From an uncultured Clostridia bacterium (GTDB taxonomy: Bacteria > Bacillota > Clostridia > Christensenellales > UBA1242), in NCBI GenBank assembly GCA_944383255.1, contig CALWOY010000041.1:1-55200 (forward strand): 55,200 nucleotides of DNA. The letters run 5' to 3'. Shown in pieces: positions 1 through 55,200 of this stretch. Positions within the stretch are counted from its first letter, which is position 1, and every line of letters begins with the position of its first letter. The notes under the pieces were generated by a model. It was given only the letters and a program-made list of their open reading frames with translations. It did not search any database and was not told the DNA's origin. A program made the translations under genes and the position numbers.

Positions 1-27
1 AAAAATAGTGGCAGTTCTTGCCACTAT
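1..27 (-). terminator. Rho-independent terminator downstream of the PFOR gene (cut by window edge)
   Basis: Perfect 9-bp stem ATAGTGGCA/TGCCACTAT (5-13 / 19-27) with a 5-nt loop. On the minus strand it is followed by a T-run (A1-A5 on plus). Confidence 0.5.
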
Positions 28-85
28 GTTGCAGACATAAATGTTTTTATGTTCTGCTTTTTTATTTTGTGCCTTAAATACTATT

Positions 86-3000
86 TTATTCATCATTATT
101 TTGAATTTTTAGCATATCTTTTAAAAATTTTCGTCTTTGTTCGGCATCGTGAGCGCTTTGTTTAAATAGTTGTTCTGCTCGAGAACTATCAATCTTTTTA
201 AGTGAAGTAAATCTTGTTTCGGTATTCAAAAACTCCATATAATCTTTTGTTGGCTCACCACTATCAAGTGAAAGTGGCTTTTCAAGGGTAGGGTTGAAAC
301 GGTACAAATTCCAATACCCACATTCAACGCATAGTTTCATATGGCTATGCGACATTGACATATCAAAGCCGTGGTTTATGCATGGAGCATAACAAATAAC
401 TATACTTGGACCGTCAAAGGCTTCTGCTTCTGCTAGTGCTTTAATGGTTTGGTTTGGGTCAGCACCAAGGCTAACGCTTGCAGCATAGCAGTTCTTATTT
501 GCCATGAAAATTGCACCAAGGTCTTTCTTTTGAGTGATTTTTCCGTTAGCACTAAACTTTTCAACGCTTCCTCTTGGACTCGCTTTTGATGCTTGCCCGC
601 CAGTATTGCTATAAACTTCGCTATCAAGCACCAAAATATTTACATTTTCTCCGCTATTTAGCACGTGGTCCAGACCACCATAGCCAATATCATAAGCCCA
701 GCCGTCGCCACCTATTATCCAGATGGATTTTTTTACAAGATAATCGCAAAGACCCAATAGCATTTCATAGTCACTATCGTTGTTCTTTGATAGGTGATAG
801 GTTGCAATGGTTTTGACTTTTGTTTGTTCTTCATAACTTAAAGACTTTTCGGTTAGGAATTTATTTAATAGTGGACTTAATTCATCTTCACATTTGGGTA
901 AAATTTTTTTAATGATTTTGATAAGCATGTTTTGATTTTGTCTTTGACTTAGTGCCATTCCATAGCCAAATTCTGCATTATCTTCAAATAATGAATTTGC
1001 CCAAGCAACGCCGTGTCCTTTTTTATCTTTTGCATAAGGGCATACAGGATATGAGCCACCATAAATAGAACTACAACCAGTGGCGTTGGCTACAATCATC
1101 TTATCACCAAAAAGTTGTGTTAAAATTTTGATGTAAGGAGTTTCTCCACAGCCAGCACAGGCATAACTGAATTCAAAGTATGGGTCAAAAAATTGCAAGC
1201 CTTTTGCTGAATTTTTTTTGAAAATTGAATGGTATTTGTCTACTTTTAATGAATTTTCATAATTTTTTTGTTCTTTTTCTTCAATTTTGTCGAAATCTAC
1301 CATTTCTAGTGCTTTTTTAATTGCTGGGCAGGTGTTAGCACAAACTCCGCAACCAGTACAGTCAAGTGGACTTAATTGAATTTTAAATTTATATCCCGGC
1401 ATAGCAATTGCGTCAATGTAAGTCTGGTCGGCTTGCTCAGATTTTGTAAGTATGCTTCTTAGTGCAGAATGTGGGCAGGCAATGGTGCAGTTGCCACACT
1501 GAATACAATTTTCTTTTATCCACTTAGGCAAGTTAATTGCTATGCCACGTTTTAAATATTTTGATGTGTTGGTTGGGATGCTACCATCGATATTAAATTT
1601 TGAAACAGGTAAATTATCTCCTTTAAGTTTTTCTATTGGCAAAATGACATCATCAAAAAAATTGCTATCTGTTTTTGCGGGAGTGGTGTCGATATTTGAA
1701 TAGGTGAAGTTTGTGTAATCGATTTCTTTAACATTTTTAATTGCTTCGTCAATGCATCTATAATTTTTTAAAACAACATCGTCGCCTTTCTTTTGATATG
1801 AGCGTTTTGCATTATCCTTAATTTCTTGCACAATTTCTTTAAAATTACCTATGTTTGCAATTTTAAAAAATGCTGTTTGCATTATTGTATTTATTTTTCT
1901 TCCAAGACCGTTTTCATTTGCTATCTTTTGTGCGTCAATTACATAAAGTTTAGCATTGTGCTTTTTTAAATTGTCCAAAAATTCGCGGGGGAGAACTTTA
2001 GCAAGGTCACTTACTGAAAGTTTTGTATTCAATAATACAATTCCATTATCTTTTAATGAAGAAATAAGGTCATATCTTGCAACAAAAGTGAAATTATGAA
2101 TTGCAATTAGGTCATGTCTTTTTGGTTTATAAGCCCTGTTTATTGGTGCGTCGGAAATTCTAATATGCGAAGTTGTTAAACTTCCAGATTTTTTTGAATC
2201 ATATTCAAAAAATGCTTGAATAAACTTATTGGTTTTTTCGCCAATAATTTTAATGCTATTTTTATTCGCACTTACAGTTCCGTCAGAACCTAAACCATAA
2301 AATTTCATTTCGTAACAATTTTCTGTTATGTCAAAGTCAGAAAGTTCAAGTGAAGAGTGAGTTAAGTCATCGTCTATACCAACTGTAAAGTGATTTTTAG
2401 TTTTCTGTGAATTTAGATTATCAAAAACTGCTTTGACGCATGCCAAATCAAATTCCTTCCCACCAAGCCCATATCTTCCACCAAAAACTTTAATATTTAT
2501 ATTGTTTTCTGCAAGTGATGTTACAACATCAAGCATAAGTGGTTCGCCAACGCTTCCGCTTTCTTTTGTTCTATCCAAAACAGCAATTTTTTTTGTAGTT
2601 TTTGGCAAAATTTTTATAAACTCCTTATCAAAAAATGGACGATATAGTCTAACATTTATGACTCCAATTTTTTTGCCACGACTTGCAAAATATTCAACAT
2701 ATTCTTTAATTGTAGCGACAGAACTTCCCATTGAAACAATTATATTTTCAGCATCATTTGCACCATAGTATTCAAATGGGGCATAGTGTCTACCGCTGAT
2801 TCTTTCAATATCTTTAAAAGTTTCATATGCATACTTGTTTACATCTTCATAAACACTATTTGCTCGCTCTCTATTTTGAAAATACACATCTGGGTTTTGT
2901 GAGGTGCCTCTTGATATGGGATTGGTTGGAGTAAGTGCATGATTTTTAAACTCAAAATATTTTTTATATGGGAAAATGCTTTTTATATTATTTATGTTTA

Positions 3001-3559
3001 GGGTTTCAATTTTTTGCATTTCATGACTTGTTCTAAAACCGTCAAAAAAATGTAAAAATGGCAAACTGCATTTAAGTGTCATTATATGTGAAAATAGTGC
3101 CATATCATAGCACTCTTGCACATCTTTAGAGCATACCATACAAAAACCAGTACTTCTTGTAGACATTACATCGCTGTGGTCACCAAATATGCTTAGGGCA
3201 TGGGTGGCGAGTGCACGAGCAGAAACATGCAAGACGACAGGAAGACATTGACCTGCGATTTTATACATATTTGGTATCATTAAAAGAAGCCCTTGGCTTG
3301 ATGTAAAAGACGAAGCAAGGCTACCTGTTTGTACAAGCCCATGGAGTGCTCCTGCGGCACCACCTTCGGACTGCATTTGTTTTACTAAAACTTCATTACC
3401 AAATATATTTTTTTTGCCCTGCGTTGACCATTGGTCAATAAGTTCCGCCATTGGTGATGATGGAGTTATTGGATATATAACGGCAACTTCTGTAAAATTA
3501 TATGCCATTTCGGCACATGCTGTATTGCCATCTACAATTTCATTTATTTTTTTAGACAT
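86..3559 (-). CDS. nifJ: Pyruvate:ferredoxin (flavodoxin) oxidoreductase, single-polypeptide PFOR
   Basis: 1157-aa ORF from the ATG at 3559 (MSKKINEIVDG) with GGAG upstream. The ORF-track start at 3766 adds 69 residues that look non-coding. Two 4Fe-4S motifs (CIQCGNCTIACP, CTGCGVCANTCP) and the TPP-binding GGDGWAYDIGYGG are present. Confidence 0.95.
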   Translation of the reverse strand: MSKKINEIVDGNTACAEMAYNFTEVAVIYPITPSSPMAELIDQWSTQGKKNIFGNEVLVKQMQSEGGAAGALHGLVQTGSLASSFTSSQGLLLMIPNMYKIAGQCLPVVLHVSARALATHALSIFGDHSDVMSTRSTGFCMVCSKDVQECYDMALFSHIMTLKCSLPFLHFFDGFRTSHEMQKIETLNINNIKSIFPYKKYFEFKNHALTPTNPISRGTSQNPDVYFQNRERANSVYEDVNKYAYETFKDIERISGRHYAPFEYYGANDAENIIVSMGSSVATIKEYVEYFASRGKKIGVINVRLYRPFFDKEFIKILPKTTKKIAVLDRTKESGSVGEPLMLDVVTSLAENNINIKVFGGRYGLGGKEFDLACVKAVFDNLNSQKTKNHFTVGIDDDLTHSSLELSDFDITENCYEMKFYGLGSDGTVSANKNSIKIIGEKTNKFIQAFFEYDSKKSGSLTTSHIRISDAPINRAYKPKRHDLIAIHNFTFVARYDLISSLKDNGIVLLNTKLSVSDLAKVLPREFLDNLKKHNAKLYVIDAQKIANENGLGRKINTIMQTAFFKIANIGNFKEIVQEIKDNAKRSYQKKGDDVVLKNYRCIDEAIKNVKEIDYTNFTYSNIDTTPAKTDSNFFDDVILPIEKLKGDNLPVSKFNIDGSIPTNTSKYLKRGIAINLPKWIKENCIQCGNCTIACPHSALRSILTKSEQADQTYIDAIAMPGYKFKIQLSPLDCTGCGVCANTCPAIKKALEMVDFDKIEEKEQKNYENSLKVDKYHSIFKKNSAKGLQFFDPYFEFSYACAGCGETPYIKILTQLFGDKMIVANATGCSSIYGGSYPVCPYAKDKKGHGVAWANSLFEDNAEFGYGMALSQRQNQNMLIKIIKKILPKCEDELSPLLNKFLTEKSLSYEEQTKVKTIATYHLSKNNDSDYEMLLGLCDYLVKKSIWIIGGDGWAYDIGYGGLDHVLNSGENVNILVLDSEVYSNTGGQASKASPRGSVEKFSANGKITQKKDLGAIFMANKNCYAASVSLGADPNQTIKALAEAEAFDGPSIVICYAPCINHGFDMSMSHSHMKLCVECGYWNLYRFNPTLEKPLSLDSGEPTKDYMEFLNTETRFTSLKKIDSSRAEQLFKQSAHDAEQRRKFLKDMLKIQNNDE

Positions 3560-3663
3560 ATTTACTCCTAGTATAATATGTGAATTTCTTTTTAAGATTA
3601 ACACAAAATGCATTTGTGTGTAAAATATTTTACAAATATCACAAATTGCTTTAATATAAACAT

Positions 3664-4401
3664 ATGAAAAGAATTTGTATATGTTTTTCATATAAGGGCA
3701 CGGCATATTCGGGGCTGGTGGTTCAACCGGGCAAAGATACAATAGAAAAAAGAATAGAAGACGCACTTTACATTGTCACAAAAGAAAAAATAAGAATTTA
3801 TCCAAGTGGAAGAACTGATGCAGGTGTGCATGCACTAAGACAATATGCACACTTTGATACAAAGTCTAGTATTGCATGTGAAAAGTTTGTTACTGCCATA
3901 AACACGTATTTGCCAAATGATATAAGAATACTTTTTGCAAAACAAGTCGAACCTAATTTTGATGCAAGAAAAAATGCTAAATTAAAAACTTATGTTTACA
4001 CAGTTAACACATCAAAGATTACAAGCCCATTTCTTTATGATTATGTTTGTGAGAAAAAACATTGTTATGATTTAAATACACTAAATAATATAAAAAGTAA
4101 AATTGAGGGCACTCATGACTTTAAAGCATTTTGTGCTTCTCGCTCTGGCAAAGTTGATTTTGTTAGAACAGTTAATAGCATTGAAATATCTCAAAAAGAA
4201 GATTTGATATTTTTTAAAATAACCGGAAATGGATTTTTATACAATATGGTTAGAATAATTGTAGGGACAATTTTGGACATCGCAGACAATGTTATACCAA
4301 TTTCAAATATTGATAAAATGTTTGAAACAGGGGAAAGAAAGTATGGCGGGCGCACACTTTGCGCTAAGGGACTAATGTTGTATGATGTTAAGTATTTATA
4401 A
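3664..4401 (+). CDS. truA: tRNA pseudouridine(38-40) synthase TruA
   Basis: 245 aa. N-terminal FSYKGTAYSGLVVQP and the catalytic-Asp box SGRTDAGVHA are typical of TruA. Confidence 0.9.
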   Translation: MKRICICFSYKGTAYSGLVVQPGKDTIEKRIEDALYIVTKEKIRIYPSGRTDAGVHALRQYAHFDTKSSIACEKFVTAINTYLPNDIRILFAKQVEPNFDARKNAKLKTYVYTVNTSKITSPFLYDYVCEKKHCYDLNTLNNIKSKIEGTHDFKAFCASRSGKVDFVRTVNSIEISQKEDLIFFKITGNGFLYNMVRIIVGTILDIADNVIPISNIDKMFETGERKYGGRTLCAKGLMLYDVKYL

Positions 4402-4544
4402 ATAATACTTGTCATTTTTAGGAGCGAAGCGACATAAAAATGTCAATTTTGCCTTCTTTAAATTATGTATATCTATTCTAAAATTTGCATAAATATGCAT
4501 ATTTAAAAACTTAAATTTAAGTTACAAATTTTGCAAAAATATGC

Positions 4545-4573
4545 TTGACATTACAATTTATATATTATACAAT
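4545..4573 (+). promoter_or_regulatory. Sigma-A type promoter of the rplM-rpsI operon
   Basis: TTGACA (4545-4550), 17-nt spacer, TACAAT (4568-4573). An AT-rich AAATTTTGCAAAAA lies just upstream. Confidence 0.55.
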
Positions 4574-4676
4574 AATGCTGTCTTTTTATTAAGGCATATT
4601 TTTTTGTAATGTTAGCCCCTTCAAAAAAGTTTGTCTTAAAAGTAAAAGTAGCACACAATTTTTTGGAGGAAATTAA

Positions 4677-5120
4677 ATGAAAACATTTATGCAAAAGCCA
4701 GAAAATGTGGAAAGGAAATGGTATGTTGTTGACGCTAGCAATATGCCACTCGGCAGACTTGCAAGTCAAGTTGCAGACATTTTGACAGGCAAAAACAAGC
4801 CAACATACACTCCACATGTTGATTCTGGTGATCATGTTATAGTTATAAATTCAGACAAAGTAGTTTTAACTGGTAAAAAACTTACTCAAAAAATGCTTAG
4901 AAGTCACTCGGGTTATGCTGGTGGACTTAAAGAAATGGACTATAAAACTGTTATGGCTACAAAGTCAAATATTGCAGTTGAGCGTGCAGTTAAAGGTATG
5001 CTTCCTAAAAACTCTCTTGGTAGAAAGCAATTCACAAGACTAAGAGTTTACAAAGATGCAAATCACGGTCATGAAGCACAAAAACCTGTTAATGTAACAC
5101 TAAAAGGAGTTAGAAACTAA
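4677..5120 (+). CDS. rplM: 50S ribosomal protein L13
   Basis: 147 aa. [17 protein letters not shown] and GMLPKN are hallmark L13 sequence. GGAGG RBS upstream. Confidence 0.97.
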
Positions 5121-5548
5121 TGGCAGAGAAAAAAACAACCAAAACTGCTAGCAAGAAAGTTGTTCAATTTCTTGGCACAGGCAGAAGAAAAAAAGCGATT
5201 GCAAGAGTTAGACTACTTCCAAACGGAACAGGCAAAATTACAATCAACAAAGTTGATATTGATGAATACTTTGGTCTTGACACATTAAAACTCATTGTTC
5301 GTCAACCACTTGAAGCAGTTGATGCTGTAAACAAATATGATATAATTGTAAACGTAATTGGTGGCGGTCTTTCAGGACAGGCTGGTGCAATAAGTCATGG
5401 TATTTCAAGAGCACTTATACTTGCTGATGAATCAACTAAGGCTGTTCTTAAAAAGGGTGGTTTCCTTACTCGTGACAGTAGAATGAAAGAAAGAAAGAAA
5501 TACGGTCTTAAAAAAGCACGTAAGGCTTCACAATTTAGTAAGAGATAA
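5120..5548 (+). CDS. rpsI: 30S ribosomal protein S9
   Basis: 142 aa. [12 protein letters not shown] and the C-terminal [12 protein letters not shown] are typical S9. The start overlaps the rplM stop (TAATG). Confidence 0.97.
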
Positions 5549-5562
5549 TTATACAAAATTAA

Positions 5563-5587
5563 GGGAAGAGAAATCTTCCTTTTTTTG
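5563..5587 (+). terminator. Intrinsic terminator after rpsI
   Basis: GGAAGA/TCTTCC stem with a short loop, followed by a T7 run. Confidence 0.6.
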
Positions 5588-5632
5588 TTTTTTATTTTGT
5601 CAGTTTTGTGTATAATATACAAAGAGGTTATT

Positions 5633-6547
5633 ATGTACGATTGCATTATTATAGGTTGTGGACCAAGTGGAATGACTTGTGCGTTATATTTAAAAAGGTC
5701 AGGCAAAAAAGTCTTGATACTAGAAAGAAGTATGCCGGGTGGACAAATGGTGATTACTACAAATGTTGAAAACTATCCCGGTTTTTCACATATTGATGGG
5801 GCTTCACTTGCAACATCCATGTTTGAGCAAATAACATCTATAGGTGTTGAAGTTATATTTGAAGATGTCATTGCTTGTGACCTTAAAGGCAAAGTAAAAA
5901 TAGTAAAAACCGACAAAAACCAGTATGAAAGCAAATGTGTATATATCGCCACTGGAGCAACATCAAGGCTTCTTAATGTCGAGGGTGAAAAAAGACTTAC
6001 ATCAAAAGGTGTAAGTTATTGTGCAACTTGTGATGGTGCACTTTATAAAGAAAAGGTAGTTGCAGTAGTTGGCGGTGGCAATACAAGTTTAGAAGATTGC
6101 TTGTATCTATCTAATGTTGCGAAGAAAATATATCTTATCCATAGGCGGGATGAATTTCGTGGCGATGAAATTTTAGTAAAACGAATAAAAGAACTTGAAA
6201 AACAAGGGAAGATTGAATTAGTTTTAAATAGTCAAGTAGTGGAAGTGCTTGGAGATGAAAAAGTTAGTGCAATAAAAGTTTTTAATAAAATTACTTCAAA
6301 TACCAAAACTCTTGACGTAGACGCACTTTTTGTTGCAATAGGCAGAACTCCTGATACAGAAATTTTTGGTGATTTAAAGCGAGATGATTATGGCTATATA
6401 GTTGTAGATGAAAATAAAAAGACGAGTATTTTAGGTGTGTTCTGTGGTGGAGATGTTTCCAATACTCATCTTCGTCAAATTATTACAGCATGTGGTGACG
6501 GTGCAACTGCCTCGCTTTCAATAAACGAATATCTTGCCAAGTATTAA
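5633..6547 (+). CDS. trxB: Thioredoxin-disulfide reductase
   Basis: Start moved to MYDCIIIGCGPSG (GAGG RBS). Redox-active CATCDG, NADPH motif GGGNTSLED and C-terminal GDGATAS are present. Confidence 0.9.
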   Translation: MYDCIIIGCGPSGMTCALYLKRSGKKVLILERSMPGGQMVITTNVENYPGFSHIDGASLATSMFEQITSIGVEVIFEDVIACDLKGKVKIVKTDKNQYESKCVYIATGATSRLLNVEGEKRLTSKGVSYCATCDGALYKEKVVAVVGGGNTSLEDCLYLSNVAKKIYLIHRRDEFRGDEILVKRIKELEKQGKIELVLNSQVVEVLGDEKVSAIKVFNKITSNTKTLDVDALFVAIGRTPDTEIFGDLKRDDYGYIVVDENKKTSILGVFCGGDVSNTHLRQIITACGDGATASLSINEYLAKY

Positions 6548-6548
6548 A

Positions 6549-6977
6549 CTATTCTTGCAAGTAAGTTTTGATTTCTTCAAAACTCTGTTCTTCAAAGTTT
6601 TTTAAACTTTTTGCAAGGTCAACTATATCTTTGTCCGCATCTTTATATGTTTTTAATTCTTTATACAAACTTAGTGTTCCACGCACTGTTCCCAATAAAA
6701 ACAACTCTGCTATGTGTTCACTAGATTTATCAAATAGGGTAGACATTGATATTGACATTTTTAACATTGTTTTTGAGAAAAAACTAGCATCTTTTAATTC
6801 TAGTTTTTTTTCTTGTGCAATTTTTTTACATTGCTCTAAATATTTCATATATTTTTCTTGAGCATTTTTCATAAATTGTTTTAATTTTGTACTTCTAAAT
6901 TTAGGGTACATATTTTCTATTGATTGTACTGCCATTTTTGTATTTTTGTATATTTCATTTAAAAATTTTTGATTCAT
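6549..6977 (-). CDS. Hypothetical helical Lys/Glu-rich protein
   Basis: 142-aa ORF with coding-like composition and no TM segment. It is convergent with trxB. I do not recognise the family. Confidence 0.55.
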   Translation of the reverse strand: MNQKFLNEIYKNTKMAVQSIENMYPKFRSTKLKQFMKNAQEKYMKYLEQCKKIAQEKKLELKDASFFSKTMLKMSISMSTLFDKSSEHIAELFLLGTVRGTLSLYKELKTYKDADKDIVDLAKSLKNFEEQSFEEIKTYLQE

Positions 6978-7064
6978 TTTTTTCTCCTATTTTTATTATG
7001 TAATAAAATAAAATATTTATTAAAAAATTGAATATTTTTTTTATAAAATTACAAACCAAAATAT

Positions 7065-8483
7065 ATGAAAACAAATACAAAAATTTGGATAGTTGTGTTT
7101 TTGGTGTCGCTTGTTGGCGGTGCTGTGACATCATCATATCTATTTTCGGGAATATCTATAATAAATGGTAGAATTGTTTTTGATATATCTACTCTTGGAT
7201 GGGTATGTATTGCTTTTAATGTATTAAATTTAATAAGTGGTAATGTTTTATTTTTCAAGTTTTTGAAAACAAGAAAATTAAGTACAGTTTTGTTTCTTTC
7301 CACTGTTCCAGTAACACTTGTATTTGGTGGACTTATGTTTGGACTTTTTAGTATAAATAATTATTCTAATAGTCCTGCTGTTTTTGTTCGTACCGCACTT
7401 AATATAACCACTACAAATAACAATAATTATTATTGGATTATACTTTTAGCAATAGTCTATTTGTTTATTTTGGCTATAACATTTATGATTGCTACACGAC
7501 CAATAAAAAAAATTGAAACAGTCACAAAAAGGCTTGCATATGGAGAAGTTAAAGATAAAATAAATATTGGTGGAACAAAGCAATTCCAGGAAATTGAAAG
7601 TTCATTAAAAAAAATAAATGAAAATTATAAAATTAAAGATGAAGTAATAAAACAAACAAGTATAGAATATGAAAAATTTGTACCTAAAAAACTTATAAAA
7701 TTTTTGGGTAAAAAAAGCATAATAGAACTTGAAGTTGGAAGCCAAGTAAAAAAAACCGCTACTATGCTTTATTGCAATATAAAAAGTGGTGGTGTTGTTT
7801 CAAAAACTTTGAGTTTAGAGGATAACTTTAATTATGTCAACTCATATTTGAATGTAGTAACGCCAATAATACGCAAGTTTGGCGGTTTTGTAGATAAATA
7901 TTTAGAAAATGGACTTTTATCGGTTTTTATTTCACCACAAAGTGCCATTACTTGTGCAATAAACATATCTCGTGCCATAAAGCAAAAAAATTTATCTGAA
8001 GATATGCCTAAACTGGAAGTTGGGCTTATTGTTCATACAGATGAAATTATATTTGGTGTTGTGGGTGACGACCAAAGAAAAGCACCGACAATAGTAACAA
8101 ATTCGATGGAATTATTTTCAAAACTAGATGAGATAAATGAAACTTTTGGTTCGATTATGCTGGTCACAAAAAATACTTTAAATACATTGCCAACAACATT
8201 TAAATTAGCATATCGATATATAGGCGAAGTTGATATTGAGGGAACTGAACAATCTGTTTTTGAATGTCTTGAAGTGTTTGCAAGGCAGAAACGTGAAAAA
8301 TTGTATAAGCACCATTTAGAGTTTGAAAATGGAGTTCGGGCTTATCAAAAAGGAAATTTTGAACAAGCAAAACAAATTTTTGAAAAAGTTTATAGGCAAG
8401 AAAAAGATGATAAACCATGTTATGTTTATTTTAATAAAAGTACTGAAAAATTAGGACGTTTACCATTAAATGCACATGAGTAA
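7065..8483 (+). CDS. Multi-pass membrane protein with HAMP linker and degenerate class III nucleotide cyclase-like domain
   Basis: 472 aa. N-terminal hydrophobic helices, then a HAMP-like RPIKKIETVTKRLAYGEV. The cyclase-homology core is ATMLYCNIKSGG...FGGFVDKYLENGLLSVF...VGLIVHTDEIIFGVVGDD. The C-terminal end is TPR-like. Confidence 0.7.
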   Translation: MKTNTKIWIVVFLVSLVGGAVTSSYLFSGISIINGRIVFDISTLGWVCIAFNVLNLISGNVLFFKFLKTRKLSTVLFLSTVPVTLVFGGLMFGLFSINNYSNSPAVFVRTALNITTTNNNNYYWIILLAIVYLFILAITFMIATRPIKKIETVTKRLAYGEVKDKINIGGTKQFQEIESSLKKINENYKIKDEVIKQTSIEYEKFVPKKLIKFLGKKSIIELEVGSQVKKTATMLYCNIKSGGVVSKTLSLEDNFNYVNSYLNVVTPIIRKFGGFVDKYLENGLLSVFISPQSAITCAINISRAIKQKNLSEDMPKLEVGLIVHTDEIIFGVVGDDQRKAPTIVTNSMELFSKLDEINETFGSIMLVTKNTLNTLPTTFKLAYRYIGEVDIEGTEQSVFECLEVFARQKREKLYKHHLEFENGVRAYQKGNFEQAKQIFEKVYRQEKDDKPCYVYFNKSTEKLGRLPLNAHE

Positions 8484-8527
8484 TTTTTTGTAACACTTTT
8501 TGCATATATACTATTAAGGAGTCAAGT

Positions 8528-8824
8528 TTGGAAAGTTCATTTTTGGAACTTAGATGCAAAGAAGTGGTAAATGTCGTAGATGGGAAAAGACTTGGTCACA
8601 TTGTTGACATTGTTTTTGAATTGTCTACTGGTAATATTACGGGTCTTGTTGTACCTGGTGATAAAAATATTTGGAATGTCTTCAAATCGGGTGGGGAAAT
8701 TTTTGTACCATATAACCAAATCTGTAAAATTGGAGACGACACAATATTGGTTGAATTATACTCAACCGCTCCCAGAACTTCGAATACAATTTCATTTAGT
8801 GAAACAAAAAATAAAAAAAACTAA
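8528..8824 (+). CDS. YlmC/YmxH family PRC-barrel (sporulation-associated) protein
   Basis: 98 aa from a TTG start, with AAGGAG 7 nt upstream. LRCKEVVNVVDGKRLGHIVDIVFELSTGNITGLVVPG matches the YlmC/YmxH pattern. Confidence 0.8.
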   Translation: MESSFLELRCKEVVNVVDGKRLGHIVDIVFELSTGNITGLVVPGDKNIWNVFKSGGEIFVPYNQICKIGDDTILVELYSTAPRTSNTISFSETKNKKN

Positions 8825-8889
8825 CTTACATCTAGACAAATGATTTTCGTTATTGTATACTAATATAGCTGATACATTAGGAGTAACAA

Positions 8890-9327
8890 ATGAAGTGTTT
8901 GTATTGCGGTAACGCAGATAGTAAAGTTATTGACTCGAGAGAAACTGGTGACAATTCAATAAGGCGAAGACGAGAATGTCTTAAATGTGGCAAGAGATGG
9001 ACTACATATGAAACAATTGAAAGCACCCCAATACTTGTAATTAAGAAAAATGGAAGTATTCAGCCATTTGATAAAAACAAGATAATAAATGGGATTATTA
9101 AGGCTTGTGAGAAACGTCCTGTAAGTTTAATTCAAATTGAAACAATTGCAAGTGATATAGAGAAAAAATTGAAGGAAAGTACTCATGAGGTTGAATCAAT
9201 AAAAATTGGTGAAATGGTTATGGAAATGTTAAAGCCTTTGGATCAAGTTTCTTATGTGAGATTCGCTTCGGTTTATAGACAATTTACGGATGCCGCTAAT
9301 TTTATTGAATTTTTAAAAAATGAATAA
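8890..9327 (+). CDS. nrdR: Transcriptional repressor NrdR
   Basis: 145 aa. Zn-ribbon MKCLYCGNADSKVIDSRE...CLKCGKRWTTYE followed by an ATP-cone. Confidence 0.95.
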   Translation: MKCLYCGNADSKVIDSRETGDNSIRRRRECLKCGKRWTTYETIESTPILVIKKNGSIQPFDKNKIINGIIKACEKRPVSLIQIETIASDIEKKLKESTHEVESIKIGEMVMEMLKPLDQVSYVRFASVYRQFTDAANFIEFLKNE

Positions 9328-9344
9328 AAACATAAAAAATTTAT

Positions 9345-9377
9345 ATTCTTCATACAATGTGGTATGAAGAATTTTTT
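9345..9377 (+). terminator. Strong hairpin plus T-run after nrdR, overlapping the feoA start codon
   Basis: Perfect 11-bp stem ATTCTTCATAC (9345-9355) / GTATGAAGAAT (9362-9372), 6-nt loop, then T6. Confidence 0.6.
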
Positions 9378-9600
9378 CTTAAGTGATGTAAAATTTAATA
9401 CACAGTATACTATTGCGAATATATGTCATGATATTGATATAAAAATAAAAACTAGGCTTTTGGAGTTTGGATTTTTTTGTGGGCAAAAAATTATTGTTAG
9501 AAATAAATCTTTAAGAAATGGAGTATTACTTGTAGAACTTAAAAATCAAATGATTTCACTTAGGAAAGAAGAAGCCTCTTGTGTGGTAGTGTATGGATGA
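9364..9600 (+). CDS. feoA: Ferrous iron transport protein FeoA
   Basis: 78-aa SH3-like FeoA pattern (LSDVKFNTQYTIANI...RLLEFGFFCGQKIIV). The stop overlaps the feoB start. Confidence 0.8.
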   Translation: MKNFFLSDVKFNTQYTIANICHDIDIKIKTRLLEFGFFCGQKIIVRNKSLRNGVLLVELKNQMISLRKEEASCVVVYG

Positions 9601-11587
9601 AATTTTGATAGTTGGCAATCCAAATACTGGTAAAAGTACTTTTTTTAATACTCTTACAGGGGAGAAAGTTCATACAGGAAATTTTCATGGTGTAACTGTA
9701 TCATTTACGAGAGCTAAATCAAAATTTACACAGCATACATTTGTTGATTTACCTGGTATATATAGTCTTTCACCTAATAGTTATGAAGAAAAGGTTTCCA
9801 TAGATTATATTCTTTCACACAAAAAATCTTATATTATTTGTCTTTGTAACAATCAAACATTAAGAAGAAACTTACTTCTTGCAATGGAACTAATAAAATT
9901 AGGAAGAAAAATTTTAATAGTAATAAACGAAGTTGGCAATGATATAAGTTTGGATTACAACAAATTAAAAGAAAAATTGGGCATTGCTGTTGTAAATTTA
10001 AAAGCAAATAAATTGAAAAGTTTTAATCGTTTGTTTGATATTTTAAATAAACTAGAATTTACAAATACAAATTCAAATGAAATTGATTTTTATAAGATAA
10101 AATCACTTTGTGGCTGCGAATATTATCGTAAATTATTAAATTTAAATGATAGCATTTCACAAGAAAATCATAAATATTTAGAAAATTATATAAAATTAAA
10201 CTATGAACAAATTGATAATATTTTAGCTTGTTGTGAATATAAATCAAAAAAAATAATTGGTAAAAGCAAAATAGATAAAATAATATTAAATAAATATCTC
10301 TGTTTGCCTATATTTTTTTGTATTTTATTTGTAATTTTTTATTTAACATTTTTCAGTGTGGGGAAATTTTTGTCTAACAATTTAAGATATTTAATACAAA
10401 ATATCATAGGAAAAAATGTAGTTAATTTTCTTTATAATCAAAATGTTCCAGACTTTTTAATTGCACTTACAAGAGATGGTATATTTAATGGAGTAGGTAG
10501 TGTTATATCCTTTTTACCACAGGTAGTAATGCTTTTTTTGTTCTTAGATATTTTAGAACAAACAGGATATATATCCAGACTTGCGTTTTGTCTTGATGAT
10601 ACTTTAAAAAATGTTGGGCTGTCTGGTAGAAGTGTTTATACTCTTATAATGGGCTTTGGATGCAGTACCACTGCGTCACTGACTGCACGCAATATGAGCG
10701 ATAAAAATGCAAAAATTAAAACTGCACTACTTTCACCATATATGAGTTGTAGTGCCAAATTACCTGTATATGCAGTAATTGGTGGTGCGTTTTTTGGTGC
10801 ACAAAATATTTTAATTATTGCACTAATATATATCTTGGGAGTAATTATTGCCCTACTTATGAGTTTGTTTTTAGAAAAAAGCAAATTACCATCAAATAAG
10901 CAAACTTTTATAATGGAATTTCCTTCATATCAAAAGGTATCTATAAAACATACATTATCTTATACTTTACAAAGCGCTTTATCATTTTTGGTTCGTATCG
11001 GAAGTGTGATTTTATCATTATCAATTGTAGTTTGGCTTTTGCAGAATATTTCATTTTCACTTACATATGTAAAATTCTCTGGGCAGAAAAGCATTTTACA
11101 AACATTGGGTGAAATTTTAGCACCCATATTTTCTCCACTTGGTTTCTCTTCATGGGGAGCGGTGAGTGCACTTATGGCGGGACTTGTTGCTAAAGAGGTT
11201 ATTGTGTCTTCGATAGCCATTTTTAATGGTGTAAATACTTCGACTATTGCAGAAAGTATTGTATTAACGTCAAGTGCAGTTCATTTTACACCTGCAAGTG
11301 CAATAAGTTTTATGGTTTTTTGTCTACTTTATTGTCCTTGTATATCCACCTTGGTAACATTTAAAAAAGAATTGGGTACAAAATGGGCAGTATTTTCAAT
11401 TATTTCTCAATTTTTAATTGCCTATGTAATATCCATGTTTACTTATACACTTTTTAAAATTACTGAATTATTTGGGTATGTGACAACTGTTATTTGTGTT
11501 ATTATTTTTATTATATTATTTTATTCTCTTATTCATTATTTAAAAAGAAAGAAAAATTGTGCTTATTGCAACAAAAAGTGCAAATAA
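9593..11587 (+). CDS. feoB: Ferrous iron transporter FeoB
   Basis: 664 aa. N-terminal G-domain GNPNTGKSTFFN and DLPGIYSL, followed by a polytopic membrane domain. Confidence 0.95.
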   Translation: MDEILIVGNPNTGKSTFFNTLTGEKVHTGNFHGVTVSFTRAKSKFTQHTFVDLPGIYSLSPNSYEEKVSIDYILSHKKSYIICLCNNQTLRRNLLLAMELIKLGRKILIVINEVGNDISLDYNKLKEKLGIAVVNLKANKLKSFNRLFDILNKLEFTNTNSNEIDFYKIKSLCGCEYYRKLLNLNDSISQENHKYLENYIKLNYEQIDNILACCEYKSKKIIGKSKIDKIILNKYLCLPIFFCILFVIFYLTFFSVGKFLSNNLRYLIQNIIGKNVVNFLYNQNVPDFLIALTRDGIFNGVGSVISFLPQVVMLFLFLDILEQTGYISRLAFCLDDTLKNVGLSGRSVYTLIMGFGCSTTASLTARNMSDKNAKIKTALLSPYMSCSAKLPVYAVIGGAFFGAQNILIIALIYILGVIIALLMSLFLEKSKLPSNKQTFIMEFPSYQKVSIKHTLSYTLQSALSFLVRIGSVILSLSIVVWLLQNISFSLTYVKFSGQKSILQTLGEILAPIFSPLGFSSWGAVSALMAGLVAKEVIVSSIAIFNGVNTSTIAESIVLTSSAVHFTPASAISFMVFCLLYCPCISTLVTFKKELGTKWAVFSIISQFLIAYVISMFTYTLFKITELFGYVTTVICVIIFIILFYSLIHYLKRKKNCAYCNKKCK

Positions 11588-11633
11588 TACATATTTGAAT
11601 ATTTTTTGCAAATATTAAAACAAAGAGGTATTT

Positions 11634-12245
11634 ATGAATTTGTCTTTTGTTTTAATGGGTGTACTTTCAATACTTTGTGCATTTGGTGTTTTTGAAAGTA
11701 TTTTAAAATTATGTGGGCTTAATAGACTTTTAGTTTCATTATTTTTTCTTGTGGGAGCAGTTTTATCGCTTTTTGGAAGTATAAATATTTTTGGCTATGA
11801 AATTTCTTTTAACATATTTAATTTCACATTGGCATTTGTAGTTTTGCTTCCAAAGTTAAAAAACGCGAAAAATACAATTTCTATGCTCCTTTGCTCTTTA
11901 ATAATACTCGCTACTTTTGTTTGCTATAATGCATTTGATTTGACTAATTTTGAGTACAATTTTGTTCAACCTTATGTATATATGGCGATAATATTAGGCA
12001 TCATATTTTCAATATTTGTTAAAAATATCAGTTCGGTATTTTGCGGTTCATATATCGGTAGTATAATTTTTGAAATGGTATCTTTTGATATGTTTGGACA
12101 AAATATGGAAACAAATTTCTTGCTGGGCGGAGAAATGATGGTCACATCTATTATTATAGTATGTTTAACTTACGCAATCTTTTTTTGGTTAAGGAACTTT
12201 ATAACAAATTTAAAACTTAAAAAGAAAACGAAATCACTTAATTAA
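11634..12245 (+). CDS. Hypothetical polytopic membrane protein
   Basis: 203 aa with about 6 hydrophobic helices and a GAGG RBS. Family not recognised. Confidence 0.55.
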   Translation: MNLSFVLMGVLSILCAFGVFESILKLCGLNRLLVSLFFLVGAVLSLFGSINIFGYEISFNIFNFTLAFVVLLPKLKNAKNTISMLLCSLIILATFVCYNAFDLTNFEYNFVQPYVYMAIILGIIFSIFVKNISSVFCGSYIGSIIFEMVSFDMFGQNMETNFLLGGEMMVTSIIIVCLTYAIFFWLRNFITNLKLKKKTKSLN

Positions 12246-12247
12246 AC

Positions 12248-12276
12248 TTGTTAAAATGTAGGTAATATGTTATACT
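12248..12276 (+). promoter_or_regulatory. Putative promoter of der-plsY
   Basis: TTGTTA, 17 nt, TATACT, with TGT immediately before the -10 (extended -10). Confidence 0.4.
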
Positions 12277-12295
12277 TCTAGCTAAGGAGTATATT

Positions 12296-13615
12296 GTGGC
12301 AAAGCCTTTGGTTGCAATAGTTGGTCGCCCAAATGTTGGAAAAAGCACATTTTTTAATAAATTATGTGGCAAGAGAATCAGTATCGTTGATGATTCTCCA
12401 GGTGTAACACGCGATAGAATATATGCAGATGCCGAATGGTGTGGACATAATTTTAGAATAGTTGATACTGGTGGTATTGATATAAAAAGTGATGATGTAT
12501 TTCAAGATGCCATTCGTACTCAAGTCGATATTGCAATTGATTTTGCTGACGTAATTGTTTTTGTTGTTGATGGCAGAGAGGGACTCACACAGGTAGATGA
12601 AGAAGTTGCTGAGATTTTGAGAAAGACAAACAAAAAAGTAATTCTGGTTGTTAATAAACTTGATAATTTTGAAGTTGAAAAAACTTATGAATTCTATTCG
12701 CTCGGCTTTGGTGATCCATTTCCAATATCTTGTGAGCAAGCAAAAGGGCTTGGTGAAGTTTTGGACGAAATAGTGTCTTCACTTAATAAAGTAGATGAAA
12801 GTTATACAGATGATGCTATTAAAATTGCAATTGTTGGTAGACCAAATGTTGGTAAAAGTAGTTTAACTAATAAAATTTTAGGTTTTGAAAGGGCAGTCGT
12901 AAGTGATGTGATTGGAACAACTCGAGATGCAACTACAACAGAGTTTACTTATAATAAAAATAAATATGCAGTGATAGATACTGCAGGGCTTCGCAGACAG
13001 CGTAGTTATGATAAGCAAAGCGTTGAAGGATATTCAGTTATACGTTCAATGGAGGCTATAGAACGTGCTGATGTTGTTTTAATAGTGTTTGATGCAACGC
13101 AGGGCATTACAGAACAAGATGTCAGAATTGCTGGTTATGTTAACGATAAAGGTAAGCCAAGTGTAATTGTTGTAAATAAATGGGATTTGGTTGATAAAAA
13201 TACCTATACCATGAATGAATTTGAAAAAAACTTAAAAGATGAACTTTCTTTTATGTCATATTTTAAAAGCATATATGTTTCAGCGGTTACGGGGCAAAGG
13301 CTAAGTAGTGTTATTGAACTTGCCAAGTCTGCGTATGACAATTCTAGCAAGAAAATACCAACTGGGAAATTAAATGAACTTCTTGGGGAAGCAATTCTGT
13401 CAAATGAACCGCCATATAGAAATGGCAAGAAATTAAAGATAAATTATATTACACAAAAAAGTTCTAATCCACCAACATTTTTGCTATTTTGTAATGACGC
13501 TTCACTTATGCATTTTTCTTATCTGAGATATTTGGAAAATAGGTTTAGACAAGCCATAGATTTTAGTGGAACACCAATAACTTTTATAACTCGTTCAAAG
13601 GGAGATAGCAACTGA
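12296..13615 (+). CDS. der: Ribosome-associated GTPase Der (EngA)
   Basis: 439 aa from a GTG start, with AAGGAG 6 nt upstream. Two tandem G-domains (GRPNVGKSTFFN, GRPNVGKSSLTN) and a KH-like C-terminus. Confidence 0.95.
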   Translation: MAKPLVAIVGRPNVGKSTFFNKLCGKRISIVDDSPGVTRDRIYADAEWCGHNFRIVDTGGIDIKSDDVFQDAIRTQVDIAIDFADVIVFVVDGREGLTQVDEEVAEILRKTNKKVILVVNKLDNFEVEKTYEFYSLGFGDPFPISCEQAKGLGEVLDEIVSSLNKVDESYTDDAIKIAIVGRPNVGKSSLTNKILGFERAVVSDVIGTTRDATTTEFTYNKNKYAVIDTAGLRRQRSYDKQSVEGYSVIRSMEAIERADVVLIVFDATQGITEQDVRIAGYVNDKGKPSVIVVNKWDLVDKNTYTMNEFEKNLKDELSFMSYFKSIYVSAVTGQRLSSVIELAKSAYDNSSKKIPTGKLNELLGEAILSNEPPYRNGKKLKINYITQKSSNPPTFLLFCNDASLMHFSYLRYLENRFRQAIDFSGTPITFITRSKGDSN

Positions 13616-13616
13616 T

Positions 13617-14339
13617 TTGGAAATTTTAAATTATATTATTTTAGTTTTATGTGGATATTTATTAGGGAATATAAGTTCTGCTAAACTTATATCACGAATG
13701 AAACATGATGACATCACAAAACACGGAAGCGGTAACCCTGGTTCAATGAATATGTTAAGAACTTTTGGTTTTAAGTATGGGCTTTTAACATTATTTTTTG
13801 ATGCTTTAAAAGGAGCAATTCCAGCGTTACTTGGTTTCTTTATGTTTGGTGGTGATGTAAATAATGAACTGAGTTTTATTGGCTTGTATATAGGTGGGGC
13901 AAGTGCGGTGCTAGGACATTGTTTTCCAGTGTTTTATAAATTCAAAGGTGGTAAAGGTGTTGCTACTATGCTTGGAATGTTTGCGGTAGCAGAACCTTAT
14001 TGGGCAATTATTGCTTTTGTTGTATGCTTTTTGTATTTGGTTATTTTTGATTATGGTGCACTCACATCGTTTCTATTTATAACTGCACTTACCGTTGTGG
14101 AAGGGTATAAATTTCACGATAACATTATTATTACAATAATTTTGTTTTCCTTATACTTTTTAATGTGGTTTATGCATAGGGGGAATATTACTAGACTTCT
14201 TATTGGTAAAGAAAATAAGGTTAATTTTATAGACAAATTGAAAAAAATTGGTAAAAAAGAGCCAAATTTATCAAGAAAAGAGCGTAAGCAAATAAAAAAA
14301 GAAAACACAAAAAAAGCAAAAGAACGCGAAATTGGTTAA
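13617..14339 (+). CDS. plsY: Glycerol-3-phosphate acyltransferase PlsY with basic C-terminal extension
   Basis: TTG start 1 nt after the der stop. GYLLGNISSAKLI, HGSGNPGSMNMLRTFG and KGGKGVAT match PlsY. About 40 extra Lys-rich residues follow at the C-terminus. Confidence 0.88.
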   Translation: MEILNYIILVLCGYLLGNISSAKLISRMKHDDITKHGSGNPGSMNMLRTFGFKYGLLTLFFDALKGAIPALLGFFMFGGDVNNELSFIGLYIGGASAVLGHCFPVFYKFKGGKGVATMLGMFAVAEPYWAIIAFVVCFLYLVIFDYGALTSFLFITALTVVEGYKFHDNIIITIILFSLYFLMWFMHRGNITRLLIGKENKVNFIDKLKKIGKKEPNLSRKERKQIKKENTKKAKEREIG

Positions 14340-14404
14340 CAGAAAATTATTTTAAACATATAGACAAATTCATCGCTTTATGATATTATATATTATAGAA
14401 AATT

Positions 14405-14746
14405 ATGAAAAAATTATATTTTTTTATTTTAACTTTAATAACAACCGCTTTTGTAATAGGACTTGCATTACTTAAAGTAAATGAGGCTTGCTCAAATGAA
14501 TTGTTTTCTATTTCAGCAAATGTGCAGCCATATGTTGATTTCGCAGTTGAATATGGCGCAATGACTCTATTATGTTTATTTGCTTTTGGTGGACTTGCAG
14601 GAAAAATAATAAAAATTATATTGATTATTTTAATAATATTGGCAATAGTTGTATTTATAATTGCAACGGTGGTTCCAGATTGGATAGGAAGCCTTTTTAA
14701 CGGTGGTGAGGCTATAATAAAAATATTTACTGACATGTTTATTTGA
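14405..14746 (+). CDS. Hypothetical small membrane protein
   Basis: 113 aa with 3 hydrophobic segments. No recognisable family. Confidence 0.45.
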   Translation: MKKLYFFILTLITTAFVIGLALLKVNEACSNELFSISANVQPYVDFAVEYGAMTLLCLFAFGGLAGKIIKIILIILIILAIVVFIIATVVPDWIGSLFNGGEAIIKIFTDMFI

Positions 14747-14783
14747 AATGCCGTATGGCATTTTTTATTTAAAAGGATATAAT

Positions 14784-17300
14784 ATGAAAACACTTTTAAT
14801 AATAGATGGTAATAGTCTTGCAAATCGGGCATTCTACGCATTGCCTCTTTTAACGAATAGAGATGGTGAATATTCAAATGCGGTTTATGGTTTTGTAAAT
14901 ATTTTAGTTAAATGTATAACAGATATAAAACCAGAGTATATATGTGTTGCATTCGATCATTCAAGGCATACCTTTAGAACAGAAATGTACGCTGAGTATA
15001 AAGGTACAAGAAAAGAAATGCCTACTGAACTTAGAGAGCAAATGCCACTACTTAAAACTCTTTTAAACTTAATGAATATTACTACATTTGAAATGACTGA
15101 TATTGAAGCAGATGATATTATTGGAACAGTAGCGAAGCATAGCACTGTCAAAAATATTATTCTTTCAGGAGATAGAGATGTTTTACAACTTATAGATGAA
15201 AATACTGAAGTTTGGCTTACAAAAAAAGGGATAACAGAAGTTGAGAAAATAAATATAAGTAATATAAAAGATAGGTTTGGTATTAGTCCTGCTCAGATAA
15301 TTGATTTAAAAGCACTAATGGGTGATAGTTCTGACAATATCCCAGGGGTATTAGGCATAGGTTCAGTTACTGCTACTAAACTTTTACAAACTTATAATAC
15401 TTTAGATAATATATACAATAATATCAATGGAATTAAAGGTAGATTAAAAGAAAAATTGGTTTTAGGTAGGGATAGTGCATATTTATCATATAAGCTGGCA
15501 ACAATAAATACAAATTGTGATATTGATGTCAATTTACTACATTTTCAATATGATTTTCCTTTTAATGCAAGTGTAAAAGAATTTTTTGAGAAATATCAAT
15601 TCCGCTCACTACTTCGAAGGCAAGAATTGTTTTCAGATTGTGCTAATGAATTGCAATCTTCGGTGCATAAATTAAAAGAAAACCGTATTGAAATTAAAGA
15701 TGAAAATCAACTAAAAGTAATTTTAAATGGTGAAATAAAATATCTTGCTTTTGATTTTTTAAGTGATATTGAATTTTCAATCAACGATGATGCTGTATAT
15801 GTTGTACCTTCTCAAAAAGACCTTTTTTCAACAATTGATGAAGATGTTGTTTTAAAATATTTAACACCAATTTTGTATGATGAAAATATAGTTAAAATAA
15901 CTTATGATTTAAAATCTCACATGCATAGAAATGATGTTTTTTTGAAATTAAAAGGTGAAGTTTTTGATGTAAGTATTGCATTATATCTTGTCCACGCGGG
16001 TGAAAAGAGAGGAAAAGATATAATAACTCAAGAATTTAGTCTTTTAAGACAAGATTTGTTAGACCAAATGCAAAAATTGGGACTGATGTTTGTTTATAAC
16101 AACATAGAAATTCCTTTAACATATGTACTATATAAAATGGAAAAAGATGGTTTTTATATAAATAGCGACCATTTAAGCGAATTGACTGACAAATACAAAA
16201 CAGAACTAGAACATATTCAAAATCAAATTTATGCATATGCAAATAAAGATTTTAATTTAAATTCACCAAAACAAGTTGCAAGCATTTTATTTGATGAACT
16301 TAAACTAAGTGATTTTAACAACAAAAAGCACTCTACAAGCATTGAATATTTAAATTTGCTTATAGATGAACATCCTATTGTGCCTTTACTTATAAGATAT
16401 CGTAAAGTACAAAAATTGGTTAGTGGTTATTTAGACCCTTATACAAAACTTGTCAGTGAAAAAGGTGAGTGTATACACACAATTTTTAATCAGACTTTGA
16501 CGGCAACGGGTAGACTCTCATCAAGCGAACCAAATTTGCAAAATTTACCAATTAGAGAAGAAGACGGTAGAAATCTTCGTAAACTTTTTGTTTCTCGCTT
16601 TGATAATGGTTCAATTGTTTCAGCCGATTATAACCAAATTGAACTTAGGCTTCTTGCTGCCTTTTCTGGTGACGAACATTTGATTGAAGCGTATTTAAAT
16701 GGTGAGGATATCCATAGGTCAACTGCCGCTAGAATATTTTCAAAACCTTTGGATGCAGTAACACAAAGTGAACGTTCATCAGCAAAAGCAGTAAATTTTG
16801 GAATTATATATGGAATTAGTGCGTTTGGGTTATCAAATCAATTGGGGATATCTGCAAAAGAAGCCAAGATTTTTATGGATAGATATCATACTACTTATCC
16901 AAATGTAACAACATATATGGCGCAAAACGTCGCTTTTGCAAGAGCAAGTGGAATTAGTAGGACAATGTTTGGAAGGATTAGGAAAATAAACGAACTTCAC
17001 TCTTTAAATAAAAATATGCAGCAGTTTGGCGAAAGAGTGGCAATGAATATGCCACTTCAAGGCAGTGCATCAGACATAATAAAATTGGCAATGATAAAAG
17101 TTGATAGAGAATTAAGTTCAAAAAAATTAAAATCTAAACTCATTTTACAAATTCATGATGAACTTATTGTTGATTGTGCTAAAGGTGAAGAGCAAATGGT
17201 AAAAGACATATTAAAATCATGTATGGAAAATGTAGTACACCTAAGAGTTCCACTAATTGTAAGTATAGGCAGTGGTAAAACTTGGTATGATGCAAAATAA
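14784..17300 (+). CDS. polA: DNA polymerase I
   Basis: Start moved to MKTLLIIDGNSLANRAFYA (5'-nuclease domain). Polymerase motifs RLSSSEPNLQNLP, KAVNFGIIYG and QIHDELIV are present. Confidence 0.95.
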   Translation: MKTLLIIDGNSLANRAFYALPLLTNRDGEYSNAVYGFVNILVKCITDIKPEYICVAFDHSRHTFRTEMYAEYKGTRKEMPTELREQMPLLKTLLNLMNITTFEMTDIEADDIIGTVAKHSTVKNIILSGDRDVLQLIDENTEVWLTKKGITEVEKINISNIKDRFGISPAQIIDLKALMGDSSDNIPGVLGIGSVTATKLLQTYNTLDNIYNNINGIKGRLKEKLVLGRDSAYLSYKLATINTNCDIDVNLLHFQYDFPFNASVKEFFEKYQFRSLLRRQELFSDCANELQSSVHKLKENRIEIKDENQLKVILNGEIKYLAFDFLSDIEFSINDDAVYVVPSQKDLFSTIDEDVVLKYLTPILYDENIVKITYDLKSHMHRNDVFLKLKGEVFDVSIALYLVHAGEKRGKDIITQEFSLLRQDLLDQMQKLGLMFVYNNIEIPLTYVLYKMEKDGFYINSDHLSELTDKYKTELEHIQNQIYAYANKDFNLNSPKQVASILFDELKLSDFNNKKHSTSIEYLNLLIDEHPIVPLLIRYRKVQKLVSGYLDPYTKLVSEKGECIHTIFNQTLTATGRLSSSEPNLQNLPIREEDGRNLRKLFVSRFDNGSIVSADYNQIELRLLAAFSGDEHLIEAYLNGEDIHRSTAARIFSKPLDAVTQSERSSAKAVNFGIIYGISAFGLSNQLGISAKEAKIFMDRYHTTYPNVTTYMAQNVAFARASGISRTMFGRIRKINELHSLNKNMQQFGERVAMNMPLQGSASDIIKLAMIKVDRELSSKKLKSKLILQIHDELIVDCAKGEEQMVKDILKSCMENVVHLRVPLIVSIGSGKTWYDAK

Positions 17301-17354
17301 GCATTTTTTAGTTGATTAAATTTTTGTTTGTTGTTAAAATAATAACAAGGAGGA

Positions 17355-17837
17355 ATGATGAAGAAGAAAAGACTTATTACAAACATCATTGCAATAGGAC
17401 TTGTAGTTGTGGCTTTCATAGGTATTTTCCTTGCCATGTGGGTTCCACAAATAACAAGTGATATTACAAACACCACACAAACTCTTGACGGCATTGGCAT
17501 TTTCGCTGAAAAAGCCGGCGACAATGCTGCACTTGGGACAGTTTGTGAAGTTTTGTTGTTAATTGCATTAGTGCTTGGATGTTTGTATGCAATTTGTTAT
17601 CTCTTGGGCTTCATTGGTATTGGCAAAATAGACTGGAACAAAGTATTAAAACTTATTGCAATAGTTGAATTACTTTTGGCTTTAGTCGCAATTGTTCTTG
17701 GTATTGTATACTGTGTATCACAGAGTAATGTCAATGACTATTTGTCAGCCATCTTAATGCCAGGTGTTGGCTTCTATATGCTCAGTCTTGGAACACTCTT
17801 ATCTGGTATCGTTGGCGTATTTGCAAATAGAAAATAA
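17355..17837 (+). CDS. Hypothetical membrane protein (4 TM)
   Basis: 160 aa. AGGAGG RBS and hydrophobic helices. Family not recognised. Confidence 0.55.
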   Translation: MMKKKRLITNIIAIGLVVVAFIGIFLAMWVPQITSDITNTTQTLDGIGIFAEKAGDNAALGTVCEVLLLIALVLGCLYAICYLLGFIGIGKIDWNKVLKLIAIVELLLALVAIVLGIVYCVSQSNVNDYLSAILMPGVGFYMLSLGTLLSGIVGVFANRK

Positions 17838-17847
17838 CAAATTGTTT

Positions 17848-17877
17848 AAAAAAACTTGCCTTTTGGCAAGTTTTTTT
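17848..17877. terminator. Bidirectional intrinsic terminator between convergent genes
   Basis: AAAAAACTTGCC-TTTT-GGCAAGTTTTTTT: a perfect stem flanked by an A-run and a T-run. Confidence 0.7.
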
Positions 17878-17881
17878 ATAT

Positions 17882-19006
17882 CTAAAGTTTGGATATTTGT
17901 TTAATTGCTTTAACAAATCTTTCACATTCGGTAAAGGTGTTAAAATACGAAAGCGATGCTCTTACAACACCTTGCTCCAAAGTGTTTAAAAATCTGTGTT
18001 TAAGTCCCGCACAATGTAGCCCTCCGCGTACACATATTCCGTATTTGTCACTTAATATTTGACTGACTTCAGTTGAACCAAAGTCCTTTACATTAAAACC
18101 AATCACACCATATGCATTGTTTGGATGTGTATATACTTTTACGCCATTTATTTGACTTAGTTCAAAATTTAAATAAGTTGAAAGGTCATCAAGTTTGGTA
18201 TTTATATCATTAAAATGTTTGTTCACAAATCCTAGCCCTGCTCCAAGACCTAAAATGTTTGGAGTTGGAAGAGTACCACTTTCATATCTTTCAAGTGATG
18301 TCGTTGGCTGATATAAATTTTCGCCCTCGGTGCCAGTACCTCCAAAGCGTATTGGATTTAAATTTACATTGTCAGAAAATCCAAGCACCCCAACACCTTG
18401 TGGAGCATAAAGTCCTTTGTGTGGTGCTAGTGAAAGCATATCTATACCGTATCCTTTCATATCAAGTTTCAAGTGTCCAGCACTTTGAGCTCCGTCAACT
18501 AAAAATAGTATATTTTTTTCTTTACAAAATTTGCCAATGCTTTCAATATCTGCAATTTCACCGTCTACATTTGACATATGGTTTACACACACAAGATAAG
18601 TGTTGTCTTTATAGTGTTTTGCTATGTCTGTAACAGTCAATACCCCCGGCTTTGTTGGCGTTGCAACTGATACCTCTATATCATATTTTTTCGACATTTC
18701 AAATATTGGTCTAGCACTTGCATTATGGTCATTTGAAGTACAAATAATATGTCCACCATTTTTTATTGTGCCTAATATTGCGAGATTGAGTGCGTCTGTA
18801 CAATTCTCTGTAAAAACTACATTGTCTGAATTTATAAATCGCTTTACGCTTTCACGTACAGATTCTACTTTATTTGCACATATCATACTTAGTTTATGTC
18901 CACTGCGACCAGGGTTGGCACTGTATTTTGTCAATCCTTCTAGTACTGCATTTATAACCTCTTTGGGTTTTACCATTGTAGTTGCACTGTTATCAAAATA
19001 AATCAT
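17882..19006 (-). CDS. Class V aminotransferase-fold cysteine desulfurase family protein
   Basis: 374 aa. PLP-lysine region SLAPHKGLYAPQGVGVL, and a NifS/Csd-like N-terminus (IYFDNSATT). Confidence 0.8.
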   Translation of the reverse strand: MIYFDNSATTMVKPKEVINAVLEGLTKYSANPGRSGHKLSMICANKVESVRESVKRFINSDNVVFTENCTDALNLAILGTIKNGGHIICTSNDHNASARPIFEMSKKYDIEVSVATPTKPGVLTVTDIAKHYKDNTYLVCVNHMSNVDGEIADIESIGKFCKEKNILFLVDGAQSAGHLKLDMKGYGIDMLSLAPHKGLYAPQGVGVLGFSDNVNLNPIRFGGTGTEGENLYQPTTSLERYESGTLPTPNILGLGAGLGFVNKHFNDINTKLDDLSTYLNFELSQINGVKVYTHPNNAYGVIGFNVKDFGSTEVSQILSDKYGICVRGGLHCAGLKHRFLNTLEQGVVRASLSYFNTFTECERFVKAIKQISKL

Positions 19007-19058
19007 ATAGTAATATGATATGAAATAATATCAAAAGTTGACTACAAAGGAGGATATT

Positions 19059-19319
19059 ATGGACTACTATATCGTAGTTTTTCGTGCCAGGTCACACACG
19101 ATAAACTTTGCAAACTTGCTAAGTTCGTATAAAGTTCAATGTCAAATAATCAACACTCCACGCAAAGTCAATGTTTCTTGCGGGATTTCTGTTAAATTTT
19201 TGCCAAAAGATCTTGTAATAGTTGAAAAACTTTTAGCAAGACGCAATTTTGATACTTTTGGTGGCATATATCATATCATTGGCATAGGGGGTACTCAAAG
19301 GGCAACCAGATTAAAATAA
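19059..19319 (+). CDS. DUF3343-like small protein (putative S/Se carrier-like)
   Basis: Start moved to MDYYIVVFRARSHTINFANLL (AGGAGG RBS). Resembles the DUF3343 pattern. Divergent from the desulfurase gene. Confidence 0.65.
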   Translation: MDYYIVVFRARSHTINFANLLSSYKVQCQIINTPRKVNVSCGISVKFLPKDLVIVEKLLARRNFDTFGGIYHIIGIGGTQRATRLK

Positions 19320-19347
19320 TTGACTTTTTACTAGTGTTTTATATAAT
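19320..19347 (+). promoter_or_regulatory. Putative promoter of the U32 gene
   Basis: TTGACT (19320-19325), 16 nt, TATAAT (19342-19347). Confidence 0.5.
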
Positions 19348-19365
19348 AAACATTAGGAGAAAAAT

Positions 19366-20571
19366 ATGGCAGAATTATTAGCACCTGCGGGTACTTTTGA
19401 AAAAATGGAAACGGCATTTAGATTTGGAGCCGATGCGGTATATTTTGCAGGTAAAAAATTTGGACTTAGAGCATTTGCTGGCAATTTCACAGATAATGAA
19501 ATAGAAGACGCAACTCGTTATGCTCACAGTCTTGGTAAAAAGGTGTATATCACAATAAACATTTTGGCTCATGAAAATGATTTCGATGGTTTAAAAGAAT
19601 ATTTAGATGAACTAGTTAAATACAAAGTAGATGCGGTTATTGTGTCCGACCTTGGAATTATTGAGTTTATTCGCGAGTATGCACCAAGCCTTACTATACA
19701 TGTAAGTACTCAAGCAAATATTTTAAATAGTTACGCAATAAATTTTTTAGCAAAACTTGGCGTTAAGCGCATAATTTTGGCTCGAGAACTTTCTATTGAA
19801 GAAATTAAACAAATTAAAGCAAAAATACCAGACGATATTGAATTGGAAGCATTTGTGCATGGTGCAATGTGTATTGCATATAGTGGTAGATGTTTGCTTT
19901 CTAACTATCTTACAGGACGTGATGCAAACCGTGGAGCATGTGCACAAGCATGCAGATGGGAATATACCATTACAGAAAAATCAAGAAAAGGTGACCAATA
20001 CCAAATAGAAGAAGACCAACGCGGAACATATATTTTAAACTCCAAAGATTTAATGATGATAAAGCATCTTAATGAACTTGAACAAGCAGGAGTAACAAGT
20101 TTTAAAATTGAAGGTAGGATGAAATCTCCATACTATGTTGCAAATGTTGTAAATGCTTATAGAAGAGCACTTGATAAAGGTGATAAAATAGCAAAGGAAG
20201 AATTAGAGGTTCTAGAAAATGAACTCATGAAATCAAGCCATAGAAGATATACCACTGGTTTTTATCTTGGTGAAAAAGATAGAGAGTGTTTGGAGTCATC
20301 ATCGCCAGTACAAACATATGAATATATGGCATACGCCATTGAAAACAGTGATGGTGAAAAAACTCTTATTGAACAACGCAATCGTTTTAAAATCGGTGAT
20401 GAACTTGAAGTCCTTTCACCAAATGAATGCTTTAATAAAACTATAAAATTGACAAAAATGACTGATGAAATTGGTAATGATTTACAAGATGCTAAAAATG
20501 TTCAACAAAAAATATTTATTTATACAAATTTGCCACTTGAAAAAGGTGATATACTAAGGAAAAAAATATAA
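19366..20571 (+). CDS. Peptidase U32 family protein (RlhA/TrhP-type RNA hydroxylation family)
   Basis: 401 aa. ELLAPAGTFEKMETAFRFGADAVYFAG and FKIEGRMKSPYYVA are typical of U32. Confidence 0.88.
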   Translation: MAELLAPAGTFEKMETAFRFGADAVYFAGKKFGLRAFAGNFTDNEIEDATRYAHSLGKKVYITINILAHENDFDGLKEYLDELVKYKVDAVIVSDLGIIEFIREYAPSLTIHVSTQANILNSYAINFLAKLGVKRIILARELSIEEIKQIKAKIPDDIELEAFVHGAMCIAYSGRCLLSNYLTGRDANRGACAQACRWEYTITEKSRKGDQYQIEEDQRGTYILNSKDLMMIKHLNELEQAGVTSFKIEGRMKSPYYVANVVNAYRRALDKGDKIAKEELEVLENELMKSSHRRYTTGFYLGEKDRECLESSSPVQTYEYMAYAIENSDGEKTLIEQRNRFKIGDELEVLSPNECFNKTIKLTKMTDEIGNDLQDAKNVQQKIFIYTNLPLEKGDILRKKI

Positions 20572-20802
20572 TTATAAAAATATAAAAATTTTCATATTCC
20601 TAAAAGCTTAATGTTTATAGTGTAATCTCTTCACATTATTCAAATATGTAATATATAGACTTAAAATGACATTGTCTATTGTAATATAATAGAAAGATAA
20701 CTTAAAAATTTATATTAGAAAATTATAGTTATACTGATGAAGAATTTATCATGAAACCCAAAAAGAATTACTTTTGGTAATTGAGTTATAAGAAGCTGTT
20801 AA

Positions 20803-20834
20803 TTAAAATAAAAATGCACACGTCGTGTGCATTT
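20803..20834 (-). terminator. Terminator downstream of tRNA-Gly
   Basis: ATGCACAC/GTGTGCAT stem (20814-20821 / 20825-20832) with a 3-nt loop. On the minus strand it is followed by TTTTATTTT. Confidence 0.6.
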
Positions 20835-20840
20835 CTATTT

Positions 20841-20915
20841 TGGAGCGAAAGACGAGACTCGAACTCGCAACCGTTGCCTTGGGAAGGCAATGCTCTACCA
20901 TTGAGCCACTTCCGC
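20841..20915 (-). tRNA. tRNA-Gly (anticodon CCC)
   Basis: Hand-folded 75-nt cloverleaf: GCGGAAG acceptor, GCTC/GAGC D-stem, TTGCC/GGCAA anticodon stem with loop TTCCCAA, GCGAG/CTCGT T-stem with TTCGAGT loop, and an encoded CCA. Confidence 0.9.
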
Positions 20916-20942
20916 AAATGTCATAAAAGATATGACATATTT

Positions 20943-20971
20943 ATATTATTACAAATTAAGTTGATTGTCAA
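20943..20971 (-). promoter_or_regulatory. Putative tRNA-Gly promoter
   Basis: On the minus strand: TTGACA (20966-20971), 17 nt, TAATAT (20943-20948). Confidence 0.4.
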
Positions 20972-20985
20972 ATATTTATTATTTA

Positions 20986-22482
20986 TTATTTATTATATTC
21001 ATTAATAAGCCTTGATTTTATTTTTTTTATTTCATTTTGCACTACTTCGTTTTCTTTAATGTCATTTGGTAAACCTTTAATAAATTTTATTTTTTCTAAA
21101 TTTGATGATAATATTTCATTAAAAATTTTTGTTAAAATTTCTTTATTTGATAGAACATTTTTATCAATAAAAGGTAATATTTCTTTATACGTCGTAGGAG
21201 CACTATCAATTAAGAATAAATTAAATTCAATATCTTTGGTACTAGCTATAATATATTCGTCATCAATTTCTGCGCCGCATCTTACACTGTTTCTTGATGC
21301 GAGAACTACTCTTACCATTTGCACAAGTTCACTTTGTTTATTTGGAATAAATCTTGCATTTCTATCAAATATATTAAGTGTAAGTTCTCGTGAGAAATCA
21401 CTCATATCCATAGGACATACATTACCATTTTTATCATATACAAAACAGCTTAAAAGCATATGATTATAGAATTCTCCGCATTTTATTTCTTCTGGTAGGG
21501 TTATATTATTAAAGCTTTTATATGTAAAATAATGTTTATACATTAAATAACAATAATCAAGCATTGATTTTTCGCACAAACCTAAAAAGCCTGAAGTGGT
21601 ATGATTATCTAAGTAGTGTTTTTCTGTATAAAAATATTTTATCAAATCGCTTTGTAGATATTTTACAAAATATGTGAAGTTTTCTGATTTTAAATGATCT
21701 GGTGTAATTATGTCTGAAAAAAGTATCTCTTTATTTTCATATTTTGCTTTTTTTAGTGCCATAGAAATAAGTGTTTTATAGCATTCGGCTAAAAGCAACT
21801 TAGTGTCTGGTGTGTGTGCTATACCAAAAATTAATTGATATTTTGAAACATGCATATATGCATCAAGAGCAAGTATAAATTTAATGGCTTTGTTTTCATT
21901 ATGTAAATAAAATGCTTGTTTTATGTAAGTTAAAAGGGCATCAATTCCTTTACCTGAGAAATGTGCAGCTTTACATCTGTCAATGCCAACAAATTTTTCA
22001 AGTGTAGCCATAATATTTGCACAAAAGCTATAAAATGGAACAACATCTGAAAATTTTGTAGTTTTTGGTAGAAAAGTCTCTGTATAATGTTGGTTTAGTC
22101 CCTCGTTTGCAGCATAACCAAAATTACTTCTTATAATTCTTTCATTATCAATATTAAACTCACATCTTTTGTTTAATCCGATATTATATCCATGATCTAA
22201 TTTTTCTGAGCCAATGGCATGCATAATTTCATGCAAATAAACATCTATATTATTAAGACAATCAATTTTAATCATAATAGTATTTGTCTGTTCCAAGAAC
22301 TCAGAACTTGACATGTCATATTTGACATCAAGTGTAATGGTATTTAGTTTGTCTAAAATTCTTTTGTGAAGAAAAGATGGGGTATTGTTTAAAATTATAT
22401 TTTCAATTTTTTTACATAAGTTTTCTATTGGTTCTAGCCTTTTTATTTTTTGAGCATGTATCAAATTTTGTGAATATTTCAT
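20986..22482 (-). CDS. Hypothetical cytoplasmic protein with N-terminal HExxH zincin motif
   Basis: 498-aa uninterrupted ORF. HEIMH at residues 84-88 and NEG (E127) 39 residues later. No signal peptide or TM segment. Very AT-rich. No family recognised. Confidence 0.7.
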   Translation of the reverse strand: MKYSQNLIHAQKIKRLEPIENLCKKIENIILNNTPSFLHKRILDKLNTITLDVKYDMSSSEFLEQTNTIMIKIDCLNNIDVYLHEIMHAIGSEKLDHGYNIGLNKRCEFNIDNERIIRSNFGYAANEGLNQHYTETFLPKTTKFSDVVPFYSFCANIMATLEKFVGIDRCKAAHFSGKGIDALLTYIKQAFYLHNENKAIKFILALDAYMHVSKYQLIFGIAHTPDTKLLLAECYKTLISMALKKAKYENKEILFSDIITPDHLKSENFTYFVKYLQSDLIKYFYTEKHYLDNHTTSGFLGLCEKSMLDYCYLMYKHYFTYKSFNNITLPEEIKCGEFYNHMLLSCFVYDKNGNVCPMDMSDFSRELTLNIFDRNARFIPNKQSELVQMVRVVLASRNSVRCGAEIDDEYIIASTKDIEFNLFLIDSAPTTYKEILPFIDKNVLSNKEILTKIFNEILSSNLEKIKFIKGLPNDIKENEVVQNEIKKIKSRLINEYNK

Positions 22483-22547
22483 GATATTATTATATGATAA
22501 ACACTGGTAATAGTCAATATTTAATTTTTTTTCATATATATAAAGCG

Positions 22548-23588
22548 ATGAAATATTTTTCTACTAAGTATATTAATGCAAAAAATTTGATATATAATTA
22601 TAAGCTATTATGCAAAAAGTCTGGGCATAAGATTATTGCTGTTGTTAAAGCAAATGCATATGGGCATGGTGCGAACAATGTCGTAAATATTTTATCCCCA
22701 TATTGTAATTTTTTTGCTACTGAAAATTTACAAGAAGCAATAGCCCTAAGGAAAATTAATAAAAATATTAAAATTCTTGTTCTTGGATATTGTACTGATT
22801 TTCAAAAAGCAAAAGAGGAAGATATTTGTATAACATGCGATAATCTTTCTCAATTAAAAGAAATTGCAAAAATAAATGGGAAAATCAAACTACACCTGAA
22901 AATAAATACAGGTATGAATCGGCTTGGAATAAAGACAAAACGACAATTTATTAAAATTTTAAAATTTATCAAAAAAAATACAAAATTAAAATTAGATGGA
23001 ATTTTTACTCATTGTTTTGAAAGTACAAATGAAAGAATAACAAATATTCAAATAGAAATATTTAAAAAATATTTGAAATTGTTAAAGAAACTTAGTTTTA
23101 AAGACTATGTAGTTCATATTGGGGGTAGTGGATTAATAAATTATAAACTTGATTTTGTAGATTACATAAGGTGTGGCATTGCACTTTATGGTTACCAAGA
23201 CAGTAGTGTAAAGAAAGTAGAAAAAATAGAAAGCCAAGTTATAAAAATAACTGATATTAAAAAGGGTGAGTTTGTAGGCTATGGTGAAACAAAAGTCAAA
23301 ACTAATAAAAAAATTGCAATAATTCCTCTAGGTTATGCGGATGGGTTACCTAGAATTTTTGAGAAACTTTTTGTGCTATTTGGTCATCAAAAACTTAACG
23401 TAATTGGAAGGCTCTGTATGGACATGTTTATGATAGATGTAACAAATGCGAAGATTAAAATTGGTGATGTGGTGACTGTTTTTTATGATGCAACGTTGTG
23501 GGTAAAAGGCACATCAGATACTGAATATGATGTGCTCACAAGATTAAATAATGCAAGGACCAATAACTTTATAGTAGTTGAAAAGTAG
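22548..23588 (+). CDS. alr: Alanine racemase
   Basis: Start moved to MKYFSTKYINAKNL. PLP-lysine motif AVVKANAYGHG and C-terminal ...GYADG...RLCMDMFMIDV are present. Confidence 0.9.
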   Translation: MKYFSTKYINAKNLIYNYKLLCKKSGHKIIAVVKANAYGHGANNVVNILSPYCNFFATENLQEAIALRKINKNIKILVLGYCTDFQKAKEEDICITCDNLSQLKEIAKINGKIKLHLKINTGMNRLGIKTKRQFIKILKFIKKNTKLKLDGIFTHCFESTNERITNIQIEIFKKYLKLLKKLSFKDYVVHIGGSGLINYKLDFVDYIRCGIALYGYQDSSVKKVEKIESQVIKITDIKKGEFVGYGETKVKTNKKIAIIPLGYADGLPRIFEKLFVLFGHQKLNVIGRLCMDMFMIDVTNAKIKIGDVVTVFYDATLWVKGTSDTEYDVLTRLNNARTNNFIVVEK

Positions 23589-23612
23589 TTAAAGATTTGT
23601 TATAATTTAATT

Positions 23613-24152
23613 ATGAGAATAATAGCGGGAAAATATAGAGGAAAAATTCTTCAAGCGCCTAAAACCAAATCGATTCGCCCTACTGGCGACAAAGTCAAAC
23701 AGGCAATATTTACTAAGCTACAATTTTTTGTAACAGGTAAAAAGGTGCTTGACCTTTTTTCTGGTAGTGGTGCGCTTGGTATAGAGGCATTAAGCCGTGG
23801 GGCAAGCGAGGTGGTTTTTGTTGATAATGGCAGAGAAGGTTATCATTTAACCAAATCTAACTTAAAAAGTATTGGCGAAAATTGTAAAGTAGTTTTTAGT
23901 CATTTTGATGTTGCGCTTGAAAATTTTAAAGAAAATTTTGACTTGATACTTCTAGACCCACCATATAAATCTGGATATTATGAGAAATGTTTTAAACTTA
24001 TATTTAAAAACAAGCTTTTGTCCCAACAAGGCATAATTGTTTGTGAACGTGACAGGACATTACCATTATTAACTGATTATTTTGAGATATTTGACACTAA
24101 AGACTATGGTAATGTTAGTGTGGATTATTTTAGATTAAAGGAAAACATATGA
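23613..24152 (+). CDS. rsmD: 16S rRNA (guanine966-N2)-methyltransferase RsmD
   Basis: 179 aa. MRIIAGKYRGK, SAM motif LDLFSGSGALGIEALSRGA, and DPPY. Confidence 0.9.
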   Translation: MRIIAGKYRGKILQAPKTKSIRPTGDKVKQAIFTKLQFFVTGKKVLDLFSGSGALGIEALSRGASEVVFVDNGREGYHLTKSNLKSIGENCKVVFSHFDVALENFKENFDLILLDPPYKSGYYEKCFKLIFKNKLLSQQGIIVCERDRTLPLLTDYFEIFDTKDYGNVSVDYFRLKENI

Positions 24153-24979
24153 AATACGAGGTGCAAAAAGATAAAATATTAGTTGAAGATACACAAGATT
24201 TTGATATATCTCACATTTTAGAATGTGGTCAAGTTTTTACGTACAAAAAAAATGGAGAAAATGATTATGATGTATATTCATTAGATAAATTTGCAAATGT
24301 AAAGTATGATAATAATAAATATATAATTTCTACATATGATCCAGAATATTTTGTACAATATTTTGATCTTGACACTGATTATGAAAAAATTAAAAAAAAT
24401 ATTTCAAGAAATGAATATGTCATAAAAGCAGTAAAATATGGACATGGTATAAGAATATTAAAACAAAGTTTGTTAGAAGTTATCATTGGATTTATTATAT
24501 CTGCTAACAATAATATAAAGCGAATAATGAAAACCATGCAACTTTTACGAGAATATGGTGAAAACAAGGGCAAATATTATAGTTTTCCAACACTTGAAAA
24601 GTTGCATGATATAACAATTGATGATTTTAAGAACATAGGTGCAGGGTATAGAGCGCAATATTTATATTGTACAATTCGCCAACTTGATCAAGTTAACTTA
24701 GAAGAAACGAAAAAGTGGGATACGCAAAAACTTAAAAAGTGGCTCTTATCACTCTGTGGTGTTGGCCCCAAAGTGGCAGATTGCATTTTGCTTTTTGGTT
24801 ATGGACGTTGTGATTGTTTCCCAGTAGATACTTGGATAGAAAAAGTTTATATAGACATTTTCAAAAAAAAGGAAAATAGAACAAAGATGTCCGAGGATCT
24901 TGTTAAATACTTTGATAAAAATGCAGGATATGCTCAGCAATATCTTTTCTTTTATAAGCGTTCATTTGATCAGCGATGA
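24149..24979 (+). CDS. HhH-GPD DNA glycosylase, 8-oxoguanine glycosylase (Ogg) type
   Basis: 276 aa. HhH-GPD segment LCGVGPKVADCILLFGYGRCDCFPVDTWI with catalytic Lys and Asp. ATGA overlap with rsmD. Confidence 0.8.
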   Translation: MKYEVQKDKILVEDTQDFDISHILECGQVFTYKKNGENDYDVYSLDKFANVKYDNNKYIISTYDPEYFVQYFDLDTDYEKIKKNISRNEYVIKAVKYGHGIRILKQSLLEVIIGFIISANNNIKRIMKTMQLLREYGENKGKYYSFPTLEKLHDITIDDFKNIGAGYRAQYLYCTIRQLDQVNLEETKKWDTQKLKKWLLSLCGVGPKVADCILLFGYGRCDCFPVDTWIEKVYIDIFKKKENRTKMSEDLVKYFDKNAGYAQQYLFFYKRSFDQR

Positions 24980-24985
24980 CAAGTA

Positions 24986-25014
24986 TTGCAATTTGGAACA
25001 ATATATGTTATAAT
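24986..25014 (+). promoter_or_regulatory. Promoter of the nfeD-floA operon
   Basis: TTGCAA, 17 nt, TATAAT, with TGT immediately before the -10. Confidence 0.55.
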
Positions 25015-25046
25015 GTAAATGATGTTTAAATTCACAAGGAGGCAAT

Positions 25047-25607
25047 ATGAATATATCAATACTACTTGCTGGTAGTGCTTGGGATGAATTTGTTTCCATC
25101 TTTACTGGAGAATTTGCTTGGCTTACGATCCTTTTAATGGTTGTTGGTATGTTATTATGTATTATTGAAGCCATTATTCCAGGTTTTGGTATATTTGGGA
25201 TAAGTGGCATACTTTGTGAAATCGGCGCAGTGGTTGTTAATGCAACGCTTTGTAATGGTTCACCACTTCAAGTCTTTATTTTAATTTTGCTGATAACATT
25301 AGTCACACTTTTAATATTTTTGCTTTTTGTACGTTCTGCACGTTTTGGATTGTTGGGGAAAACCTCAATTGTTGAAAATAAATCATCTATACCGAGTGAT
25401 TATGGAGAAAAAGATGCAGAAAAGCTTAAAGAACTAATTGGTAAAGAAGGTATTTTAGTAACTGAATGTCATCCAGTTGGAAATGCAAGAATTGGTGAAG
25501 AAGTCTTTGAAGTTAGTTCAAAGGGCGGAATAATACCAAAAGGTGATGTTATTAAAGTCGTCGCCGTTGAGAATAACATAATTTATGTTAGTAAAATAAC
25601 ATATTAA
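25047..25607 (+). CDS. NfeD family membrane protein
   Basis: 186 aa. N-terminal TM helices plus a C-terminal OB-fold segment (GKEGILVTECHPVGNARIGEEVFEV). Located upstream of floA, as in Bacillus yqeZ-yqfA. Confidence 0.8.
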   Translation: MNISILLAGSAWDEFVSIFTGEFAWLTILLMVVGMLLCIIEAIIPGFGIFGISGILCEIGAVVVNATLCNGSPLQVFILILLITLVTLLIFLLFVRSARFGLLGKTSIVENKSSIPSDYGEKDAEKLKELIGKEGILVTECHPVGNARIGEEVFEVSSKGGIIPKGDVIKVVAVENNIIYVSKITY

Positions 25608-25626
25608 GTTATAAAAGGAGAAAATT

Positions 25627-26643
25627 ATGTTAAATTTAATGCTTATTGATTTATGGTTGAGTATAACTCTGTATGTTTTACTTGGTTTATTTGTGGTCTT
25701 GATAGTACTTATGTTTGCTATAGTTCCAATAAAAACTTGGTTTGTTGCACTTGTTTCTGGTGCACATGTTTCTATGGCAAGACTTATTGGTATGAAAATG
25801 CGCCGTATCAAAGTTGCACCTATTGTTGATGCATATATTATGGCAAGAAAAGCGGGCATAAAAGTTGATATTAGCGAACTTGAAACACATCAACTTGCGG
25901 GGGGAGATATACAAAAAGTTATAAATGCTTTAATATCTGCTCATAGTGCAAAAATAAATCTACCAGTTGATCTCGCAAAAGCTATTGATCTTGCTGGACG
26001 TGATGTCAATCTTGCTGTGAGAAATAGTGTTACTCCAAAAGTTATGGAAACTGATTGGATTGGAGCTGTCGCAAAAGATGGTATTGAGCTTAAAGTTAAG
26101 GTTCGCATTACTGTTAGAGTCAATATTGCAAGACTTGTTGGTGGAGCAGGAGACGACACAATATTGGCACGTGTCGGGGAAGGTATTGTTACAACCGTTG
26201 GATCTGCGGAAACTCACACCGAAGTTCTTGAAAACCCAGACTTTATCTCTCAAAAAGTTTTGGATAAAGGTCTAGATACTGGTACTGCATATGAAATTTT
26301 GTCTATAGATATAGCGGACATTGATGTTGGTAAAAACGTTGGTGCCGACCTTATGAAAGACTCCGCCGAGGCTAAAAAAGTTATTGCACAGGCAGAAGCG
26401 GAGGAACGTAGGGCTATGGCTGCCGCTCATGAACAAGAAATGAAAGCCAAAACTCAAGAAATGCAGGCTATGGTGCTCGCTGCACAAGCAGAAGTTCCAA
26501 AAGCAATGGCAGAGGCTATCAAAAATGGCAAAATGGGTGTAATGGACTATTACAAAATTCAAAACCTTACATCAGATACAGCGATGAGAAATGCTATTGC
26601 GGGGGTTGATCCTAATAATAGTAAAAAACCTCCCAAAATTTAA
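25627..26643 (+). CDS. floA: Flotillin-like protein FloA (UPF0365/YqfA)
   Basis: 338 aa. N-terminal hairpin helix, then [18 protein letters not shown] and an SPFH-like core with an Ala/Glu-rich coiled coil. Confidence 0.9.
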
Positions 26644-26657
26644 TAGGAGGCTAAAAT

Positions 26658-27128
26658 ATGATTTGGATAATTATCATATGTTTAGTGGTCTTTATATTTG
26701 TTGTTCTATTATATAATTACCAAAAGATTATAGATGCAATTAAGAACAGAAAAAAATCATCAAAGCCTAAGGCAGAGAAGCCTGTTAAATCTTCCACAAA
26801 TGATTCAATCAATATTGGCGAAGATTTAGTACAAAAAAAAATTGATGAATTAAAACATGAACCTGCAGAAGAGATTATCGTTAAACCATTTATAGTTGCT
26901 GACGAAGATGAGTTAAAAGAACTTGAAGCGAAAAGCAATCATAGCGGAGGTAGGAGAAGCGGTGATATTAAAACTATTTCAAACATAGAAGTAAAAGTTG
27001 AAGATCTTGATGATGAGAACCCATCTCAAGTTTCTAGTACTAAAGAAAATACAGTCGCTGAGCAGATTAAAAATTTACCACCTGAGATTAAAGCTTTGCT
27101 TCTTAGTGATTTTCTCGACAAAAAATAA
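26658..27128 (+). CDS. Hypothetical single-TM acidic protein (positional equivalent of Bacillus yqfB)
   Basis: 156 aa. N-terminal TM helix, a charged tail and an AGGAGG RBS. Third gene of the nfeD-floA operon. Confidence 0.6.
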   Translation: MIWIIIICLVVFIFVVLLYNYQKIIDAIKNRKKSSKPKAEKPVKSSTNDSINIGEDLVQKKIDELKHEPAEEIIVKPFIVADEDELKELEAKSNHSGGRRSGDIKTISNIEVKVEDLDDENPSQVSSTKENTVAEQIKNLPPEIKALLLSDFLDKK

Positions 27129-27256
27129 AATAGCGAAAATTGTGGGCGTATACTTTGTTTCTGTCGGGCAACTCTCACACAGTCACGTACGCTTTGTACG
27201 CTCCTGCGTGAGAGTACCCGTCGAGCCTCGTCTACGCCACACAATTTTCGCTATTT
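27128..27256. repeat. 129-nt long-stem hairpin element (MITE/REP-like)
   Basis: AAATAGCGAAAATTGTG (27128-27144) pairs perfectly with CACAATTTTCGCTATTT (27240-27256). The stem is extended by GGCGTA/TACGCC with one bulge. Inner stems are ACTCTCAC/GTGAGAGT and CGTAC/GTACG. The arm sequence CGCCACACAATTTTCGCT recurs at 27317-27334. Confidence 0.7.
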
Positions 27257-27273
27257 TTACATTTTATAAAACC

Positions 27274-27295
27274 TAGCCCTCGCGGCTATTTTTTT
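27274..27295 (+). terminator. Intrinsic terminator of the nfeD-floA operon
   Basis: TAGCC-ctcgc-GGCTA followed by T7. Confidence 0.5.
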
Positions 27296-27315
27296 GTTTC
27301 TTAAGATAGAGAGTG

Positions 27316-27632
27316 ACGCCACACAATTTTCGCTTTGTCATTCTGAGCCGAAGGCGAAAAATCTCATCATCTTGTCATTCTGAGTCCTACTCCAACGCGT
27401 CGACCTGCGAAGAATCTCAACCCATGTCACCCTGACCGCTCCTCGCCTTGACGGAGAGGAAGGGTCTCAACTATAAGAGATCCTTCGTCAGCCGTCAAGG
27501 AAGCAGTTCTCAGGATGACACCACACTTCTAGTCATTCTGAGCGTCAGCGAAGAATCTAGATTTCTCACTACGTTCGAAATGACATATTATTTTTTGTCA
27601 TTCTGAGGAGAGTTAGCGACGTGAGAATCTCA
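27316..27632. repeat. Cluster of 7 GC-rich REP-like units (TGTCATTCTGAGCG...GAAGAATCTC family), both orientations
   Basis: Units at 27336-27366, 27372-27420, 27425-27470, 27477-27520 (inverted), 27532-27558, 27559-27585 (inverted, degenerate) and 27596-27632. Confidence 0.8.
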
Positions 27633-27676
27633 TCCACTCGCCATTGTGCCGAAAGCGCGGTTTTTGCCTAATGCAC

Positions 27677-27700
27677 AGGACTGAAAAGTCCTTTTTTTTT
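27677..27700 (+). terminator. Intrinsic terminator
   Basis: AGGACT-gaaa-AGTCCT followed by T9. Confidence 0.6.
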
Positions 27701-27784
27701 ACTAAAACTTGGGTGAAAATATTTACCCCCACACCCCATAAATAAAAAAAATTTGCATTTTTTTAAAAAATTTTGCAAAAACGC

Positions 27785-27815
27785 TTGACAAAACAATGGG
27801 GGTGGGGGGTAAAAT
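27785..27815 (+). promoter_or_regulatory. Putative promoter with a G5-T-G6 tract in the spacer
   Basis: TTGACA (27785-27790), 19-nt spacer containing GGGGGTGGGGGG, TAAAAT (27810-27815). The upstream AAATTTTGCAAAAA..GCTTGACA resembles the rplM promoter. Confidence 0.4.
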
Positions 27816-27993
27816 GTTTATAGCCAAAGGGTATTACAAAAAGCAGGTGGTATTTATCCTTTGGTTTTCCCATTTAAACTCAAAATTACAAGGCGTCTGC
27901 GTCGTTTATTGTCGCGCTTGGCTCCACAGTCATTTAGGAAACTAAACTCCAGCGTAGCCAAACGCGCCGAGCTTCGCATTAAGGTAACTCTTC

Positions 27994-28156
27994 TCATTCT
28001 GAGGCTTTTGTGTTTTGTCATTCTGAGCCTTACCCTCTGTCATTCTGAGCGTTAGCGAAGAATCTCAAAGATGTCTCACTTCGCTCGACAAGACACGGAG
28101 AGTGTTCGACACAACACATTATAGTGTCATTCTGAGCGTTAGCGAAGAATCTCAAA
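27994..28156. repeat. Second REP-like cluster forming the 5' UTR of the downstream secreted-protein gene
   Basis: Half units at 27994-28006 and 28016-28030. Identical 32-nt units TGTCATTCTGAGCGTTAGCGAAGAATCTCAAA at 28038-28069 and 28125-28156. A degenerate inverted unit lies at 28069-28095. Confidence 0.8.
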
Positions 28157-28171
28157 AAAAGGAGTAATGAA

Positions 28172-29629
28172 ATGAAAAGTAAAAGATTAAAATTACTACT
28201 TAGTTTATCTTGTTTTATGTTTTGTGTAGTGGCATTATGCTTTGGAGTATACGCAGCGACCACTGCAACGCTTACAATAAGCGGAACAATAACATTTGAG
28301 CCATACAAAATGTATGTAAATAGTATTAAGATAAATAGTATAGACGAAAATGGTTATGTAAGTAATGAAAATCTTAGTGGGTTTAATGGTTTATACTTAA
28401 ATGATTCCAGTGGACTAAGTACAATAGACTTAGGGACACAAACAGTATCTCAATCAGGGGGATTAGAGATAGAGATAAAATTTACATCTTTAGATACAAC
28501 CAAATATCAAAAGGTGACGTTTTCCTACACACAGCCAGAAGGGTATGAAGTAAGAAGCACTTCCACAATACTAAAGCCAAATCCGCAAAATCTAATACAA
28601 GGGGATGCAACAGGCACATTCAAGATATATATATCAAGCGAAACTACAACAAACCTAGATATATCTACATTAAACCTAAATATAGGGTTTGAAGATTATG
28701 GTACAAGTTTACTTCAACATGATACAACAAATGATTATTATGTAGAAATGGGGACAATACCGAATCAAATAAGCGGTACAAACTATGAAAGTGAATATAT
28801 TCGCTGGAAACTCATTGGAACACAAACAGCGGAAGCAACATCCACATCAGCATCGCAATACGCACGTTTTGATGGTACATCTGCACCATCATCTGGTACA
28901 ACAGGAGTGTTTATTCTTGAAACAAATACATTGCTTGAAAGAGATGACGGAACAGGGTATTCACTAAATGAAGTAACATTTAATCATAGTTTTCAAGGAC
29001 ATGGGAGTATGGCTAATTATTATCACTCGGGTGATGAGTGGGAAGAATATGACATACTAGCCAATGATTATGCAACAAGTACAGTCCGTCAATATATAAA
29101 TGGAAAAAACAATGTATACAAAGCAGCCACATACACATCAGCCTCAGGGAATACATCAAGCTCTGTACCAAACGAAACATCTGAGTATTCCAATATGTAC
29201 ACGGACTTTTGTATAGATACAGAGAATGATATAATATACAAGGCAATAATAGGAAGAAGTCTTCAAGATTTATATTTAGGAAACGGTGGTGGTTCTTACA
29301 ATGGACAGCCTGTAGATTTTCCAGAGCAATTGACCACATTAAATAAAGAGTGGTATACATCTTCTACAATTGATAAATTTTGGCTTTTATCTTATTATGA
29401 GGCATATTCACTCTTTTTAGCCAATACTGGTGGCTTACAAGGACAGGCAGACTCAGCTGAGAGGGAATGGCCAAATGGGGCAACTAATTATTATTGGCTG
29501 CGATCTCCTTATGTTGGGAGGAATAGCTATGCATATGCTGTGGGTCCTGAGGGCAATCTCCATAATCTTATGTGTAATGTGCATTTGAGCAGCATTGCCG
29601 CACGCGCTGCTTTCATTTTGTCTATTTAA
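28172..29629 (+). CDS. Secreted two-module protein: N-terminal beta-rich module plus C-terminal DUF6273-like domain
   Basis: 485 aa with a GGAG RBS. The signal peptide ends CFGVYA-ATT. C-terminal hallmarks are IRWKLIG, TVRQYING, KFWLLSYYEA, YYWLRSP and ARAAFIL. Confidence 0.8.
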   Translation: MKSKRLKLLLSLSCFMFCVVALCFGVYAATTATLTISGTITFEPYKMYVNSIKINSIDENGYVSNENLSGFNGLYLNDSSGLSTIDLGTQTVSQSGGLEIEIKFTSLDTTKYQKVTFSYTQPEGYEVRSTSTILKPNPQNLIQGDATGTFKIYISSETTTNLDISTLNLNIGFEDYGTSLLQHDTTNDYYVEMGTIPNQISGTNYESEYIRWKLIGTQTAEATSTSASQYARFDGTSAPSSGTTGVFILETNTLLERDDGTGYSLNEVTFNHSFQGHGSMANYYHSGDEWEEYDILANDYATSTVRQYINGKNNVYKAATYTSASGNTSSSVPNETSEYSNMYTDFCIDTENDIIYKAIIGRSLQDLYLGNGGGSYNGQPVDFPEQLTTLNKEWYTSSTIDKFWLLSYYEAYSLFLANTGGLQGQADSAEREWPNGATNYYWLRSPYVGRNSYAYAVGPEGNLHNLMCNVHLSSIAARAAFILSI

Positions 29630-29630
29630 T

Positions 29631-29661
29631 AAAAAAAATTGCTCACATTTGAGCAATTTTT
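29631..29661. terminator. Bidirectional terminator between convergent genes
   Basis: A8-TTGCTCA-catt-TGAGCAA-T5. Confidence 0.65.
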
Positions 29662-29677
29662 ATGTATAATATTTAAA

Positions 29678-29875
29678 TTATTTATTTTCTTCATTTAGTT
29701 TTTTTAACACAAAGTCAAGATCAAGTCCGTGTGCCATACAAGCCTCTTCTAGTGTTTCCATTTGGCTTAGTGGACAAGTAAAACAGTGCATTCCAAAACC
29801 TGCCAAAACATCTAATAGGTCCTCGTTATAGTTTGCAATGTCAAGTATTGTCCAATCTTTAGTTATTTCTTCCAT
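29678..29875 (-). CDS. DUF1858 / hybrid-cluster-protein-associated redox disulfide family protein
   Basis: 65 aa. GMHCFTCPLSQMETLEEACMAHGLD fits the family pattern. Confidence 0.75.
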   Translation of the reverse strand: MEEITKDWTILDIANYNEDLLDVLAGFGMHCFTCPLSQMETLEEACMAHGLDLDFVLKKLNEENK

Positions 29876-29915
29876 AATTCTACTCCTTTTATTGTTGTTT
29901 TTTATACTATCTATT

Positions 29916-29997
29916 GAGATCCTTCGTCAGCCGTCAAAAAAGCAATTCTCAGGATGGTACTAAGGGACTTGTCATTCTGAGTGAAGCGAAAATCTCG
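29916..29997. repeat. Pair of REP-like units (one inverted, one direct)
   Basis: 29916-29958, GAGATCCTTCGTCAGCCGTCAAAAAAGCAATTCTCAGGATG, is near-identical to 27477-27517. 29970-29997 is TGTCATTCTGAGTGAAGCGAAAATCTCG. The pair abuts the stop codon of the HD gene. Confidence 0.75.
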
Positions 29998-29999
29998 AT

Positions 30000-30593
30000 T
30001 TATCTTATCTCTTCATCTAAATATGTTGCCATATTGTCGGCTAGGTGAGTTAAAAATGAATGAGGGAATTTATAGTAAATGTCGCTTAAACTTACTCCGC
30101 CTTTTGCTCGCACATCATATTCACCCATATGCCAATTTATGCACATTGCTTCTTCGCGTGTAAGGCGCATAAAACCATTTATTATATATACAGATTTTTC
30201 ACCATGACCATAGGGCAGTTTGTCATTTGTGGTATAGTATGGAACTTGTGTCCAAACTCCATTTTGTTTTACATTTTTTACATCTTCTACATATGTATCA
30301 ACTTTACAAATATCGTGAAATAGTGCCACAATGGTTGCACTTTCAAGTGAAAAATGTTGTTGCCACTCTTCGCCATATTCGCCCTTTAAAAGTTTTACAA
30401 GCCTTTCAAATACATTTAAACTATGTTTGCAAAGCCCACCGGGATAGTTAGAGTGATATCTTGTTGATGCTGGAGCGGTGAAAAAGTCTGTTTTTTGCAA
30501 ATATTCCATAAGTGAATCAATGCCTTCACGCTTAATGTTACTTTTTACCAAATCTAAAAATATATTTTTGTTATCTTCAATTACTTCATCCAT
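30000..30593 (-). CDS. HD-domain metal-dependent phosphohydrolase
   Basis: 197 aa. RYHSNYPGGLCKHS and ALFHDICK form the His...His-Asp motif. Confidence 0.8.
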   Translation of the reverse strand: MDEVIEDNKNIFLDLVKSNIKREGIDSLMEYLQKTDFFTAPASTRYHSNYPGGLCKHSLNVFERLVKLLKGEYGEEWQQHFSLESATIVALFHDICKVDTYVEDVKNVKQNGVWTQVPYYTTNDKLPYGHGEKSVYIINGFMRLTREEAMCINWHMGEYDVRAKGGVSLSDIYYKFPHSFLTHLADNMATYLDEEIR

Positions 30594-30663
30594 ATTTTAT
30601 CTCCGCAGGTATTTTAGCATAAAAACAATCAACAAACAACATTTTGGCATATAAATAATACAT

Positions 30664-30819
30664 ATGAAAAATAAAGATGTGGAAGAAATAATTACACTTG
30701 CGACAATTTTTTCCACATCTCTTTCCAAAAATTGCACAAAGGAACAACTAATAGAGTACAAAATATTTTTTCAAACAGTCACAAACAATATTATAAATAT
30801 TCTTTCTAGCAAAAAATAG
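30664..30819 (+). CDS. Possible 51-aa small helical protein (below the ORF-track cutoff)
   Basis: ATG 30664 to TAG 30817-30819, MKNKDVEEIITLATIFSTSLSKNCTKEQLIEYKIFFQTVTNNIINILSSKK. It resembles a small two-helix protein pattern I recall from Clostridia. No clear RBS. Confidence 0.35.
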   Translation: MKNKDVEEIITLATIFSTSLSKNCTKEQLIEYKIFFQTVTNNIINILSSKK

Positions 30820-30839
30820 CCACCTTGACATTGTTTATA

Positions 30840-31757
30840 TTATTTTTTAAGTCTAAGGTCACTATTTTCAACATTGATTACAAGTGAAGTGCTTTGGCTT
30901 AAGAGTCTTGAAAAAACTCTGTCGCCATAGTAGTCTTGAATTTGTTTAGGAGTTAGGTTAGTAGAAATAACAGTTTTTTTATTATCTCTCATCCTTTCAG
31001 AAAGTACATTATAAATGCCTTCAACCGTTACATTTTTGAGTATTGGTTCTGTTCCAAGGTCGTCAACGAAAAGATAATCTGGTTCAATTAGCATACTTAA
31101 ATATTGACCTTTTGTTTCGTCAAAAGTTGTGTGATACTTTAATAGATTTTCATTCAACTCAAACGCCGAAGTAAAATATACAAGCGTTTCTTTGTTAATA
31201 AGGTCATTTGCCATACATTCCATAATGTATGTTTTGCCGGCACCAGTTTTGCCAATTAAAAGCACATTGTTATATGAGTTTTCTTTATCGCACCAATTTT
31301 TTAAAATGTCATAAATCTTTTTTGTTTTGCTTGGGTCATCAAAAATTTCAAAGTCACATTTTTCAAAACATTTTTTATCTTTACCAAGCCCGCTTTTTTC
31401 GTATAAAATTAAATTTATTTCATGCTTTAAACAAGAACACATCTCGCCATTTACATATCCCGTATCGTTGCATTTTGTGCAAGTGTAGTGAGGGGTGATA
31501 GCCTTGACATCAATTTTTATCTTCTTTAATATGTCATCCTGTGTTCTTAAAAGAATTTCGATGTCATATTTTGGTTTTTCACCATATACTTCGGCTCTTG
31601 CATTTTGAATTTCGGCTTGTTTAATGTTTTTGAAATTGTTTTTAAACTCTTCGCTTGCCATTGCTTTTTCAAAAAAACTGTATGCAAGGGCTTCGGCGCT
31701 TGTGCGTCTTGCTTTAATTTTGTCTAATGCAGATTGTACAATTTGTTTGTTTAACAT
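30840..31757 (-). CDS. dnaI: DnaC/DnaI-type helicase loader ATPase
   Basis: Start moved to MLNKQIVQ (GGAG RBS). Cys-rich Zn module CTKCNDTGYVNGEMCSC, Walker A GKTGAGKTY and Walker B LFVDDLG are present. Confidence 0.85.
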   Translation of the reverse strand: MLNKQIVQSALDKIKARRTSAEALAYSFFEKAMASEEFKNNFKNIKQAEIQNARAEVYGEKPKYDIEILLRTQDDILKKIKIDVKAITPHYTCTKCNDTGYVNGEMCSCLKHEINLILYEKSGLGKDKKCFEKCDFEIFDDPSKTKKIYDILKNWCDKENSYNNVLLIGKTGAGKTYIMECMANDLINKETLVYFTSAFELNENLLKYHTTFDETKGQYLSMLIEPDYLFVDDLGTEPILKNVTVEGIYNVLSERMRDNKKTVISTNLTPKQIQDYYGDRVFSRLLSQSTSLVINVENSDLRLKK

Positions 31758-31758
31758 A

Positions 31759-33201
31759 TTATATCTCCACTTCGTCAAGATTTGTGAATAGTGAGTTTAT
31801 TTCGCTTGCTGTATATTCACGATTATCATAGTTGCGTTTTGGTTGTGTGGTTTTAACTTGTTTAGGGGCATTGTTTTTTGCTTCTTCCGCCGATTTTATT
31901 CCATTTTTATTCCATGACAAAATAAGTTTGTTTGCAAATGCTAATGCTTTTGGTTTGTCCTTTGCAATTTCCAAGGCATAGTCAATAACATCGTCGCCAA
32001 TGTTCAATTTGCTCCAGTTGTTATAAATTTCTCTATCAAAATTGTTGACATTGCGGTCGCTTCCAAGTTTTTTCAAAATATCTTTAATTTTATTTTCCGT
32101 GTCCAAAACATCTTCAAAATAGTTATTTAATGCTTCGGTGGTGACGATACCAAGTTTGAAAAATTTTAAAATTTGTTTGTCCATATATTCAAGTGTTCGC
32201 ACTGAATTTTTAAAGCAATAGTTGCTAATTAGTAGCAGGGTGTCATCATCAAAACCCATGTTCTCCCAAACACTTACATAGTTTTCAACAACAGGCTCAA
32301 CATTTTCATAGTATACGCCAAGATTTTTGCATATATTTTTTGCAAGTTCATAAAGGCGTGTTTTTGTGCTTTCATATTGCTCAATGTCCATAATGTCAAA
32401 AAGTCGCATTGTGAAATATTTTTCCAAAATTACATCCAAATATCTAAAATTGACTGAATTTTTGGACTTTTTTTGTGTTTTTGCTACATAGTTTATGACA
32501 TTTGGCTTGAAACCCATATTAAGCCACTTTTTGAATAGGTCTTTTTCAAATGTGTCAAGAGCACGTTTTATACCCATAGTTTTTGTTAATATTGCAATAT
32601 CTTCACTGTCTTTTTGATAATCAAGAAGTTTTTCTTCCACTGCTTTGGCGGTAGTTACGCTTTCCTGTGCCCAATTCTTTGCAACGGTGAGTATGTAAGA
32701 ATATCCAACATTGTCACCTTTAAGGTCAACACAATATTTTATTATCATAATAAGTGCACTAGGTTCAATTTTCAAACTCTCCATAGTGGCATAATACTCA
32801 TAATACTCATTTGGAGTTATCATTCTACCACTTAGTATTTCTTGTGCCTGCAAATTAAAGGAGTTATATTTCCCGTCTTTTATTTTTGGATGTTTTATAT
32901 TTGCATTTTTTACAGGTAAAAACCTCACTTCAAAGGGTATTGTGTCCAATATTTGTACAAGCCCTTTATCTTGCCAATAAATAAACGCACTTTCAATATC
33001 TTCAGGCGTCATATTTAATGTTTTGGCAAATTCTTCTATCGTATTGTGTGCTGGATTTGCCACTGTGCAAGCAAAAAGTCCATAAAGATACACCTTTACA
33101 CATTCGGCAGGCGCCGAAGGCATAAAAGAAGTAATGAACATATTGTCCACTGCGGTTTGGTTTTCTGCAATCAGTTGTGATGAAAAACTACAAAAACTCA
33201 T
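31759..33201 (-). CDS. DnaD-domain replication initiation/membrane attachment protein (Bacillus DnaB type)
   Basis: Start moved to MSFCSFSS (GAGGA RBS). About 480 aa with repeated DnaD/DnaB_2-like segments. Sits immediately upstream of, and is coupled to, dnaI. Confidence 0.75.
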   Translation of the reverse strand: MSFCSFSSQLIAENQTAVDNMFITSFMPSAPAECVKVYLYGLFACTVANPAHNTIEEFAKTLNMTPEDIESAFIYWQDKGLVQILDTIPFEVRFLPVKNANIKHPKIKDGKYNSFNLQAQEILSGRMITPNEYYEYYATMESLKIEPSALIMIIKYCVDLKGDNVGYSYILTVAKNWAQESVTTAKAVEEKLLDYQKDSEDIAILTKTMGIKRALDTFEKDLFKKWLNMGFKPNVINYVAKTQKKSKNSVNFRYLDVILEKYFTMRLFDIMDIEQYESTKTRLYELAKNICKNLGVYYENVEPVVENYVSVWENMGFDDDTLLLISNYCFKNSVRTLEYMDKQILKFFKLGIVTTEALNNYFEDVLDTENKIKDILKKLGSDRNVNNFDREIYNNWSKLNIGDDVIDYALEIAKDKPKALAFANKLILSWNKNGIKSAEEAKNNAPKQVKTTQPKRNYDNREYTASEINSLFTNLDEVEI

Positions 33202-33354
33202 ATTTTCCTCAAGTGTAACTATAACACAAAATTTTACTTTTATCAACAATAGACTACATCTTTTTGATAGTCATTTAGAGCGAAGCGAGAAATCTCCTAT
33301 ATTCTCATTCATAGTTTCATTTTTTAGGCATAGATATATTTTAGTGAGGAAAAT

Positions 33355-34824
33355 ATGAAAAAAATAGCATTCTTACTTGTAGCCATTTTTTGCTCTTTTG
33401 CTTTTGTCGGCTGTGGCAGTTCATATAAGTATGTCGAAAACTTAACATCATACGATATGGACATACTCTACGACGACACGGCACATACATTAACTATCAA
33501 CCAGACAACCGATTATGTAAACACTTCAAACAACACACTTTCTTATGTCAAATTTCATTTATATCCAAATGCATTTCGCGAAGGGGCAACTGCAAAAGTT
33601 GTAAGTGTGCAAAATAGTGAACTTGCTTATCCAAACGGTGAGAGTTATGGGGATATTGAGATAAATTCTGTTACTATTTCAGACGCAGATGCAAACTTTG
33701 AAGTCGGTGGTGAAGATGAAAATATTTTATCTGTTAATCTTGAAAACGAACTTTATCCTGATGATAGAGTTGTAATAAATTTTGAATATGTTGTCACACT
33801 TGCAAATATTAACCATAGACTTGGCTATGGTGAAAATGCTGTAAACTTATGTAATTTTTATCCAGTTGCTTGTATGTATGAAGGTGACGATTTTGTATGT
33901 GACCTATATAACTCAAATGGTGACCCATTTTATAGTAGTGTAGCCGATTACGATGTCAAAATTGTCTATCCAAATGCCTACACGTTGGCTAGCACTGGCA
34001 ATCAAACAACTGAAAATTTTGAGCAGGTGAAAGAAACCACAATTTCAGCGGACTGTGTTCGAGATTTTGGTATGGTGCTTTCAAAAAATTTTGAACAAAA
34101 AAATAAAATATATGACGATAGAGTGGCATTAAATTACTATTTTTACGACGATGAAAATAGTGACCAAACACTTGAACTTGTGGAAAAGGTTATGACATTT
34201 TTTGAAGAAAAAATCGGAGAATATCCATACTCACAAATAAGCGTCGTCAAAACAAACTTTGTGCATGGCGGAATGGAATATCCAAATATGGTGCTTATCT
34301 CTGATGATGTGGCTGACTATGAAACATATGAACTTGTAATTATTCACGAACTTTTACATCAATGGTGGTATGGAGTTGTTGGAAATAACCAGTTTGACTA
34401 TGGCTGGATGGATGAAGGCTTGACAGAGTTTTGTACAGTTTACTTTTTTGAAAAACATCCTGAGTACAATAGAACAATGTCCGAAATGATATCAAGTGCA
34501 ACACAAAGTTACAAGACTTTTGCACGTGTCTATGAGTCAGTGCAGGGCAGTGTGGATACAAGTATGAACCGCCCACTTGACGAATTTTCCACTGAGCCAG
34601 AGTATGTATACAACACCTATGTCAAAGGCACACTAATGTTTTCCACTATCTATGACCTTGTTGGTGAAAATAAATTTATTGATGCATTAAAATATTATTA
34701 TTCTCACAATCTCTATGGCATAGCAACACCAAGCACAGTTATTCAGTGCTTTTCACGTGGAAGTGGCAAAAATCTTGAAGGAATTTTCACAAGTTTTTTA
34801 GATGGAAAAGTTGTAATAAAATAG
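33355..34824 (+). CDS. M1-family (gluzincin) metallopeptidase lipoprotein
   Basis: 489 aa. Lipobox-like signal AFVGC-GSS. HELLHQWWYG...WMDEGLTEF gives the HExxH-18-E arrangement. Confidence 0.85.
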   Translation: MKKIAFLLVAIFCSFAFVGCGSSYKYVENLTSYDMDILYDDTAHTLTINQTTDYVNTSNNTLSYVKFHLYPNAFREGATAKVVSVQNSELAYPNGESYGDIEINSVTISDADANFEVGGEDENILSVNLENELYPDDRVVINFEYVVTLANINHRLGYGENAVNLCNFYPVACMYEGDDFVCDLYNSNGDPFYSSVADYDVKIVYPNAYTLASTGNQTTENFEQVKETTISADCVRDFGMVLSKNFEQKNKIYDDRVALNYYFYDDENSDQTLELVEKVMTFFEEKIGEYPYSQISVVKTNFVHGGMEYPNMVLISDDVADYETYELVIIHELLHQWWYGVVGNNQFDYGWMDEGLTEFCTVYFFEKHPEYNRTMSEMISSATQSYKTFARVYESVQGSVDTSMNRPLDEFSTEPEYVYNTYVKGTLMFSTIYDLVGENKFIDALKYYYSHNLYGIATPSTVIQCFSRGSGKNLEGIFTSFLDGKVVIK

Positions 34825-34876
34825 ATGGCATAAACTATAACAAAGTTAAATAAACATAAAAAATAAAATCAAATTT

Positions 34877-35335
34877 CTAATACACCGCATCTGTAGTCGA
34901 ATATTCTTCAATCAAAAATGTGCCTGGACCATCGGCGGTCATCTCAATATCCATATGTGTGCGGAAAACACCAGTTTTGGTTGGTACAAATTTTTCTAAT
35001 TGGTCTATTAAGGCATTATAAATCTTTTCGGCAAGTTCTGGTTTTGCCGAGTGTGTAAAGTCAGGGCGATTTGCACCTTTTGTTCTGCCATACAATGTAA
35101 AGTTACTGACAAGCATAATTTCACCGCCAATTTTTTGAATATCTAAATTCATCTTATCGTTTTGGTCACGAAAAACACGAAGTTTCAATATTCTTTGTGC
35201 AAAGTGTGAAACCATTTCAAGTGTGTCCGTTTCGTGAACACCAAAAAGCACCAAAAAGCCATTATCTATATGACTAAAAAGTTTACCTTCACTATATAAG
35301 GTACAGTTTTTAACTTTCTCAACAATCGCTCTCAT
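34877..35335 (-). CDS. dtd: D-aminoacyl-tRNA deacylase
   Basis: 152 aa. MRAIVEKV..., SNFTLYG and a C-terminal DGPGTF are characteristic. Confidence 0.9.
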   Translation of the reverse strand: MRAIVEKVKNCTLYSEGKLFSHIDNGFLVLFGVHETDTLEMVSHFAQRILKLRVFRDQNDKMNLDIQKIGGEIMLVSNFTLYGRTKGANRPDFTHSAKPELAEKIYNALIDQLEKFVPTKTGVFRTHMDIEMTADGPGTFLIEEYSTTDAVY

Positions 35336-35724
35336 TTTATATCTCCTGCATCAAAACTGTTTGGTAGGAGATTTTTTAATGTATAAACTTTAAATGTATT
35401 TTCATCTTTTGCCAAAACAATTTCTATATCACCAAATTCACTTAAAACTTGTCTGCAAATTCCGCAAGGTGGGGTATATTCGCCACTGCTTGAAATAATT
35501 GCAACACAGGCAAAATCTTTTTCACCTTGTGATATTGCAGATGAAATAGCACTGCGTTCGGCACAAATTGTAGCGCCAAAACTTGCATTTTCAATATTTG
35601 TGCCAACAAAGTATTTTCCATTTTTTGTTAAAACACACGCACCAACTTTAAAGTGTGAGTATGGCGAATATGAGTTTTGCATACAAGTTTTTGCCAAACC
35701 TATCATTTTTTTGTAATCAATCAT
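35332..35724 (-). CDS. cdd: Cytidine deaminase
   Basis: 130 aa. CAERSAI and PCGICRQ zinc motifs. ATGA overlap with dtd. Confidence 0.92.
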   Translation of the reverse strand: MIDYKKMIGLAKTCMQNSYSPYSHFKVGACVLTKNGKYFVGTNIENASFGATICAERSAISSAISQGEKDFACVAIISSSGEYTPPCGICRQVLSEFGDIEIVLAKDENTFKVYTLKNLLPNSFDAGDIK

Positions 35725-35781
35725 AATTTATATTTTACACTACTGGGCATTTTTTAACAACTGTTTTGCTACATATTTAGT

Positions 35782-35829
35782 TGTCATTCTGAGCGTCTTT
35801 TGTCATTCTGAGCGTAAGCGAAGAATCTC
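35782..35829 (+). repeat. REP-like half unit plus full unit
   Basis: TGTCATTCTGAGCG (35782-35795) and TGTCATTCTGAGCGTAAGCGAAGAATCTC (35801-35829). Confidence 0.75.
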
Positions 35830-36008
35830 TTTTACTCAAGAAATCCAGCGGATTTCTTCCACAGAGTCACGGCATCGTCAGAACCTACGCTAATGGGCTA
35901 AAAATTGCTAAACGCAATTTGTATTGCCTTAATGCTTGGTTCTTCCTCTCCCCAAAAAGTTTCCGTAGGTACTTTTTGGGGGACCCCGAAAAAGTTAACG
36001 CAGTGCGG

Positions 36009-36134
36009 TTTTCGTTTGGCCGTGAGAAAGGGCACAAAACAAGCAACAAGCACTACATTTTGCAATGCTTTGCAAAATTGTGCCAAAAGCGCAGTTTTTG
36101 CCCAGTGTCATTCTGAGCGAAGCGAAGAATCTCA
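36009..36134 (+). repeat. Composite 126-nt repeat, copy A
   Basis: Shares with copy B TTTTCGTTTGG, an identical 37-nt core AAGCACTACATTTTGCAATGCTTTGCAAAATTGTGCC, GCAGTTTTTGCCCA, and a terminal REP unit TGTCATTCTGAGCGAAGCGAAGAATCTCA. Confidence 0.8.
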
Positions 36135-36182
36135 TCCTTTTATTGTCATGCTGACCACTGCCGAAAGTCTTTCTTAAAACAT

Positions 36183-36211
36183 TTGCCAAACATTTAATTT
36201 TATGCAATAAT
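36183..36211 (+). promoter_or_regulatory. Putative tyrS promoter
   Basis: TTGCCA (36183-36188), 17 nt, AATAAT (36206-36211), preceded by TGC (extended -10). Confidence 0.4.
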
Positions 36212-36252
36212 GTTGTCGTAATTATAAATGTTATTTAATAATAGGAGCAAAA

Positions 36253-37503
36253 ATGGTAGACACAACACTTTTTCAAACACTTAAAAAAAGAGGTTTATTA
36301 TATCAATGCACAGATGAAGAAGCATTAAAAAAACTTCTTGAAAGCGGAAAACCAGTTACACTTTATGAAGGAACGGACCCAACGGCCGATAGTTTGCACA
36401 TAGGACACTGTGTACCATACTGCATACTCAGGCGTTTTCAAAAAGCAGGGCATAAGGTCATACTTTTAATGGGCGGTGCAACAGCACAAATAGGTGACCC
36501 AAGCGGGAAAAGTGAACTTAGAAAAGTTATGGATGGCGACACCATAAACAGAAATATTGAAAAGATAAAAAATTCACTAAAAATATTTTTAGATTTTGAC
36601 GGCGAAAACCCAGCGATAATTGTCAATAATGCCGATTGGTTTAAAGGGCTTAGTTATATAGATTTTATGCGTGAAATTGGAATACATTTCAATGTTAATA
36701 AAATGCTTTCAAGTGAAATTTATGATAAAAGAATAAAAGAAGGTGGGCTTACATTTTTTGAAATGGGCTATATGCCAATGCAAGCATATGATTTTATCGA
36801 ACTCAATAAAAAATATGGGTGCATACTACAATATGGCGGTGGTGACCAGTGGGCTAACATTGTGGCAGGTGTTGAACTTCAACGTAAACTAAATTTTGTA
36901 AATGGCACCAATATAAACCTTATTGGTGCAACTAATCCGCTGCTTTTAACACCAGACGGCAAAAAAATGGGCAAGACTGAAAAAGGTGCAATTTGGATAG
37001 ACCGTGATAAAATCTCTGCTTATGATTTTTATCAAGGGGTATACCAAACTCCAGATGCATGCACGCATATGATGTTTGCACTTTTCACTGATGTTGATAT
37101 GGATGAAGTGGATAGACTTATATCAGAAGATATAGTCAACGCAAAAAAGGTTATGGCTTACGAGATAACAAAATTTGTACGTGGTGAGGCAGATGCAATA
37201 GAGGCACAAAACGCAACAAAGGCACTTTTTGAAAATAAGGGTAATTTAGACAATGTTCCTACATTTAAAGTAGAAAAATCAGACTTTGAAAAAGGCATAG
37301 ATGTTGCAACGCTATTTACTCTTTGTGGGCTTTGCTCATCAAAGGGCGAAACAAGAAGGCTATGTACGCAGGGCGGAATAATGATTGGCGATAAAAAGAT
37401 ATTGGATGCTACCAATATAGTTACTACAAAAGACATGTCGACTGAGGGATATTTGCTACTTAAAAAGGGCAAGAAAAACTTTATGAAGATAGAAACAAAA
37501 TGA
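36253..37503 (+). CDS. tyrS: Tyrosine--tRNA ligase
   Basis: 416 aa. HIGH motif (SLHIGHCV), KMSKS-type KMGKT, and a C-terminal S4-like domain. Confidence 0.95.
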   Translation: MVDTTLFQTLKKRGLLYQCTDEEALKKLLESGKPVTLYEGTDPTADSLHIGHCVPYCILRRFQKAGHKVILLMGGATAQIGDPSGKSELRKVMDGDTINRNIEKIKNSLKIFLDFDGENPAIIVNNADWFKGLSYIDFMREIGIHFNVNKMLSSEIYDKRIKEGGLTFFEMGYMPMQAYDFIELNKKYGCILQYGGGDQWANIVAGVELQRKLNFVNGTNINLIGATNPLLLTPDGKKMGKTEKGAIWIDRDKISAYDFYQGVYQTPDACTHMMFALFTDVDMDEVDRLISEDIVNAKKVMAYEITKFVRGEADAIEAQNATKALFENKGNLDNVPTFKVEKSDFEKGIDVATLFTLCGLCSSKGETRRLCTQGGIMIGDKKILDATNIVTTKDMSTEGYLLLKKGKKNFMKIETK

Positions 37504-37847
37504 ATATTTTAGAAATTCAAAAATCGAAATTTATAGGCTATGCATATCACGTGAATGATGTAAAAAATGTTGAAGAAATTTTGTCAGCACAGAAAAAAGA
37601 CCATAAAAAAGCCACACACATATGCTATGCATATAAGATAAACTCTGGTGTGGAAATTGTAAAATTTTCTGACGATGGTGAACCACAGGGCACTGCGGGC
37701 AGACCAATATTATCCGTAATAGAAAAGAAAAAACTAAACAATGTGCTAGTTGTCGTAGTTAGATATTTTGGCGGAATAAAACTTGGCGCGGGTGGACTTG
37801 TTCGTGCATATACAAAAACAGCAAGTTTAGCACTAGGAGAGTTATGA
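37500..37847 (+). CDS. IMPACT/YigZ-family N-terminal domain protein (short form)
   Basis: 115 aa. FSDDGEPQGTAGRPIL and VVVVRYFGGIKLGAGGLVRAY match UPF0029. The C-terminal YigZ domain is absent. ATGA overlaps occur at both ends. Confidence 0.8.
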   Translation: MNILEIQKSKFIGYAYHVNDVKNVEEILSAQKKDHKKATHICYAYKINSGVEIVKFSDDGEPQGTAGRPILSVIEKKKLNNVLVVVVRYFGGIKLGAGGLVRAYTKTASLALGEL

Positions 37848-38458
37848 ACATAACAAAAATGGAACAAAAAGGTAAAAGCGAAGTCTACAAAATTTTTGTT
37901 GATGACGCTTTTTATTGTTATCTGTCTGCTGAAACAATAGTTAAAAATAAGCTAAAAACAGGACAACATGTTGAAGAAGACTACTTATTAAACTTAAAAA
38001 AACAAAGTGACAAACTTTTGTCACGGGAACTTGCTTTAAAGTATGTTGAAAAAGGTTTAAAAACAGAAAAGCAAGTACGAGATAATTTACTCAAAAAAGG
38101 TATGGATGAGGATGCAATTTTAGACGCAATAGATTTTTTAAAAAGATATAATTATGTAAATGACACTTACTACGCACAGCAGTATATTTTATCAAAAAAA
38201 AGCAATGGAAAAAATTACCTAAGACAAGCATTGCTTTTAAAAGGTATTGAAAAAGGTATCATAGATGATGTTTTGGAAAATTATGAAACAGACGAAGAAA
38301 AACTTTTTGAACTTACTTTAAAATTTATAAAAAACAAGCCAAAAGATGAAAAATTAAAACAAAAAGCATATAGACACATTTTGTCCAAGGGATATACTTT
38401 TGATGAAGCCAAAAAAGCGGTGGAAAAAGTGCTGGGAGAAAACGATGATTGGAATTGA
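37844..38458 (+). CDS. recX: Recombination regulator RecX
   Basis: 204 aa. Three-helix-repeat pattern with YVNDTYYAQQYI typical of RecX. Confidence 0.75.
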   Translation: MNITKMEQKGKSEVYKIFVDDAFYCYLSAETIVKNKLKTGQHVEEDYLLNLKKQSDKLLSRELALKYVEKGLKTEKQVRDNLLKKGMDEDAILDAIDFLKRYNYVNDTYYAQQYILSKKSNGKNYLRQALLLKGIEKGIIDDVLENYETDEEKLFELTLKFIKNKPKDEKLKQKAYRHILSKGYTFDEAKKAVEKVLGENDDWN

Positions 38459-38780
38459 TATTTTGGAAATTGAAAGAATAAAAAATATTGCAAATGATGA
38501 AAAAAAATTAAAAAAAATATTTACAGAAAACGAAATAAAATATTTTAATAATTTTGAAAATAAATATGAGCATATATGCGGTTTTTTTTGTGCTAAAGAA
38601 GCAATTAAAAAAGCACTTGATTGTCCTAAAAATTTGACATTTTTAGATATTGAAATTTTGCATACTAAAAGTGGAAAACCATATGTAAAATTAAATGAAA
38701 AAATAGATATAAAAAATCAAATAAAAATATCAATTTCGCATTCAAAAACAGTTGCCACAGCAGTTTGTTTAGTTATTTAG
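38445..38780 (+). CDS. acpS: Holo-[acyl-carrier-protein] synthase
   Basis: Start moved to MIGIDILEIERI. FCAKEAIKKAL and ISISHSKTVATAV are AcpS hallmarks. Overlaps the recX end. Confidence 0.9.
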   Translation: MIGIDILEIERIKNIANDEKKLKKIFTENEIKYFNNFENKYEHICGFFCAKEAIKKALDCPKNLTFLDIEILHTKSGKPYVKLNEKIDIKNQIKISISHSKTVATAVCLVI

Positions 38781-38865
38781 TGTTGTACTAATTAAAATAT
38801 TCTAATCTAAGAAATACACTGTATTTCTTCTTTAGAGTTGCGACAAAAGTGCCAGCGAAGCGCAC

Positions 38866-38994
38866 TTTTCGTTTGGTCGCAAATAGTGGGCAAAAACAAA
38901 AAATAAGCACTACATTTTGCAATGCTTTGCAAAATTGTGCCGTTAGGTGCAGTTTTTGCCCAAGTGTCATTCCGAGCCGTAGGCGAGGAATCTC
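38866..38994 (+). repeat. Composite 129-nt repeat, copy B
   Basis: Same orientation and architecture as 36009-36134. It ends in the REP unit TGTCATTCCGAGCCGTAGGCGAGGAATCTC. Confidence 0.8.
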
Positions 38995-39065
38995 TTTTTT
39001 CAAGAATATATTTTTTTGTTTTTCGCAACCTATGTTTAGAAGTTTAAATTATGGAGATAAATTAT

Positions 39066-39305
39066 ATGGAAATAAATTACGAAAAAATCAAAGAACTTTT
39101 ACAAAAAAATGTTGATGATTTTGAGAAGAAAAATGGCAAGGACTATTCATTTTATCTAAGTCAAAATGATGAACTTGTGCATAGTATGAAAGTGAAGGGT
39201 ATGTTGTTTTCAAAACTTGACCTTGATAGTGAATTTGAAAGCGCTGACCTTTTAGATTTTTTAGGTTATGAAAGGATAATATCGTGCAGGAGAGACCACA
39301 AATAA
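39066..39305 (+). CDS. Hypothetical acidic protein upstream of mazF; candidate non-canonical antitoxin
   Basis: 79 aa from the second ATG (39066), with GGAG at 39053-39056. The ORF-track start at 39051 lies in the first copy of a 15-bp tandem duplication. Overlaps mazF by 22 nt. No RHH or AbrB pattern recognisable. Confidence 0.5.
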
Positions 39306-39643
39306 CAAGAGGAGATATATACTATGCAGACCTAAGCCCAGTAGTCGGAAGTGAACAGGGCGGGGAAAGGCCTGTTTTAGTCATACAAAACAATGTGGGC
39401 AATAAATATTCACCAACCATAATTGTAGCAGCAATCACAAGTCAACTATCAAAGGCGAAAATTCCTACACATATTGAACTGCCTTCTGCAAAATACAATT
39501 TACCAAAAGATAGTGTAATACTGCTTGAACAAATTCGCACAATAGATAAACGTCGACTTGGTGACAAAGTGTGCAAAATTGATATGGTAAAAATGAAAGA
39601 AGTAGACAAAGCAATTTTAATTAGTTTAGGCTTTTATGAATAA
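39284..39643 (+). CDS. mazF: MazF/PemK (EndoA/NdoA-type) endoribonuclease toxin
   Basis: 119 aa from a GTG start. [29 protein letters not shown]...[14 protein letters not shown] is very close to Bacillus EndoA. Confidence 0.92.
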
Positions 39644-39707
39644 AAATTTAAATCATAAAAGTGTCACAAATGTATTTATTTTATTCAATTCTATGGTAGG
39701 ATTTCAA

Positions 39708-39746
39708 AAAAGGTTGAAGAAGTGTTTTATTTCTCTTCAACCTTTT
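39708..39746 (+). terminator. Intrinsic terminator after mazF
   Basis: AAGGTTGAAGA/TCTTCAACCTT 11-bp stem followed by TTTT. Confidence 0.6.
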
Positions 39747-39773
39747 GCATTTTAAAAGGAGACTTGATATAAT

Positions 39774-39872
39774 ATGAATATATTTAATAATGTTATTGAA
39801 AATTGGATAAGACTTAAAACAAACTACATGATTTTTCCAAATAAGAAACTTAAAATGAACACACCGATATGA
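39774..39872 (+). CDS. Possible 32-aa micro-ORF coupled to the downstream gene
   Basis: AAGGAG RBS 9 nt upstream of the ATG. MNIFNNVIENWIRLKTNYMIFPNKKLKMNTPI. The stop overlaps the next ATG (ATGA). Confidence 0.25.
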   Translation: MNIFNNVIENWIRLKTNYMIFPNKKLKMNTPI

Positions 39873-40141
39873 GATTGGCAAAAATGAAATTATTAGACGA
39901 AGTGTATGTTTTAACTGATGATTATAAAGATGAAGGTATAACAAAGGGAATGATTGGAACAATAATAGAAGCGGATATAAAATGGAATAGTTTCTATGTA
40001 TGTTTTCAAGATCAAAGAGTTTACGATAAAGAATTTATGAGTAAAGAAGAAAATATTTTTAAATTAAAAAATGATATTTGCGCAGGAATAAAAATTAAAG
40101 ATTTAAAACTATATAAAGATGGAAATTGTACTGATCCATAG
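39869..40141 (+). CDS. DUF4926-like small protein
   Basis: 90 aa. KLLDEVYVLTDDYKDEGITKGMIGTIIE...FYVCF resembles the DUF4926 pattern. The start could instead be 39884. Confidence 0.5.
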   Translation: MRLAKMKLLDEVYVLTDDYKDEGITKGMIGTIIEADIKWNSFYVCFQDQRVYDKEFMSKEENIFKLKNDICAGIKIKDLKLYKDGNCTDP

Positions 40142-40153
40142 AATAAATATACC

Positions 40154-40198
40154 ATAGAAAATTCTATAATGCAATAAATTAAATAGAAAATTCTATAA
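40154..40198 (+). promoter_or_regulatory. Twin palindromic operator-like sites overlapping a -10 box upstream of the XRE gene
   Basis: ATAGAAAATTCTATAA occurs at 40154-40169 and 40183-40198, each an ATAGAA-aa-TTCTAT palindrome. The first contains TATAAT (40165-40170). Confidence 0.55.
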
Positions 40199-40222
40199 AA
40201 TTGTTTCAACTAGAGGTTATTC

Positions 40223-40426
40223 ATGGATTTTATAGATATTCTAAAAGATATAATGATAGATTATAATTTAAATCAGACGCAATTTGCTCAAAAAATTGGT
40301 GTAAAACAAAGCCAAGTTAGCGAATGGTTAAAGGGTAAAAGTAAGCCGGGGTATGATAGCCTTAGGGCAATTTGTAAGGCACTAGATATTTCTGCAGATA
40401 GATTGCTTGGGTTAAAAGAGTATTAG
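40223..40426 (+). CDS. XRE-family helix-turn-helix transcriptional regulator
   Basis: 67 aa. LNQTQFAQKIGVKQSQVSEWLKGKSKP is a classic Cro/C1-type HTH. Confidence 0.85.
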   Translation: MDFIDILKDIMIDYNLNQTQFAQKIGVKQSQVSEWLKGKSKPGYDSLRAICKALDISADRLLGLKEY

Positions 40427-40440
40427 TCAAAAAGTTGACA

Positions 40441-40470
40441 AAAGTATCACTTTTGTGTGATACTTTTTTT
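40441..40470 (+). terminator. Intrinsic terminator after the XRE gene
   Basis: AAAGTATCAC-ttttgt-GTGATACTTT followed by a T-run that ends at the nth ATG. Confidence 0.6.
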
Positions 40471-42361
<1,891 letters not shown>

Positions 42362-42382
42362 AATTTTTTCATATAATAAACT

Positions 42383-43252
42383 ATGAGCATAAATTTTAAG
42401 AATTTAAAAATGAATGTGCCATTAGCCAACTATGCTACTATGCGGGTAGGAGGCAATGCACATTTTTTTGTCGAACCACAAAAAATTAGTGAACTAATTA
42501 AAATTGTAAAATATTGCATCAAACAAAAAATAAATTATTTTATTTTAGGCAATGGCAGTAATGTTATTTTTTCCGATAGAGGCTTTGACGGAATTGTTAT
42601 TTGTACAAAAAAATTAAATAAAATAAATGTTAAAAAAAATTTTGTAAAAGTAGAGTGTGGCACAAATTTATATATGTTAAATAAGTATTTAATAAAAAAT
42701 GCACTTTCTGGTATGGAATTTACTTATGGAATACCAGGTACAATTGGTGGTGCGGTGTGTATGAATGCTGGTGCATATGGCTCTGAGATGAAAGATATAA
42801 TTCAAAAAGTCATGTATTTTGATGGCAAAAAAATAAAAACAAAAAATGTTGCTAATTTAGATTTTTCATATAGAAATTCTTATTTCAAAAAAAATAATTT
42901 TATTGTATTAAAAGTATGGCTAAAATTAAATAAAAAAAATATTTTAGATGTTCAAAATCTATGTATGCAAAATTTCAAAAAAAGGCAGATTTCTCAGCCT
43001 TTAGAGTTTGCAAATAGCGGTAGCATTTTTAAAAAAGTTAATGGCATTAGTGCTGGTAAGATAATTGATGACATAGGACTTAAAGGGAAAAAGTGCGGTG
43101 GGGCACAAGTTTCCACTCTTCACGCTAACTTTATAATAAACAAAAATAATGCTACTTCGCAAGATGTAAAAAATCTTATTGATGAAATAAAAAAAGAAGT
43201 AAAAGAAAAAGCGGGCATTTCACTTGAAGAAGAAGTAATTATTATTCCTTAA
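42383..43252 (+). CDS. murB: UDP-N-acetylenolpyruvoylglucosamine reductase
   Basis: 289 aa. TMRVGGNAHFFVEP, GNGSNVIF, PGTIGGAVCMNAGAYG and SGSIFK are present. Confidence 0.9.
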   Translation: MSINFKNLKMNVPLANYATMRVGGNAHFFVEPQKISELIKIVKYCIKQKINYFILGNGSNVIFSDRGFDGIVICTKKLNKINVKKNFVKVECGTNLYMLNKYLIKNALSGMEFTYGIPGTIGGAVCMNAGAYGSEMKDIIQKVMYFDGKKIKTKNVANLDFSYRNSYFKKNNFIVLKVWLKLNKKNILDVQNLCMQNFKKRQISQPLEFANSGSIFKKVNGISAGKIIDDIGLKGKKCGGAQVSTLHANFIINKNNATSQDVKNLIDEIKKEVKEKAGISLEEEVIIIP

Positions 43253-43559
43253 AATAAGTAACACAAAGCGGTTTGCCGTTGAGTTTGTTTATTGTTATTC
43301 CGTTTGCTTCGCATGTTTGTTCATTTCTAAACAAGCATTTTGCTTCACAATGTATGCAACCCTTTTTAGATTCACGATGTGCATGATACTTTGGTGGTGT
43401 GGGGCCAAAAACTTCGCGTGAGGTATCTTCCAGTTCTTTTAGGTCTGGTTTTTTTTCGTAATCTGTGCAGTTGATTTTGTCGCCAATTAAAATTTTTCTT
43501 TTTGAACAAGAAAAACCTTTGTTGTATACACATGTTCGTTCTCTACAAATTATATCCAT
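43242..43559 (-). CDS. DUF1540-like Cys-rich protein
   Basis: 105 aa with two Cys-rich repeats (CRERTCVYNKGFSC..., CIHCEAKCLFRNEQTCEA). The 3' end overlaps murB convergently. Confidence 0.65.
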   Translation of the reverse strand: MDIICRERTCVYNKGFSCSKRKILIGDKINCTDYEKKPDLKELEDTSREVFGPTPPKYHAHRESKKGCIHCEAKCLFRNEQTCEANGITINKLNGKPLCVTYFKE

Positions 43560-43585
43560 ATTTTCTTCCTTTTACTTAAAAAGTA

Positions 43586-43615
43586 TTGACTAAATGCACA
43601 TAGTTAAACTAAAAT
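43586..43615 (+). promoter_or_regulatory. Putative rplI promoter
   Basis: TTGACT (43586-43591), 18 nt, TAAAAT (43610-43615). Confidence 0.45.
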
Positions 43616-43637
43616 AATTATATAAAAGGAGCAAATG

Positions 43638-44078
43638 ATGAAAGTAATTTTGCAAAATGATATTAAAGGCACAGGCAAAAAAGGCGATATTGTAAATGTT
43701 GCTGACGGTTATGCGAAAAATTTTCTTTTAAAAAATGGCTATGCTGTGCTTGCTAATAATTCTAACCTTAATGACACATTAAATCAAAAAGTTGCAAAAG
43801 ATTATCATAAAGAGCAAGAGCGTCTTGCGGCCAAAGCGCTTGCCGATAAAATTGAAGGTAAAGTTATAATGCTTAAAATAAAAAGTGGAGAAAATGGCAA
43901 GATATTTGGTTCAATTACGGCAAAAGAAATTGCTGATGAACTTGCAAAAAGTGGACTTAATGTTGATAAACGTAAAATAGAAATCAAAGAACCAATAAAA
44001 TATACAGGTGATTATAAACTTAAAGTAAGGCTTTATGAGGGCATCCATGCCAGTTTCACTTTAAAGGTTATGGCATAA
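43638..44078 (+). CDS. rplI: 50S ribosomal protein L9
   Basis: [30 protein letters not shown] is canonical L9. The second ATG was chosen for RBS spacing (AAGGAG at 43626-43631). Confidence 0.95.
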
Positions 44079-44079
44079 A

Positions 44080-44868
44080 ATGAGAGTTTGTAACCTTTCT
44101 TCTGGTAGCGACGGAAATTGTACATATGTTGAAACCGCTCAAGCCAAAATACTTGTTGACATTGGGCTTAGTGCAACTGAAGTAACCAAGCGTTTACGAG
44201 TACTAGGAGTTGAAGCAAAAGATATTGACGCAATTTTAATATCGCATGAGCATAGTGACCATATAAAAGGTCTTGATGTTTTTGCTACCAAGTATAAAAC
44301 CAAAGTTTATGTTCATTCAAAAGGTGTCGGGGCAGTATACTTAAAGATGAGAAAACTTCCTGCTAGCCAAATTTATAGTTTTGATGATATGCGTTTTGAT
44401 ATAAAAGATTTAACAGTAGATAACGTTTGTTTGCCACATGATGCGGTGCATTGCAGTGGTTTTATTTTGTCGCAAGCTTCAAGAAAAATTAGTATAATAA
44501 CAGATTTGGGACATACTAACGATGTAATTCTAAATAAAATAAGTGGCAGTGAATTGGTTTATTTGGAGAGCAATCATGATGTTGAGATGTTAAAGAAAAA
44601 CTCTAATTATCCTTTGAAACTGAAAGCAAGGATACTTGGGAAAAACGGACATCTTTCAAACCTAGATTGTGCAAAAGCAGTGGAATATTTAGTAAAAACT
44701 GGAACCAAGCAAATAATGCTTTCGCACATCTCGCGTCACAATAATACACAAAGTTTGGCTTATACATCTGTATGTAAATACCTTTCATCTGTGGGAATTG
44801 TTGAGGGACGTGACATAAAAATATCTACAACAAGCATCAATATGAGTACTATCTTTAAATTAAATTAA
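44080..44868 (+). CDS. MBL-fold metallo-hydrolase (YycJ/WalJ-like)
   Basis: 262 aa with an HEHSDH motif. Its position upstream of an HtrA-like protease matches Bacillus yycJ-yyxA. Confidence 0.85.
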   Translation: MRVCNLSSGSDGNCTYVETAQAKILVDIGLSATEVTKRLRVLGVEAKDIDAILISHEHSDHIKGLDVFATKYKTKVYVHSKGVGAVYLKMRKLPASQIYSFDDMRFDIKDLTVDNVCLPHDAVHCSGFILSQASRKISIITDLGHTNDVILNKISGSELVYLESNHDVEMLKKNSNYPLKLKARILGKNGHLSNLDCAKAVEYLVKTGTKQIMLSHISRHNNTQSLAYTSVCKYLSSVGIVEGRDIKISTTSINMSTIFKLN

Positions 44869-44894
44869 AAATAACTGCCAAAAGAGGGAGTATT

Positions 44895-45917
44895 ATGAAA
44901 AAGGCAGTTATTTTTTTGTGTTTTATTTTTATATTCACATTATCTGGATGTGTTTTTAATGCCAACATAGATACATATGACGAAAATGTTGACATGACAC
45001 CAAGGCAAATACAAATAAATGACCAAACTTCACTTACGGATGTTATTTCAAATATCAAAGGTGCGGTTGTGGGTGTTATGGCAGTAACTGGCGGAGGTTA
45101 TAGTATTGGAAGTGGAGTTGCAATAAGTGACGGCGGATATATTGTCACAAATCATCACGTTATTGAAAACGCAAACTCCATAACCGTTTACTTGGCGAAC
45201 CAAACCACAACAAGAGCAAGTCTTTTATATAGTGATAGTGCCATGGACATAGCGGTGATAAAGTCAGAAAAAAACTTGCCTTATCTTGTGTGCAGTGATG
45301 ATGTGCCTAGCGTGGGTGAAGATGTAATTGCTATTGGGACACCACTTTCACTTGATTTTAGAAATACCGTTACAAAAGGTATAGTTAGTGCATTAAATCG
45401 TACGGTGGGCATATCCAATTCTGGTGGATACACAACTTATATGCAAAACTTAATTCAGCATGATGCCAGTATAAATCCGGGGAATAGTGGTGGACCACTG
45501 CTTAGAACAAACGGAGAAGTGGTTGGAATAAACACATTAAAAGCCAGCGATGCTGAAGGTATTGGTTTTGCAATTCCTATAAGTATTGGGCAAAGTGTAG
45601 TTGAAAATTTATCAAGCGATGGTGAATATTCTCAAGGTTATCTTGGTATATTTGCAGTTGATGTTGAAATGGCAAAGTTTGAGAAGTTTGAAGTTGATGA
45701 AAAAGTGGGGGCATATGTGTATAGTGTTGATGAAAATATTTCATCGTGCATAAAAGAGGGCGATATAATTTTAGAATTTAATGGGCAAGAAATTAAAAAC
45801 TCACTTGATTTTAGACTCTCTATGTACAAAATAAAGCCAGATCAAAAGGTAACTCTAAAAGTAAATCGCGGTGGAGAAATTTTGGAACTTGAATGCAGTG
45901 CTTTAAAGAAAGTGTGA
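44895..45917 (+). CDS. HtrA/DegP-family trypsin-like serine protease with PDZ domain
   Basis: 340 aa. N-terminal anchor or lipobox (LSGC). Catalytic His (TNHHV), Asp (DIAVIK) and Ser (GNSGGPLL). C-terminal PDZ domain. Confidence 0.88.
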   Translation: MKKAVIFLCFIFIFTLSGCVFNANIDTYDENVDMTPRQIQINDQTSLTDVISNIKGAVVGVMAVTGGGYSIGSGVAISDGGYIVTNHHVIENANSITVYLANQTTTRASLLYSDSAMDIAVIKSEKNLPYLVCSDDVPSVGEDVIAIGTPLSLDFRNTVTKGIVSALNRTVGISNSGGYTTYMQNLIQHDASINPGNSGGPLLRTNGEVVGINTLKASDAEGIGFAIPISIGQSVVENLSSDGEYSQGYLGIFAVDVEMAKFEKFEVDEKVGAYVYSVDENISSCIKEGDIILEFNGQEIKNSLDFRLSMYKIKPDQKVTLKVNRGGEILELECSALKKV

Positions 45918-45940
45918 GTTTTGCTTGCACTTTTTTTTTT
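45909..45940 (+). terminator. Possible intrinsic terminator after the htrA-like gene
   Basis: AAAGTG...CACTTT stem with a 13-nt loop, followed by a T10 run. Overlaps the stop codon. Confidence 0.4.
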
Positions 45941-45961
45941 GTTTAGTATAATAAACTTGAT

Positions 45962-46918
45962 ATGGAAAAAAAATTAACATATGACAAATATGATGCAGGG
46001 CAAGGTTTTTTGTTTGCAATTTTTATGCCTTTTGTCATTTCGCTTGTTTATATATTTTTAGTTTATATTGTTGCAAGTATATGTGGCGCAGATTTGGAAA
46101 ATATTACAGAAAATACAGTATATGTCATTTTTGCAACATTAGTTAGTCCAATTGCTTTTGTGTTGACATTTGTAATTATAAATAAATTTTCTAGAACAAA
46201 TTATATTGTTGCCTTAGGTATTAAAAGTAAATTTAGTATAAAATATCTTCTTGTAACAATATTTTTGTCACTTGTTTGTGTGTTTGGAATGTCTAACTTT
46301 GTATGTCTTTTTGATGCTGTTTTGGCAAAGATAGGCTTTAATGGTTCATATTCACTTCCAATTCCTATGGATAATTTTGGTTATTTGGTTTTAAATTTGA
46401 TTGTGCTAGCCGTATTACCCGCTATTTGCGAAGAACTTGTTTTTCGTGGTATAATATTCAATGGTTTAAAGCAATATGGAAATATGAAAGCGGTTTTTCT
46501 TTCCGCAACGCTTTTTATGCTTGTACATTCAAGTGTAGAACAAACAGTTTATCCATTTTTTGTTGGAATAGTGCTTGCACTTTTGATGCTTAGAACAAAT
46601 AATATAATCTATCCGATTTTGTTGCATTTTTTTAATAACGCCATTGTTGTTGTCATAAATTATATTTCTGTTCATAGTGGCATGGTTTCAGAATTTACAC
46701 TTACCACATTTAATATTTTATTTGCAATTGTTCTTGCTATTTTGGCTGTGCTTTGTATTGTGATTGTTTTTAAAATAATTTTAAGAAATAAAAATAAATC
46801 ATATTCACAAGAAAATTTAAACCAAAATGAAAGTTCGCCAAATACATTTTTATATGTGGGTATAATTGGGGCTATAATTATTTGGATTTTTGATTTAATT
46901 TCAGGCTTTGTTGCATAA
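45962..46918 (+). CDS. CPBP-family intramembrane glutamic endopeptidase (CAAX protease/Abi type)
   Basis: 318 aa, polytopic. Motifs CEELVFRG, FMLVHS and HFFNNA are present. Confidence 0.85.
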   Translation: MEKKLTYDKYDAGQGFLFAIFMPFVISLVYIFLVYIVASICGADLENITENTVYVIFATLVSPIAFVLTFVIINKFSRTNYIVALGIKSKFSIKYLLVTIFLSLVCVFGMSNFVCLFDAVLAKIGFNGSYSLPIPMDNFGYLVLNLIVLAVLPAICEELVFRGIIFNGLKQYGNMKAVFLSATLFMLVHSSVEQTVYPFFVGIVLALLMLRTNNIIYPILLHFFNNAIVVVINYISVHSGMVSEFTLTTFNILFAIVLAILAVLCIVIVFKIILRNKNKSYSQENLNQNESSPNTFLYVGIIGAIIIWIFDLISGFVA

Positions 46919-46938
46919 CATACTTAAAAGGAAAAAAT

Positions 46939-48042
46939 ATGTATAGAGATAAAGAAATTTTTAATACAAACTTAGTATACTTTTTAATTATTTGTTTGTT
47001 TATAACAATTAGGATAATTTCTTCCACATTCAGCATTCCAACAGTTTGGGGATATATTTTAAACGGTGTTATTCAAATTGGGCTTATGTTAAGCCTGCCA
47101 CTTTTTTTGTTTAGTTATCTTCAAAAACAAAAAGTATCAAAGACTGTAAAAGATTTTGGTTTTAATAAAATTGGAATAAAAACCATTCTTTTATCATTTG
47201 TTGCTGGCATCATAGTTTATTTAATAACAATTTTTGTGGCTACATTTTTTTCAGCAATACTTTCACTTCTTGGGTATGACAATTCATCTTCTGGCACAGT
47301 AGTGTCAAGTTATCCATTGTGGCTTTTATTTGTAGAACTTTTTGTGACCGCTGTTTTGCCTGGAATTTGTGAAGAAGTTGCACATAGAGGTATGCTACTT
47401 AACGGTTACAAAAAAACTGGCACTAAAAAAGCGATTATACTTTCAGGCTTTTTATTTGGTCTTATGCATTTAAACATTGAACAGTTTTTCTATGCTAGTT
47501 TAATTGGAATTTTCTTTGGTTTTGTTGCATTTTTCACAGACAGCATATTCCCAACCATGATTATGCACTTTACAAATAATGCAATAAGCACCTTTATGGG
47601 TTATGCTTCTGCTAACAACTTGCCGATTTATGGTGCTTTTAATACTTTTATTGGGAATATGTTTGGTGGCAATGCGTTTTTGTCAATTATGATGATGTTT
47701 TTATTCATTTTAATTCTTGTAGGACTTATGTATCTTATTGTTATGGCGATGTTTAAAGACACAAGGTTAAAAAATATGGCAAAAGTTGCAGATAAAGCCG
47801 TTAAGGAAGAACTAAGGCGTAGACTTATGTCTGGTGTTGGCGGTGCTGAAGAAGTTGAAAAAGATGATGATATTGATGTTGATTTAAAAACTGTAGGGAA
47901 TAATAAAATATTTTCAATAGTTTTGCGTACTGGTTATAAAAGTGTCTATAAACCAACATTTCGTGATAACATATTTTTATATGTAAATTTATTTTTGGGA
48001 ATAGCCACGACATTATCAACTTTTATTTGGGGCGTATTGTAA
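46939..48042 (+). CDS. CPBP-family intramembrane glutamic endopeptidase, paralog with charged C-terminal extension
   Basis: 367 aa. Motifs CEEVAHRG, FGLMHL and HFTNNA, plus about 100 aa of an extra charged segment and a final TM helix. Confidence 0.85.
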   Translation: MYRDKEIFNTNLVYFLIICLFITIRIISSTFSIPTVWGYILNGVIQIGLMLSLPLFLFSYLQKQKVSKTVKDFGFNKIGIKTILLSFVAGIIVYLITIFVATFFSAILSLLGYDNSSSGTVVSSYPLWLLFVELFVTAVLPGICEEVAHRGMLLNGYKKTGTKKAIILSGFLFGLMHLNIEQFFYASLIGIFFGFVAFFTDSIFPTMIMHFTNNAISTFMGYASANNLPIYGAFNTFIGNMFGGNAFLSIMMMFLFILILVGLMYLIVMAMFKDTRLKNMAKVADKAVKEELRRRLMSGVGGAEEVEKDDDIDVDLKTVGNNKIFSIVLRTGYKSVYKPTFRDNIFLYVNLFLGIATTLSTFIWGVL

Positions 48043-48476
48043 TGATTTTTATGGATAAAGCATTAATGTGTGCAAAAAAAGCGGAGCGCATTGGTGAAGT
48101 ACCAATAGGTGCCGTTATAGTAAAAGACGGAAAGGTAATTGCAACAGGATATAATATGCGTGAAAAAAGTCAAGATGCCACTAAGCATGCAGAGATAATT
48201 GCCATAAGGCGTGCGTGTAATAAACTTAAATCTTGGCGACTTGATGATTGTGATATTTATGTCACATTAAAGCCTTGTCCTATGTGTGCGGGGGCAATAC
48301 TTAATGCCAGGATAAGATGTTGTTATTATGGTGCAAACAATCTTAATGATAATGATAACTTAATTGAAAAGATAATGGATTCAACTAAATTGTTTAATCA
48401 TAAAACAAAACTAATTTATGCTCAAAATGAACAATGTAATAAAATTTTAACACAATTTTTTAAACAAAAAAGATAA
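48042..48476 (+). CDS. tadA: tRNA adenosine(34) deaminase
   Basis: The ATG overlaps the upstream stop (TAATG). HAEIIAIRRA and PCPMCAGA zinc motifs are present. Confidence 0.9.
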   Translation: MIFMDKALMCAKKAERIGEVPIGAVIVKDGKVIATGYNMREKSQDATKHAEIIAIRRACNKLKSWRLDDCDIYVTLKPCPMCAGAILNARIRCCYYGANNLNDNDNLIEKIMDSTKLFNHKTKLIYAQNEQCNKILTQFFKQKR

Positions 48477-48526
48477 TCTTTTAGATTTGTTGTAAAAAAC
48501 TATAAAATAATGTATACTAAACACAA

Positions 48527-49927
48527 ATGACTAAAGCACAAACAAAAAACAAAAAACATAGAAGTTTTTTTAATATCCTTGAAATAATTGTGGACATAAT
48601 AGTTTATCCTGTGATTATTATATCATTTATGTCCAGTTTTTTTATGCTTGTGGCAAAAAGTAAAAATGTAATAACTCCAATATTTGGTTATACTTTTGTT
48701 CGAGTGCTTACAAATTCTATGTCGGTATATTGTCCAGAAGTACAGCGAAATTTTGTAAGTGGTGATGTTGTTGTATTAAAAACACAAGATACAATGTATG
48801 AAGTTGGAGATGTCATTGCATTTTATAATTATACCGATACAGCAGATTCACTTGCAAAGATAAATTTAACATCTGTACAATCTGGACAAGAACAAGTTTT
48901 TGATGAAGAGGGGAATCCAGTTCTTGATGAACAGGGTAATCCAACTTATAGAAATAACAACTATTTGCCAGTAAAAGATGGCGAAGGCAATACCATATTT
49001 GACCAAACCCTTTATGATAATGTTTTAAATACTGAAGTTGGCCAAAATATTCCAGGCACAAATTTTACAAAACAAAGTGTGCCAGAAAATAGACATGATT
49101 TAGACTATGTTCGTGATGTATCAAGTGTGAGAGTGTATTTTCACCAAATTGTGCAAATAAGGATTGATACATCTGGCACAATATTTTATATTACAAAAGG
49201 CACTACAAATTCTTCAACTGAAATAGTGAGAGAAGATTTGGTTGCAGGAAAATATGTTTCAACTGGTTCTTGGCTTACTGGTCTTGTCAGTTTTTGTGCG
49301 TCGACCGAAGGTATGATTTTGCTTGTAGTTGCGCCAATTTCTTTTATAGTTCTAATAGAGTTATTGTCAATACTTGAGCAAGTGAATAATATTCTTTTAG
49401 AAAAAAAAGTTATTGCTCGTGAGATGCCATTTGACAGTAAAGAGTGTGACAAGGCAAGAATAGGTATTGAAATGCGAGAAGTTGATAAAATTTTCTACTA
49501 TGATGTTATGCCCCAAGATTATAAATATGAGGTATTCGATTTCTTATGGGGCGAATTCGAAAACTCCAAAAAGAAAAAAGAGAAATATAGTTATGAAACA
49601 GCAATCGAGTCTGTTAAGGTCTATAATATGGAAGATCCATCTAAATATTATGAAGTATGGAAAAAAAGTTTTACTTCTAACAAGAAAAAACAACAAGTTG
49701 ATATAGCTTTTCAACGTTCACTTAAAGAGAAATATATTAATGTGGTGTGTACTGACTATAAAAATGAAAAACCTAGTATGCCAAAATCAAAAATAGGTAA
49801 GAAAAAAACATTTAGTGATATAAACAAAACTATAGAAAAAATAAAAGAACGTGAGAAAAAGTTGCAAAAAGACTTAAATCAAGTAGCTGATAATACAAAT
49901 TTAAAAGAGAATAAAGATGACAAATAA
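48527..49927 (+). CDS. SipW-type (ER/archaeal-type) signal peptidase I paralog 1 with large insertion and long C-terminal tail
   Basis: 466 aa. Order is TM1, then VLTNSMSV (Ser box), GDVVVLK, GDVIAFY, an insert of about 100 aa, VYFHQIV (His box), TKGTTNSS, TM2, and a Lys/Glu-rich tail of about 190 aa. Confidence 0.75.
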   Translation: MTKAQTKNKKHRSFFNILEIIVDIIVYPVIIISFMSSFFMLVAKSKNVITPIFGYTFVRVLTNSMSVYCPEVQRNFVSGDVVVLKTQDTMYEVGDVIAFYNYTDTADSLAKINLTSVQSGQEQVFDEEGNPVLDEQGNPTYRNNNYLPVKDGEGNTIFDQTLYDNVLNTEVGQNIPGTNFTKQSVPENRHDLDYVRDVSSVRVYFHQIVQIRIDTSGTIFYITKGTTNSSTEIVREDLVAGKYVSTGSWLTGLVSFCASTEGMILLVVAPISFIVLIELLSILEQVNNILLEKKVIAREMPFDSKECDKARIGIEMREVDKIFYYDVMPQDYKYEVFDFLWGEFENSKKKKEKYSYETAIESVKVYNMEDPSKYYEVWKKSFTSNKKKQQVDIAFQRSLKEKYINVVCTDYKNEKPSMPKSKIGKKKTFSDINKTIEKIKEREKKLQKDLNQVADNTNLKENKDDK

Positions 49928-50960
49928 AAAGACAAAAAATACGATTTATACACTTGCTGGTAAAATTGGGGACGTCTTTTTAATCCCTATACTTTTACTA
50001 GCACTTATTGTAACACTTATAATTTTTACACAGAACCAAAGTAATAAAGTTCCTTCTTTTTTTGGAGTTAGTGTTGTAAAAATCCTTTCTGGTTCCATGG
50101 AGAATAGTGGATTTAGAACGGGAGATAGTGTTTTTGTTACTAAAACGGATACAGATTCATTGTGGGTTGGGGATATTATAGCATTTTATCAATATCAAGA
50201 TAGTACAGATAATGTTTTTGAAAAAATTGAACTTGAAAGTGTAGATGATAGCGTAGAGATAACATTAGAAGAACCAGAAGGTCGTCGCGAAATGTCCGAT
50301 ATCACTGGAGGATCATATAGAGTTGTTTTCCATGAAATTGTTGGTGTTCTTATGGATCACACTGGTGCTAAGTATTTCAGGACAAAAGGGTCATCAAATG
50401 CGAGTGTAGATAGCATACTTATCCGTGATGATTTTGTTGTTGGCAAATATTTGAATACACCCATTTGGCTTAGAGATATTCTTCGTTGGGTTTCAAGTTC
50501 AATTGGGATGATTTGTCTTGTATGTTTACCACTTGGTATTATGATAATACTTCAATCCTTGGCTCTCATTGAACAAATTAATTTTATGTATGTAGAGAAA
50601 AAACTCATGAACGGCTCTATGGGTTGGCAAGAAAGTGAAGCTCAGAGATTAATAAAAACCGGAGAAATGGAAGTCCTGTGCCGTATAGTTATGTTTCCCA
50701 AGGTGCCAGATGACGAAAAAGAAGATGCTTTAGATGAAATTTGGAAGTTTGGAGATAAACCAACTAATAACCAAAAGGACTTATTACATCTTGCAATGCT
50801 CTCATCTAAATTTCTTAATACAAAAGGTCAAAAAGCATATTTTGAATTTTGGAAACAAAATTTGAGATTAAAATCGGATATAAAAGCCTTGGATGAGCAG
50901 CTTCAAATTTTGTCTATTAATGAACATATAAATAAAGAAAAAACTAGCAAAAAAATTTAG
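49917..50960 (+). CDS. SipW-type signal peptidase I paralog 2 with C-terminal tail
   Basis: 347 aa, overlapping paralog 1 by 11 nt. Order is TM1, ILSGSMENS, GDSVFV, GDIIAFY, VVFHEIV, TKGSSNAS, TM2, and a tail of about 130 aa related to that of paralog 1. Confidence 0.8.
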   Translation: MTNKKTKNTIYTLAGKIGDVFLIPILLLALIVTLIIFTQNQSNKVPSFFGVSVVKILSGSMENSGFRTGDSVFVTKTDTDSLWVGDIIAFYQYQDSTDNVFEKIELESVDDSVEITLEEPEGRREMSDITGGSYRVVFHEIVGVLMDHTGAKYFRTKGSSNASVDSILIRDDFVVGKYLNTPIWLRDILRWVSSSIGMICLVCLPLGIMIILQSLALIEQINFMYVEKKLMNGSMGWQESEAQRLIKTGEMEVLCRIVMFPKVPDDEKEDALDEIWKFGDKPTNNQKDLLHLAMLSSKFLNTKGQKAYFEFWKQNLRLKSDIKALDEQLQILSINEHINKEKTSKKI

Positions 50961-51017
50961 TGTGTAAAAATTGATTTTTGTTACATACTAACATTGTTAA
51001 AAAAATGCTAGTTTTTT
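50938..51017 (+). promoter_or_regulatory. Long-range hairpin with trailing T-run between the peptidase genes and the secreted-protein gene
   Basis: AAAAAACTAGCA (50938-50949) pairs with TGCTAGTTTTTT (51006-51017). The inner stem is TAGTGTGTAA/TTACATACTA. It spans the stop codon of paralog 2. Confidence 0.4.
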
Positions 51018-51040
51018 TAATTTAAAAAAAGGAGAAAATT

Positions 51041-51628
51041 ATGAAAAGAAAATTTAAATTATTTGCAACGGTGGCATCGCTTTGTTTATCTGTGGCACTT
51101 ATGGCATTCGGCGTATATGCTGCAACTTCAGTTTCTTATTCGGTAAATGGTACAGTTTCATATAATATGACTGATGTACTGGTTACAGTAACCATGCAAA
51201 CTGAGTATGTAACGGATGAGCATCAGGGACACTCTGATGGTGCGGTAACAGAACTTAGTTACGCAAACACACAACAAGTTGATACTTACACATCTTACAA
51301 TACTGGAACTAACCTTCCAGAAGGAAACGGTACACATACTGCGGATGCCGACATCAACCTCAACACTTCAAGTGCATGGAAATTGATTATCACTGTTTCC
51401 ACTATAAATCCGGGAGGAGTGGAAGTTGCAATTAATGATGCTAGTTTTGGACTTGCTGGAACTGAAAACTTTGCTGTTTTGGCAGATGTTTCAAATTCTT
51501 ATGAAACTTTAATTGAAGAAGATGGGAGTGCTCAATTTGTTTATTATGTATATTTAAAAGACACAACTGTGGCAATAGGGAGTGCAAACTTCTCGATTAA
51601 TCTCAACATAACACAATATACCGCATAA
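51041..51628 (+). CDS. Small secreted Thr/Ser/Asn/Val-rich protein; candidate SipW substrate (TasA/camelysin-like role)
   Basis: 195 aa. AGGAG RBS. The signal peptide ends AFGVYA-ATS. The mature part has no Cys and ends INLNITQYTA. Confidence 0.75.
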   Translation: MKRKFKLFATVASLCLSVALMAFGVYAATSVSYSVNGTVSYNMTDVLVTVTMQTEYVTDEHQGHSDGAVTELSYANTQQVDTYTSYNTGTNLPEGNGTHTADADINLNTSSAWKLIITVSTINPGGVEVAINDASFGLAGTENFAVLADVSNSYETLIEEDGSAQFVYYVYLKDTTVAIGSANFSINLNITQYTA

Positions 51629-51662
51629 CAAAAAAATCAGTCTTAGTACTGATTTTTTTTTG
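51629..51662 (+). terminator. Intrinsic terminator
   Basis: A-run, ATCAGT-cttagt-ACTGAT, then a T-run of at least 9. Confidence 0.65.
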
Positions 51663-51670
51663 TTTTTTTA

Positions 51671-51699
51671 TTGACAACATTTGGGTGTTTGGATATAAT
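51671..51699 (+). promoter_or_regulatory. Consensus sigma-A promoter of rpoB
   Basis: TTGACA (51671-51676), 17 nt, TATAAT (51694-51699). Leaves a leader of about 140 nt before rpoB. Confidence 0.65.
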
Positions 51700-51844
51700 T
51701 GACAAAGGAATATTATTCGAATAGTGATAATTGTAGAGATATTCTAACTAAATATTATGAAATTACAGGCACAAAGCACGGGTCATTCGTGTTGATTTTG
51801 CTTGTTATTTTCATATCTAGACACACGTTAAGGAGAATTTTTAT

Positions 51845-54800
51845 ATGCAACACAATATGCCAACACTTAAAAAAATTAAATGTGGAAAAAATGAACGTTA
51901 TACCTTTTCCAAACTTGATGAGATAGCTACTCTTCCAAATCTTTTGGATATTCAAAAAGAGCCATACAAAGAATTTTTGGAACATGGCATATATGATATA
52001 CTTCAAGAGTTATCACCAATTACTGACTATAGTGGTAAGGCAAAACTCTATTTTCTTGACACGGATATGTCAGATAAACCAAAATATGACATAAAAGAAT
52101 GTCGTAGACGTGGACTTTCTTATTCTTTGCCACTTAAAGTAAAGGCAAGGTTTGTTGTTGAAGATAGCGGTGAAGCCATTGATCAAGAGGTTTATCTTGG
52201 TGATATACCACTTATGACTGATCAAGGTTCATTTATCTTCAACGGAATTGAAAGAGTTGTTGTAAGCCAGGTTACTCGTTCTCCAAGTGTGTATTTCACT
52301 CGTGAAAAAAATGATAATTCCACGCTTCGTGGTCAAATATATCCTAGTCATGGAATGTGGCTTGAAATAGAGCAAGGTGCAAATGAAACACTTAAAGTTG
52401 TACTTGATCGTTCACATAAAATAACTCTTGGCTTATTTTTAAAATGCTTTGGCTATACTAATGATGAAATTATTAATCTTTTTGGTGGGCATAGACTTAT
52501 AAAGCAAATAATTGAAAAAGAACCACAAACAACGCAAGAAGAGGCACTTATTGAACTTGCTAGAAAAACTCGTCCAGCAGATGTTCCAAATGCTGAAAGT
52601 ACAAGAAACTATATAAATCTTTTGTTCTTTTCTGATGCATATTACAATGTCACTCGTGTTGGTAGATACAAAATCAATAAAAAACTATCACTTGCAACAA
52701 GAATAACAAATTTAGTAAGCGCTCAAAACATTGTCATAGATGATGAAGTCGTCGTTAAAAAAGGCGAAAAGATAGGCGCTGAAGTCGCTAGGCGAATACA
52801 AGATAGTGGTATAAATGAAGTTTATGTTGAACTTAATGGCAGAAACCACTTAATTAGAGGAAACAACCGCGTAAGACTTTCAAAGATTTTTCCATGTGAC
52901 GAAAAATCACTTGGAATATTAGAAGAAGTATATTATCCAAAACTTGTTCAAATACTCAAAGAAAATAAAACAAAAGAAAAACGTATTGAAGCTATAAAGG
53001 CAAATGCAAAGGACTTAATGATTACAACTCTTACAATGGATGATATTTTGGCCACAATAAGTTATTATCTTGACCTAATTGAAGGTATCGGCGAAATTGA
53101 TAATATTGACCACTTGTCCAACAAGCGTGTTGCAACTGTTGGTGAACTTATTGGGAATGCTTTCCGTGCTGGTGTTAAAAAACTAGGTGCAAATATAAAG
53201 GAAACACTTCAAGGTAAAGAACTTAGCGAGATTACACCATCTCAAATTGTTAACCCACGTCCAGTAAATAAGGCATTAAAAGACTTTATTGCACAATCAC
53301 AATTAAGTCAACTTATGGATCAAATAAATTCATTAAGTGGACTTACTCAAAAACGTAAATTCTCAGCAGTTGGTCCCGGTGGCGTTAAAAAAGAAAGAGC
53401 AAGTGCCGAAGTTCGTGATATTCACTATACACACTATGGTAGAATTTGTGCTATTGAAACCCCAGAAGGTCAAAGTATTGGTCTTATCAACACCATGGCT
53501 TCATATTGTAAGATAAATGAATATGGCTTTATGGAAACACCTTATAGGAAAGTTGATAAATCCACAGGTAAAGTAGAAAAATCTTATGAATATTACATGG
53601 CAGATGTTGAAGATAACTGCTATATCGCAGAAGCGGTTGAACCACTAGATGAAGAGCAAAGATTTATAAATGACCGTGTTCTTTGTAGACACAAAGATGC
53701 CATTGTAGAAGTTCCAAAGTCTATGGTTGACCTTATGGATGTATCTCCAAGGCAGTTTATTTCAGCAGCAACCGCACTTATTCCATTCCTTGGAAACGAT
53801 GACTCTGCCCGTGCGCTTATGGGTTCTAACATGCAACGTCAGGCAGTTCCAATTCTTAGACCTGAAGCGCCTATTGTTGGAACAGGTATGGAACGTCCAG
53901 TTGCAAAAGACTGTGGAGATATGATTGTAGCAAAGCGTAATGGTGTGGTTGATTATGTCAGCGCTGATGTAATTAAAGTTCGTGCAGATGAGGGTGGAAT
54001 TGATGAATATAAACTTATAAAATTCCAAAAAACCAATGCAGATACTTGTAACAATCAAAAACCAAATTGTCAGAAAGGTCAAAAAGTTAAGAAAGGTGAC
54101 CTTTTAGCAGATGGTTATGCAACTCAAAATGGTGAACTCGCCCTTGGAAAAAATGTCCTTGTTGGTTACATGAATTGGGAAGGATATAACTTTGAAGATG
54201 CTATACTTATTAGTGAACGTATTGTAAAAGAAGATGTTTATACATCTATAACACTTAAAGTTGAAGAAATGCCATGCAGAGCAACAAAACTTGGAGATGA
54301 GGAAATTACTCGTGATATTCCAAACCTAAGTGAAGATGCTCTTAAAAACCTTGATGAGAATGGCATTGTTCGCGTAGGGACAGAAGTTCGCCCTGGGGAT
54401 ATATTAGTTGGTAAAGTTACACCAAAAGGTGAAACTGAGCTCACCCCAGAAGAAAGACTGCTTCGTGCAATATTTGGCGATAAAGCCCGTGAAGTTCGTG
54501 ATACTTCACTCCGCGTTAAACATGGCCGTGGTGGTGTTGTTGTTAATGTTGAAGTATTTTCAAGAAAAAATAAAGATGAACTTGACCCAGGTATTAATAT
54601 GCTTGTCAAAGTTTATGTAGCACAAAGAAGAAAACTCTCAGTCGGTGACAAGATGTCTGGTCGTCACGGAAATAAAGGTGTCGTATCCAGAGTGCTTCCA
54701 GAAGCAGATATGCCATTTATGGCTAATGGTCAGCCACTTGACATTGTGTTAAACCCACTAGGCATTCCATCCCGTATGAATGTCGGTCAGGTGCTAGAAG

Positions 54801-55200
54801 TCCATCTCGGACTTGTTGCAGGAACACTTGGCTGGAAAGTTGCCACACCAGTATTTGATGGGGCAGATGCAAATCAAATTCGTGAACTACTTATTGCTAA
54901 CAATTTCCCAAGTGATGGTAAAATTCAACTTTACGACGGCAGAACTGGTGAACCATTTGACCATAAAGCAACAGTTGGTTATAAATATATGTTAAAACTT
55001 GACCACATGGTAGACAGCAAGATGCATGCAAGAAGCACAGGGCCATATTCACTTGTTACACAGCAACCACTTGGTGGTAAAGCGATGATGGGTGGACAGA
55101 GATTTGGTGAAATGGAAGTTTGGGCACTTGAAGCATATGGTGCATCAAGCATCCTTCAAGAAATTCTTACTGTTAAGTCTGACGATATTGTTGGTAGAAC
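51845..55200 (+). CDS. rpoB: DNA-directed RNA polymerase subunit beta (5' partial, runs off window)
   Basis: ATG 51845 (AGGAG RBS), open to the window end and so absent from the ORF track. [24 protein letters not shown]..., [45 protein letters not shown] and [16 protein letters not shown] are rpoB hallmarks. Confidence 0.97.
   Translation, partial: [1118 protein letters not shown]

What the first reader, a model, noticed from the sequence alone, without database searches (positions are those of the whole stretch)
28172..29629. A distant 485-aa secreted protein shares the FGVYAAT leader and terminal LNLNI strand with the SipW-adjacent protein, fused to a DUF6273-like domain
Seen: the leader MKSKRLKLLLSLSCFMFCVVALCFGVYAATTATLTISGTITF parallels MKRKFKLFATVASLCLSVALMAFGVYAATSVSYSVNGTVSY of the 195-aa protein at 51041. 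The heptad FGVYAAT is identical, followed by x-S/N-G-T-[IV]-[TS]-[FY]. The first roughly 180 mature residues end in STLNLNIGFEDY. The 195-aa protein ends in ANFSINLNITQYTA. The rest of the protein shows DUF6273-type hallmarks (IRWKLIG, KFWLLSYYEA, YYWLRSP, ARAAFIL). Inference: the N-terminal module is a paralog of the small protein. This protein could therefore be a second client of the SipW pair. One possibility is a tip or adaptor subunit that attaches a DUF6273 head to the same polymer.
Basis: partly seen in the sequence, partly recalled or inferred. Interest (0 to 1): 0.6.

Follow-up and report, generated by a model that had tools for sequence, protein, structure and literature searches.

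The report
Lectin-like surface protein with SipW-type tag
This 485-residue secreted protein of an uncultured gut Clostridia bacterium carries a sugar-binding-type head behind a special N-terminal export tag, shared with at least ten other surface proteins and found only in genomes with a SipW-type signal peptidase, but its first domain is not a detectable copy of the small SipW-adjacent protein.

Summary
ORF 28172..29629 encodes 485 aa. Its leader and first mature beta-strand (residues 1-42) match the 195-aa protein at 51041 (BLASTP E 7e-7), and its C-terminal part is DUF6273.

- The similarity stops after the first 27 mature residues. Without that strand, profile comparison of the N-module with the small-protein family gives probability 2.9%.
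- Residues 43-181 are a separate "neck" beta-sandwich that always precedes DUF6273 in this family.
- Some relatives of about 600 aa do carry a true small-protein-type domain between tag and neck (probability 95.6%).
- FGVY[AS]A plus the strand is neither a generic signal peptide nor a sign of paralogy. It is a portable tag on at least 11 ORFs of this ~1-Mb genome, eight of which are DUF6273 paralogs or fragments. In relatives it also sits on BspA-type LRR proteins.
- All 15 tag-positive genomes among 101 of the family have a SipW-type peptidase (Fisher p = 1e-9). Small tag genes lie directly beside sipW in several genera.

Best reading: a SipW-processed, lectin-like adhesin from a diversifying multigene family. 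The fibre-tip or adaptor idea remains untested.

The parts
28172..29629 (+). Gene for the 485-aa secreted protein (P0001): tag, neck beta-sandwich and DUF6273 head
   Evidence: ORF list and translation. AlphaFold2 model has mean pLDDT 87.8 and pTM 0.87. More than 190 homologues of 430-690 aa were found, mostly carrying PF19789.
28160..28164 (+). Ribosome-binding site AGGAG, 7 nt before the ATG
   Evidence: Read directly from the sequence.
28172..28255 (+). Signal peptide, residues 1-28 (MKSKRLK, hydrophobic core, FGVYA). Predicted cleavage VYA|A by the -3/-1 rule
   Evidence: Helix 4-30 in the model. The leader HMM gives E 5e-18. The cleavage site is inferred, not shown.
28256..28297 (+). First mature beta-strand, the second half of the tag: residues 29-42, ATTATLTISGTITF
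   Evidence: Aligns with the small-family mature N-terminus (hhalign E 1.1e-5). Residues 27-36 have pLDDT below 50, so they are not packed confidently on the neck.
28298..28714 (+). Neck (N-type) beta-sandwich, residues 43-181, ending in STLNLNIGFEDY
   Evidence: Strands 47-177 in the model. Equals module 2 of the ~600-aa relatives (hhalign probability 100%, E 1e-41). Not detectably related to the small-protein family (probability 1-3%).
28733..29626 (+). DUF6273 head with a C-type-lectin-like fold, residues 188-485
   Evidence: Pfam PF19789, 25.7 bits against a cut-off of 23.5. Foldseek top hit is 9qa6, the T. ramosa IgA peptidase, whose N-terminal domain is DUF6273 (E 2.7e-5). The sequence profile also hits 9qa6 (E 0.0016). 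The fold assignment is from PMC10743442.
29510..29602 (+). Hypervariable C-terminal hairpin of the head, residues 447-477, between the conserved WLRSP and AARAAF
   Evidence: Highest column entropy of the domain, about 2.5 bits. It differs among all paralogs of the genome.
29634..29661 (.). Hairpin with T runs on both sides, a terminator-like site shared with the convergent DUF1858 gene
   Evidence: Terminator scan.
27822..27880 (+). Conserved hairpin element about 300-350 nt upstream, in the putative 5' leader
   Evidence: The same element lies upstream of the C42 paralog and of the ortholog in L002. No Rfam family matches it. Its function is unknown.
51041..51628 (+). The 195-aa small tag protein (P0002), the comparison partner
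48527..50960 (+). Two tandem long-tailed SipW-like signal peptidase genes (48527..49927 and 49917..50960)
   Evidence: NCBIfam NF046067 and TIGR02228. Ser (SGSME, TNSMS) and His (FHEIV, FHQIV) motifs are readable.

Best explanation
**What it is**

The gene encodes a secreted, adhesin-like protein with four parts:
- a dedicated signal peptide ending in FGVYA|A;
- a conserved first mature beta-strand with alternating hydrophobic residues around a fixed glycine;
- an Ig-like 'neck' beta-sandwich (residues 43-181);
- a DUF6273 head with a C-type-lectin-like fold (residues 188-485), whose C-terminal hairpin is hypervariable.

**The tag**

Signal peptide plus first strand form a portable N-terminal tag. 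In this lineage the tag marks a whole set of surface proteins:
- small beta-sandwich proteins encoded beside sipW;
- at least eight DUF6273 paralogs or fragments in this genome;
- BspA-type LRR proteins in relatives.

**Most likely mechanism (inferred)**
1. The tag directs Sec export.
2. The SipW-type peptidases (the tandem pair at 48527-50960, or the third copy on contig C77) cleave it.
3. The lectin-like head is released or displayed and binds a glycan or protein ligand in the gut.
4. Paralog expansion provides different binding specificities.

**Shown**
- The architecture.
- The spread of the tag.
- Its co-occurrence and adjacency with sipW.
- The absence of detectable homology between the neck and the small protein.

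**Inferred**
- Cleavage by SipW.
- Ligand binding.
- Surface display.
For: **Tag shared, domains not**
- BLASTP aligns only residues 1-42.
- hhalign aligns only the first 27 mature residues (E 1.1e-5). Without that strand the probability is 2.9%.
- Neck equals module 2 of the long relatives (probability 100%).
- Module 1 of P0195-type relatives equals the small-protein domain (probability 95.6%, E 1.1e-8; hmmsearch E 5e-7).

**Tag is a distinct class**
- 11 of about 83 ORFs with an N-terminal signal or anchor carry it. About 28 others have a lipobox and the rest are unrelated.
- A canonical bacterial signal peptidase I is also present.

**The leader peptide is under selection**
- P0002 and the two C54 copies have the same 28-residue leader peptide (MKRKFKL...FGVYAA), while their DNA over those codons is 86-87% identical. 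All the differences are therefore synonymous.
- The leader is invariant across small proteins down to about 28% identity.

**Link to SipW**
- 15 of 15 tag-positive genomes have a SipW-type gene, against 16 of 86 tag-negative genomes (Fisher p = 1e-9).
- The small tag gene is followed directly by sipW in L013, L014, L015 and L021.
- A DUF6273 gene lies 3 kb from sipW-sipW-small in L056.

**Head**
- Pfam, Foldseek and sequence profile all point to DUF6273, a C-type-lectin-like fold (PMC10743442).
- It has a hypervariable hairpin.

**Multigene family**
- 8 copies in this genome and about 11 or more per related MAG.
- Nearly all complete copies carry the tag.
- Other clients of the tag are BspA-type LRR proteins.
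Against: - No experiment shows cleavage or the peptidase responsible. The canonical LepB-type enzyme could cleave VYA|A.
- The NCBIfam model for SipW-cognate signal peptides (TIGR04088, a model I recall from memory) did not appear among the hits at E <= 1.
- P0001 lies 19 kb from the sipW pair and has no clients or peptidase beside it.
- No ligand is known for any DUF6273 domain.
- No cell-wall or membrane anchor is recognisable, so 'surface display' lacks a retention mechanism unless the tag itself provides one.
- 16 SipW-positive genomes lack a detectable tag, so the link runs one way only.
Confidence: 0.62

Rival explanations
1. **Fibre tip or adaptor.** The small SipW-adjacent proteins polymerise by donor-strand exchange. 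The conserved first strand of P0001 is a donor strand that plugs the lectin-like head onto that fibre. Known parallels are TapA and TasA, or the FimH pilin and lectin domains with FimA.
For: - The first strand is the most conserved mature segment across very different passengers. It has the alternating hydrophobic pattern with a central Gly that is typical of donor strands.
- P0001 has lost, or never had, the S-type domain to which the strand belongs in P0195-type relatives, yet it keeps the strand. There AlphaFold2 does not pack it confidently (residues 27-36 below pLDDT 50).
- P0195-type relatives fuse a true small-protein domain to neck and head, as a pilin-domain adhesin would.
- P0002 and the N-module of P0001 both hit self-complemented FimA as their best beta-sandwich match.
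- TapA and TasA sharing SipW processing and a complementing N-terminal strand is a published precedent (PMC10151520 and PMC9674648, listed; read from titles and abstracts only).
Against: - No polymer has been shown for the small proteins.
- Foldseek matches to FimA are weak (TM 0.33-0.38, rmsd 9-14 A). TasA is not among the top 50 hits.
- In the P0002 model the strand forms a tight hairpin with the next strand at high confidence (E33-44 and E48-57), as an ordinary first strand would.
- A genome has 10 or more clients, up to 2213 aa. That fits a general sorting tag as well as it fits fibre plug-ins.
- No multimer prediction could be run.
Confidence: 0.22
2. **Uncleaved signal-anchor.** The conserved hydrophobic segment stays in the membrane as an N-terminal anchor. 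It is conserved because it contacts the membrane parts of the long-tailed SipW-like proteins or a sorting machine. The extracellular strand is just the start of the ectodomain.
For: - The whole n- and h-region is almost invariant in the small family, not only the cleavage site. That is unusual for a cleaved signal peptide.
- No other anchor (LPXTG, lipobox or wall-binding domain) is visible in P0001 or in the LRR clients.
Against: - V at -3 and A at -1, followed by A, is a good signal peptidase I site in all members.
- The partner genes keep the Ser and His catalytic motifs.
- The h-region of about 18 residues, with a helix-breaking Gly near its end, is typical of a signal peptide.
Confidence: 0.12
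3. **No functional link.** The leader similarity is a leftover of recombination or gene conversion that spreads a 5' cassette among unrelated genes.
For: The two C54 copies share a 99% identical leader and upstream DNA. Paralogs sit at contig ends, as expected of repeated DNA.
Against: - Leader DNA of P0001 and P0002 is only about 43% identical in an ungapped comparison.
- Between P0002 and the C54 copies the leader DNA is 86-87% identical while the leader peptide is the same, so the changes are synonymous. That is purifying selection on the peptide, not recent DNA transfer.
- The tag is kept across genera and families, always together with sipW.
Confidence: 0.04

Closest known systems
Bacillus subtilis tapA-sipW-tasA: SipW with its cognate substrates TasA and TapA
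   Same: - A second, ER/archaeal-type signal peptidase is encoded beside a small secreted beta-rich protein.
- More than one substrate shares a special leader ending in G-x-aromatic-A|A (TasA has GGGTWA|AF, from my own memory).
- More than one substrate also shares a similar first mature strand.
- The accessory protein TapA complements TasA through that strand (PMC10151520 and PMC9674648).
   Different: - There was no sequence or Foldseek match to TasA/camelysin.
- The NCBIfam SipW-cognate leader model (TIGR04088, recalled from memory) was not among the hits.
- The peptidases here are a tandem pair with long C-terminal tails.
- The client set is large, at least 11 per ~1-Mb genome. It includes lectin-like and BspA-LRR proteins, not just one fibre subunit and its partner.
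Pfam DUF6273 (PF19789) domains: N-terminal domain of the Thomasclavelia ramosa IgA peptidase (PDB 9qa6) and phage DGR targets ('tentaclins')
   Same: - Same domain by Pfam, by sequence profile and by Foldseek.
- It has a C-type-lectin-like fold with a variable hairpin on the surface (PMC10743442).
- It occurs in gut Firmicutes and their phages.
   Different: - Here the domain is C-terminal, behind a SipW-type tag and an Ig-like neck.
- Variation comes from paralog expansion. The assembly has no reverse transcriptase and no template repeat.
- The protein has no peptidase domain and no phage context.
Chaperone-usher two-domain adhesins (FimH with FimA)
   Same: - An Ig-like domain is combined with a lectin-type head.
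- A short N-terminal strand has alternating hydrophobic residues and a Gly.
- FimA is the best beta-sandwich match of both proteins.
   Different: - The host is an uncultured Clostridia lineage, and no chaperone or usher gene lies beside the genes read here.
- The domain order is reversed.
- TM-scores of 0.33-0.38 are too low to claim membership.
Dedicated protein-sorting tags: LPXTG/sortase, PEP-CTERM/exosortase, YSIRK-type signal peptides (compared from my own knowledge)
   Same: A short, strongly conserved terminal tag sits on many otherwise unrelated surface proteins. It co-occurs across genomes with one dedicated processing enzyme.
   Different: The tag here is N-terminal. It combines a signal peptide with the first mature strand. 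The enzyme is a SipW-type signal peptidase.

Membership tests
Pfam DUF6273 (PF19789) | Score above the Pfam gathering cut-off | tested here: met
   25.7 bits against a cut-off of 23.5, E 1.2e-5, residues 298-483. Eight ORFs of the genome match.
Pfam DUF6273 (PF19789) | Fold like a solved DUF6273 domain | tested here: met
   Foldseek top hit is 9qa6 (E 2.7e-5, 324 columns). Its N-terminal domain is DUF6273 (PMC12402451). The profile also hits 9qa6 (E 0.0016).
SipW-cognate signal peptide class (TasA/TapA type) | Match to the curated leader model (NCBIfam TIGR04088; model name recalled from memory) | tested here: not met
   This model was not among the NCBIfam hits at E <= 1 for P0001 or P0002.
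SipW-cognate signal peptide class (TasA/TapA type) | Basic n-region, hydrophobic core, small residues at -3/-1, and a class-specific motif before the cut | tested here: met
   MKSKRLK, an 18-residue core and FGVYA|A. The motif is conserved in 166 leaders.
SipW-cognate signal peptide class (TasA/TapA type) | Occurs only with a SipW-type peptidase, and some members are encoded beside it | tested here: met
   15 of 15 tag-positive genomes are SipW-positive, Fisher p = 1e-9. Adjacency is seen in L013, L014, L015, L021 and the window.
SipW-cognate signal peptide class (TasA/TapA type) | Cleavage depends on SipW | not testable with these tools
   Needs expression with and without the peptidase genes, followed by N-terminal analysis.
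Small SipW-adjacent protein family (S-type domain of P0002) | Significant profile similarity of the mature domain beyond the first strand | tested here: not met
   hhalign gives probability 2.9%, E 0.016 for P0001 residues 45-185. The neck profile against the small family gives probability 1.1%. hmmsearch gives no significant hit. Positive control: module 1 of P0195-type relatives gives probability 95.6%.
Small SipW-adjacent protein family (S-type domain of P0002) | Same three-dimensional fold by direct superposition | tested here: inconclusive
   - Both are 8-9-strand beta-sandwiches with similar strand spacing.
- Both list FimA entries among their best matches.
TasA/camelysin (Peptidase_M73) | Sequence or fold match to TasA | tested here: not met
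   No Pfam hit. No PDB sequence hit for the small family. TasA is absent from the top 50 Foldseek hits of both models.
DGR target protein | A reverse transcriptase and a template repeat matching the variable region | tested here: not met
   No RVT_1 match in the assembly, which is 84% complete. blastn of the gene finds only paralogous genes and no non-coding copy.
Chaperone-usher pilins | Pilin fold at convincing similarity | tested here: inconclusive
   FimA matches have E 3e-5 to 2e-2 but TM only 0.33-0.38 and rmsd 9-14 A.

The most novel reading that the evidence does not exclude
The tag's first mature strand is a donor strand. After SipW cleavage it plugs interchangeable adhesin heads into a fibre built from the small SipW-adjacent subunits. 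The heads would be the DUF6273 lectin-like domains here and BspA-type LRR arrays in relatives. This would be a modular adhesin pilus of reduced-genome gut Clostridia that works like chaperone-usher or TasA/TapA strand complementation but is built from unrelated parts.
Probability: 0.2. Interest if true: 0.85.

Novelty: new variant of a known kind. Interest (0 to 1): 0.5.

Why it matters
**Scale.** These bacteria have genomes of about 1 Mb. Even so, each carries roughly ten or more genes with this one tag, including eight or more lectin-like DUF6273 proteins. Surface binding must therefore be central to how they live in the gut.

**What the tag offers.**
- It is a simple sequence handle for listing the whole surface repertoire of an uncultured lineage.
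- It links DUF6273, a domain of unknown function also used by gut phages and by an IgA protease, to a dedicated export route.
- It widens the SipW-TasA idea from one fibre subunit to a general sorting system.

**If strand donation is confirmed.** It would show a new way for Gram-positive-type cells to mount exchangeable adhesins.

Tried and rejected
- **DGR diversification of the hypervariable hairpin.** Rejected: no reverse transcriptase and no template repeat.
- **TasA/camelysin homology.** No Pfam, PDB-sequence or Foldseek support.
- **Lipoprotein reading of the conserved Cys in the leader.** Rejected by eye: SLC and LSC do not fit the lipobox, and the Cys lies too close to the N-terminus.
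- **'LNLNI' as evidence of homology.** Rejected. P0001's strand belongs to the neck's ISGLxVSFEE strand. P0002's strand aligns with TDFSIDINL of the S-type module of P0195.
- **Neck-type modules standing alone as small SipW-adjacent proteins.** None found. The small ORFs that the A2 profile reached up to position ~145 gave no significant score once the leader was removed.
- **Rfam match for the upstream region.** None credible.
- **Phase-variation tract at the frame change in L056 and L071.** No homopolymer is visible.
- **Not used.** The search of protein representatives and the third homologous-protein search, because the 101-genome sample already answered the spread question.

Full report
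**1. What is in the sequence**

ORF 28172..29629 (+) encodes the 485-aa protein P0001. ORF 51041..51628 (+) encodes the 195-aa protein P0002. The quoted strings are all present.
- FGVYAAT is at residues 24-30 of P0001 and 23-29 of P0002.
- In both it is followed by a strand in which hydrophobic residues alternate around a fixed Gly: TLTISGTITF in P0001 and VSYSVNGTVSY in P0002.
- BLASTP aligns residues 1-42 with 1-41 (E 7e-7) and nothing else.
- Pfam finds DUF6273 at residues 298-483, above the gathering cut-off.
- The two genes before P0002 are SipW-like. The second passes the TIGR02228 cut-off. Both keep readable Ser and His motifs.
- The gene has an AGGAG ribosome-binding site 7 nt upstream and a hairpin terminator right after the stop.
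- Its neighbours are unrelated housekeeping genes: FloA upstream, and DUF1858 plus DnaC/DnaB-like genes downstream. The ortholog in a 196-kb metagenome contig has the same downstream neighbours.

**2. How far the similarity to the small protein goes**

I collected both families: 192 hits each, none with a functional name, the few source names reading only 'hypothetical protein'.
- Profile comparison of mature P0001 residues 29-185 with the mature small family aligns only the first 27 residues (E 1.1e-5).
- With that strand removed from both sides, the probability falls to 2.9%.

The longer relatives explain why.
- In all of them the stretch that corresponds to P0001 residues 45-185 is the module directly before DUF6273 (probability 100%, E 1e-41). 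I call it the neck.
- P0195-type relatives of about 600 aa have, between tag and neck, a domain that matches the small-protein family even without leader and first strand (probability 95.6%, E 1.1e-8; hmmsearch E 5e-7; whole protein against A1 probability 98.2%).
- P0158-type relatives instead have a second neck-like module there.

The architectures are therefore:

| Protein type | Architecture |
|---|---|
| Small proteins | tag-S |
| P0195 type | tag-S-N-DUF6273 |
| P0158 type | tag-N'-N-DUF6273 |
| P0001 | tag-N-DUF6273 |

- The shared 'NLNI' at the ends is not a family feature. P0001's last neck strand belongs to the ISGLxVSFEE consensus. P0002's last strand aligns with TDFSIDINL of the S-type module.

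**3. Structures**

- AlphaFold2 gives confident models: P0001 pLDDT 87.8 and pTM 0.87, P0002 pLDDT 86.2.
- P0001 shows a signal helix (4-30), an ill-placed stretch (27-36, pLDDT below 50), a beta-sandwich (47-177) and then the head.
- Both beta-sandwiches have 8-9 strands with similar spacing. Both list self-complemented FimA among their best PDB matches, but at TM 0.33-0.38.
- That is compatible with a common Ig-like fold but does not prove it.
- The best PDB match of P0001 overall is 9qa6, the T. ramosa IgA peptidase. Its N-terminal domain is DUF6273 (PMC12402451). The sequence profile also finds it.
- DUF6273 has been described as C-type-lectin-like, with a variable surface hairpin, in phage DGR targets (PMC10743442).

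**4. The tag is a class signal**

- A leader HMM finds 11 ORFs in this 969-kb, 84%-complete assembly. These are three small proteins, P0001, the C42 paralog, three N-terminal fragments at contig ends and three weaker variants.
- Eight ORFs carry DUF6273, several cut by contig ends.
- A crude scan finds about 83 ORFs with an N-terminal signal or anchor. Of these, 11 have this tag, about 28 have a lipobox and the rest are unrelated.
- A canonical bacterial signal peptidase I is present as well.
- So FGVY[AS]A is not the organism's generic signal ending. But it does not mark paralogy of the adjoining domain either.
- P0002 and the two C54 copies share the same 28-residue leader peptide, while their DNA over those codons is 86-87% identical. 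All the differences are synonymous, which means selection on the peptide.
- Across the small family the leader is almost invariant while the mature part falls to about 28% identity.

**5. Link to SipW**

- In an even sample of 101 genomes of the same family (genomes of 0.8-1.6 Mb), 15 have tag-bearing ORFs. These genomes mostly have 4-14 profile matches each, some only 1-2, on ORFs of 78 to 2213 aa.
- All 15 have a SipW-type gene, against 16 of the other 86 (Fisher p = 1e-9).
- The small tag gene is followed directly by sipW in four fetched loci, two of them from another family of the order.
- In one MAG a DUF6273 gene lies 3 kb upstream of sipW-sipW-small (L056).
- This agrees with the earlier follow-up on 48527-51628.

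**6. The family**

- A scan of species-representative genomes returned 56 loci, nearly all labelled uncultured Clostridia MAGs (one 'uncultured Firmicutes'). One is from a water-deer colon. The source of the others is not stated in the record titles. Single MAGs hold about 11 or more copies.
- Nearly every copy whose N-terminus is on the contig has the tag.
- Large tag-bearing proteins of relatives carry BspA-type LRR_5 arrays. The C91 paralog of this genome continues after DUF6273 into a repeat that reads like the same type of LRR, judged by eye.
- Inside the head, the stretch 447-477 between WLRSP and AARAAF is the most variable.
- No reverse transcriptase and no template repeat exist in the assembly, so the variation is between paralogs and not DGR-driven.

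**7. Reading**

- *Best explanation (0.62).* A SipW-processed, lectin-like adhesin of a multigene family. What it shares with the small protein is a portable export and processing tag.
In its favour: P0001 keeps the strand although it lacks the S-type domain that owns the strand in relatives, the model does not pack it, the strand has a donor-strand-like pattern, and S-N-DUF6273 fusions exist. Against it: no evidence of any polymer, weak fold matches, and a client set so broad that a plain sorting tag explains it equally well.
- *Uncleaved anchor (0.12) and recombination leftover (0.04).* Both are less likely.

**8. Limits**

- There is no experimental data.
- No multimer prediction and no model superposition could be done.
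- The assembly is fragmented exactly at these paralogs.

Noticed in passing
window 27822-27880 (+); G000 contig C42 around 7183 (-); L002 9835-9890: A conserved hairpin with loop AGCAGGTGGTA and 3' tail GGTTyTCCCATT lies about 140-430 nt upstream of two DUF6273 paralogs and of the ortholog in a related contig. The stem sequences differ between the copies. No Rfam family matches it, and RNAalifold on three copies found no fully compensated pair. It could be a regulatory RNA or a protein-binding site for this gene family.
   Followed up: partly
window 27316-28156: The 1-kb non-coding stretch upstream of the gene is packed with GC-rich REP/MITE-like units (TGTCATTCTGAG ... GAAGAATCTC). Two lie between the putative promoter at about 27786 and the start codon, so they would be part of the 5' leader. 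The ortholog in L002 has a short intergenic region without most of them.
   Followed up: no
L056 1-2014 and L071 1-1993 (same MAG, two contigs): A tag-S ORF (232 aa) overlaps a DUF6273 ORF (about 450 aa) in another frame, with identical DNA on both contigs and no homopolymer at the junction. This is either a frameshifted ~680-aa gene or an assembly duplicate.
   Followed up: partly
G000 contig C77 18572-19519 (-): A third SipW-like gene (502-aa open frame, 31% identical to the 347-aa one) lies outside the window, with no tag-bearing gene detected beside it.
   Followed up: no
G000 contig C91 2-1798 (+): One DUF6273 paralog continues for about 240 residues after the AARAAF end into a repeat that reads like a BspA-type LRR (judged by eye, not scanned against Pfam). 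The lectin-like and LRR modules are therefore apparently combined in one protein.
   Followed up: no
G000 contig C29 15763-19486 (-): Two ORFs (199 and 422 aa) have weaker variants of the tag (LLAFSVYAHL..., FWVFSATEISYNIGGSIEY) and lie close together. They are possibly an older branch of the client set.
   Followed up: no

Follow-up and report, generated by a model that had tools for sequence, protein, structure and literature searches.

In the window (the whole stretch of 55,200 nucleotides that was analyzed), three co-directional genes, pepA, pepB and sub, whose open reading frames were confirmed, form a compact module close to rpoB. The module and one further gene with a related product comprise the following features.

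48527..49927, + strand: pepA, a 466-aa SipW-like signal peptidase paralogue
48716-48718, + strand: Ser64 of pepA, box B, conserved
49142-49144, + strand: His206 of pepA, box D, conserved
49397..49924, + strand: tail of pepA (aa 290/291-466), a conserved helical domain ahead of a Lys-rich end of low conservation
49917..49927, + strand: 11-nt overlap between the end of pepA and the beginning of pepB, ATGACAAATAA
49917..50960, + strand: pepB, a 347-aa ER/archaeal-type signal peptidase I
50094-50096, + strand: Ser60 of pepB, aligned with the catalytic residue of SEC11A/C
50331-50333, + strand: His139 of pepB, aligned with the catalytic residue of SEC11A/C
50409-50411, + strand: Asp165 of pepB, aligned with the triad Asp of SEC11
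50589..50957, + strand: tail of pepB (aa 225-347), a cytoplasmic all-alpha domain
51030..51034, + strand: AGGAG, a strong Shine-Dalgarno sequence, 6 nt before the start codon of sub
51041..51628, + strand: sub, a secreted 195-aa protein with a beta-sandwich fold; family unannotated
51041..51121, + strand: class-specific signal peptide of sub (aa 1-27), MKRKFKLFATVASLCLSVALMAFGVYA, nearly invariant in the family
51122..51163, + strand: first mature beta-strand of sub (aa 28-41), ATSVSYSVNGTVSY, conserved; putative donor strand
51630..51668, + strand: terminator-like hairpin with a U-run, after sub
28172..29629, + strand: second protein of the leader class, 485 aa, with a C-terminal DUF6273 domain

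The 11-nt overlap of the peptidase genes, and the 80-nt spacer that separates pepB from sub with its strong ribosome-binding site, had been noted in the preliminary description of this DNA and were both confirmed. The overlap is likely to result in translational coupling of pepA and pepB. The hairpin (−10.4 kcal/mol, z −3.6) closes the module, and rpoB starts downstream of it, at position 51846, behind a consensus promoter.

Peptidase cores and cytoplasmic tails

The pepA protein is homologous to pepB along its whole length, and both have the same layout: a transmembrane (TM) helix, the catalytic domain, a second TM helix and a cytoplasmic tail. Hydropathy analysis placed the TM segments, expected on both sides of each core, at aa 13-44 and 250-291 of pepA and at aa 10-42 and 188-224 of pepB. 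The core boxes quoted earlier (TNSMS/SGSME, GDVIAFY/GDIIAFY and YFHQIV/VFHEIV) are at the expected places, and pepA carries an insert of approx. 90 aa between boxes C and D.

The assignment of the enzymes to the SipW/ER-type signal peptidases was upheld by the score of pepB against TIGR02228 (sigpep_I_arch), which at 59.2 bits lies above the curated cut-off of 51.85, and by the match of the peptidase family profile to SEC11C (E 6e-11) and SEC11A (E 4e-10), in which the Ser and the His coincide, as does the second Asp of box E. The pepA protein remained below the TIGR02228 cut-off and gave only a weak match to the SipW model (33.8 bits, E 2.4e-8). SipW proper was rejected for both: the scores against the NCBIfam equivalog model NF046067 were 62.1 bits for pepB and 33.8 bits for pepA (cut-off 190), and the proteins have 347 and 466 aa, respectively, versus approx. 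190 aa. Judged by their sequences, pepA and pepB are SipW-like, and not SipW orthologues.

The box B Ser (SxSM) and the box D His are invariant in both paralogue families. Box E reads KGTTN in pepA and KGSSN in pepB, not GDNN, i.e. the first Asp of this motif is replaced by Thr or Ser in both peptidases of the window, while GD(N/S)N is kept in the short relatives and in some other tail-bearing members. The triad-acid position is occupied by Glu, accompanied by a 2-residue deletion, in the clade to which pepA of the window belongs, and by Asp in deeper pepA orthologues. Because of the loss of the GDNN Asp and the presence of Glu at the triad position of pepA, enzymatic activity, especially that of pepA, is not assured. 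The TM helices of pepA (conservation 0.89 for TM1 and 0.82 for TM2) are more strongly conserved than its catalytic boxes (0.71-0.78).

The tails (177 aa in pepA and 123 aa in pepB; 15-20% K and approx. 10% E) align with each other over approx. 125 columns that include invariant Q, E, Y and W residues, and contain the string pairs EVFDFLW/ALDEIW and YYEVW/YFEFW, from which their kinship had originally been proposed. The model of the pepB tail (aa 212-347) consists of seven helices (pLDDT 93.8, pTM 0.86) and has no relative among solved structures, either by fold or by sequence. The tail was found in only 75 of 1.84 billion representative proteins, and in all full-length matches it lies behind a SipW-like peptidase core, in agreement with the earlier view that the tails are a conserved domain lacking a described relative. 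This helical domain may represent a built-in accessory domain of the enzymes; speculatively, it could serve in the pairing of the two paralogues, in docking to the translocon or the nascent chain, or in signaling (a role that the short C-terminal tail of SipW has in B. subtilis).

The leader class and its mature proteins

The sub protein has one N-terminal hydrophobic segment (hydropathy), and the consensus of its leader is MKRKFKLFATVASLCLxVALMAFGVYA|A. Within the family, the mean pairwise identity is 0.92 in the h+c region, 0.61 in the first mature strand and 0.23 in the remainder. The invariant leader residues are encoded by two to five synonymous codons, which shows that it is the peptide, and not the DNA, that is under selection. 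None of the NCBIfam signal-peptide models matched the leader at E≤1; weak matches to NF053819 were below the cut-off and covered the leader region only.

The suggested likeness to the SipW-cognate leader of TasA was recovered by hhalign, which placed residues 1-29 on residues 1-29 in register, with 45% identity and a probability of only 23%. In this alignment the known cleavage site of TasA falls on A27|A28, and cleavage of sub is predicted between these two residues. Signal peptidases cleave after small residues at positions −3 and −1, a rule that the V-Y-A|A of the c-region fits.

It might be argued that the leader stays uncleaved and forms an N-terminal membrane anchor, with pepA and pepB acting mainly as partners without a catalytic role (holdases or scaffolds), or else as tail-based regulators. 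The degenerate box E of both peptidases and the Glu of pepA would agree with this, as would the strong conservation of an entire TM segment, typical of helices with a lasting interaction, and the peptidase-independent function of B. subtilis SipW (PMC8767453). Nevertheless, we consider an uncleaved anchor highly improbable, since neither the nucleophilic Ser nor the His varies in either paralogue family despite deep divergence, pepB and the deeper pepA clade retain the SEC11-type triad Asp, and the putative cleavage site both satisfies the −3/−1 rule and aligns with that of TasA.

The leader is not confined to sub. Further sub paralogues are encoded elsewhere in the same bins, and the same leader and first beta-strand also occur ahead of BspA-LRR (LRR_5, E 3e-35) and DUF6273 proteins. 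One such case lies in the window itself, where both the signal peptide and the first strand of the 28172-29629 product (...ALCFGVYAATTATLTISGTITF) are related to those of the class. Other exported proteins of the window carry ordinary lipoprotein-type leaders, e.g. HtrA (44895-45917; ...LSGC) and the product of 33355-34824 (...FVGC). Because the leader precedes adhesin-type passengers, dedicated sorting and processing of a class of surface proteins fits better than the export of one fibre subunit.

The mature part of sub is Cys-free and rich in T, V, S, A and N, in line with the T/S/N/V-richness noted earlier. The predicted structure is an all-beta sandwich (pLDDT 84), for which the best PDB matches found by Foldseek were self-complemented FimA pilins (E 6e-5, probability 1.0), weak matches with TM-scores of 0.29-0.36. 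The proposed kinship with TasA/camelysin was not sustained. None of the 69 sub-family members matched Peptidase_M73 at E≤1, the hhalign match to B. subtilis TasA (a sequence whose mature part, residues 28-261, was verified against PDB 8AUR and 5OF1) covered the signal peptide only, and a TasA-like jellyroll was rejected, TasA being missing from the best 50 Foldseek PDB matches of the sub model. A sortase-dependent pilin was also rejected: sub ends in ...NITQYTA, with no C-terminal LPXTG, and an LPxT[GAN]-like string is present in the last 60 residues of 6 of the 120 sub-family matches listed and absent in 114. The same applies to a chaperone-usher pilin, since no usher or chaperone genes recur in the approx. 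75 loci and the TM-score is only approx. 0.3.

The first mature strand (aa 28-41) is, by analogy, a candidate donor strand. Its hydrophobic residues alternate around an invariant Gly, and the N-terminal extensions that act as donor strands in chaperone-usher systems have an alternating hydrophobic pattern of this kind. Fibre formation by donor-strand exchange is plausible. A different view would be that sub and its paralogues do not polymerize and are soluble, being either secreted or associated with spores; the first strand would then be only a part of the fold or an extended recognition site of the peptidase. Indeed, the N-terminal strand of the monomer model is confidently packed into the subunit's own sandwich (pLDDT 84-91 at residues 31-60), and no assembly genes recur nearby; moreover, related lineages carry spoIVA and therefore form spores, and TasA was originally described as a spore-associated protein (PMC9674648). 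On the other hand, conservation up to position +14 exceeds, in our judgement, what is expected of a signal peptidase recognition site, it persists across unrelated passenger domains, the pattern around the invariant Gly resembles that of donor strands, and donor-strand pilins are the best structural matches. On balance, we regard soluble, non-polymerizing proteins as possible, if rather unlikely.

Genomic linkage and the proposed processing route

Genes for the peptidases and the substrate are adjacent in approx. 17 species-level bins or lineages. The order pepA-pepB-sub, with one or two copies of sub, was found in loci L001, L005-L011, L014, L017, L019, L021, L022, L057 and L061, whereas L016 contains pepB-sub, L053 contains sub-sub-pepB-like-pepA-like, and in L055 a sub-like gene precedes, by approx. 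800 nt, a long-tailed peptidase whose tail differs. A solitary peptidase is present in L003, and the same genome encodes a protein of the leader class elsewhere (L051). The linkage on which the preliminary description had placed weight thus extends across many genomes. The duplication is optional: one species has tadA-pepB-sub without pepA, and deeper lineages have a single long-tailed peptidase. Genes for a chaperone, an usher, a sortase or any other assembly factor do not recur near the paralogues.

The module is placed within a conserved housekeeping block (L9, MBL, HtrA, two CPBP proteases, (rlmH) and tadA, then rpoB or the S10 operon). Such a position would also be expected if pepA and pepB were the general type I signal peptidases of the lineage, comparable to the archaeal Sec11-type enzymes, with sub adjacent through incidental synteny and the leader constrained otherwise, e.g. 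by targeting or expression level. In keeping with this, the long-tailed peptidases of deeper lineages stand alone beside spoIVA with no adjoining substrate gene, and a search of 763 kb, only a small fraction of each genome, revealed no P-type signal peptidase. However, leaders that are 92% identical in the h+c region precede mature parts that are 23% identical, the adjacency is kept where gene order and neighbourhood differ (L053, L055), and other exported proteins of the window have lipoprotein-type leaders, so that a general role appears quite unlikely.

We therefore favor, with a probability of about 0.7, the interpretation that pepA and pepB are SipW-like signal peptidases dedicated to one Sec-exported class defined by the near-invariant 27-residue leader. 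The choice of "dedicated" rather than "general" rests on the invariance of the leader: general signal peptidases neither need near-invariant signal peptides nor occur together with them. In the proposed route, Sec would insert the pre-protein with its basic n-region in the cytoplasm, as in the standard signal-peptide layout, and the unusually conserved TM helices of the peptidases would recognize the invariant h-region inside the membrane. Ser/His/acid catalysis on the outer face would then cut after VYA, thereby freeing the conserved N-terminal beta-strand. The mature proteins, presumably Ig-like beta-sandwiches, alone or with BspA-LRR or DUF6273 passengers, would remain at or assemble on the cell surface, where, with about one chance in three, the freed strand may complement an adjacent subunit in the manner of TasA/TapA.

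A more far-reaching scenario, which we regard as unlikely, is a new sortase- and usher-independent Gram-positive surface assembly system, in which the fixed leader and donor strand would direct plain beta-sandwich subunits and LRR and DUF6273 adhesins into strand-exchanged filaments, the peptidase pair would time cleavage, and the helical tails would couple cleavage to processes at the inner membrane face, e.g. at the translocon or the nascent chain or in signaling.

The module looks like a dedicated route of export and processing for surface proteins, related to, and distinct from, the SipW-TasA biofilm-fibre system of Bacillus. It would mean that the principle of the dedicated signal peptidase has been elaborated outside SipW, with a different and far more rigidly conserved leader class; compared with SipW systems, the substrates form a new fold family, some of whose members bear adhesin domains, and the enzyme has acquired a folded domain on the cytoplasmic side as well as a paralogous partner. 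The conserved TM helices and h-region offer a clean test of specific signal-peptide recognition inside the membrane by an ER-type peptidase, and the tails invite the question which functions a signal peptidase may gain from a cytoplasmic domain. The module also points to the probable surface and adhesion proteins of an uncultured, presumably gut-associated, Christensenella-like lineage, and the leader is a simple sequence tag with which the whole cargo set can be found in metagenomes.

Comparison with known systems

SipW-type enzymes are textbook examples of signal peptidases dedicated to a few matrix proteins. In tapA-sipW-tasA of B. subtilis, as in the module, the gene of an ER-type signal peptidase lies beside substrate genes, the TasA leader has the same layout as that of sub and can be aligned with it in register, albeit at low probability, and cleavage would free a conserved N-terminal beta-strand, which in TasA provides the donor strand (the first 11 mature residues, 28-38; PMC9674648). 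TapA and TasA share this strand, as does the different cargo here. The C-terminus of SipW is likewise cytoplasmic and is needed for its peptidase-independent function (PMC8767453, summarizing Terra et al. 2012). In contrast to that system, the mature proteins described here are not TasA/camelysin, a TapA-like gene is missing, the peptidase occurs as two paralogues, and box E lacks the GDNN Asp. The SipW model has 189 positions and its tail approx. 20 residues, whereas pepB and pepA have 347 and 466 aa and a folded helical tail of approx. 110 aa.

A clostridial SipW-type peptidase with secreted proteins is also known from Clostridium perfringens, where sipW-bsaA-bsaB-bsaC combines the enzyme and matrix subunits in one operon, the Bsa subunits oligomerize by N-terminal donor-strand exchange, and BsaC is a larger accessory vWA protein with its own predicted secretion signal (10.1101/2024.11.04.621531). 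BsaA and BsaB, which isopeptide bonds lock, are remotely homologous to TasA, whereas sub is no TasA homologue; neither a tail domain nor a peptidase duplication has been described for the bsa operon, and the passengers found here are instead BspA-LRR and DUF6273.

With SEC11A/C and the archaeal Sec11-type (S26B) enzymes, pepA and pepB share the catalytic core, in which Ser and His align, as does the acid of pepB. SEC11 belongs to a complex whose accessory subunits are separate proteins, and it processes signal peptides at large. In the present enzymes, TM2 and a cytoplasmic domain are fused to the peptidase itself, and a single fixed leader marks the substrates. The FimA type 1 pilins resemble sub in their Ig-like sandwich and N-terminal strand, at most a common building principle, given a TM-score of approx. 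0.3, no sequence similarity, and a monoderm host without chaperone and usher. Finally, the sortase/LPXTG, exosortase/PEP-CTERM and archaeosortase/PGF-CTERM pairs differ in that the signal of the present class is N-terminal and doubles as a Sec signal peptide, and in that the enzyme is a signal peptidase and not a transpeptidase; common to all is one signal on many paralogous or multi-domain cargo proteins, tracking a dedicated membrane protease.

Organization of the gene module

The preliminary description had placed three genes in this region, and all were recovered as co-directional ORFs at exactly the same positions. The unit and its 3' boundary are composed as follows.

Features of the module (window coordinates)
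48527-49927, + strand: pepA, ORF of 466 aa
49917-50960, + strand: pepB, ORF of 347 aa
51041-51628, + strand: sub, ORF of 195 aa
51630-51668, + strand: hairpin and U-run closing the unit (-10.4 kcal/mol, z -3.6)
51671-51699, + strand: sigma-70 promoter, perfect TTGACA-17-TATAAT, preceding rpoB

The claimed 11-nt overlap of the two peptidase genes was confirmed in the sequence, where it comprises the pepA stop and the pepB start (ATGACAAATAA). The separate, strong ribosome binding site ascribed to sub is likewise present: the spacer downstream of pepB is 80 nt long, and an AGGAG box lies 6 nt upstream of the sub ATG. The rpoB gene starts at position 51846 and continues past the end of the window. 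Genes for a tadA-like deaminase, two Rce1/CPBP-type intramembrane proteases, an HtrA-like protease, an MBL-fold protein and ribosomal protein L9 are located upstream of pepA. No RNA family of Rfam was detected within or close to the module; the sole Rfam match in the whole window is a tRNA gene (20844-20915, - strand).

The protease genes occupy positions 44895-48042 (+ strand), in the order HtrA-like serine protease (with a lipoprotein-type leader), then the two tandem Rce1/CPBP-type proteases. In two related loci from other genomes, L001 and L053, the two genes have retained their order ahead of the peptidase genes. A functional tie between these proteases and the module is possible.

The signal peptidases and their cytoplasmic domain

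Hydropathy analysis revealed two TM segments in each peptidase and an N-in/catalytic-domain-out/C-in topology, as expected from the proposed arrangement of TM helix, core, TM helix and cytoplasmic tail; the peptidase and tail motifs quoted earlier were all found in the two proteins. Neither matched any Pfam family. The score of pepB against TIGR02228 (archaeal/ER-type signal peptidase I) was 59.2 bits, above the curated cut-off of 51.85, and the family profile matched the solved structures of human SEC11C (E 6e-11) and SEC11A (E 4e-10) over two stretches, one covering box B and the other boxes D-E of the signal peptidase motifs, which bears out the assignment of an ER/archaeal-type core. The two peptidases do not classify as SipW proper: they scored only 62.1 and 33.8 bits against the SipW equivalog model, far under its 190-bit cut-off.

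The catalytic Ser (S60 of pepB, S64 of pepA) and His (H139 and H206, respectively) are invariant in both paralogue families. The conserved Asp of the family (D165 of pepB) aligns with the second Asp of the SEC11 motif GDNNAVDD, which is the triad Asp in the SEC11A structure. In both window peptidases Ser/Thr takes the place of the first Asp of GDNN, which short relatives (approx. 200 aa) and some other tail-bearing members retain. At the position of the triad acid, the pepA clade of the window carries Glu together with a two-residue deletion, and deeper pepA orthologues carry Asp. Because of this pattern of conservation, pepB is very probably active and pepA probably so, with less certainty. 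Both enzymes belong to the SipW/SEC11 type of signal peptidase, and nucleophile and base are conserved in them. The degenerate box E would also suit non-catalytic, peptidase-like partners of a leader that is retained as an uncleaved anchor, but the invariance of Ser and His, and the presence of a VYA|A site in the leader, make this very improbable.

Between boxes C and D, pepA has an extracellular insert of approx. 90 aa, whose length is conserved across pepA orthologues and which contains a short internal repeat (DEEGNPVLDEQGNPT; window about 48890-48970, aa about 122-148).

The cytoplasmic tails (177 aa in pepA, 123 aa in pepB) are Lys/Glu-rich, as had been noted, and their claimed relatedness is evident from an alignment of approx. 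125 columns, in which Q, E, Y and W residues are invariant. Where TM2 ends on the cytoplasmic side, the shared domain opens with IEQ(I/V)N..EKK(L/V). AlphaFold2 modelled it (pepB 212-347) as an all-alpha structure of seven helices (pLDDT 93.8, pTM 0.86). Its supposed novelty held: a Foldseek search of the PDB with this model returned nothing (best E-value 2.5), PDB sequence profiles contained no solved relative, and no match above any curated cut-off was obtained in Pfam, NCBIfam or PHROGs. A profile search detected the domain in only 75 of 1.84 billion representative proteins, with a SipW-like core directly N-terminal of it in every full-length match. The short matches that lack a core start within TM2 or look chimeric, and are therefore probably fragments. 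These results indicate that the tail is a real, narrowly distributed domain, confined to this kind of peptidase.

Binding of the basic n-region of the leader by an acidic tail was considered and is not supported: most pepB orthologues do have one acidic tail helix, but the net charge of the domain spans -10 to +6. The sole precedent for a role of the tail is the short cytoplasmic C-terminus of Bacillus subtilis SipW, which has a peptidase-independent signalling role (Terra et al. 2012, as summarised in PMC8767453).

The duplication of the peptidase proved to be only partly general. Tandem pairs occur in the clades of the window and of L001 and, among deeper lineages, in L053 (with the order reversed) and L056, but in one species (L016) a lone pepB sits between tadA and sub, and further deep lineages encode just one long-tailed peptidase. 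A public 775-aa protein (P0180) seemed to represent a fused double peptidase and hence physical coupling of the paralogues. This was rejected, since the L056 DNA has a TGA stop (5160-5162) between the two ORFs, which the public gene call translated as Trp; the merged protein is an artefact of annotation, or else it hints at a contig called with genetic code 4/25.

In deeper lineages the single long-tailed peptidase gene is located directly upstream or in the vicinity of spoIVA (L003 8001-10805, L054 7001-10267, L055 7001-12402). The presence of spoIVA identifies these lineages as spore formers; the proximity may be mere ancestral synteny.

The putative substrate family and its leader

The sub protein has one N-terminal hydrophobic segment (hydropathy), and its mature part is Cys-free and rich in T, V, S, A and N, in agreement with the composition reported previously. 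No family of Pfam, NCBIfam or PHROGs covers it above any curated cut-off, and PDB sequence profiles include no solved relative; the leader region of 61 of the 69 sub-family members gives a sub-threshold match to an enterococcal LPXTG-protein model. In the AlphaFold2 model (pLDDT 84.3), a signal-peptide helix leads into a beta-sandwich of ten strands. Among PDB structures the model is most similar to FimA type 1 pilins, some of them self-complemented constructs (E 6e-5, probability 1.0), with TM-scores of only 0.29-0.36.

The suggested kinship with TasA/camelysin was not upheld, either by sequence or by fold. None of the 69 family members matches Peptidase_M73/TasA, and the 50 top-ranking PDB matches of the sub model do not include TasA. 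Against B. subtilis TasA (mature part, residues 28-261, checked against PDB 8AUR and 5OF1), hhalign aligned the sub family only within the signal peptide, residues 1-29 on TasA 1-29, in register and with 45% identity; this alignment, of 23% probability, maps the established cleavage site of TasA to A27|A28.

The leader (consensus MKRKFKLFATVASLCLSVALMAFGVYAA) is near-invariant, while the mature parts share about 23-30% identity.

Mean pairwise identity along the proteins of the sub family
n-region: 0.98
h+c region: 0.92
next 14 residues, A-x-x-V-T/S-Y-x-V-x-G-S/T-V-S/T-Y/F: 0.61
remainder of protein: 0.23

The invariant residues are encoded by 2-5 synonymous codons, which shows that it is the peptide that is constrained; conservation at the DNA/RNA level and recent gene conversion were rejected as causes on these grounds. 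A database search with a leader-only profile returned only fragments of 49-87 aa.

Midway along the h-region, a Cys (ASLCL; C15 of sub, window 51083-51085) is invariant in the aligned sub family and at least 90% conserved once the most divergent leaders are added. TM2 of pepB (aa about 199-205) also has conserved Cys residues (CLVCLP), and the two features might reflect an intramembrane contact.

Scanning one genome per GTDB species by pattern yielded 48 loci from about 26 bins, all of them uncultured Clostridia that carry the labels Christensenella, Catabacter, Eubacteriales or just Clostridia. The linkage of peptidase and substrate predicted to extend beyond this genome was found: the order pepA-pepB-sub, with one or two copies of sub, recurs in L001, L005-L011, L014, L017, L019, L021 and L022, and in the metagenome contigs L057 and L061. 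L053 has two leader-class genes ahead of a pepB-like and a pepA-like gene, and in L055 a leader-class gene lies approx. 800 nt upstream of a long-tailed peptidase with a different, low-complexity tail; the leaders of both have drifted (…ICLCL…GVFAA and …AAFCL…GVLAA, respectively) and retain the pattern. The bin with the solitary peptidase of L003 encodes a leader-class protein elsewhere (L051). The adjacency of enzyme and cargo genes is thus persistent. The housekeeping gene neighbourhood favours a reading of pepA and pepB as housekeeping signal peptidases; the invariance of the leader and an adjacency that outlasts rearrangement argue against this reading, which we consider unlikely. A tblastn search with B. 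subtilis SipS of 763 kb of DNA, too small a part of each genome to be informative, gave no match.

Further leader-class paralogues, often in divergent pairs, are encoded elsewhere in the same bins among housekeeping or variable genes, with no recurrent accessory gene (sortase, chaperone and glycosyltransferase were sought). The leader and first mature strand also occur on proteins of 563-615 aa with BspA-type LRR_5 repeats (E 3e-35, 1e-32) and on DUF6273 proteins of approx. 500 aa. One gene of the latter type is present in the window.

28172-29629, + strand: 485-aa leader-class protein with C-terminal DUF6273 (leader and first strand MKSKRLKLLLSLSCFMFCVVALCFGVYAATTATLTISGTITF)

This protein aligns with the leader class over residues 1-48 (hhalign, probability 95.7%), scores 25.7 bits against DUF6273 (cut-off 23.5) and shares its architecture with L076. 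It is a probable second substrate, encoded approx. 20 kb from the peptidases. The cargo class is marked out by this leader, which is under strong protein-level selection. The region upstream of the 485-aa gene (27129-28171, approx. 1 kb) has no ORF of at least 110 aa and no Rfam match, and lies in the highest-G+C stretch of the window (0.40 for 26001-28000 versus about 0.30 elsewhere).

Proposed mechanism and comparison with known systems

We propose that the TM helices of the peptidases would read the invariant h-region inside the membrane, and that pepB and/or pepA would cut the leader after VYA, freeing the conserved first strand. Conservation in pepA is higher in these helices (0.89, 0.82) than in the catalytic boxes (0.71-0.78). 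The donor strand that builds the TasA fibre consists of the first 11 residues of the mature protein (PMC9674648), TapA has a similar N-terminus that was proposed to prime assembly (PMC9674648; PMC10151520), and TasA is reported to share the construction around this strand with Fim/Pap pilins (PMC10151520). By analogy, the plain beta-sandwich proteins could be major subunits, and the LRR and DUF6273 proteins adhesin-bearing minor subunits joined by the first strand. We put this at about one in three, because the models are of monomers only and the pilin similarity is weak; it is quite possible that sub and its relatives are secreted proteins that do not polymerise.

The public names of the module proteins are "hypothetical protein", and our literature search found no paper tying Christensenella to SipW/TasA-type systems. 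The module is real, conserved and unannotated. It would work like tapA-sipW-tasA of Bacillus and sipW-bsaABC of Clostridium perfringens. What is new is the leader class, the substrate family with its multi-domain cargo, the cytoplasmic helical domain on the peptidases and the conserved pair of peptidase paralogues.
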